Positions 1 to 32,000 of a DNA stretch of 32,000 bases are shown here, piece by piece. The stretch is from Sphingomonadales bacterium UBA7471 (GTDB taxonomy: Bacteria; Pseudomonadota; Alphaproteobacteria; Sphingomonadales; Sphingomonadaceae). Location: assembly GCA_002479765.1 (NCBI GenBank), contig DLOZ01000025.1, forward strand, positions 84,774-116,773. The letters are read 5' to 3'. The position numbers and the translations under genes were made by a program. Under the pieces are notes generated by a model, which was not told the DNA's origin, did no database searches, and was given only the letters and a program-made list of their open reading frames with translations. Position 1 is the first letter of the stretch. Every line of letters starts with the position of its first letter.

Positions 1-168
1 GCCGCCAAAGGCGAGCAAGCCCGCGGCAATTGCGGCCAATAACCAGCGTCCGTAACGTGTCCAGAAATGGGTGAGATCGCTGGCGCGGACGGCATCGTCC
101 ACTTCGCGCAAAAACGCTTCGTCGCTTCCGCTCCGGTCTTTTTCAGGGCGCTGTTCTGTCGGTGTCAA
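1..168 (-). CDS. Partial CDS (first 56 codons, continues past the window start): membrane-anchored protein, possibly YfgM/TPR-like
   Basis: The minus-strand frame is open from TTG at 166-168 to the window edge. It translates to (M)TPTEQRPEKDRSGSDEAFLREVDDAVRASDLTHFWTRYGRWLLAAIAAGLLAFGG, an acidic head followed by a hydrophobic helix. It is absent from the ORF track because it is shorter than 60 aa. Confidence 0.3.
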   Translation of the reverse strand, partial: MTPTEQRPEKDRSGSDEAFLREVDDAVRASDLTHFWTRYGRWLLAAIAAGLLAFGG

Positions 169-251
169 AGCCAAGAGGGCCTCCGATTATAAATAGTCAT
201 AATGTGTTGGAGCCGTCCTTAGCCCGACTTGGCTGGATAGGCCAGCCTGCT

Positions 252-1118
252 TTACGCAGGTTGGTACAGCTGTTCGGGTCCGGGGAAGCTGCGGTCACGC
301 ACGCCCGCGGCATATTCGCGCACCGCATCTTCAACGCTGACGCCCATATTGCCGAATTTTTTGACGAACTTTGGCACGCGGTCGAACAGGCCCAACATGT
401 CTTCGGCGACCAAAACTTGCCCGTCGCATTGCGCGGACGCACCAATGCCAATCGTCGGGCAGGCAACTTTCTGCGTAATTTCAATGGCGATAGGTTCCAG
501 AACGCCTTCGATCACCATGGCAAACGCACCGGCATCGGACATCGCGATGGCGTCTTCGACAATCGATTTGGCTTCTTCGGGGCTCTTGCCGCGCACGCCA
601 TAGCCGCCAAGGATGTTCACGGCTTGCGGCGTCAGGCCGACATGCGCCATCACCGGAATGCCGCGTGATGTCAGGAATTCGACCGTAGGGGCCAAAACCT
701 TGCCGCCTTCCAACTTGACCGCAGCGGCTCCCGTTTCCTTCAACAGCCGCGATGCATTGACAAATGCCTGCTCGGCCGAGGCTTCGTACGACCCAAAGGG
801 CATGTCGACGATGACGGCGGCGTGATAGCTGCCGCGTACGACCGCTGCGCCATGCGCGGCCATCATTTCCATCGTCACCGCCACTGTGTGCGGCAGACCG
901 TAAATCACCTGACCCAGCGAGTCGCCGACGAGCAGCATATCGCAATGCGGATCCATCAATTGCGCCATGCGCACGGTATAGGCGGTCAGCATGACGAGCG
1001 GTTCCTTGCCCTTTTGCTGACGGATGCGCGGCACGGTCAGCCGCTTCATCGGCGAAGGCGTCGGGTTCGCACGGCTGGTGGATGTGTCGAACGTGAGCGT
1101 TTTTGAATTGGTAGACAT
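252..1118 (-). CDS. panB: 3-methyl-2-oxobutanoate hydroxymethyltransferase (ketopantoate hydroxymethyltransferase)
   Basis: ORF 252-1145 shows PanB hallmarks: LVMLTAYT, LLVGDSLGQV, AVKLEGG, HVGLTPQ. The start is placed at the MSTNSK methionine (1118); the GTG at 1145 is an alternative. Confidence 0.9.
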   Translation of the reverse strand: MSTNSKTLTFDTSTSRANPTPSPMKRLTVPRIRQQKGKEPLVMLTAYTVRMAQLMDPHCDMLLVGDSLGQVIYGLPHTVAVTMEMMAAHGAAVVRGSYHAAVIVDMPFGSYEASAEQAFVNASRLLKETGAAAVKLEGGKVLAPTVEFLTSRGIPVMAHVGLTPQAVNILGGYGVRGKSPEEAKSIVEDAIAMSDAGAFAMVIEGVLEPIAIEITQKVACPTIGIGASAQCDGQVLVAEDMLGLFDRVPKFVKKFGNMGVSVEDAVREYAAGVRDRSFPGPEQLYQPA

Positions 1119-1182
1119 GGCGGAGGACTTAGCCGCTAAACGCACCGCACGAAAGGAAGAACGGGCGGTGTGTATGTTATAT

Positions 1183-1210
1183 TTGACTCTATGTTAAAAA
1201 TAGCTAACAT
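1183..1210 (+). promoter_or_regulatory. Candidate sigma-70 promoter (TTGACT, 16-nt spacer, TAACAT) overlapping ATGTTA/TAACAT inverted repeats
   Basis: TTGACT lies at 1183-1188 and TAACAT at 1205-1210. ATGTTA at 1191-1196 pairs with TAACAT at 1205-1210, and another ATGTTA sits just upstream. These are possible operators for the downstream XRE regulator. Confidence 0.3.
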
Positions 1211-1243
1211 GAAGTGCGAATCATGTAACATTGGAGATTGTCG

Positions 1244-1666
1244 ATGTCCTTCCGCGAGAAAATTCATTGGATTGCGTTGGTCGGGTTGCTGTCCGCTTTC
1301 GGCTGGTATTTCCTGAACTACCCTTGGGAAATCGCGAACTCGCCCAAGGGAATGTACACGGCTGTGTGGATGTTACTGCCGGTGACGATCATCTTTTTGG
1401 TACCAATGGTCGCGGGGGCCGCCTTTTTTGCGATCCGTTCCCCGAAGGACGCTGATCTGAAAGAAGACGAGCGCGAAAAGGGCATTCATCTGAGGGGAAC
1501 CCATCTGGCCTATTATCCGTTGGCCATAGGCGTTCAGCTGAATATCTTCGTGCTTATAAACGGATTCAATTATGGGTACGCCGTGACCATCCTGATCGCC
1601 ACATTGGTTATTGCCGAACTCATTCGCGTGGGGTCGCAGCTATATTATTATCGGCGTGGCTACTGA
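1244..1666 (+). CDS. Small integral membrane protein (several predicted TM helices), function unknown
   Basis: ORF 1238-1666. An ATG at 1244 is preceded by GGAG at 1233-1236. Hydrophobic stretches include WIALVGLLSAFGWYFL, VWMLLPVTIIFLVPMVAGAAFFAI and VTILIATLVIAELI. Its stop lies 4 nt before the XRE gene. Confidence 0.6.
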   Translation: MSFREKIHWIALVGLLSAFGWYFLNYPWEIANSPKGMYTAVWMLLPVTIIFLVPMVAGAAFFAIRSPKDADLKEDEREKGIHLRGTHLAYYPLAIGVQLNIFVLINGFNYGYAVTILIATLVIAELIRVGSQLYYYRRGY

Positions 1667-1670
1667 CCCG

Positions 1671-1886
1671 ATGGCGCAAACACCCTTCACCAACGATATC
1701 CGCATGCTGCGCTTCCTCGCCGGCGAAATGACGCAGGGCGATTTGGGCGACAAGGTGGGCGTCACGCGCCAGACCATCGCCGCCATTGAGCAGGGCAAAT
1801 ATTCACCCTCGCTTGAGGTCGCGTTTCGCATCGCCCATGTCTTTGGAAAGCCGCTGGAGGAGGTTTTCCAATGGCAGCAGGACTGA
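1671..1886 (+). CDS. XRE-family helix-turn-helix transcriptional regulator (YozG-like short form)
   Basis: The 71-aa product reads MAQTPFTNDIRMLRFLAGEMTQGDLGDKVGVTRQTIAAIEQGKYSPSLEVAFRIAHVFGKPLEEVF, containing the typical Cro/C1 HTH signature (TRQTI..IE.GK..PS). Confidence 0.85.
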   Translation: MAQTPFTNDIRMLRFLAGEMTQGDLGDKVGVTRQTIAAIEQGKYSPSLEVAFRIAHVFGKPLEEVFQWQQD

Positions 1887-1916
1887 CGCGGCTGGCCTTC
1901 GTTATTGGCCTGATCG

Positions 1917-2969
1917 TTAATCGCCCCGTGCCGACACGGCCTCTGCGACATTATCACTGAAAATGCCGTCAATGCCCGTGGCCAAAAACGCCTTCATCTC
2001 GGCTTCCACATCGCCAATGCCGCGCGGGTCGATGCCCGATTTTTGCGCCAGCGGCAGGAAGTAATTTTCGCGGCGGAATGTCCATGGGTGGACGGCAAGG
2101 CCCACCTTATGCGCATCGGCGACAAGCGTTGTGGGCGTGCCCAGATTGCCGATCATCGTGCGCGGGATGACCATCGCCTTGTGCGGGCCAATGCCATCGG
2201 CATAGGTCGCGACCATTTTCAGGCCCTCGGCCGTCGCCATTTGCGAATAGGTCAGATCGCTGCGGTCGGCGGGGCTGCCCGTTTCGTCCATCAGCTGGAT
2301 CAGCCGCAATTTCGTCTTGGGCCGCAACGCTTTTAGATTTTCGACCTCAAATGATTGGATGAAAATCGGCGCGTCTTTTGTGACATGGCCAAAACGGGTC
2401 AGCAGCGCCAGCAACGGCGCCTCATGCGGCAAGCCGATCGACGCGAAATAGCTTGGGTGCTTGGTTTCGGGATAGACGCCGACATTATGCGCCTTGGCGA
2501 GGGTCAGTATCTCTTCAAAGGTCGGGATTTCAAACTGCCGGTCAAACGCCATATTGTCTTGGCGCAATTGCGGCAGGCGTTCCTTCGCACGCAGGGTCTT
2601 GAGCTCGGCCAGCGTGAAATCTTCGGTGAACCAGCCGGTCCTTTTCTCACCATCAATGGTCTTGCTTGTCTTGCGGTCGGCAAACTCGCGCTTCTCGGCA
2701 ATATTGGTGGTTTCCGAAATCTCATTCTCATGCCGCGCGACCAGAACGCCGTCTTTCGTCAGGACAAGGTCCGGCTCGATATAATCCGCGCCCTGTTCAA
2801 TCGCGAGCGTGTAGCTCGCGATGGTATGTTCGGGCCGCTCACCCGATGCGCCGCGGTGCGCGATGATGATGGCTTGGCCGTTTAAGGGTTTTTCCATGGC
2901 GTGGCTTTCCAGTGTCGCGCAGGCGGGTAACAAGAATAAGGTGATGAAGAGGGCGTGCAGATTTTTCAT
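1917..2969 (-). CDS. glpQ: Glycerophosphodiester phosphodiesterase, secreted/lipoprotein form
   Basis: GDPD motif IAHRGASGERPEHT. The N-terminus MKNLHALFITLFLLPAC looks like a lipoprotein signal. The start is placed at the MKNLH methionine (2969). Confidence 0.85.
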   Translation of the reverse strand: MKNLHALFITLFLLPACATLESHAMEKPLNGQAIIIAHRGASGERPEHTIASYTLAIEQGADYIEPDLVLTKDGVLVARHENEISETTNIAEKREFADRKTSKTIDGEKRTGWFTEDFTLAELKTLRAKERLPQLRQDNMAFDRQFEIPTFEEILTLAKAHNVGVYPETKHPSYFASIGLPHEAPLLALLTRFGHVTKDAPIFIQSFEVENLKALRPKTKLRLIQLMDETGSPADRSDLTYSQMATAEGLKMVATYADGIGPHKAMVIPRTMIGNLGTPTTLVADAHKVGLAVHPWTFRRENYFLPLAQKSGIDPRGIGDVEAEMKAFLATGIDGIFSDNVAEAVSARGD

Positions 2970-2994
2970 ATCGCCTTCATGGCGGCGCAGCATG

Positions 2995-3351
2995 TCATTT
3001 CTGCGACATGACCGGTTCCCATTCGGATTCCTTGAAACCCACCAGCAAAGTCGGGCCGCCTTCGACGACGGGCCGTTTGATCATCGACGGGTTGGCGACC
3101 ATCAAAGCGATGGCTTTGCCCTCATCAATGTCGGCCTTGTCGGCATCGGGCAATTTCTTGAACGTGGTGCCGGCCTTGTTCAGCAGCTTTTCCCAGCCAA
3201 CTTGGCCGGCCCAGCGCGCCAGATGCGCTTCGGTCACGCCTGCCTTTTTATAATCATGAAAGACAAAGCCGACGCCGCGCGCATCAAGATAATTCCGCGC
3301 CTTTTTGACGGTGTCGCAATTGGGAATGCCGTAGAGGGTGATGTGTGACAT
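2995..3351 (-). CDS. ArsC/Spx-family reductase-like protein (YffB type)
   Basis: The C-terminal 118 aa of ORF 2995-3807 start MSHITLYGIPNCDTVKKARNYL, the conserved CxxV/ArsC-family N-terminus. The upstream 150 aa of that ORF look non-coding. Confidence 0.8.
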   Translation of the reverse strand: MSHITLYGIPNCDTVKKARNYLDARGVGFVFHDYKKAGVTEAHLARWAGQVGWEKLLNKAGTTFKKLPDADKADIDEGKAIALMVANPSMIKRPVVEGGPTLLVGFKESEWEPVMSQK

Positions 3352-3520
3352 GGGTTTCTTTCTGGTGCGCCTTTGTGGGGTGGTGAAGTGCCATCGCATA
3401 TTCTTTCGGCTTTTTCGATGAAAGCTTTGCGCGTGATGGTCAAAAAAGCGGATTGGCAGGTTGAGACCCACTATCGGACGGAGCCAGAGAGAGCTAAACA
3501 CAACTGAGGGAGACTGGACA

Positions 3521-3862
3521 ATGGTGCTGCTTACAATCGGGTCTGCTTTCGTTGCCGTGATAATATGGCTTGCGCTTCGCGCCAATAGCCGGTTTTCCAG
3601 TGAACGGCGCCTACCCATGCAATGGTGGCTCAACGGGGACGTGACTTGGTATGCGCCACGTCGCATAGCATTGGCCTTCATTCCGGCATTAGCAACCATT
3701 GTCTTTGCCTCATATGTTGCCCTTAGCCTCACAACAAAACCCAGAGCTGGTGATGAGCAACTCGTCATACCCGCTATGTTCTTTATGGGTTTTCTGTTGC
3801 TGGGCATTCAGTGGCTTCATTTATATTTGGTAAGAAGAACACTGGATCGGAATGGCGGCTAA
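3521..3862 (+). CDS. DUF1648/SdpI-like small membrane protein
   Basis: An ATG at 3521 follows GAGGGA. Hydrophobic helices are present, along with RLPMQWWLNGDVTWYAPR, which resembles the DUF1648 pattern. G+C is visibly lower than in neighbouring genes. Confidence 0.45.
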   Translation: MVLLTIGSAFVAVIIWLALRANSRFSSERRLPMQWWLNGDVTWYAPRRIALAFIPALATIVFASYVALSLTTKPRAGDEQLVIPAMFFMGFLLLGIQWLHLYLVRRTLDRNGG

Positions 3863-3906
3863 CGCTGCAACCGGGCACACACACCGCACTCACACACTCC
3901 GCCGCC

Positions 3907-4003
3907 GCCCCCTCCGTCACCCTGAACTTGTTTCAGGGTCTTACTTTTTCTCGAGCGGTGCAGAATAAAGACCCTGAAACGAGTTCAGGGTGACGAAGGG
4001 GGG
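3907..4003. repeat. REP/MITE-like palindromic element, family 1: two inverted copies of a hairpin unit CGTCACCCTGAACTYGTTTCAGGGT
   Basis: The left unit at 3914-3939 and the inverted unit at 3970-3996 are flanked by a C-run and a G-run. The same unit pair recurs at 22983-23063. Confidence 0.75.
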
Positions 4004-4313
4004 TGTAACATGGCCCGCCACCCTTAGCGCCTCCGCCCTACCCCCTTCGTGCCTTTGTGCCTTTGTGCGCCAAAACATCGCCCCCACCCTATCGGGCTTA
4101 ATCGCGTTTTAGCGCACGCGTTACGGTGGTGTCTCGAAAGGCCGATACGCAGTCCTGATAATGATTTCACCTCGGTCCAGAGTAACATCGAACAGTGTGG
4201 CAATCTGACGACGAAACTGGGTCAACCGATCATTGCCGCTGAATTCCGGCTGACTGTCGAATGCAGATTGGGTGGTTTCGTGTGCACCGGCAATCACCCG
4301 CACTGCCTGAGAA

Positions 4314-4523
4314 TTACTTATAATGCTCGCGCCGGTCGCCGAAATCGCGGACGCGTTTGCGCCATGCGCGATAGCTGCCGGGTTTCAGCTGCGTGCGCAT
4401 GATTGCTTTTATCTCGTCGGGTGTAACGCCATGCTGCGCCGAAATCTGTGTGAAACTGATATGGTCGGACAACGCCATTTCGACGATTTCGCTGAGCGCG
4501 GCGGGGGATAAGGATGATGGCAT
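4314..4523 (-). CDS. DUF2805 / TIGR03643-like small protein
   Basis: The sequence MPSSLSPAALSEIVEMALSDHISFTQISAQHGVTPDEIKAIMRTQLKPGSYRAWRKRV matches my recollection of that family pattern (L.PxxYRxWRxRV). Its start lies 5 nt after the upstream GFA gene stop. Confidence 0.6.
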   Translation of the reverse strand: MPSSLSPAALSEIVEMALSDHISFTQISAQHGVTPDEIKAIMRTQLKPGSYRAWRKRVRDFGDRREHYK

Positions 4524-4528
4524 ATATG

Positions 4529-5014
4529 TTACGCCCGCCAATCGTCGGTATCATGGTCGGGATGCTGATGGTTGCTGGCTTTGATCGCCGGGGCAAATTC
4601 CGCCATCGTCTCTTCGGTCGTGCCTTCATCGGCGATTGTGCAAAGATTGCCATACCACGGCATGCGGCCTTCGCTGCCGAATTGCGCGCGGGGCGGGAAA
4701 GCGGCCGGATTATCGAGCGACCCCGTGGTGACGTTCAGATGCTTGCTCGTCGCATAATCATAAAGCAGCGGCGTTCCGCATGTGGCGCAAAATCCGCGCG
4801 TGACCGGGTCCGAACTTTGGAAAATCGCCGGCGCGCCGCGTGTCCATTGGAAGGCATCGCGCGGGATGCCGATCAGCGCGGCGAAGAAATTGCCCACGGC
4901 CTTTTGGCACATGCGGCAATGACAAATGTGGGAGCTGTCCAGCACGGCATCGGCGCGGTAGCGCACTGCGCCGCATTGGCATCCACCGGTCACTATTGTC
5001 TCTATGCGTTCCAT
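4529..5014 (-). CDS. GFA-family (CENP-V/glutathione-dependent formaldehyde-activating fold) zinc protein
   Basis: Cysteine motifs GGCQCGAVRY, CHCRMCQK and FCATCGTPL are present. Confidence 0.85.
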   Translation of the reverse strand: MERIETIVTGGCQCGAVRYRADAVLDSSHICHCRMCQKAVGNFFAALIGIPRDAFQWTRGAPAIFQSSDPVTRGFCATCGTPLLYDYATSKHLNVTTGSLDNPAAFPPRAQFGSEGRMPWYGNLCTIADEGTTEETMAEFAPAIKASNHQHPDHDTDDWRA

Positions 5015-5051
5015 GCCGCCGTCTTCGCGCCATTCGCCGCCGAGCGCAATA

Positions 5052-5324
5052 TCAAATACCGAACAGATTCTGCCAGCGCGGGTCCGACTTTGCGACCTTT
5101 ACCAGAAACGGACATGTGGGCCGCGCTTTGACGCCCATGGCTTCGATCTGTTCGAACACGCCCGTGGCGAGCCGCGCCCCCGCGCCCGTCCCGCGCAGGG
5201 CGGATGGCACTTCGGCATGCGGCAATATCATGACGTCGTTGTCCCAGCGGATGGTGACATAAGCATCGCCCGCCTCCGTCGGCATGTTGAACCGGTTGCG
5301 TTCGGGTTCGTAAGTGACGGTCAT
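5052..5324 (-). CDS. Small GNAT-like N-acetyltransferase (YjdJ type)
   Basis: The 90-aa product is MTVTYEPERNRF...LRGTGAGARLATGVFEQIEAMGVKARPTCPFLVK. The start is placed at 5324; the longer ORF-track start at 5387 would run across the island junction. Confidence 0.7.
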   Translation of the reverse strand: MTVTYEPERNRFNMPTEAGDAYVTIRWDNDVMILPHAEVPSALRGTGAGARLATGVFEQIEAMGVKARPTCPFLVKVAKSDPRWQNLFGI

Positions 5325-5338
5325 GGCTGTGTAAGCCT

Positions 5339-5352
5339 TATTCCCACTCAAT
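5339..5352. repeat. Distal att core: orphan copy of the guaA 3-prime terminus
   Basis: TATTCCCACTCAAT at this position matches TACTCCCACTCAAT at 18018-18031, with 11 nt identical (5342-5352 versus 18021-18031). The minus strand reads ATT GAG TGG GAA TAA, that is I-E-W-E-stop. Confidence 0.75.
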
Positions 5353-5376
5353 AACCACACTATTAAAAACACCCAC

Positions 5377-5390
5377 AAAATCAACAACTT
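5377..5390 (+). repeat. Candidate arm-type site, motif A (AAAATCAACAACTT)
   Basis: One mismatch to AAAATCAACGACTT at 17991-18004. Same orientation as the other copies. Confidence 0.5.
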
Positions 5391-5406
5391 GCGCTTTGTT
5401 TTTTCT

Positions 5407-5424
5407 TGTGTGTAACTTTTGTGT
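5407..5424 (+). repeat. Candidate arm-type site, motif B (GTGTGTAACTTTTGTGTA)
   Basis: 16 of 18 nt match GTGTGTCACTTTTGTGCA at 17958-17975, in the same orientation. Confidence 0.5.
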
Positions 5425-5476
5425 AGGTCTGAGCATGGTTTCGAGGCCGTTTAGAGAGCAGCTTAACTTCAATCGA

Positions 5477-5489
5477 ATCAGCGACTTAG
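5477..5489 (+). repeat. Candidate arm-type site, motif A (AATCAGCGACTTA)
   Basis: One mismatch to AATCAACGACTTA at 17938-17950 and 17993-18005. Confidence 0.45.
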
Positions 5490-5524
5490 CTGTCCTTAAG
5501 GTTACACACTGTGCGGCCTAATTT

Positions 5525-8500
5525 CTAGGCTACCGCACGCTCTCGTATTTCCTTAAGGACTGCCCTAATTTCGTCGACCCTTGCGATAGAGAAGATTGCA
5601 GTGGGTCCTGTAGAAGCAAGATCAATGAATGGGCTCTCATAGAGCCTTTCATCACTCATTGCACCATCTTGCGTCAGCTGATCCACTATTAGCTTCAAAA
5701 AGGTTATCTGCTTGGTGTTTGCACTAGTATCGCTCAAAAACCGCGCCATCGCCTCTAGAGCCGCATCCTTCTCTAAGCCAATCAGCGACCGAACGAATAG
5801 GCCAAGACCATTACCTTCTTTGCTAGCTTGCTCTACGAGCTCTTTATTGCCGTTGGCTTGCTCAAGCAGTATGCGCTCCAACTCCTCTAAATCGGTCTTG
5901 GTGATGGGCACATTCCTTCTGAGCTTGTTGAGGGCGAGGTTGTCTTGATACTGCCTCAAGAAGTCGCGTGTTTTCGCCTTGAACCGCTCGTAATCAATTC
6001 CGTCGCTGCCAATAGGCAAAGTGATTACCGTGCTCTCGCCTAGCTCGTCCTCAAAGTCGGTGTAGACGATATTGCGCTTGGTCTTCTCGATCAGCTTCAT
6101 AAGCATGCGCAACTGCTTGCGTACATGCTCCAACATTCCGACTGTGACGCCTTCCCACCACTCATCGGATGCGACGCTCTGAATAAGAGGCATCTGCGCA
6201 CGAATCGCAGGCACATTGCTCTGCTCCTCAAGCGCCATCATGATCTGCTGTATCACCGTACGCAGCTTCTCATCGACCGCAAGCATCTGCAGACAGTTGA
6301 GCTGAGCATTGAGAATCATGAAATCAAACCGCTTGGCTTCTTCTTCAGTGTCACGTAATTGTGAAGGAAGGTGGGCAAGGTTCTCAGCAATTTCAGTCAG
6401 CTCAGGATTACCCAAGCTCTTCCAAGCGTCCCTAACACTGTATTTTTCTAACCAAAGACGCTTGGGACGAACGATGATGTTGTCCAAGGTCATCTTGGAG
6501 ACGATCTCATATAAATGGGTTGCGAGGGAAGCTTTGAGGTTTTGTTCGTGCTCTCGCTGATCTTCTGAAGGCTTGGGTCTATTCTGATTGTCAATTTCAC
6601 CGATCAAACTGAGGCGCATCTTGAACAGCTTGGTGTCGAGGCTCTCAGTCTTGCTGCCATCAGTCAATTCAGGATTCTGATTGAAGTACTCGAAGTTCTG
6701 ACAGAAATCGAAGATGTAGAAAAACTTTTTGTGCTGATTAGGGCCATAGACGTTTTCACACAACCGCGTACCACGACCAATCATCTGCCAAAACTTTGTA
6801 CGGCTGTGGACTTGCTTAAAGAACACAAGATTTAGAATTTCAGGCACGTCAATGCCTGTATCAAGCATGTCGACACTGATGGCGATGTGCGGATCGCTTT
6901 CTTTCTTGCTAAAGCTGTCAATCAAGCTCTGCGCATACTCTGTCTTGAATGTGATAACCCTTGCGAAGGTGCCTTTGTATTGCGGATAATTGACGTTGAA
7001 CCGCTCTGCAATGAACTCAGCATGATCATTATTCTTGGCGAAGATGATTGTCTTACCAAGTCGATCACCGCTAGCTACACGCTCGCCTTTGGTCATGAGA
7101 TGCTCAAGAACACGGTCAACAGTGTCCTTGTTGAACAGCCATTGGTTCAGAGCTTTTGCAGAAACTTCATCAGGAGCTTCACCATCTCCCCAATCAAGTT
7201 CGTCCCACTGCTGCTTTTCTTCTTCGCTCAAATTCTCGTACTTGATGCCTTCGCGTTGAAAGCGCAGCGGCACTGAGACTGCGACAGGCGGAACGAGGTG
7301 CTTTTCGCGAATAGCATCTTCCAAGCTATAGGCGAATGTAGGGACACCTCGCTCTAGCTGAAACATGCGATAGGTGTTGTGATCAACCTCGTTTTTGGGT
7401 GTTGCTGTAAGTCCGACGAGGTAAGAGTCGAAGTAGTCGAACAGAGCGCCATATTTGGCATATATGCTGCGATGGGCTTCATCAACGATCACAAGGTCAA
7501 AGAAGCCAATGCCGAACTTGCGCGTCTCTTCCTTGCTGTTGTTGATGAGGTTCAGCATCGTTGGATAGGTGCTGACATAGACGCGACCATTGGCATCCGC
7601 GTCATCAAGCAGATTGACGATCCCTGCACTGCTGAGATGCTTACCAAACTCGCGTGAGGCCTGCTTCACGAGTGAAATACGATCTGCTAAGAACAGAACA
7701 CGTTTCACGTAATTGGCTCGCATCAGTAGATCGACAAGTGCGATCACTGTTCGCGTCTTTCCTGAGCCTGTCGCCATCACCACAAGGCTGCGCCGCTGCT
7801 TGTGCGTCTCTATCGCCTCTGCAACGCTGCGAATGGCCTGCTGCTGATAGACGCGACCTGCGATTTCGTCATCGATCTTGATGTCCGCGAGAACAGCCTT
7901 AGTGGTGCGTCGCTGCATCAGCAGCTCTAGCTCATCGCGAGTGTGGAATCCTTGTACACGCCTAGGCGGCGCAGCACTGTCATCCCAAAAGTGATGCTCA
8001 TAGCCATTGGTGTAGTAGATGACAGGCCTACGCTTGAATTTGGCCTCTAGGCAGTCTGCGTAGAGCTTGGCCTGCTGCTGACCCACACGAGGATCGCGCT
8101 TGGTGCGCTTAGCCTCAACGACTGCAAGCGGCAAACCGTCAGCACCCCATAGCACATAGTCAACAAAGCCGATGCCCTGATTGTTGGGCATGCCCTGCAC
8201 TTCATACTCGCGGTCTTGCGGTTTGTCTAAAGCAAACCCTGCCTCATTCAGCAGCAAATCAATGAAGTAGTCACGTGTCTGCTCTTCGTTGTAGTCGTGA
8301 GTGTCCTTGACGGCATCGTTGGCAGCGCGGACACGAGCGATTTCTTCTTGCAGCTGTGCAAGCTCTTCACGCAAGGCAACGTTGGCCTTCTCTTGCTCAC
8401 GCAGCTTTTCTTCAGTCGCCTCAAGCTGTGCGATTGGTATGGCCGCTTGCGTACGTGAAGGAGGCAGCTTGGCAGCGTCAAACTGCAGCGAAGGATTTGG

Positions 8501-8878
8501 ACGTTCACGCTGCCCATAGGTCCGCGCTAACCAATAGGCTACATGGAACAGCTCTTGGAGCAGTGTGACGGCGTCAGATTGCTTGCTGCCCTTGCCATGC
8601 GCAGCACGATTGCCGATCCCAATGATCACCGTGGACTTGGAGAAGATGGCCTCGCCCACCGTCTCTTTGAACCGTGGTTCGTGGACTCTTGCGCCAAGAC
8701 CTTCGTCATAGCAGTGAAGATTGCGATCTACGCGATAGAGCCATGCCACGATCTGTTCTAGCGCTATGCGCCCATAAAAGCAGGCCGCACGTGCATCGCT
8801 GTTGACATAGCCTTCGGCCTTCACGCAGGTGTCGTGAATTGCAAACCACTCACGCTGTAGGAAGGCAAAGTTACTCAT
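5525..8878 (-). CDS. hsdR: Type I restriction enzyme R subunit (EcoEI-like helicase-nuclease with N-terminal DUF4145-like extension)
   Basis: The 1117-aa product has an N-terminal IGNRAAHGKG region and a coiled coil. A PD-(D/E)xK region reads FVDYVLW...VVEAKR. SF2 helicase motifs are MATGSGKTRT, VIVDEAHRS and LTATP. The ATG lies 1 nt after the hsdS stop. Confidence 0.95.
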   Translation of the reverse strand: MSNFAFLQREWFAIHDTCVKAEGYVNSDARAACFYGRIALEQIVAWLYRVDRNLHCYDEGLGARVHEPRFKETVGEAIFSKSTVIIGIGNRAAHGKGSKQSDAVTLLQELFHVAYWLARTYGQRERPNPSLQFDAAKLPPSRTQAAIPIAQLEATEEKLREQEKANVALREELAQLQEEIARVRAANDAVKDTHDYNEEQTRDYFIDLLLNEAGFALDKPQDREYEVQGMPNNQGIGFVDYVLWGADGLPLAVVEAKRTKRDPRVGQQQAKLYADCLEAKFKRRPVIYYTNGYEHHFWDDSAAPPRRVQGFHTRDELELLMQRRTTKAVLADIKIDDEIAGRVYQQQAIRSVAEAIETHKQRRSLVVMATGSGKTRTVIALVDLLMRANYVKRVLFLADRISLVKQASREFGKHLSSAGIVNLLDDADANGRVYVSTYPTMLNLINNSKEETRKFGIGFFDLVIVDEAHRSIYAKYGALFDYFDSYLVGLTATPKNEVDHNTYRMFQLERGVPTFAYSLEDAIREKHLVPPVAVSVPLRFQREGIKYENLSEEEKQQWDELDWGDGEAPDEVSAKALNQWLFNKDTVDRVLEHLMTKGERVASGDRLGKTIIFAKNNDHAEFIAERFNVNYPQYKGTFARVITFKTEYAQSLIDSFSKKESDPHIAISVDMLDTGIDVPEILNLVFFKQVHSRTKFWQMIGRGTRLCENVYGPNQHKKFFYIFDFCQNFEYFNQNPELTDGSKTESLDTKLFKMRLSLIGEIDNQNRPKPSEDQREHEQNLKASLATHLYEIVSKMTLDNIIVRPKRLWLEKYSVRDAWKSLGNPELTEIAENLAHLPSQLRDTEEEAKRFDFMILNAQLNCLQMLAVDEKLRTVIQQIMMALEEQSNVPAIRAQMPLIQSVASDEWWEGVTVGMLEHVRKQLRMLMKLIEKTKRNIVYTDFEDELGESTVITLPIGSDGIDYERFKAKTRDFLRQYQDNLALNKLRRNVPITKTDLEELERILLEQANGNKELVEQASKEGNGLGLFVRSLIGLEKDAALEAMARFLSDTSANTKQITFLKLIVDQLTQDGAMSDERLYESPFIDLASTGPTAIFSIARVDEIRAVLKEIRERAVA

Positions 8879-8879
8879 G

Positions 8880-9980
8880 TCAATTCACCGCGAATGATTC
8901 ATTTTGTAGCGAAATACGCAGAGCCAATAAATGCTGCTTGCTCACTTCAAAATCTGTACGACGATGTTCCATTTCATTTACAAGCGCTGCAAATTTATTC
9001 TGCAACTGAATGGGTGGAACAATGATTTCTCGGCTGCGCGAAGTTGAGAGTGTTATGAATGGCTGACCTGCACCACGAACGTCCCATGACTTCTCATCAT
9101 TCAAAATTTGGAACAAAAAATCGATATTAATCCGATCTGATTTGGGTTTTATTGTTATTGTGTTTTTGATTGCCGTCCACTTTCCACTCGCTTTAAAACA
9201 CTTCCCACATCTTGCTCCAATAGCAGACAAAACGATGCCTCTACCATCATGCTCTGCTTCGGCAAGGAACCCATCCTGTCCTGAAGCACTGAAAGCAGGT
9301 ATTCCATCGTCGATATAACTTGCTTTGGTTATAGACGTGTTTCCCCATTCAATATCACACAAGCTACCGAGTTTGGTTCTCGACCAATTTTTGTTATTGG
9401 GTTTGTCATTTCCAAACATCTCGATGAACACACTTTCTGCAAGCTGATCAAGCTTTTCGATCGCAGTCTCACGTAAGCGCAGTAGATTGTCAGCGGTGTC
9501 CAACAGCGCGGCGATGCGCTGCTGCTCTGCGAGGGGTGGGAGGGGAATTTGTATTTTTTCAACGATAGACTTCGACACTTCCTTAAACGTTGCTCCGACG
9601 CCCATCGCCTCAATACGAGGCCTACTATATTTCAACAAATGAAATAGAAATTTAGAATCAAGGACAGAATGCCTTGGAACGAAGCTCTTAAAACCCTGAT
9701 TTGTTGCCATTGGTACACGATTGATAGCAACCAATCCAATCGGAGCTCGTGAACTAAACAGAACAGAGTTAATGGGCAGTACTGCTGCTGCGCAACTATC
9801 AAGACCTCTCTTCGTAATGCGCCGTGACGTCTTTTCGATATACGTTTCTCTTAGATCGCTTAGGTCCTTCGGAGTCGCCCAATAATGCTCGCCATCCCAA
9901 TACTCTGAAACGCTTGTACTAGGCGTTGCACCACTAACGATTTCGCAAACGTCACCCAATCGAACAAGAGGCCACGTCAT
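8880..9980 (-). CDS. hsdS: Type I restriction enzyme specificity subunit
   Basis: The 366-aa product has two variable halves. They are separated by the conserved helix LPPLAEQQRIAALLDTADNLLRLRE, and the protein ends with PPIQLQNKFAALVNEME. It overlaps the hsdM stop by 4 nt. Confidence 0.9.
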   Translation of the reverse strand: MTWPLVRLGDVCEIVSGATPSTSVSEYWDGEHYWATPKDLSDLRETYIEKTSRRITKRGLDSCAAAVLPINSVLFSSRAPIGLVAINRVPMATNQGFKSFVPRHSVLDSKFLFHLLKYSRPRIEAMGVGATFKEVSKSIVEKIQIPLPPLAEQQRIAALLDTADNLLRLRETAIEKLDQLAESVFIEMFGNDKPNNKNWSRTKLGSLCDIEWGNTSITKASYIDDGIPAFSASGQDGFLAEAEHDGRGIVLSAIGARCGKCFKASGKWTAIKNTITIKPKSDRINIDFLFQILNDEKSWDVRGAGQPFITLSTSRSREIIVPPIQLQNKFAALVNEMEHRRTDFEVSKQHLLALRISLQNESFAVN

Positions 9981-11515
9981 TTCAGCATTCCCTCAAGCTG
10001 CTTGAGACCTGCCTGAATCTCCGCTTCGAGAGCATTTAGCTCCGCTATCAACTGCAGAGGTGGAACATGCTCGACCTGCTCATGCACCACTTCCTTGTAT
10101 CGGTTCAAGCTGAGGTCGTAGTCAGCAGCGGCAATCTCTTCACGCGACACTGCAAAGCTCTGCTCAGTGCGACCACGTTTCCGCTCTGTCCCCTCACGCT
10201 CGTGCCATCGTGAGAGCACATCCGCAAGATTGTTCTTGGCATACTCATCAGCTGTAAGTGCTCGTGATGGATGCGTTCCCAACAGCTCTGCATCAAGCAA
10301 GGGCTGTCGCTTGTCATCCAAGCTCCAACCATCTGCGGTCATGTCATAAAACCACACCGTGTCCGTGCCGCCGCTGTTGGTCTTGGTAAAGAACAAGATC
10401 GCTGTGCTGACGCCTGCGTAGGGCTTGAACACGCCACTAGGCAGAGACACCACAGCATCAAGCTTCTGCTCTTCCACGAGTATGCGGCGCAGCTCCTTGT
10501 TGGCCTTGCTCGTCTTGAACAACACACCATCAGGGACAATCACAGCAGCACGGCCACCTGCCTTGAGCAGCTTGAGGAACAGTACGAGGAAAAGCAGTTC
10601 TGTATTCTTGGTCTTGACGACTGAGAGCAAGTCTTTGGCAGTGCCATCAAAGTCCAAGCTGCCTGCGAAGGGTGGGTTGGCAAGGATGAGGCTGTATTTT
10701 TCATCCTCAACCGCATAGTCCTGAGACAGAGAGTCTCTGTAGGTGATGTTGGGATTCTCAACACCATGCAAGAGCATGTTCATGCTGCCAATACGCAGCA
10801 TAGTGGTGTCAAAGTCATAGCCGTGGAACATATGGTTGTGGAAGTGATCACGGCTCTTGGCGTCCGCAAACAACTCTGTGCGCCGCTCGCGTAGGTACTC
10901 GCCTGCCGCTACAAGGAAGCCACACGTGCCACTCGCAGGATCACAGATCACGTCCTTGGCCGTGGGCTCGACCATCTCCACCATGAGCTTGATGATGTGG
11001 CGTGGTGTGCGGAACTGTCCGTTTTGGCCTGCGCTCGCGATCTTGCTGAGCATGTACTCATACAGGTCCCCCTTGGTGTCGCGCTCCTCCATGGGTATCT
11101 GATCAAGGAGGTCCACAACCTTGGCGAGCAGCGCAGGCGTGGGGATCGTGAAACGTGCGCCCTGCATCTGCTTGGCGTAGGTGCTGTTGTCGCCCCCTAC
11201 CTCACGCAAGAAGGGAAACACGTGTTCGCTGACCGTAGTGAACATGTCTTGTGGAGCCATGTTCTTCAGTCGGCTCCATCGCATGTCGTCGTACTTGCAG
11301 CCCTTACCGTCAGAGCCGCTTGGGAAAATCTTGCGCTCTTGTGCTCTTCCAAGCTGACGGCTTTTGTTCTCTTCTAGCGTCTCAAGCTCATCCAAGCGCC
11401 GTAGGAACAGAAGGTAGGTGATCTGCTCAAGCACTTCCAAAGGGTTAGCGATGCCGCCTGACCAAAAGCTGTCCCACACCCTATCGACTTGTGACCGCAG
11501 CTCACCTGTAAGCAT
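9977..11515 (-). CDS. hsdM: Type I restriction enzyme methyltransferase subunit (N6-adenine)
   Basis: The 512-aa product has the SAM motif VICDPASGTCGFLV, the catalytic LANPPFAGS, and an HsdM N-terminal helical domain. Confidence 0.95.
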   Translation of the reverse strand: MLTGELRSQVDRVWDSFWSGGIANPLEVLEQITYLLFLRRLDELETLEENKSRQLGRAQERKIFPSGSDGKGCKYDDMRWSRLKNMAPQDMFTTVSEHVFPFLREVGGDNSTYAKQMQGARFTIPTPALLAKVVDLLDQIPMEERDTKGDLYEYMLSKIASAGQNGQFRTPRHIIKLMVEMVEPTAKDVICDPASGTCGFLVAAGEYLRERRTELFADAKSRDHFHNHMFHGYDFDTTMLRIGSMNMLLHGVENPNITYRDSLSQDYAVEDEKYSLILANPPFAGSLDFDGTAKDLLSVVKTKNTELLFLVLFLKLLKAGGRAAVIVPDGVLFKTSKANKELRRILVEEQKLDAVVSLPSGVFKPYAGVSTAILFFTKTNSGGTDTVWFYDMTADGWSLDDKRQPLLDAELLGTHPSRALTADEYAKNNLADVLSRWHEREGTERKRGRTEQSFAVSREEIAAADYDLSLNRYKEVVHEQVEHVPPLQLIAELNALEAEIQAGLKQLEGMLK

Positions 11516-11576
11516 AATTTGTTACTCAATCCGTTTCGTTGACCTCTGCAAGGGCCGCGCAAAACAGCCCTTTTCG

Positions 11577-11605
11577 TTGACACTAGACTATGCCGTTGGT
11601 AGAGT
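11577..11605 (+). promoter_or_regulatory. Candidate sigma-70 promoter (TTGACA, 17-nt spacer, TAGAGT) for the H-NS-like/HEPN-like cassette
   Basis: TTGACA lies at 11577-11582 and TAGAGT at 11600-11605, 38 nt upstream of the ATG at 11643. The -35 element overlaps the second copy of the direct repeat TTTCGTTGAC. Confidence 0.4.
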
Positions 11606-11642
11606 CTTGTGTCAATTAAATCACTTCACTAAGGAACGCCTT

Positions 11643-11879
11643 ATGGGTCGCGTAGAAGAGCTTTTGGCAAAACAGAAACAGATCGAAGAAGACATCAAGC
11701 TCGCCATGGAAGAAGAGCGTGATGCCGTAGTCGCTGAGGTGCGTGAGAAAATCAAACGCTTCAATATCTCAGCCACTGAGCTTAAGGGACTTGTTAAGGG
11801 TCGCGTTACGCAGAAGCAGGTTGAGGATTACCTGAAGCGCAAGCAAGGCACAAAGACAGCGGCCAAGAAGAGCAAATGA
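11643..11879 (+). CDS. 78-aa H-NS N-terminal-domain-like protein lacking a DNA-binding domain
   Basis: An ATG at 11643 is preceded by AAGGA. The product MGRVEELLAKQKQIEEDIKLAMEEERDAVVAEVREKIKRFNISATELKGL has a coiled coil followed by an F-x-I-S-x-x-E-L segment, as in proteobacterial H-NS/HvrA-type N-termini. It ends in a short lysine-rich tail, with no C-terminal TWTGRG-type DNA-binding motif. Confidence 0.45.
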   Translation: MGRVEELLAKQKQIEEDIKLAMEEERDAVVAEVREKIKRFNISATELKGLVKGRVTQKQVEDYLKRKQGTKTAAKKSK

Positions 11880-11894
11880 TCACAAGGACTGTTG

Positions 11895-12470
11895 ATGCCC
11901 AATGCTCTCAACCTACCTGACCGATTTGGTAGATTTCGCCGATTAGCGCGAAGCACGTCACGAACTGAAGCTGCTTTTTTACTTAATCGCTTTGCCTATA
12001 GATATCGCCTTGCCAAGGATTTCGATGGCATTGTCGCACCCAATGTTGGCCAAACACGGCTTGGATATGAGCTGATTATTCGGCTCTTTTTGGCCTACAC
12101 AGCATATGAAGCTCTGATAAGCGCCGCACGGAAACTCAGGATCAAAGAGCTCCAATATCTCAGCAATAATTCAATCCTCAATGAAGCGTTAGCCAAGGCA
12201 CTGCGCAAAAACACTCAACTGAAATATTATCTACTTCAATACAAGCACAATGATGACGCTCGCGAGAAACTTAATACGTTTTATCGCACCTCACATGACG
12301 ATGTGCTTTGTATTGCATACGCTGTACGGAATACCTTTGCGCACGGCGACCTTACTGCTTCCGCGATCGGATTGAATAAGAAAACTAATAGAGACTCTCT
12401 CGAAAAACTCACAGAGGCGATTTTTGCTTACTGCAATGATAACTTTGTACGATGTATTGAAAGATTATGA
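11895..12470 (+). CDS. 191-aa hypothetical protein with an RNxxAHG motif (candidate HEPN-superfamily, Abi_2/DUF4145-like)
   Basis: An ATG at 11895 lies 6 nt after AAGGA. The motif AVRNTFAHGDLT fits the HEPN Rx4H signature. The rest looks helical, and FAYRYRL faintly recalls the Abi_2 YYRL motif. The gene starts 15 nt after the upstream gene stop. Confidence 0.4.
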   Translation: MPNALNLPDRFGRFRRLARSTSRTEAAFLLNRFAYRYRLAKDFDGIVAPNVGQTRLGYELIIRLFLAYTAYEALISAARKLRIKELQYLSNNSILNEALAKALRKNTQLKYYLLQYKHNDDAREKLNTFYRTSHDDVLCIAYAVRNTFAHGDLTASAIGLNKKTNRDSLEKLTEAIFAYCNDNFVRCIERL

Positions 12471-12553
12471 CTGCGCGCCAATGTCACCGAAGCAGATCAG
12501 ACAAAAATAGATTCACTCTACAAAAACCAACTTAGGCCGAAAGGGGCTTCGCC

Positions 12554-12895
12554 ATGGAAGACAACAAGATCAGCAACAAAGACCTTCTCAATATTATCAA
12601 GCATGGTCATGCATGGCCTGCAGATAAGATAAGAGATGCAATCCTCGAACTTTTGAGGTCTAGCTCTGCTCCGTACAGCCATGAGCTCGATTTCGATAGA
12701 GATGACAAGTATCACTTCATCTATGATGAGGAGTGCTACCTCTTTATCTTCGACGGAAAAATCGAATTAAGATGCGACAGAGATATTGGCACGAATGCGA
12801 ACAAAACCTTTGTTCATAAGATCAGCGAAGAAAAAGATATCACAGCTGCATATAAAGCCTTCAAGGCGCTGATCGCAGAGGCTGAGGAAGACTAG
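12554..12895 (+). CDS. 113-aa acidic hypothetical protein
   Basis: An ATG at 12554 is preceded by AGGGG. No motif was recognised. The ORF is D/E-rich (DFDRDDKYHFIYDEECYLFIFDG, AEAEED), and the reading frame is clean in AT-moderate DNA. Confidence 0.55.
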   Translation: MEDNKISNKDLLNIIKHGHAWPADKIRDAILELLRSSSAPYSHELDFDRDDKYHFIYDEECYLFIFDGKIELRCDRDIGTNANKTFVHKISEEKDITAAYKAFKALIAEAEED

Positions 12896-12898
12896 CCT

Positions 12899-13474
12899 CT
12901 AGACCAATTCAACGGCCTTGCGCTTCATGGCGTCATTGACGTCGATGTAGGCTTGTGTGGTGCTGATGTTGCGGTGTCCTGCGAGACTCTGCAGTACCCT
13001 TACACTCACACCCTTCTCAGCTAGGTTGGTAATGAAGGTTCTGCGTGGACTATGGCTCGTAGCGCCCTCTATGCCGCAGCTGCGAAACAGATAGTGGAAG
13101 AATTGGCACAGCGTGTTGGCCGTAAAGCCATCTGAGTCCTTTTTCTGCGTATAGAACAGCTTGTTAGCGAGCGACTTGGGCGGCACGCTCTTGACGTAGG
13201 CCTGCAGCTCCTTGCGCAGCTTGTCGCTCACAAAAACAGTCCTCCCATAGCGCCCTTTGGTCTGCTCAGCGTCCAAGCGGATTTCACTGCGCACAGCACC
13301 CTCAACATCAAGCACGTCCTCGTAGCGCAGCGCAGCACATTCCCCTACACGCAAGCCTGCTAGGTACATGGTCTGCAGCATTGCCCTATTCCGTGCTGCA
13401 TGACGTCTAGTTGCAACGTAATCAAGCGCCCTACGCAGCTCTACTGCAGTGAGTGTTTTGGCTTGCTTGCTCAT
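12899..13474 (-). CDS. Short tyrosine recombinase (FimB/FimE-sized, about 191 aa)
   Basis: Catalytic set: R in LAGLRVGECAAL, K in TKGRYGRTV, HSPRRTF (HxxR), AGHRNISTT (H), QAYIDV (Y). The HAARNR segment resembles FimB HAARNY. The start is placed at 13474 (TAAGGAAAGCACTA-ATG); a GTG at 13564 is an alternative. Confidence 0.8.
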   Translation of the reverse strand: MSKQAKTLTAVELRRALDYVATRRHAARNRAMLQTMYLAGLRVGECAALRYEDVLDVEGAVRSEIRLDAEQTKGRYGRTVFVSDKLRKELQAYVKSVPPKSLANKLFYTQKKDSDGFTANTLCQFFHYLFRSCGIEGATSHSPRRTFITNLAEKGVSVRVLQSLAGHRNISTTQAYIDVNDAMKRKAVELV

Positions 13475-13610
13475 TAGTGCTTTCCTTAATGTAAGCTTTT
13501 TAGTGCTCAAATTGTATTTTCTTTGATTCTGCTTTCCTACCGATTTTGGAGATTGCTTGCGCACAGTGTTTTCCTCAACGAATTCATGGAGTTACGCCTT
13601 CTCAAGCGCA

Positions 13611-13650
13611 AAACCAAAGCTTTTGCGTATTAGCTTTGGTTTTTTATTTA
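13611..13650 (+). terminator. Plus-strand intrinsic-terminator-like hairpin
   Basis: AAACCAAAGC (13611-13620) pairs with GCTTTGGTTT (13633-13642) and is followed by TTTTTATTT. An alternative pairing, CGCAAAA with TTTTGCG (13621-13627), competes for the left arm. Confidence 0.4.
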
Positions 13651-13815
13651 GCGGAAATTGTGTGGCTTTTGAGCAACGGCGGTTTAAACAGCACTACAGC
13701 AGCCTACAGCTGCCCTGCCCTTGCTGCGCTACCCAAGCCTAGCTAGCGTGCATGCGTGCGCTTGTAGGGCTTTTTAAGCAGTCGCTGTAGGATGCACTGC
13801 TTAGGAGCAGCAAAC

Positions 13816-14349
13816 ATGCCCAATTCTAAATTTACGCCCTCCGCCTACATCTTCACGGACGCTGTACAGCCTCGCTACACGCAGACATATGCAAATACGT
13901 TTTATGAAGAGCTAGACGTCAAGGATGCCCTGACGGACTCGATGGAAAAGACATCGCCCTCACTACACGATGCCGCAGTGAGCCTTTGGCATGCAGGGCT
14001 TTGTAAAGGCAGTGACAAAATCTTCGCGATATATCAACCAAGTGTGAAGCGCCTTCAATTGGCAGCTATAGCTGATTCAAGCAGGCCAATCGTGCTGATC
14101 GACACAAGAGAGAAGGCAGTCCTTTTAAGACGCTATCGAGCGGCTTTTGAGCTGATCGGAATGTATCGTACACGGCTTAGTGGTTTAGAGCCGATTAGAC
14201 GATCAATCCGATTGCCTAGCGCAAGCAAGACGAGAAACATTGATCAGCTGAGGAAGCGACTGCAGTTTGAGGAACGCGAACTATCAGAAAATATAAACCT
14301 CATGATGGATTTAGTTCTTCGTCAGTTTCGACAAGATCTATTTTTATAG
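13816..14349 (+). CDS. 177-aa hypothetical protein
   Basis: An ATG at 13816 lies 8 nt after AGGAG. No recognisable motif was seen. The C-terminal part is arginine-rich and helical (RLQFEERELSENINLMMDLVLRQFRQ). Confidence 0.55.
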   Translation: MPNSKFTPSAYIFTDAVQPRYTQTYANTFYEELDVKDALTDSMEKTSPSLHDAAVSLWHAGLCKGSDKIFAIYQPSVKRLQLAAIADSSRPIVLIDTREKAVLLRRYRAAFELIGMYRTRLSGLEPIRRSIRLPSASKTRNIDQLRKRLQFEERELSENINLMMDLVLRQFRQDLFL

Positions 14350-14513
14350 GTACAGCGCTTAATTATGGTGAAGATCGAATAGCTGACTGCTTGTTTACTT
14401 TGATGTCCGAGCTACGCTCGAACACCTCAAGCTGTTTCTTCTCTCACTAGCGTTCGTTCAGAAATAGCTTTCGTATTTTTTATTTTTCTCCGATCTTTAC
14501 TAGGAAGAGCACA

Positions 14514-14543
14514 AGCCACGCCCTGCTAAAGGGCGTAGCTTTT
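14514..14543 (+). terminator. Intrinsic terminator-like hairpin, 165 nt downstream of the 177-aa gene
   Basis: AGCcACGCCCT (14514-14524) pairs with AGGGCGTaGCT (14530-14540) around a 5-nt loop and is followed by TTT. Confidence 0.5.
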
Positions 14544-15054
14544 GACAATCTCTTTACTGAGGATTGACAACTGATATACACACAACTTGCTTGGTCGCAA
14601 GGTAAGGTAGGTTTTGCTATCACCTTTTATGTGCTCGCCTAACGCAGCACACTCACAGCCTATATCAGTAGCATTGTGGTGTGCATGTGGGTTTAATTGT
14701 GGCGTTCCCACTCACTTTCAGCCTATACATATTCGTACTTGCCTACATTCACGCATTACTGCGTTACCAACCATTACAGCATCGCAAACAGAACTGCCGC
14801 ATAGGGGCGTCGTTTAAGGCATCCAATGACTAGCATTGGGTAGTGCGATGAAGCGAACAGTGAGATGTTCGTTTGCTTACCGTCACACATCAGAACGGAT
14901 TTCGCAGCACTATAACAATCGGCGTGCTAACCTTTAATCCTCACTTTTTCATAGTTATTTATACAAAACCAAAGGATAGGAGAAATTTTCTGTTCGGTTG
15001 TCCTTAGTGTTATCAGAAGTTAAATTTAAGGCTCCACTTAAGAAAGGAGCTTTT

Positions 15055-15495
15055 ATGAGCACACTAGCCAAACTGAAGCTTGTAAGCAGCAAGCGAAATC
15101 GTACCGTTAGCCCTACAGTGCATCGTAGGAACAAGCTTTCTAGCAAGATTTACGAGCAAATTGAGGTGGTAAAAGCACTTAAAGAAGGCCGTATTTTCGC
15201 TCCAACCAAGCTTAAGACAGTCCGTAATGCAGAGACAGGTGAACGAAAAACCATAGAAACTGCCAAGCGTGTAAAGGAGTGGTTTTGGACCGCAGAGGGC
15301 GGAAAGATCAACCTTAGCATCCGTTATGGCAGCAAGGTTATTGAGCTCGCCAAGGGCAAGAACGCCATTGAGGTAGCAAACACTGATGAGCTGCTGACCA
15401 CACTGCAGCTGATCAAAGACGCTGTATTGGCAGGCGAGCTAGACGAAGCAATTACGAATGCAAGCGACAAGCTGCGCTCAGGCTTTGTGAAATGA
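15055..15495 (+). CDS. 146-aa hypothetical protein with a basic N-terminus
   Basis: A strong SD (AAAGGAGC) lies 4 nt before the ATG at 15055. The product MSTLAKLKLVSSKRNRTVSPTVHRRNKL...KRVKEWFWTAEGGKINLSIRYGSKVIELAKGKNAIEV looks like a conserved island-borne family that I cannot name with confidence. Confidence 0.6.
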   Translation: MSTLAKLKLVSSKRNRTVSPTVHRRNKLSSKIYEQIEVVKALKEGRIFAPTKLKTVRNAETGERKTIETAKRVKEWFWTAEGGKINLSIRYGSKVIELAKGKNAIEVANTDELLTTLQLIKDAVLAGELDEAITNASDKLRSGFVK

Positions 15496-15501
15496 CGCAC
15501 A

Positions 15502-15540
15502 AGGGGCTGTCTGAGTTGGGCAGCCCCTCGTTTCCTTTCT
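15502..15540 (+). terminator. Intrinsic terminator-like hairpin after the 146-aa gene
   Basis: AGGGGCTG (15502-15509) pairs with CAGCCCCT (15521-15528) and is followed by CGTTTCCTTTCT. Confidence 0.5.
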
Positions 15541-15566
15541 GAATAAATAAAAGAAAAGGAGACGTC

Positions 15567-15917
15567 ATGCGCTACATGGAATTCGCTGATGCAGAAGCAC
15601 AGCTTGGACTACTTCGCACCATCATCGACAACACGTGGGCGGCTATAGCGAAGCAAGCTGAAGATCAGAAAAAGGCAGAAGCACTGCGAGCAGCGCAAGA
15701 AAAGGCTAAACCTAGACAGAAGCGGCCTAGTGTTGCAGCGCCTATCAAGCCACTGCCGCCACAAAAGCCTATCGCGCCATTGAAGCCTAAACGGCCCAAA
15801 GCACAGACTGATGCAGCACCTACAAAGGCGGAACTTCTGCAGCCACAGCGACCTATTCCACCAAAGAAGCCAATTGGTGTGAATAATCGTGCGAAAGATT
15901 CACGGTCTAGCGCCTGA
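15567..15917 (+). CDS. 116-aa protein with a helical N-terminus and a proline/lysine-rich tail
   Basis: The SD AAAGGAG lies 5 nt before the ATG. The tail reads PIKPLPPQKPIAPLKPKRPKA...PQRPIPPKKPIG. No TM segment is apparent. Confidence 0.6.
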   Translation: MRYMEFADAEAQLGLLRTIIDNTWAAIAKQAEDQKKAEALRAAQEKAKPRQKRPSVAAPIKPLPPQKPIAPLKPKRPKAQTDAAPTKAELLQPQRPIPPKKPIGVNNRAKDSRSSA

Positions 15918-16059
15918 CCCTACACATTATTCGTGGTTGACGGAGTTGCCGAGAGGCATAGTCCGAAAGGGGTCTTGTGCCCAATTTTTCTGAGCCGCGA
16001 TTTTTCTATGTGGAGTACTTACAGATTTGGGGTGGTGATTTTTACTCACCCCATCAGCC

Positions 16060-16551
16060 TCATTGCTTGAAGTACTTCAATATCTCCACAATGTTGTTGG
16101 CAATCGAGGATGTTTGGTGATCTTTTGAAGAAACTACCTCGGACAGGACCTGCTGATAGCGAACAACATCAACTCCGCAAGCACGCATGATCTCAAGCTC
16201 TCGCTCATCCTTTAGTACAGCACAGACGAGAATGTATTTCCATACAACATTTGGCAGGATGCTATTGCGCTTGTCGACCTTGCGCTGACTTGTGAATTTT
16301 TTGGCCACCCATTGTTCAACGCCTTCACGAAGCTCATCATCGGTTCGGCGTCGTGCGTTGGTATCACCTCCAATGTAACCCACAGGCCTAAAGCTCACTT
16401 GCACTTCTACGTGCCAACACTCAATGGAGTTATCTGCGTACTTAATCGCCAAAAGGTCAATTTCATCAACGCCACACTTGACGCCGCGCATTGTGAAAAA
16501 GCCGCGTTGGTTTAGCCAATGCTCAACAATCTCTTCATCTAAAACAGCCAC
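16060..16551 (-). CDS. 163-aa PD-(D/E)xK-like (YraN/NucS-style) putative nuclease
   Basis: The helix EEIVEHWLNQRGF is followed by GVDEIDLLAIK (D) and CWHVEVQVS (E-x-Q in the E-x-K position). The GTG start lies 14 nt after the integrase stop, preceded by AAGGGA. Confidence 0.45.
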   Translation of the reverse strand: MAVLDEEIVEHWLNQRGFFTMRGVKCGVDEIDLLAIKYADNSIECWHVEVQVSFRPVGYIGGDTNARRRTDDELREGVEQWVAKKFTSQRKVDKRNSILPNVVWKYILVCAVLKDERELEIMRACGVDVVRYQQVLSEVVSSKDHQTSSIANNIVEILKYFKQ

Positions 16552-16565
16552 GTCTATCCCTTTCT

Positions 16566-17855
16566 CTATTTAGGAACTAAAAGGCCGTCTCTGTATTCAA
16601 ACTGCGGCAAGGCATTGGTGATCATCTTTGCTTCGGTGGTATGGTAATAGGTGCGCTCTATCTGCGCTGTGCTTGTGCCGCAAGTTTCAGCGACTTGTGT
16701 GGGCGTTGCACCTCTATTGATGCGATCCGTAATGAAATAGTGTCGGAAGCTGTAGGGCACGAGATCGCGACTATCAGTATCCTTGATCTCTGCAAGCTCA
16801 ATTATCTTGTCGAAATTGTATTGAATAGCTCTTGCAGTAATCGGCGTCGTCCCATTAGTGCTAAAGATTAGTGTCTCACCAAAGGATAATGCCTTTTTGT
16901 TTTCCTTATTCACTCTCACATAGCGAGCATTGAGTAGCTTGAACAATTCTTCAAAATACTCCCAATCCTTGACCACAAAGCGTCGTGTCTTTCTGACCTT
17001 TGTCGTCTCAGCTCGCACTGTGATTTTGACGAGGCTGTAAACCTCATCTTCGTCATGCCCCTTAACGTTTTGCTCCATCCATTCGATATCACGCCAACGC
17101 AACTGCAGCTGCTCGCCTCTGCGCAGGCCTGTAATGATGGATATCAGCAGATAGTAGGCCGTAACGATCTTGGTCAAATTGCCGTCTTCATCAATCGCTT
17201 TTCTTGCGGTTGAAATGTAATCTTCTAGCTTGGTTTTGATCGAGACGATTTCTTGATCGGTGAACGTACTACGGCGCAGCGCCTCGTCGCCCCTATCGAT
17301 CCGCTTGAGTGGTTTGAAGTCGAACGCTTCAATATAGGTCTCATTGCGCTTGTAGAGCCAAGCGATCATTGCATTGATCGTGCTCTGCTCATTTGCAACG
17401 GTAGTTTGACTGACGTTGATGTTCTTCTTTGTTTTGGTACGACTATGCAGATAGTTTTCACAATCCGTGCGTTCCATTTCCTTGAGCTTGGTATCGCGTC
17501 CGATGTAGTTCAGCCAATGCTCTAGGTGAGTTTTTATCGTTCCATAGCGACCTTTGACGATCAATTCGGCCTCTACGTCCTTCTCTCTCTGCTTTAGGTA
17601 TTCCTCTACGCCTTGCTTAGTGGTCTTGGAAAAGTAGGTCTTGCCTGCGTACTGCTGCGCCATAAGCTCGTGATAGTGCTTTTTGGCCTTGTCGATTGCT
17701 GTGTCCCTATTTCTCGTGCGCAGACTGAAACGTGCGTACTTCTTTTCCTTAGTGAGCCACATACGCATCTGCCAATAGTCGCCTCTCCGATAGACGACTG
17801 CTTCGTCAAAGATCGGAATTTCATCGTCTGCGTATGACTGTTTCTTGAGGGGCAT
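16566..17855 (-). CDS. int: Tyrosine-type site-specific integrase of the island
   Basis: R in GLRRGEQLQLRWRDI, YSFRHYFIT (xxxR-H), and a catalytic Y in AQIERTYYH. A SAM-like N-terminal domain is present. The start is uncertain: ATG at 17855, or TTG at 17927 as in the ORF track. Confidence 0.85.
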   Translation of the reverse strand: MPLKKQSYADDEIPIFDEAVVYRRGDYWQMRMWLTKEKKYARFSLRTRNRDTAIDKAKKHYHELMAQQYAGKTYFSKTTKQGVEEYLKQREKDVEAELIVKGRYGTIKTHLEHWLNYIGRDTKLKEMERTDCENYLHSRTKTKKNINVSQTTVANEQSTINAMIAWLYKRNETYIEAFDFKPLKRIDRGDEALRRSTFTDQEIVSIKTKLEDYISTARKAIDEDGNLTKIVTAYYLLISIITGLRRGEQLQLRWRDIEWMEQNVKGHDEDEVYSLVKITVRAETTKVRKTRRFVVKDWEYFEELFKLLNARYVRVNKENKKALSFGETLIFSTNGTTPITARAIQYNFDKIIELAEIKDTDSRDLVPYSFRHYFITDRINRGATPTQVAETCGTSTAQIERTYYHTTEAKMITNALPQFEYRDGLLVPK

Positions 17856-17927
17856 GTGAGGCTTAGGGTCACTACGTTTTTGAGCAGCTACAGCAGTGTG
17901 TAGCTTTACGTGTAACTTTAAAGCCAA

Positions 17928-17958
17928 CGCCCAACTAAATCAACGACTTAGTTGGGCG
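17928..17958. repeat. 10-bp inverted repeat CGCCCAACTA/TAGTTGGGCG enclosing a motif A copy, directly upstream of int
   Basis: The stems lie at 17928-17937 and 17949-17958. The intervening sequence plus the edges of both stems spell AAATCAACGACTTA (17937-17950). Confidence 0.6.
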
Positions 17959-17975
17959 TGTGTCACTTTTGTGCA
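17958..17975 (+). repeat. Candidate arm-type site, motif B (GTGTGTCACTTTTGTGCA)
   Basis: 16 of 18 nt match the copy at 5407-5424. Confidence 0.5.
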
Positions 17976-17991
17976 ACTCAATTATCGTTTA

Positions 17992-18005
17992 AAATCAACG
18001 ACTTA
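17992..18005 (+). repeat. Candidate arm-type site, motif A (AAATCAACGACTTA)
   Basis: Identical to the copy at 17937-17950. It lies 12 nt from the guaA-proximal core. Confidence 0.5.
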
Positions 18006-18016
18006 CGTGAGAATTT

Positions 18017-19591
18017 CTACTCCCACTCAATGGTTCCCGGTGGCTTTGATGTATAATCATAAACCACGCGGTTAATGCCTTTGACTTCGTTGATGATGCG
18101 GGTCGACACGCGGCTGAGGAAGGCGCTGTCGAATGGGTAGATGTCGGCGGTCATGCCGTCGGTCGACGTCACTGCGCGCAAGGCGCAGACATTGTCATAG
18201 GTGCGGCCATCGCCCATCACGCCGACGGTGCGCACGGGCAGCAGCACAGCAAAGGCCTGCCAAATCGCGTCATATAGGCCGGCGTTACGGATTTCTTCGA
18301 GATAGACCGCGTCCGCCTTGCGCAAGACGTCGCACCGTTCCTTGGTCACTTCGCCGGGAATGCGGATGGCGAGGCCGGGGCCGGGGAAGGGGTGGCGGCC
18401 GACAAATTGGTCATTCAGGCCCAGTTCGCGGCCCAAGGCGCGCACTTCATCCTTGAACAGTTCGCGCAAGGGTTCGACCAATTGCATGTTCATCCGTGCG
18501 GGCAGGCCGCCGACATTATGGTGGCTTTTGATCGTGACCGAAGGCCCGCCGGTGAAGCTGACGCTTTCGATCACGTCGGGGTAGAGCGTGCCTTGCGCCA
18601 AGAAATCAGCGCCGCCGATTTTCTTGGCTTCTTCTTCAAACACGTTGATGAATTCGCCGCCGATAAATTTGCGTTTCTTTTCGGGGTCAGTGACGCCCGC
18701 GAGGCCCGCCATGAAGCGTTTTTCGGCGTCCACCACGACGAGCGGGATATTATAATGGTCGCGGAACAAGGTTTCGACCTGTTCGCGTTCATTCATACGC
18801 AGCAAGCCGTGGTCGACAAAGACGCAGGTGAGCTGCGCGCCGATCGCTTCGTGAATGAGGATCGCGGCAACCGAGCTATCGACGCCGCCCGAAAGCCCGC
18901 AAATGACGCGGCCTGACCCGACTTGCGCGCGGATTTCGGCAATTTTGGTCGCGCGGAATTCCGCCATCGTCCAATCGCCGGCAAGGCCGCAGATTTTGTG
19001 CACGAAGTTGGAGATTAATTTCGCGCCATCGGGGGTGTGCACCACTTCGGGGTGGAACTGGATGCCATAATATTGCCGCGCTTCGTCGGCGATGAAAGCA
19101 AAGGGCGCGCCGTCGCTGGTGGCGACAACTTCAAAGCCGGGGGCAAGGCTGGTGACCTTGTCGCCATGGCTCATCCACACCTGATGCTTGTCGCCGGTCG
19201 CCCACAATCCGTCAAACAGTGCGCAGGGTTTTTCAACCTCAATAAAGGCACGGCCAAATTCGCCGCCGTCGCCTTCGCTGACATGGCCGCCCAGCTGCAT
19301 CATCATGGTTTGTTGGCCATAGCAGATGCCAAGGATAGGCAGCCCGCTGTCGAAAACACATTGCGGCGCGCGCGGCGAATCGGCTTTGGTCGTCGATGCG
19401 GGGCCACCCGACAAGATGATGCCCTTTGGCTTCATACGTGCAAATGCGGCTTCGGCGGAATTGAATGGCGCGATTTCCGAATAAACCCCGGCCTCGCGCA
19501 CGCGGCGCGCAATCAATTGAGTCACTTGTGACCCGAAATCGATGATCAGGATGGAATCGGAGGGGTGGGCGTGTGTTTTGGATTCAGGCAT
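18017..19591 (-). CDS. guaA: GMP synthase (glutamine-hydrolysing)
   Basis: The 524-aa product has the GATase motif ILGICYGQQ, the ATP-PPase P-loop SGGVDSSV and the C-terminal GTIEWE. Confidence 0.97.
18018..18031. repeat. guaA-proximal att core (last codons of functional guaA)
   Basis: TACTCCCACTCAAT; the minus strand reads ATT GAG TGG GAG TAG with the stop completed at 18017. It is the partner of 5339-5352. Confidence 0.75.
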
Positions 19592-19633
19592 GGCCAGCCG
19601 ATAGTGATTGCCGCCGCCGCTGTCCAGTTACCC

Positions 19634-19675
19634 CTTTGCCTTTGGACTTTGGACTTTGGACTTTGCCCTTTGCCC
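19634..19675. repeat. Heptad microsatellite CTTTGSM (about 6 units)
   Basis: CTTTGCC-TTTGGA-CTTTGGA-CTTTGGA-CTTTGCC-CTTTGCC, located in the divergent guaA/tetR intergenic region. Confidence 0.8.
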
Positions 19676-19687
19676 TGACCTGTTTCG

Positions 19688-20230
19688 GTGCGCTATAGCG
19701 TCGGCGTGATAAAACCAGACACCAAACGCGCCGATATCATCGAGCGATTGACCGCTTATGTCCTTGCGCAAGGGCTTTCGGCGTCGAGCCTGCGTCCGTT
19801 GGCCAAGGCGGCGGGCACCAGCGACCGGATGCTGCTATATTATTTCAAGGACAAATCCGAGATTATCACTGCGGTGTTGGAACAGATTTCGGCGCAGCTG
19901 GTGGAGATGATCAGTACGCACAGCGCCGCAGAACCATTGCCGGTGGATGCGCTGCGCCGCAAATTGGCGGGCATTGTCTTTGAAGACGCGCTGTGGCCCT
20001 ATATGCGGATCTGGCTTGATGTCGCGGCACGCGCGGCGATGGGTGACCCGTTTTACCGCGCGGTGGGCGAACAGATTGGCCGCGGATTTCTCGAATGGGG
20101 CAAGGCGCAGCTGCAGTCCGAGAGCGAAGCGCAGCGCGACATTGATGCCGCGCAGCTTTTGGTCAGCATCGAAGGGATGCTGTTCCTGAAAAGCATTGGC
20201 CTTGACGATATAAACGCCAAGGCCGTTTAG
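19688..20230 (+). CDS. TetR/AcrR-family transcriptional regulator
   Basis: The HTH reads LRPLAKAAGTSDRMLLYYFKDKSEI. The gene has a GTG start. Confidence 0.85.
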   Translation: MRYSVGVIKPDTKRADIIERLTAYVLAQGLSASSLRPLAKAAGTSDRMLLYYFKDKSEIITAVLEQISAQLVEMISTHSAAEPLPVDALRRKLAGIVFEDALWPYMRIWLDVAARAAMGDPFYRAVGEQIGRGFLEWGKAQLQSESEAQRDIDAAQLLVSIEGMLFLKSIGLDDINAKAV

Positions 20231-20577
20231 CGCGTGCGTGCGGCCCGCGTTGGTCCAAGCAACATAGCGGCAACGTCACCCTTGGTGCGATAGCTGTGCA
20301 CGAGCAGATAGGCGGCCAAAAATGGTGCGCCAAGGTTAAAGGCCGCAAATCCGAGAACGAGCCCGGCCACGGTAAATTCGTGACGCCATGCGACCCAGAA
20401 TCCGGAAAAGATTAGAAAGAATAAAAAGTCGAGATTGAACTGCCCGGGCCACGCCATCTCCGCAATGTCACCGAAAAATATCGGATAGAGCCCCATGCCA
20501 TGGTTGGCGATGGTGACGCTGGTATAGGCGCCGACAATGGCAATGACGGCAACGAGGAAAAGGCGAAACAAGGTCAT
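20227..20577 (-). CDS. Small integral membrane protein, function unknown
   Basis: The 116-aa product has about 4 hydrophobic helices. It overlaps the tetR stop by 4 nt, in convergent orientation. Confidence 0.55.
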   Translation of the reverse strand: MTLFRLFLVAVIAIVGAYTSVTIANHGMGLYPIFFGDIAEMAWPGQFNLDFLFFLIFSGFWVAWRHEFTVAGLVLGFAAFNLGAPFLAAYLLVHSYRTKGDVAAMLLGPTRAARTR

Positions 20578-20612
20578 GACACACTCCCCATAAATAGAGG
20601 GAGTCTGATACC

Positions 20613-20632
20613 AAAATGTAGCGACTGCTACA
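20613..20632 (-). terminator. Weak intrinsic terminator after xthA
   Basis: The minus strand reads TGTAGC-agtc-GCTACA followed by TTTTGG. Confidence 0.35.
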
Positions 20633-20641
20633 ATATCTATT

Positions 20642-21415
20642 TTAGTCGGTCAGTTCGACCCATGTCGGCGCGTGATCGCTGGCTTTTTCACGGCCGCGAT
20701 ATTCCTTATCCACGCCGCAGGATGCCAAGCGGTCGGCGACAACGGGGCTGAGCAACAGATGGTCGATGCGAAAGCCATGGTCGCGTTGCCATGCGCCGGC
20801 CTGAAAATCCCAATATGTCCAAATGCCGCCTTGCGGATAATGCGTCGCCAGCGCGTCGGTCCAGCCTTGGCCCAAAAGCGCGCGATAGGCGGCGATGCTT
20901 TCGGGTTGGCGCAAGGCATCGTCCAACATCGCGGCTGGCGCCCAGATATCGTGCGTGTGCGGAATGACATTATAGTCGCCCGCCAGCACGGCGGGAATCT
21001 CCGCCGCCAATAATTCGGCGGCGCGGTCGTACAAGCGTTTCATCCACGCAAGCTTATAGTCGAATTTCGGCCCCGGCAGCGGGTTGCCATTGGGCAGATA
21101 AATGCTCGCAACGCGTATGCCGAAAACATCGGCCTCCAAATAGCGGGCATGTTCGTCTTCGGGGTCGCCGGGCAAGGTGCGGTGCGCTTCGACAGGCTGC
21201 GTGCCCTTGGCAAGGATGGCAACGCCGTTGAAGGATTTCTGCCCGTGCCAGATCGCGCCATAGCCCGCGCGTTCAAATTCTTCGACCGGAAAGCCTTCGT
21301 CCTGCGACTTGACCTCTTGCAGGCAGGCAATGTCGGGTTGGGTTTCTTCCAGCCATTCGAGCAGGCGGGGGAGGCGCGCTTTGACGCCGTTGATATTGTA
21401 AGTCGCGATACGCAT
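20642..21415 (-). CDS. xthA: Exodeoxyribonuclease III
   Basis: MRIATYNINGVKARLPRLLEWLEETQPDIACLQEVK and a C-terminal SDHAP motif. Confidence 0.93.
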   Translation of the reverse strand: MRIATYNINGVKARLPRLLEWLEETQPDIACLQEVKSQDEGFPVEEFERAGYGAIWHGQKSFNGVAILAKGTQPVEAHRTLPGDPEDEHARYLEADVFGIRVASIYLPNGNPLPGPKFDYKLAWMKRLYDRAAELLAAEIPAVLAGDYNVIPHTHDIWAPAAMLDDALRQPESIAAYRALLGQGWTDALATHYPQGGIWTYWDFQAGAWQRDHGFRIDHLLLSPVVADRLASCGVDKEYRGREKASDHAPTWVELTD

Positions 21416-21447
21416 GCCCGCGACCCTAGCCGCGCAGGACTATTGCA

Positions 21448-21801
21448 TCAAACCGAAAAGCTGGAGCCGCAGCCACAACCGGCCTGCGCTTGTGGATTGG
21501 TCACCTTGAAGCTTTTGCCGCCAAGCGATTCGACGAAATCCACCGCAGAGCCGCGCACCAGATCAAGGCTGACGGGATCGACGACCAAAGACGCGCCTTC
21601 GCCTTGTGCGGTGATGTCATCCGCCTCAACGCTGTCGGCGAGGCCGAAACGATATTGAAAGCCCGAACAGCCCCCACCTTCCACCGACAACCGCAGCACC
21701 GGATCTTTTCCAAGCTTGGTTGCAATCTCGGCCACGCGGCGCGCGGCATTGGCGGTCATGGAGATGACTTCAGTTTCGCTCATATCGGATATGTAGGCCA
21801 T
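21448..21801 (-). CDS. erpA: Iron-sulfur cluster insertion protein (HesB/IscA family)
   Basis: LRLSVEGGGCSGFQY and a C-terminal GCGCGSSF motif. The start may instead be an internal methionine, at 21783 or 21759. Confidence 0.85.
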   Translation of the reverse strand: MAYISDMSETEVISMTANAARRVAEIATKLGKDPVLRLSVEGGGCSGFQYRFGLADSVEADDITAQGEGASLVVDPVSLDLVRGSAVDFVESLGGKSFKVTNPQAQAGCGCGSSFSV

Positions 21802-21810
21802 GCAGCAGTT

Positions 21811-21847
21811 AAAGAAAAGGGGCGGCGCAGTATTCCGCGCCAGCCCC
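21811..21847 (-). terminator. Intrinsic terminator after the M23 peptidase gene
   Basis: The minus strand reads GGGGCtGGCGC-ggaatact-GCGCCGCCCC followed by TTTTCTTT. Confidence 0.6.
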
Positions 21848-21892
21848 CAAGATTACACCCTCTCCCAAAGGTGATGCGTTTGGCCTGCCTGC

Positions 21893-22624
21893 TTACTCGT
21901 CTTCAGCAGGGCCGCCGATGGCAGTGCTATCAATAGTTTTTGCAGCAAGCAAGATCTTTGCGTTGCTTGGGTCAGATTTCACAGGCGACAGAAATGCGGT
22001 TGGGTTGATCGCTTCACCGGCAATGCGGACTTCATAGTGCAGGTGGCTTCCGGTCGAGCGGCCAGTTGAGCCCATATAGCCCAGAATGTCGCCCTTGCGG
22101 ATGCGCTGACCTGGTGCAACATTCAACGCCGACAAATGGCCGTAACGTGTCTGCACCGCGTTGCCATGGTTGATTTCGACCAATTTGCCGTAACCGCCAA
22201 CCCATTCCGCGCGGCCGATGAAGCCATCTGCTGTTGCGTAAATTGGTGTGCCGATGGCACCGGGAATATCGATGCCCTTGTGATTGCGGCTGGCGCCACG
22301 CGTCGGTGCGTTGCGATATCCATAGCCGCTGGAGAATTTCATGATGTCTACGGGGTTGATCGATGGAACCGCAACTTCAACCTTGATAGGGGTGCCGTTG
22401 ATGCGGCCCCAGCTGTCGTTCAACGCGCGAAATTCAGGATCCGACACGCCAAGCGCGCTTTGGCTCGCGCGCAAATCTTCGGGTGAAATACGGAACGTGT
22501 CCGATGAGGCGGCGGCTGCGTTGGCGAATGATGGTGTTGCTGCTGTGAAAGCGGCGACCATTACCAAAGCAGATACAGCTTTAAGGATCAGTGATTGGCA
22601 ATGTGCCAAAGCGCTGGATACCAT
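21893..22624 (-). CDS. M23-family metallopeptidase (secreted)
   Basis: A signal-like N-terminus is present, with HKGIDI and GSTGRSTGSHLHYEV motifs. Confidence 0.9.
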   Translation of the reverse strand: MVSSALAHCQSLILKAVSALVMVAAFTAATPSFANAAAASSDTFRISPEDLRASQSALGVSDPEFRALNDSWGRINGTPIKVEVAVPSINPVDIMKFSSGYGYRNAPTRGASRNHKGIDIPGAIGTPIYATADGFIGRAEWVGGYGKLVEINHGNAVQTRYGHLSALNVAPGQRIRKGDILGYMGSTGRSTGSHLHYEVRIAGEAINPTAFLSPVKSDPSNAKILLAAKTIDSTAIGGPAEDE

Positions 22625-22982
22625 ATTGTGTACTACCTTATCATGCGACCCGCGCTTTTACGCAGTTCCGACGTTTGACCGTGACAGAGGATCTGCCCAC
22701 CACTTGTGAAAAGGGTGGTGTCCGATGGCTCAAAGGAATGCAACATGCCTGTCATAAACGCGGGACAAACCGCCGCTCAAACGCGTTGAGTCGTTGAATG
22801 GAGCGTTCAACGGTTCACTAAAGTGGCGGTTTGCCGACAATTTCCAATGCGGCGGAGGTGCTATTTGCAGCTCGGTTCAACCCGTCGCAAATGCATTTGT
22901 TCCCAGCAAGACGCACGAAATTTCGCCGTAAAAGAAGCGATGGAACGTCCGACCGGTCGGCGAATCGGTTGGCGCTCCAACT

Positions 22983-23063
22983 CCCGTCACCCTGAACTTG
23001 GTTCAGGGTCTCAATTATCAACGTTGAAAAAGTAAGATGCTGAAACAAGTTCAGCATGACGGA
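22983..23063. repeat. REP/MITE-like element, family 1, second locus
   Basis: CCGTCACCCTGAACTTGGTTCAGGGT at 22984-23009 is paired with the inverted unit ATGCTGAAACAAGTTCAGCATGACGG at 23037-23062. The second unit carries paired substitutions that keep its own hairpin. Confidence 0.7.
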
Positions 23064-23111
23064 TGTGAGAGAACGACGTCCGTTGGTCGCACGCTACCCG
23101 CTTCAAAAATA

Positions 23112-23214
23112 CCGCAGCCCTGAGCAGCAGACGCGCAGCGTCTGCGACCGTCGAAGGGCGGGAGGCGGGAGGCGCGAGAGCGGTAAACGCCCTTCGACAG
23201 GCTCAGGGCTTCGG
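23112..23214. repeat. REP-like nested-palindrome element, family 2, copy 1
   Basis: CCGCAGCCCTGAGCAGCAGACGCGCAGCGTCTGCGACCGTCGAAGGG...CGCCCTTCGACAGGCTCAGGGCTTCGG. It closely matches the copy at 27613-27716. Confidence 0.8.
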
Positions 23215-23237
23215 TTTTGTAATTGGACTCGCGCGGT

Positions 23238-23699
23238 TTAGCCGAGCGCTTTGGCCGCGGCCAAAACCTCTGCGGCGTGGTCCTTGACCTTTACCTTGCG
23301 CCAAACCTGCGCAACCTTGCCGTCTTTGCCGACCAGATAGGTTGACCGGTCAATGCCCATATAGCTTTTGCCGTACATCGATTTTTCAACCCACGCGCCC
23401 ATTTGCTCGGTGGCATCGCTGGCTTCGTCGGACAGCAAAGTGACATTGAGGTCATATTTCGCCGCAAATTTCGCAAGCTTTGCGGGCTTGTCCTTGGACA
23501 TGCCGTAGACGGGGCAATGGAGTGCGGCGAAATCCGCCGACAATGCGGTGAAATCCTTGGCTTCGTTCGTGCAGCCGGGCGTATCGGCCTTGGGGTAGAA
23601 ATAGAGCACCAGCGGGCCTTTCAGCGCCGCCAGATTGACCGCATTGCCAGCGCTATCCGCCACATTGACGTCGGGCAGGGTGTCGTTGATATCGGTCAT
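23238..23699 (-). CDS. bcp: Thiol peroxidase / peroxiredoxin Q (BCP)
   Basis: YFYPKADTPGCTNEA. The start is placed at the MTDIND methionine (23699). Confidence 0.9.
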   Translation of the reverse strand: MTDINDTLPDVNVADSAGNAVNLAALKGPLVLYFYPKADTPGCTNEAKDFTALSADFAALHCPVYGMSKDKPAKLAKFAAKYDLNVTLLSDEASDATEQMGAWVEKSMYGKSYMGIDRSTYLVGKDGKVAQVWRKVKVKDHAAEVLAAAKALG

Positions 23700-23712
23700 A
23701 TTGGGTTCCTTT

Positions 23713-26397
23713 TCAAAAATCGCGTGGTCCAAATAGCCGTTGCCATTCGTGCATGACAACCCCGCGATAATCCCTAATCGCAGCCATCAAGCCATCCCAA
23801 TCGGCACAACCAAGGCTGCCCGCGATCAACGCCTGCGCGGCCAATGGCGGGGTGGCGCAATCGGGCGCAACGAGGCGCACCATGACCAACAGCCGCGCGA
23901 ACAGGGCATAGGCCGTGGCAAAGTCTGCGGGCAAATGTCCTTCTGTCACCAGCGCATCAATTGCGGGGCCAAGCTGCGGCACCAAACCGTCATGTGTTTC
24001 CAACTGAAGCCGGTGGATGATAAACTCCATATCGACCAAGCCGCCGGGCAACAGCTTCACATCCAGTTCGCCCTTTGGCGGTTTATGCGCCGCCATATCC
24101 TTGCGCATGCTGGCGATGTCGGCGCGCAGTTTTTCGGGGTCGCGTTGGCCATGCAACACATCCGCGACAATCGCATCCACCTGCGCACGGGCGGTGGCCG
24201 AGCCGAACAGCACGCGTGCCCGCGTCAGTGCCATATGCTCCCACGTCCACGCATTTTCGCGCTGATATTGGTCAAAGCTTTTGACCGACGCGCAGAGCAA
24301 CCCGTCGGCGCCCGATGGCCGAAGCCGTGTGTCGATTTCATATAAAGCGCCCGATGCGGTGGGCACCGACATCGCGGCAATCACACGCTGCGCCAACCGG
24401 TTGAAATATTGCGTCGCGCCCAAGGAACGCGGCCCATTGGATTCGGCGAGATTGCTGCCGGTGAACAATAAGATCAGATCAAGGTCCGACGCATGCGTCA
24501 GCGCTTCGCCGCCCAATCGGCCCAATGCCAAAATGACCAGCTCGCCGCCGTCAATGCGGCCATGCGCTTTTTCAAATTCGGCGACCGTCGCGGCGGTGAG
24601 CGTCTGCAACGCGGCCTCTGCCAAATGGGCGTAGCTGCGCGCGATGTCGCTTGCGTCGCTTCGGCCCTCAATCAGTTGCACGCCCAGTGCAAAGCGTTTT
24701 TCGCCAACATAATCGCGGACAATGTCGAGCATGGATTGATAATCGGCATCGCCAATCCGGCGCGCCATCGCGTCGTGCAAAGCGGCCATGTCGCCGGGCA
24801 AGTTCATCGCGCTCGTGTCAATCAACGCGTCCAGATAGCGGCTCTGCCGGCCCAGATCGTCGGCCAGCGTCGGCGCGTAGCTCAATATATTGGCGACCAA
24901 ATGCAACAGCCCCGGCCGCGCCTCCAGCAAGCGGAAGACGTTGATGGCACTGGGTATCGCCTCAATCATATTTTCGAACCGCGCGATGGCACGGTCCGAA
25001 TCGGGGGCCAGCGCCAATGCCTTCATGATCGCGGGCAGGACGGCCTCAAATGCATCACGCGCCGATGCGCTGCGGATCGCGCGAATCTTGCCGCTGCGCC
25101 ACCGGGCCATGCGCTGCATGATGGCGGCGGGGTCGGTATAGCCCAAATCGGTCAATTGTTCTTCAAGCGGCAGGCCTTCGTCGGCCATGCGCGGCCCTTC
25201 GCTGCCGCCTGCGTCCACCATCCGGTCATAAATCGCCGCGACTTGTTCCGTGATCGGGCGGATCGCGGCAATCAATGCGTCGGCGTCCGCCAGCCCATGC
25301 AAGCGCGCGACGGCATCGGCGGTTTCGCGGTTCTGTGGTATCTCGTGCGTTTGCCGGTCGCTGTGCATTTGCAGACGATGTTCAAATGTCCGCAACTGTT
25401 CATAGGCCGATGATAATGTCTCCGCCTCTTGCGGGCTAATCGGCCCAGCCGCCGCCAGCCGTTTGAGCGCCTCGCGGGTATCGGGCACACGCAGCACGGG
25501 ATCACGCCCACCATGGATCAGCTGATGCGCCTGCGCAAAAAATTCACATTCGCGGATCCCGCCATGGCCACGCTTCAGGTCGAACCCAAGGCCCATTGTC
25601 TGACCCTTGGCATAATGGTCCCGGATCTGCGCGGTCATTGCGGTGATGTTTTTCAACTGCCCGAAATCGAGCGATTTGCGCCAGATGAAGGGCTGGATCG
25701 CGTTCAGGAAATATGCGCCGAGCGCGCGGTCGCCTGCGCAGACCCGCGACCGGATGAACGCCGCTTGTTCCCATGCCAATGCGCTTGATTCATAATAGCC
25801 GATGGCCGCTTCGACGGGCAGGGCGATGGGACTGACCTCAGGCGATGGCCGCAGCCGCATGTCGACGCGAAAGACATATCCGTCGCCATCCAATGCGGAC
25901 AAAAGTTCGATGACGCGGCGGCCATAGCGCACGGCGGCCTCCGCCACATCGTCGCGTTCGCGGTGGGGCAGGGTTTTGGGGTCGAACAGGAAAATCGGGT
26001 CAATGTCCGACGAATAATTCAGCTCGCGCCCGCCATGTTTGCCCAGCGCAATGACGGCAAAGCCTTGGTTGGGCGCGCCGGGCACGCGTTCTTCAATGGC
26101 GGCAGATATGGCTTGGTCGAGCGCATGGTCGGCAAAATCGGAAAGGATGCCTGTGACGCGGCTGAGGTTCCAAATGCCTGCAAGGTCCGCAAGCGCGGTG
26201 ACCAGCGCAACGCCCTGACGCTGTTGGCGCAAGGCGGTGCCAACATTGTCCGCTGTTCGGGCAAGCGATTGCGCCAGCGCCGCGTCAAATTCGCCCGCCT
26301 CTGCCATCGCCATCAATTCGGGGTTGCGGTCCATCAGTCCGGCAAGAAACGGACTGTTGGCCTGTGCGCGTGCGATGGCTTGTGCGACGCGCGTCAT
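23713..26397 (-). CDS. glnE: Bifunctional glutamine synthetase adenylyltransferase / adenylyl-removing enzyme
   Basis: Two nucleotidyltransferase halves: GKHGGRELNYSSDIDPIFLF and GRLGGEALTHASDLDLILLF. The start is placed at MTRVAQ (26397), 4 nt after the tgt stop. Confidence 0.93.
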   Translation of the reverse strand: MTRVAQAIARAQANSPFLAGLMDRNPELMAMAEAGEFDAALAQSLARTADNVGTALRQQRQGVALVTALADLAGIWNLSRVTGILSDFADHALDQAISAAIEERVPGAPNQGFAVIALGKHGGRELNYSSDIDPIFLFDPKTLPHRERDDVAEAAVRYGRRVIELLSALDGDGYVFRVDMRLRPSPEVSPIALPVEAAIGYYESSALAWEQAAFIRSRVCAGDRALGAYFLNAIQPFIWRKSLDFGQLKNITAMTAQIRDHYAKGQTMGLGFDLKRGHGGIRECEFFAQAHQLIHGGRDPVLRVPDTREALKRLAAAGPISPQEAETLSSAYEQLRTFEHRLQMHSDRQTHEIPQNRETADAVARLHGLADADALIAAIRPITEQVAAIYDRMVDAGGSEGPRMADEGLPLEEQLTDLGYTDPAAIMQRMARWRSGKIRAIRSASARDAFEAVLPAIMKALALAPDSDRAIARFENMIEAIPSAINVFRLLEARPGLLHLVANILSYAPTLADDLGRQSRYLDALIDTSAMNLPGDMAALHDAMARRIGDADYQSMLDIVRDYVGEKRFALGVQLIEGRSDASDIARSYAHLAEAALQTLTAATVAEFEKAHGRIDGGELVILALGRLGGEALTHASDLDLILLFTGSNLAESNGPRSLGATQYFNRLAQRVIAAMSVPTASGALYEIDTRLRPSGADGLLCASVKSFDQYQRENAWTWEHMALTRARVLFGSATARAQVDAIVADVLHGQRDPEKLRADIASMRKDMAAHKPPKGELDVKLLPGGLVDMEFIIHRLQLETHDGLVPQLGPAIDALVTEGHLPADFATAYALFARLLVMVRLVAPDCATPPLAAQALIAGSLGCADWDGLMAAIRDYRGVVMHEWQRLFGPRDF

Positions 26398-26401
26398 GGT
26401 T

Positions 26402-27550
<1,149 letters not shown>

Positions 27551-27612
27551 TTAGGGGGGTTATGCGCTGGAGAAAACCAACTTTTCTGAACGGGACATCG
27601 TCTCTTCCTAAA

Positions 27613-27716
27613 CCGAAGCCCTGAGCAGCAGGTGCGCAGCGCCTGCGACCGTCGAAGGGTGTCCAAAGTGCAGGCGCTATACCGATAGACGCCCTTCGAC
27701 AGGCTCAGCGCTGCGG
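27613..27716. repeat. REP-like nested-palindrome element, family 2, copy 2
   Basis: CCGAAGCCCTGAGCAGCAGGTGCGCAGCGCCTGCGACCGTCGAAGGG...CGCCCTTCGACAGGCTCAGCGCTGCGG, in the divergent tgt/tldD intergenic region. Confidence 0.8.
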
Positions 27717-27804
27717 TGATGACTCAGGCCACTCCACCCGTCGCTGCGGGAGGAATATGCAAATTACGCTTCCAACCGCCGCCGCACCGTCCCATATACG
27801 CAAA

Positions 27805-29232
27805 ATGACTTACACCGATCCCCGCTCATATTTGTACCAACCCGGCCTTCTCGACCCTGACGCCGCGCAGCGTATTACGCGTGATGCGTTGAAGGCGTGC
27901 GATGATGGTGAGCTTTATTTGCAATATAGCGCGACCGAGAGCTTTGGGTTTGACGATGGCCGGCTGAAAATGGCGGATTATTCGACGGGTTCGGGCTTTG
28001 GCCTGCGCGGTGTGTCGGGTGAGATGACCGGGTTCAGCCACGCCAATGACATGAGCGAGGCCGCGATTCGCCGGGCAGGGGAAACGTTGAAGCTGCTCGA
28101 TCCTGCAAAGGAACAGCCCGCCCCGCCGCCGCGCCAGAACAACCGCCATTTATATACCGACGGCAATCCGCTTGAACTCGTGCCGTTCGCGCAAAAAGTC
28201 GCCCTGTGCCAACAGATCGACGCCGCCGCCCGCGCCCGTGACCCCCGCGTCGCGCAAGTGAGCGTCAGCCTTTCGGGCAGCTGGAGCGTCGTCGAAATCG
28301 TGCGCGCCGACGGCTTTGTCGCTACCGACGTGCGGCCTTTGGTGCGTCTGAATGTTTCCATCGTCGCGCAAGACGGTGACCGCCGCGAAACCGGCACTTA
28401 TGGTTTTGGTGGGCGCTATCTGTACGACAAATTGTTTGAAGATCATGAATGGGAACATGCCATTGATGAAGCATTGGCGCAGGCGCTGACCAACTTGCGT
28501 TCGGTCGCGGCACCCGCGGGCGAAATGACCGTGTTGCTTGGCCCCGGCTGGCCTGGTGTATTGCTGCATGAAGCCGTCGGCCATGGTCTTGAAGGCGATT
28601 TCAACCGCAAGGGCAGCAGTGCCTTTTCCGGCAAGATTGGCCAGCGCGTGGCCGCGCCCGGCGTGACCGTTGTTGACGACGGCACCATGATGAACCGCCG
28701 TGGTTCGCTGTCGATTGATGATGAAGGCACGCCGACGCAGGAAAATGTCCTGATCGAAGACGGCATATTGCGCGCTTATATGCAGGACCGCATGAACGCC
28801 CGCCTGATGGGTGTTGCCCCCACGGGCAATGGCCGCCGCGAAAGCTATGCCCATGCCCCGATGCCGCGCATGACCAATACATTCATGCGCAGCGGCAATG
28901 ACGACCCTGCCGAACTGTTGAGCCGCGTCAAAAACGGCATCTTCGCCAAAAGCTTTGGCGGCGGGCAAGTGGACATCGTGTCGGGCAAATTCGTGTTCAG
29001 CTGTACCGAGGCCTATTTGGTCAAGGACGGCAAGCTTGGCGATCCCATCAAAGGCGCGACATTGATCGGCGATGGCCCAACCGCGCTCAACAAGGTCATC
29101 GGCCTTGGCAACGACATGGCATTGGATGATGGCATCGGCGTATGCGGCAAAGGCGGCCAAAGCGTTCCAGCGGGCGTCGGGCAACCCACAACCTTGGTCA
29201 GCGCGCTTACGGTCGGCGGCACGGCGGGTTGA
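27805..29232 (+). CDS. tldD: Metalloprotease TldD
   Basis: HEAVGHGLEGDF motif and typical length. The start is placed at MTYTDP (27805); 27757 is an alternative. Confidence 0.92.
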   Translation: MTYTDPRSYLYQPGLLDPDAAQRITRDALKACDDGELYLQYSATESFGFDDGRLKMADYSTGSGFGLRGVSGEMTGFSHANDMSEAAIRRAGETLKLLDPAKEQPAPPPRQNNRHLYTDGNPLELVPFAQKVALCQQIDAAARARDPRVAQVSVSLSGSWSVVEIVRADGFVATDVRPLVRLNVSIVAQDGDRRETGTYGFGGRYLYDKLFEDHEWEHAIDEALAQALTNLRSVAAPAGEMTVLLGPGWPGVLLHEAVGHGLEGDFNRKGSSAFSGKIGQRVAAPGVTVVDDGTMMNRRGSLSIDDEGTPTQENVLIEDGILRAYMQDRMNARLMGVAPTGNGRRESYAHAPMPRMTNTFMRSGNDDPAELLSRVKNGIFAKSFGGGQVDIVSGKFVFSCTEAYLVKDGKLGDPIKGATLIGDGPTALNKVIGLGNDMALDDGIGVCGKGGQSVPAGVGQPTTLVSALTVGGTAG

Positions 29233-29289
29233 TGGGCGCATATTTCGGACCAGATTGCGATATGGCCGAATGAACCGCATGACCCCGAT

Positions 29290-29994
29290 ATGAGCCACGC
29301 ATTCAAGGTTGCGACCTATAATATTCGCAAGGCGGTTGGCCTTGACCAACGGCGCAACCCCCAACGCATATTGGCGGTGCTCAAAGAAATCGACGCCGAT
29401 ATCATCGCGCTTCAGGAGGTAGACCGAAGGTTCGGCGCGCGGGTCAGCGCATTGCCGCTGGCGATGCTGGAGGCGGAGACATCATGGATGCCCGTGCCCT
29501 TGCATTTCCGTCCCGCCGCCATTGGCTGGCACGGCAATGCGATTTTGGTGCGCAAGGGCATGGAGGTGCGGCATTGTCAGCCGATTGACATGCCCACGCT
29601 GGAACCACGCGGCGCGGTGATGGCGGAACTGTCGGTTGCTGGCCACGCATTGCGCGTCATTGGTGTGCATCTCGATTTATCGGGGCTGTGGCGGCGCAGG
29701 CAAATCCGCGCATTGCTGGCGGCGATTGATGCCAGCCCGCGGCATATGCCGACGGTACTGATGGGTGATTTCAACCAATGGTCGGACAGCGGCGCATTGA
29801 ACGAACTTGCGTTCCACCATCACCGGCTGGTGCAAACGCCCAAAAGCTTCCACACATCGCGGCCAGTCGCCCGATTGGACCGGATCATCGTCAGCCACGA
29901 GGTGAAAGTGACCGCGGCGGACAGCCATATTTCGCCGCTGTCCAAACAGGCGTCGGACCATCTGCCCTTATGGGCATCGATCCGCATTGGTTGA
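29290..29994 (+). CDS. Endonuclease/exonuclease/phosphatase (EEP) family hydrolase
   Basis: KVATYNIRK, ALQEVD, and a C-terminal SDHLPL motif. Confidence 0.85.
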   Translation: MSHAFKVATYNIRKAVGLDQRRNPQRILAVLKEIDADIIALQEVDRRFGARVSALPLAMLEAETSWMPVPLHFRPAAIGWHGNAILVRKGMEVRHCQPIDMPTLEPRGAVMAELSVAGHALRVIGVHLDLSGLWRRRQIRALLAAIDASPRHMPTVLMGDFNQWSDSGALNELAFHHHRLVQTPKSFHTSRPVARLDRIIVSHEVKVTAADSHISPLSKQASDHLPLWASIRIG

Positions 29995-30117
29995 ATGCCT
30001 AATATTTAGGCAGAGATACTAGACTGATTAAATTTTAGGCATATCAAAGGGTGGTGGCGCTTATATGCGCTGCCCCTATCGCCTGTAATCGGCGCATTTA
30101 CGTGTATTCCCCGTTTC

Positions 30118-30133
30118 TGGCACGGCGTTTGCA
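30118..30133 (+). promoter_or_regulatory. Sigma-54 (-24/-12) promoter for glnK-amtB
   Basis: TGGCAC-GGCGT-TTGCA is an exact fit to TGGCAC-N5-TTGCA. It lies 34 nt upstream of the glnK ATG. Confidence 0.8.
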
Positions 30134-30166
30134 TATTGCATTGCACAACCAAAATTGGGGGCGTGC

Positions 30167-30505
30167 ATGAAATATATTATTGCCATTATTAAGCCGCACA
30201 AGCTGGACCCGGTGCGCGAAGCGCTCACCGCGCTCGGCGTGTCGGGTATGACCGTGACGGAGGTCAAAGGCTTTGGCCGACAAAAAGGGCAGACCGAAAT
30301 TTATCGCGGTGCCGAATATGCAACCAACATGGTGCCCAAGGTGAAAATCGAGGTCGCGTGCGCGTCCGATCAAGCCCCTGCCGTGGTCGAGGCCATTCAG
30401 CAGGCCGCCGAAACAGGCGCCATTGGTGATGGAAAGATATTTGAATTCGAACTTGCCGGTGCCCTGCGCATCCGCACGGGCGACACCAACGAAACCGCGC
30501 TTTGA
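30167..30505 (+). CDS. glnK: Nitrogen regulatory protein P-II
   Basis: MKYIIAIIKPHKLDPVREAL...T-loop YRGAEY. The gene lies immediately upstream of amtB. Confidence 0.93.
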   Translation: MKYIIAIIKPHKLDPVREALTALGVSGMTVTEVKGFGRQKGQTEIYRGAEYATNMVPKVKIEVACASDQAPAVVEAIQQAAETGAIGDGKIFEFELAGALRIRTGDTNETAL

Positions 30506-30536
30506 CGCGACAATAGCAAGCTAGGGGAACCAGAAA

Positions 30537-32000
30537 ATGTCCAAGACACTTAAGTTTCTAGGCGCGGCGGGGGCGACATTGTTCGCTGCTTTGCCCGCCT
30601 TCGCACAGGAGGCAGCCGAAAAAGCTGCTGATGGCGCGGCAGCGGTGGCGGTTGCCGTCGCCGACGGCCCGATTAAGGCACCGACCGTTGAACAAATGGC
30701 CGGCATGGTCGACAAGGGCGATACGACGTGGATGCTCATTAGCTCTGCATTGGTATTGCTGATGTCGATTCCGGCGCTTGCGCTGTTTTACGGCGGCCTT
30801 GTCCGCACCAAAAATATGCTCAGCCTGCTGATGCAGGTGTTTATGATTGTGTCGGTCGCGGCGCTTGTCTGGGTCACTTATGGCTACAGCCTCGCCTTCA
30901 CCAGCGGTAACGCCTTCATCGGTGGCTTTTCCAAGATATTCCTTCAGGGCGTTAATGCCACGACGTACGCGGCCACGTTCAGCAACAATGTCTACATTCC
31001 GGAATATGCCTTTGTGGTGTTCCAGATGACCTTTGCCTGCATTACGCCGGCGTTGATCGTCGGCGCATTTGCAGAGCGTATCAAGTTCACACCCTTGATG
31101 ATCTTCACGGTATTGTGGCTGACGTTGGCTTATTTCCCGATCGCACATATGGTGTGGTACTGGGCTGGACCAGACTTTCTGGTGGATGCACCGACCGACA
31201 TGGGTCTGCTGTGGGGCTGGGGTGCACTTGATTTCGCTGGCGGCACGGTCGTCCACATCAATGCCGGTATTGCGGGTCTTGTCGGCTGCCTCATCATTGG
31301 CAAGCGCGTCGGCCATGGCAAAGAAGCAACGCCGCCACACTCGATGACCATGACCATGATTGGTGCGTCGCTTCTGTGGGTGGGCTGGTTCGGCTTTAAC
31401 GCTGGCTCCAACTTGGAAGCCAACGGCCTTGCTGCCCTTGCCTTCATCAACACCTTTGTCGCCACGGCTGCCGCTGCGGTTGCATGGTGCCTGATTGAAC
31501 AGTTCCACCATGGTAAGCCTTCGTTGTTGGGTGCGGTTACCGGCGCGGTTGCGGGTCTGGTTGCGATTACGCCAGCCAGCGGATTTGCAGCGCCCATGAC
31601 CTCCATCCTCCTCGGATTTGCAGCATCGGGTCTATGCTATGTCTTCGTCGCTTATGTGAAGAACAAGCTTGGCTATGACGATACGCTGGATGTCTTCGGT
31701 GTCCATGGCATCGGCGGTATTGTCGGCGCGATCGCCACCGGCGTGGTCGCTGACCCCGCATTGGGCGGTCAGGGCTGGATTGACTACACCGTCTTCCCCG
31801 CCATCCCCGGTGAATATGACATGGCCGGTCAGGTGATGACTCAGGCCTGGGCCGTCGGCACGACGGTATTGTGGACGGCGGTTGTCTCGGCAATCCTGTT
31901 CTACGGACTGAAATTCACCACAGGCCTGCGTCCCGCAGAAGATGCAGAACGCGAAGGCCTGGACATCACCGAACATGGTGAGCGTGCGTATAATTATTAA
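30537..32000 (+). CDS. amtB: Ammonium transporter
   Basis: The 487-aa product has a signal peptide, multiple TM helices and the motifs FAGGTVVHINAGIAGL and GVHGIGGIVGAI. The TAA stop lies at 31998-32000. Confidence 0.95.
   Translation: MSKTLKFLGAAGATLFAALPAFAQEAAEKAADGAAAVAVAVADGPIKAPTVEQMAGMVDKGDTTWMLISSALVLLMSIPALALFYGGLVRTKNMLSLLMQVFMIVSVAALVWVTYGYSLAFTSGNAFIGGFSKIFLQGVNATTYAATFSNNVYIPEYAFVVFQMTFACITPALIVGAFAERIKFTPLMIFTVLWLTLAYFPIAHMVWYWAGPDFLVDAPTDMGLLWGWGALDFAGGTVVHINAGIAGLVGCLIIGKRVGHGKEATPPHSMTMTMIGASLLWVGWFGFNAGSNLEANGLAALAFINTFVATAAAAVAWCLIEQFHHGKPSLLGAVTGAVAGLVAITPASGFAAPMTSILLGFAASGLCYVFVAYVKNKLGYDDTLDVFGVHGIGGIVGAIATGVVADPALGGQGWIDYTVFPAIPGEYDMAGQVMTQAWAVGTTVLWTAVVSAILFYGLKFTTGLRPAEDAEREGLDITEHGERAYNY

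Follow-up and report, generated by a model that had tools for sequence, protein, structure and literature searches.

A 191-aa protein (F191) encoded in a stretch of 32,000 nucleotides of bacterial DNA (the window) is the product of a conserved gene of a large unnamed family, and this gene is a fixed component of small integrative islands in freshwater Betaproteobacteria. F191 is followed by a slot that is a cargo hotspot of a mobile element, with conserved flanks and with a content that varies among close relatives, and the protein encoded at the first position of this slot is usually acidic. Our best reading, to which we give a probability of about 0.4, is that the island carries a HEPN-like module that is linked to R-M and works with plug-in partners of acidic character.

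A conserved gene on an integrative island

The F191 gene starts with an ATG located 7 nt 3′ of an AAGGA sequence; an in-frame TTG at 11892 would extend the protein by one residue. The protein is basic, with a pI of 9.75 for the window copy and a median pI of 9.4 across F191 proteins. It has 77 close homologues in a family of at least 716 protein clusters (E ≤ 1e-3), none of which is annotated. Searches of Pfam, NCBIfam, PADLOC, PHROGs and PDB with F191 gave nothing above threshold, and PDB profile searches gave no matches. In comparison with the closest relative locus (L001), F191 has a dN/dS of 0.145, indicating purifying selection. The dN values from the same comparison (0.205 for F191 and 0.271 for F113, the 113-aa protein encoded behind it, against 0.028 for hsdM and 0.047 for the recombinase gene sInt) reveal that F191 and F113 evolve faster than the flanking genes. 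Domain fusions in the longer members of the family gave no information. Remote homologues are found in other contexts, such as upstream of AddAB-like genes and, on Pseudomonas megaplasmids, the end of a polysaccharide operon. IMG/VR and GenBank phages, which were checked for a phage or satellite origin, contain no homologues, and such an origin was rejected on this ground.

Table 1. Positions in the window of F191 and the surrounding features
Feature	Position	Strand	Description
Type I R-M module	5525-11515	-	NCBIfam and Pfam matches
hsdR	5525-8878	-	N-terminal DUF4145
hsdS	8880-9980	-	
hsdM	9977-11515	-	
Promoter-like site	11577-11605	+	TTGACA-17-TAGAGT, extended TG; ahead of F78; consensus scan only
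F78	11643-11879	+	78 aa; 15 nt upstream of F191
F191	11895-12470	+	191 aa, basic
RNTFAHG motif (R145-G151)	12327-12347	+	C-terminal end of predicted helix 138-149
Spacer F191-F113	12471-12553	+	83 nt
F113	12554-12895	+	113 aa, acidic; AAAGGGG Shine-Dalgarno-like site
sInt	12899-13474	-	191 aa from MSKQAK; ORF open up to 13564
DUF6641 protein	14998-15495	+	Island backbone gene; Pfam 1.3e-12; 22 related loci
Large tyrosine integrase	16566-17927	-	Adjoins guaA; right end of island
guaA	18017-19591		Adjoins large integrase

The F191 region is a horizontally acquired island of about 12.5 kb, low in GC as seen in the GC profile and inserted beside guaA (Table 1); its att sites were not located. From 5′ to 3′, the island is composed of a variable R-M or methylase module, F78 in some loci, F191, a slot of 0-5 genes, sInt on the opposite strand, a backbone including the DUF6641 gene and others, and the large integrase. 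This layout has been seen in loci L001-L012 and L016-L078 (about 76 related loci), many of which are short metagenomic contigs with crude gene calls, and literature searches on DUF6641, RiboL-PSP and Polynucleobacter islands gave no description of it. The island origin beside guaA, like F78 in the same probable operon and the recombinase that closes the slot, is absent from the initial annotation of this DNA.

That annotation had placed F191 beside a type I R-M operon, and indeed hsdR, hsdS and hsdM are located directly upstream and transcribed divergently. Their position is taken in related loci by MmeI, Eco57I-like, Dcm or N6/N4 methylases. The linkage of F191 to R-M systems is consistent, a methylase or R-M gene being found upstream of it in 14 of 23 loci. 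On the other side, sInt encodes a short Xer-like tyrosine recombinase (Pfam Phage_integrase, 2.5e-28) that aligns only to the C-terminal halves of the XerA/C/D models and comprises the catalytic domain only. It is convergent with F113, with 3 nt between the F113 stop codon and sInt. Of the 28 loci that extend at least 2.5 kb downstream, 26 have sInt behind F191.

F78 is probably the first gene of an operon with F191, being located directly upstream of it in 22 loci. Its product is basic (pI 9.7) and combines a coiled coil with a tail rich in Lys and Ala; nothing was found for it in Pfam, NCBIfam or PDB and nothing above threshold in PADLOC or PHROGs. The idea that it is H-NS-like was rejected as profile support is absent. 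The promoter-like site ahead of F78 is accompanied by a divergent one on the minus strand facing hsdM, likewise from the consensus scan only, and the F78/hsdM intergenic stretch is 91-97% identical to that of L001.

The Rx4H motif and the HEPN question

The motif that had first drawn attention to the 191-aa ORF, RNxxAHG, is found there as RNTFAHG within AVRNTFAHGDLT (residues 143-154, nt 12321-12356). Among the 77 homologues, R145, H150 and G151 are invariant, and the polar residue previously remarked on after the arginine, N146, is conserved in at least 90%, being otherwise S or H. In a set of 114 diverse representatives, G151 is again invariant, and R145 and H150 are nearly so (at least 90%). 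E72 is also at least 90% conserved, and a second invariant block, RYRLA, is located in helix 24-41. According to a rough estimate, about one in five proteins as long as F191 would carry a bare Rx4H by chance alone; the invariance of Rx4H-G suggests a catalytic role for F191 rather than a purely structural or regulatory one.

As had been supposed, F191 is all-helical in an AlphaFold2 model (eight helices, mean pLDDT 93.9). Helices 24-41 and 52-80, the latter holding E72, are followed in the model by an insert of three short helices, helix 138-149 ending in R145 to H150, and a last helix, 163-190. In the HEPN layout, Rx4-6H ends helix 3, helix 2 carries an acidic residue, and an insert separates helices 2 and 3 (PMC3710099); the predicted helix order, motif position, insert and E72 of F191 agree with this description. 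However, a Foldseek search of PDB and BFVD with the F191 model gave no significant match and no HEPN structure at E<0.1, HEPN entries appearing at rank 7 or lower with a TM of about 0.3. Nor does any HEPN-clan model pass its threshold, the best being HEPN_RiboL-PSP with E = 0.0022 (15.6 bits for the window protein against a cutoff of 28.4). Weak matches to HEPN families are given by only 10 of the 114 family members; the families weakly matched by at least two of the 114 include HEPN_RiboL-PSP (6), HEPN_Apea (2) and pEK499_p136 HEPN (2), and a single member has a weak match to RnlA_toxin_N. The RiboL-PSP alignments are collinear, residues 144-181 corresponding to model positions 152-183, and the N-terminal part of one family member aligns to model positions 28-94.

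The original proposal of a HEPN-like protein has held as to motif and predicted layout and has gained no significant profile or fold match. Membership of F191 in the HEPN superfamily is probable but unproven, since the motif, the topology and the weak matches fit and Foldseek finds no HEPN fold. Most likely, F191 is a divergent HEPN-type domain of the RiboL-PSP-like kind, which would act as an RNase. A resemblance to the N-terminal DUF4145 region of the neighbouring HsdR, also suggested at first, was not substantiated: BLASTP gives E=18, hhalign spans 14 residues with a probability of 0.24%, neither F191 nor its 114 relatives match the Pfam model of DUF4145 (PF13643), and the HsdR segment has G where F191 carries the invariant R. 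Kinship with HsdR DUF4145 was therefore rejected, the likeness being a motif of about 14 residues and not significant.

Exchange of acidic partners behind F191

In the window, the first slot position is occupied by F113, which the initial annotation had accurately described as a D/E-rich ORF on the same strand with its own SD, separated from F191 by an 83-nt gap. It contains 25 D+E against 16 K+R and has a pI of 4.96. To judge from its sequence F113 is a conserved coding gene, a status that rests on the conservation of its homologues because dS is saturated against L001. The homologues in databases are 9 in number (46-65% identity), compared with several hundred for F191. F113 gave nothing above threshold in Pfam, NCBIfam, PADLOC or PHROGs and no PDB match, and its AlphaFold2 model is of moderate confidence (pLDDT 65), so that a fold search without a match carries little weight. 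Thus HMM searches and fold searches with predicted structures, by which both proteins were to be placed, gave nothing above threshold in Pfam and no significant structural match for either. Neither a terminator-like site nor an Rfam match nor a tandem repeat is present in the 83-nt spacer, and an RNA antitoxin or ncRNA in it was rejected for want of the latter two. In related loci, the gap between F191 and the next gene is mostly -20 to +4 nt.

The two genes had been taken for a toxin/immunity cassette whose families should co-occur, and the survey of related loci contradicts this. Of about 76 loci, 13 have F113 as the first gene of the slot; elsewhere, at least 10 other unrelated families are found at this place. 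A search for common ancestry of these partner families by hhalign gave a maximum probability of 18%, for F149 versus a 216-aa family, with every other pair below 4%. Partner types are dispersed across the F191 tree and do not follow the F191 phylogeny: copies of F191 at least 75% identical carry F149, F113, 215-aa or 181-aa genes, and F113 is 60-70% identical between loci in which F191 is only about 35% identical. In near-identical F191 pairs, the DNA homology breaks at the partner start codon and resumes at a boundary coinciding with the sInt stop codon; the cargo starts at the stop codon of F191 and extends to that of sInt or overlaps it. The slot is empty in L043, in which F191 is intact. 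Conversely, F113 is found without F191 in L013-L015. Polynucleobacter sp. QLW-P1DATA-2 carries it without F191, as does an unrelated contig on which it adjoins a MunI/MT-A70 pair; sInt is likewise found without F191 in L013-L015. The first-slot gene is on the opposite strand in L026 and L028 and encodes a basic protein of 555 aa in the F555 clade. Later slot genes encode a mixture of secreted, membrane and redoxin-like proteins. Slot genes have no defence-family match in PADLOC or Pfam, save one HsdR C-terminal fragment. As the initial annotation had stated for this locus, a nucleotidyltransferase domain of the MNT kind is missing; none was found in F78, F113 or the sampled slot proteins.

The protein encoded at the first slot position is acidic in 44 of 50 loci, and 10 of the 11 families are acidic; among later slot genes the figure is 3 of 30, and among other ORFs it is 9-20% (binomial p from 3e-8 to 2e-4). 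This bias, confined to the first position, speaks against random cargo. In place of the neutralising partner originally expected, a gene for a characteristically acidic protein is found behind F191, which is not a dedicated antidote.

If the island indeed carries an R-M-linked, HEPN-like module with plug-in partners, F78, F191 and F113 would share one transcript driven by the promoter-like site at 11577. F191, a basic protein, would be a metal-independent RNase with its active site at R145 and H150, and the acidic protein plugged in behind it would bind F191 and restrain or direct it. The module would then serve as a second line of defence behind R-M, by abortive infection or in island maintenance, and cassettes would be exchanged by recombination in the conserved flanks, namely the 3′ ends of F191 and sInt. 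We hold more tentatively to a further elaboration, namely that this is a new modular two-component system combining a constant, basic HEPN-type RNase with any of at least 10 structurally unrelated small acidic proteins, and travelling with R-M systems on small integrative islands. Such partners, nucleic-acid-mimic inhibitors or trigger-specific sensors exchanged as single-gene cassettes between the effector gene and the recombinase gene, might set the response of the system by their identity, rather than the effector doing so. A specific protein-protein interface is hard to reconcile with unrelated partners behind near-identical copies of F191.

A different explanation is unlikely in our view, though the strongest of the alternatives: F191 would be a backbone gene of the island, regulatory or housekeeping, bordering a cargo hotspot, and the acidic proteins would be independent cargo without action on F191, most plausibly DNA- or RNA-mimic anti-restriction or anti-defence proteins that aid establishment of the island in new hosts. 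The anti-restriction proteins Ocr and ArdA are small and acidic. Partners are exchanged freely and move horizontally, the slot may be empty, F113 is found apart from F191, and the later slot genes are miscellaneous. In addition, a remote F191 homologue on a Kosakonia conjugative plasmid adjoins an orphan DNA methyltransferase and a DUF1380 gene, a gene set typical of plasmid leading regions. However, none of the slot proteins has a match to ArdA, Ocr, KlcA or another Pfam family, and this explanation leaves unaccounted for both the acidity of the first position only and the frequent translational coupling of the first-slot gene to F191; the invariant Rx4H-G also suggests catalysis.

The fixed two-gene cassette, in which F191 would act as a HEPN toxin or Abi effector with F113 as its dedicated neutraliser, has become improbable. 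The order of a basic toxin followed by an acidic partner resembles that of rnlAB and lsoAB (PMC3710099, Table 1), F113 directly follows F191 in 13 of the 13 loci holding both, and the two diverge together between the window and L001. These points are outweighed by the failed co-conservation: 11 unrelated families share the position, partner type is independent of F191 phylogeny, one slot is empty, F113 occurs without F191, and the two genes differ widely in their numbers of database homologues.

Equally improbable, in our estimate, is a role of F191 in recombination. Because sInt has no core-binding domain, F191 might be its DNA-binding or directionality partner, the two forming a cassette-exchange platform in which the Rx4H motif serves nucleic-acid binding or cleavage during recombination. 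No other feature of the region is as conserved as the bracket of F191 and sInt (26 of 28 loci), which is kept in a remote clade (P0141) with an F191 only about 25-30% identical. The cargo is bounded by the two stop codons, sInt aligns to the Xer models over their catalytic half only, and two F191 family members have weak Phage_int_SAM_4 matches. Against this, conserved repeats, whether direct or inverted, are absent from the flanks of the slot and of sInt in the window and 15 other loci, as are att-like sites from those of the slot, the sharp junctions equally fit homologous recombination in streamlined genomes, sInt occurs without F191, and Foldseek gives no integrase-like fold for F191. For lack of conserved repeats around the slot or sInt, an integron-like or FimB-like switch was also rejected as the leading model; sInt matches integron-integrase models over its last 50 or so residues only (52 bits against a cutoff of 265), and an integron-like cassette platform, with attI/attC-type repeats absent and sInt not of the IntI type, was discarded. 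Least probable of all is a toxin-antitoxin pair of F78 (DNA-binding antitoxin) and F191 (toxin) with irrelevant slot genes: the small first gene, the 15-nt spacing and the recurrence of the pair fit a type II TA layout and F78 is more conserved than F191, but most F191 loci are without F78, its place being taken by F94+F122, an integrase, unrelated 358- or 452-aa genes or nothing, and F78 has no recognisable antitoxin fold or family.

If the module reading is true, a family of at least 700 clusters that is unannotated in databases would join the R-M-associated HEPN effectors. The pairing of one constant candidate nuclease with acidic partners that can be exchanged, in a slot bounded by a recombinase, would be an unusual organisation and a natural system for the study of effector-modulator rewiring, and the pool of more than 10 small acidic proteins would offer candidate inhibitors or anti-defence factors. 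It would also be the first account of a mobile defence-island family in the abundant freshwater bacteria Polynucleobacter and relatives, the immune repertoire of which is poorly known. If the acidic genes are unrelated cargo, we would be dealing with an ordinary island hotspot beside an uncharacterised conserved gene.

Comparison with known systems

Several known systems share parts of this organisation. PrrC and RloC resemble F191 in their linkage to type I R-M and, if F191 is an RNase, in holding an RNase in reserve behind restriction. They have an N-terminal ABC-type ATPase and are located inside the hsd operon, whereas the 191 residues of F191 include no NTPase domain and its gene is found with type I, IIG, IIS-like and Dcm-type systems alike; identity with PrrC/RloC was rejected, as F191 is small, all-helical in its model and without an ATPase family match. 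HEPN-MNT (HepT-MntA) was also rejected because there is no adjacent nucleotidyltransferase. Tn3-family transposons carry TA pairs, HEPN/MNT among them, in the recombination module (PMC7157771), and the F191 locus is similar in having a putative toxin-type gene beside the site-specific recombinase of a mobile element. It differs in that there is no MNT or other fixed antitoxin, that F191 and sInt are convergent without a shared promoter or res region, and that an integrative island rather than a transposon carries them.

With the hotspots of P2/P4 (PMC9122126) and of integrative islands, the slot shares a variable content bracketed by core flanks (here F191 and sInt), which differs between near-identical elements and has its breakpoints at gene ends. 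Unlike in these hotspots, most of the cargo is made up of single small acidic proteins and not of recognisable defence systems; one of the two flanks is a candidate effector in its own right, and a strong physicochemical bias marks the first position. RnlA-RnlB and LsoA-LsoB are similar in that the toxin comes first and the small partner second, and their toxins are HEPN-type RNases with an anti-phage role in abortive infection, to which F191 may be likened. RnlA, however, has three domains in about 357 aa, and its cognate partner RnlB is fixed; F191 has no sequence match to this system, and its partner comes from at least 11 unrelated families or is absent.

The closest likeness in the protein itself is to RiboL-PSP-HEPN (PF18735, clan CL0291). 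In both, of about 190 aa, R-N-x3-H ends the second-to-last helix (motif at residue 145/191 in F191 and 152/191 in the model), a helical insert precedes the motif helix, and a conserved acidic residue is located in the second core helix; it is also the only family with recurrent weak, collinear HMM matches to the F191 family. F191 differs from it in scoring well below the gathering cutoff, in the absence of Foldseek support, in the extra invariant RYRLA and in having no L-PSP/RidA fusion. As to context, the likeness is to the HEPN families embedded in R-M operons (DUF4145, ApeA, EC042_2821 and pEK499_p136; Anantharaman et al., 2013), with a proposed role as second line or in suicide (PMC3710099). 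In these, as probably with F191, a small HEPN-type protein or domain is located in or beside R-M operons of many types, and the HsdR of the window itself bears a DUF4145 with xNxxAHG. F191 differs in standing alone, divergent from the R-M genes and without significant similarity to DUF4145, and the recombinase-bounded slot and the acidic partners are features of F191 not described for the named R-M HEPN families.

F191 and its predicted fold

A HEPN toxin/immunity pair made of a 191-aa protein (F191) and an acidic 113-aa protein encoded behind it (F113) had been proposed in the initial annotation, and both ORFs, the gap between them and the acidity of F113 have been confirmed (see the table). 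Against L001, the closest related locus, F191 has a dN/dS of 0.145, with dS near saturation and alike for all genes compared, and saturated for F113; dN is 0.205 for F191, 0.271 for F113, 0.028 for hsdM and 0.047 for sInt, the gene of a short Xer-like tyrosine recombinase. The F113 protein keeps 46-65% identity across nine database homologues.

Features around F191, in window positions
Feature	Positions	Strand	Description
Type I hsdR, hsdS, hsdM	5525-11515	-	directly upstream of F191, divergent transcription
HsdR N-terminus	8504-8878	-	DUF4145, HEPN-clan domain with GNRAAHG
F78	11643-11879	+	78 aa, pI 9.7, N-terminal coiled coil, Lys/Ala-rich tail
F191	11895-12470	+	191 aa; AAGGA 7 nt before ATG
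Motif segment			AVRNTFAHGDLT, F191 residues 143-154
Spacer F191-F113			83 nt
F113	12554-12895	+	113 aa; D+E 25 vs K+R 16; pI 4.96
Palindrome	13610-13643		perfect, 12 nt, AAAACCAAAGCT / AGCTTTGGTTTT, 10-nt loop; upstream of sInt gene
163-aa ORF	16060-16551	-	beside large integrase; GVDEIDLLAIK...HVEVQV, PD-(D/E)xK nuclease-like motif
guaA	18017-19591		end of low-GC region

An Rx4H taken alone turns up often by chance, yet that of F191 is, judged from its conservation, a family signature: R145, H150 and G151 are invariant among 77 homologues, in which N146 and E72 are conserved to at least 90% and a second block, R36-Y37-(R38)-L39-A40, is likewise invariant except for R38 (about 90%). An exhaustive profile search yields 716 family clusters at E<=1e-3, or 466 when the limit is E<=1e-10; members bearing a source name are all labelled 'hypothetical protein', and none carries a precomputed Pfam domain.

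Is F191 a HEPN protein? It has no above-threshold match in Pfam, NCBIfam, PADLOC or PHROGs. When 114 diverse members were scanned singly for weak matches, the commonest was HEPN_RiboL-PSP (six members, best E 0.0022), HEPN_Apea and the pEK499_p136 HEPN family being matched by two members each; roughly 100 other families gave nearly all single, evidently random matches. The RiboL-PSP matches are collinear (residues 144-181 on model positions 152-183 of 191), and the N-terminal region of another member aligns to positions 28-94. The HEPN core is a four-helix up-down bundle in which helix 2 bears a conserved acidic residue, an insert separates helix 2 from helix 3, and an Rx4-6H motif closes helix 3 (Anantharaman et al., PMC3710099). 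A confident AlphaFold2 model of F191 built from the 77 homologues (pLDDT 93.9) is entirely helical, as the initial reading had suggested, with helices at 24-41, 52-80 (containing E72), 138-149 (ended by R145..H150) and 163-190 and three short insert helices after the second; this predicted order matches the published layout. Against membership, Foldseek with the model returned nothing significant in PDB or BFVD, nor did profile searches bring up any PDB sequence. F191 is probably, though not demonstrably, a member of the superfamily.

A resemblance to DUF4145 of the neighbouring HsdR, also put forward initially, is limited to xNxxAHG and not significant. The HsdR motif itself reads GNRAAHG and therefore has G at the position of the catalytic R; a HEPN-type module, which may be inactive, is thus part of the R-M enzyme itself, at a distance of about 3 kb from F191.

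A family of islands

About 90 related loci were collected, mostly short metagenomic contigs with some near-duplicates, and the neighbours of F191 were mapped in 79 of them with local HMMs, genes being called as simple ORF picks. The recurrent order starts with a variable module that is either R-M or methylase (type I, MmeI, Eco57I-like, Dcm-type or N6/N4) and continues with, often, F78, then F191, a slot of 0-5 variable genes, sInt on the opposite strand, backbone genes including DUF6641, and a large integrase adjoining guaA. Of the 23 loci reaching far enough, at least 14 have an R-M or methylase gene in the 7 kb upstream. The F78-type gene, found in 22 loci, encodes a basic coiled-coil protein of 70-80 aa whose tail is Lys/Ala-rich; in the window it is co-oriented with F191 at a spacing of 15 nt, and its product looks like an H-NS-type helix for oligomerisation joined to a histone-like tail, a likeness that has no profile support. 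sInt is present after the slot in 26 of 28 loci reaching far enough (median distance 528 nt), matches the catalytic half of Xer models only, and has an orthologue kept three genes downstream in a remote F191 clade (about 25-30% identity). In the window, the element (about 5.4 to 18.0 kb) runs from hsdR as far as the large integrase; its GC content is 44-54% vs 58-62% for the host. With a length of about 12.5 kb, positions 5400-18000 look like an integrative island, although no att direct repeat of at least 18 nt was found that would mark its left boundary. The 163-aa ORF has no match in Pfam, NCBIfam or PHROG, and the palindrome could be an operator or terminator.

In Polynucleobacter asymbioticus (L081, 8928-12033) the island type adjoins recA-recX and DUF2878, not guaA; F191 there shares 4 nt with the unknown 358-aa gene upstream of it, and two acidic genes (115 and 134 aa) come after it. 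Other contexts were also seen. Two remote homologues (27-30% identity) are plasmid-borne. On the conjugative Kosakonia sacchari plasmid pKS2022 (L088, 5046-10556) the neighbours are a 200-aa integrase, a DUF1380 gene and an orphan DNA methyltransferase; on Pseudomonas megaplasmids (P. aeruginosa pPABL048; L089, 6902-7510) the gene closes an operon for polysaccharide biosynthesis. In L083 (3798-10646), the genes directly downstream of a 282-aa member, which has a C-terminal extension rich in Cys, encode AddB-like and AddA-like helicase-nucleases, a different context for the same domain. Just after or before F191 in several clades sits an unknown gene pair of about 555 and 460 aa (L007, 6595-9634; also L075 and L085), with no match in Pfam or PDB; the 460-aa protein contains ILGDSGGYQIG, which resembles DSGGFQ, a motif of the tRNA-guanine and DpdA transglycosylases, and the pair may be a DNA-modification module.

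Interchangeable acidic partners

F113 is no dedicated partner of F191. Directly after F191 stands F113 in 13 loci, a 149-aa family in about 19, and proteins of 216, 181, 136, 130, 115, 153, 274, 514 or 555 aa in the remainder; no relationship was detected among these families. Partner types are interleaved on the F191 tree, and nearly identical F191 genes have unrelated partners (e.g. L056/L058 and L016/L046), their DNA being alike through the F191 stop codon and divergent from the partner start codon. The far boundary of the cargo lies at the sInt stop codon or overlaps it. Where F191 identity between loci falls to only about 35%, the F113 copies still share 60-70%, and the cassette therefore moves between lineages. 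Neither conserved repeats nor an Rfam family or a tandem repeat marks the slot.

The first-slot gene is not random either: acidic proteins (pI<6) are encoded there in 44 of 50 loci and by 10 of 11 families, vs 3 of 30 later slot genes and 9-20% of other ORFs of the same loci (family-level binomial test, p 3e-8 to 2e-4 depending on background). F191 is basic (median pI 9.4), and the gap to the next gene is usually -20 to +4 nt, the spacer of the window being an exception. Free swapping of partners and the strong acidity bias are not fully reconciled.

Possible roles of F191

On the best-supported description, F191 belongs to a mobile island family as a conserved HEPN-type gene linked to R-M, and the position behind it takes small acidic proteins as plug-ins, the F113 of the window among them. 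As to mechanism, F191 would be an RNase, the acidic first-slot protein might restrain or direct it, and the module could serve as a back-up to restriction or in island maintenance; we give this full scheme a probability of about 40%, with much higher confidence in the descriptive architecture.

The main rival, in which F191 does no more than border the hotspot and the acidic proteins are anti-defence cargo in their own right, appears rather unlikely. A fixed toxin-immunity pair, the original proposal, is improbable, being contradicted by the neighbourhood survey: besides the swapped partners, in L043 an intact F191 and sInt converge directly across an empty slot, and in Polynucleobacter sp. 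QLW-P1DATA-2 F113 adjoins sInt without any F191. Just as doubtful is a role for F191 as accessory factor of sInt, and least probable is an F78-F191 TA pair.

Neither the F191 family nor the arrangement of F191 with plug-in acidic partners is described in the libraries and literature searched. The closest known kinds are R-M-embedded HEPN families and cargo hotspots of mobile elements, from which it differs in having interchangeable acidic partners and a recombinase-bounded slot.
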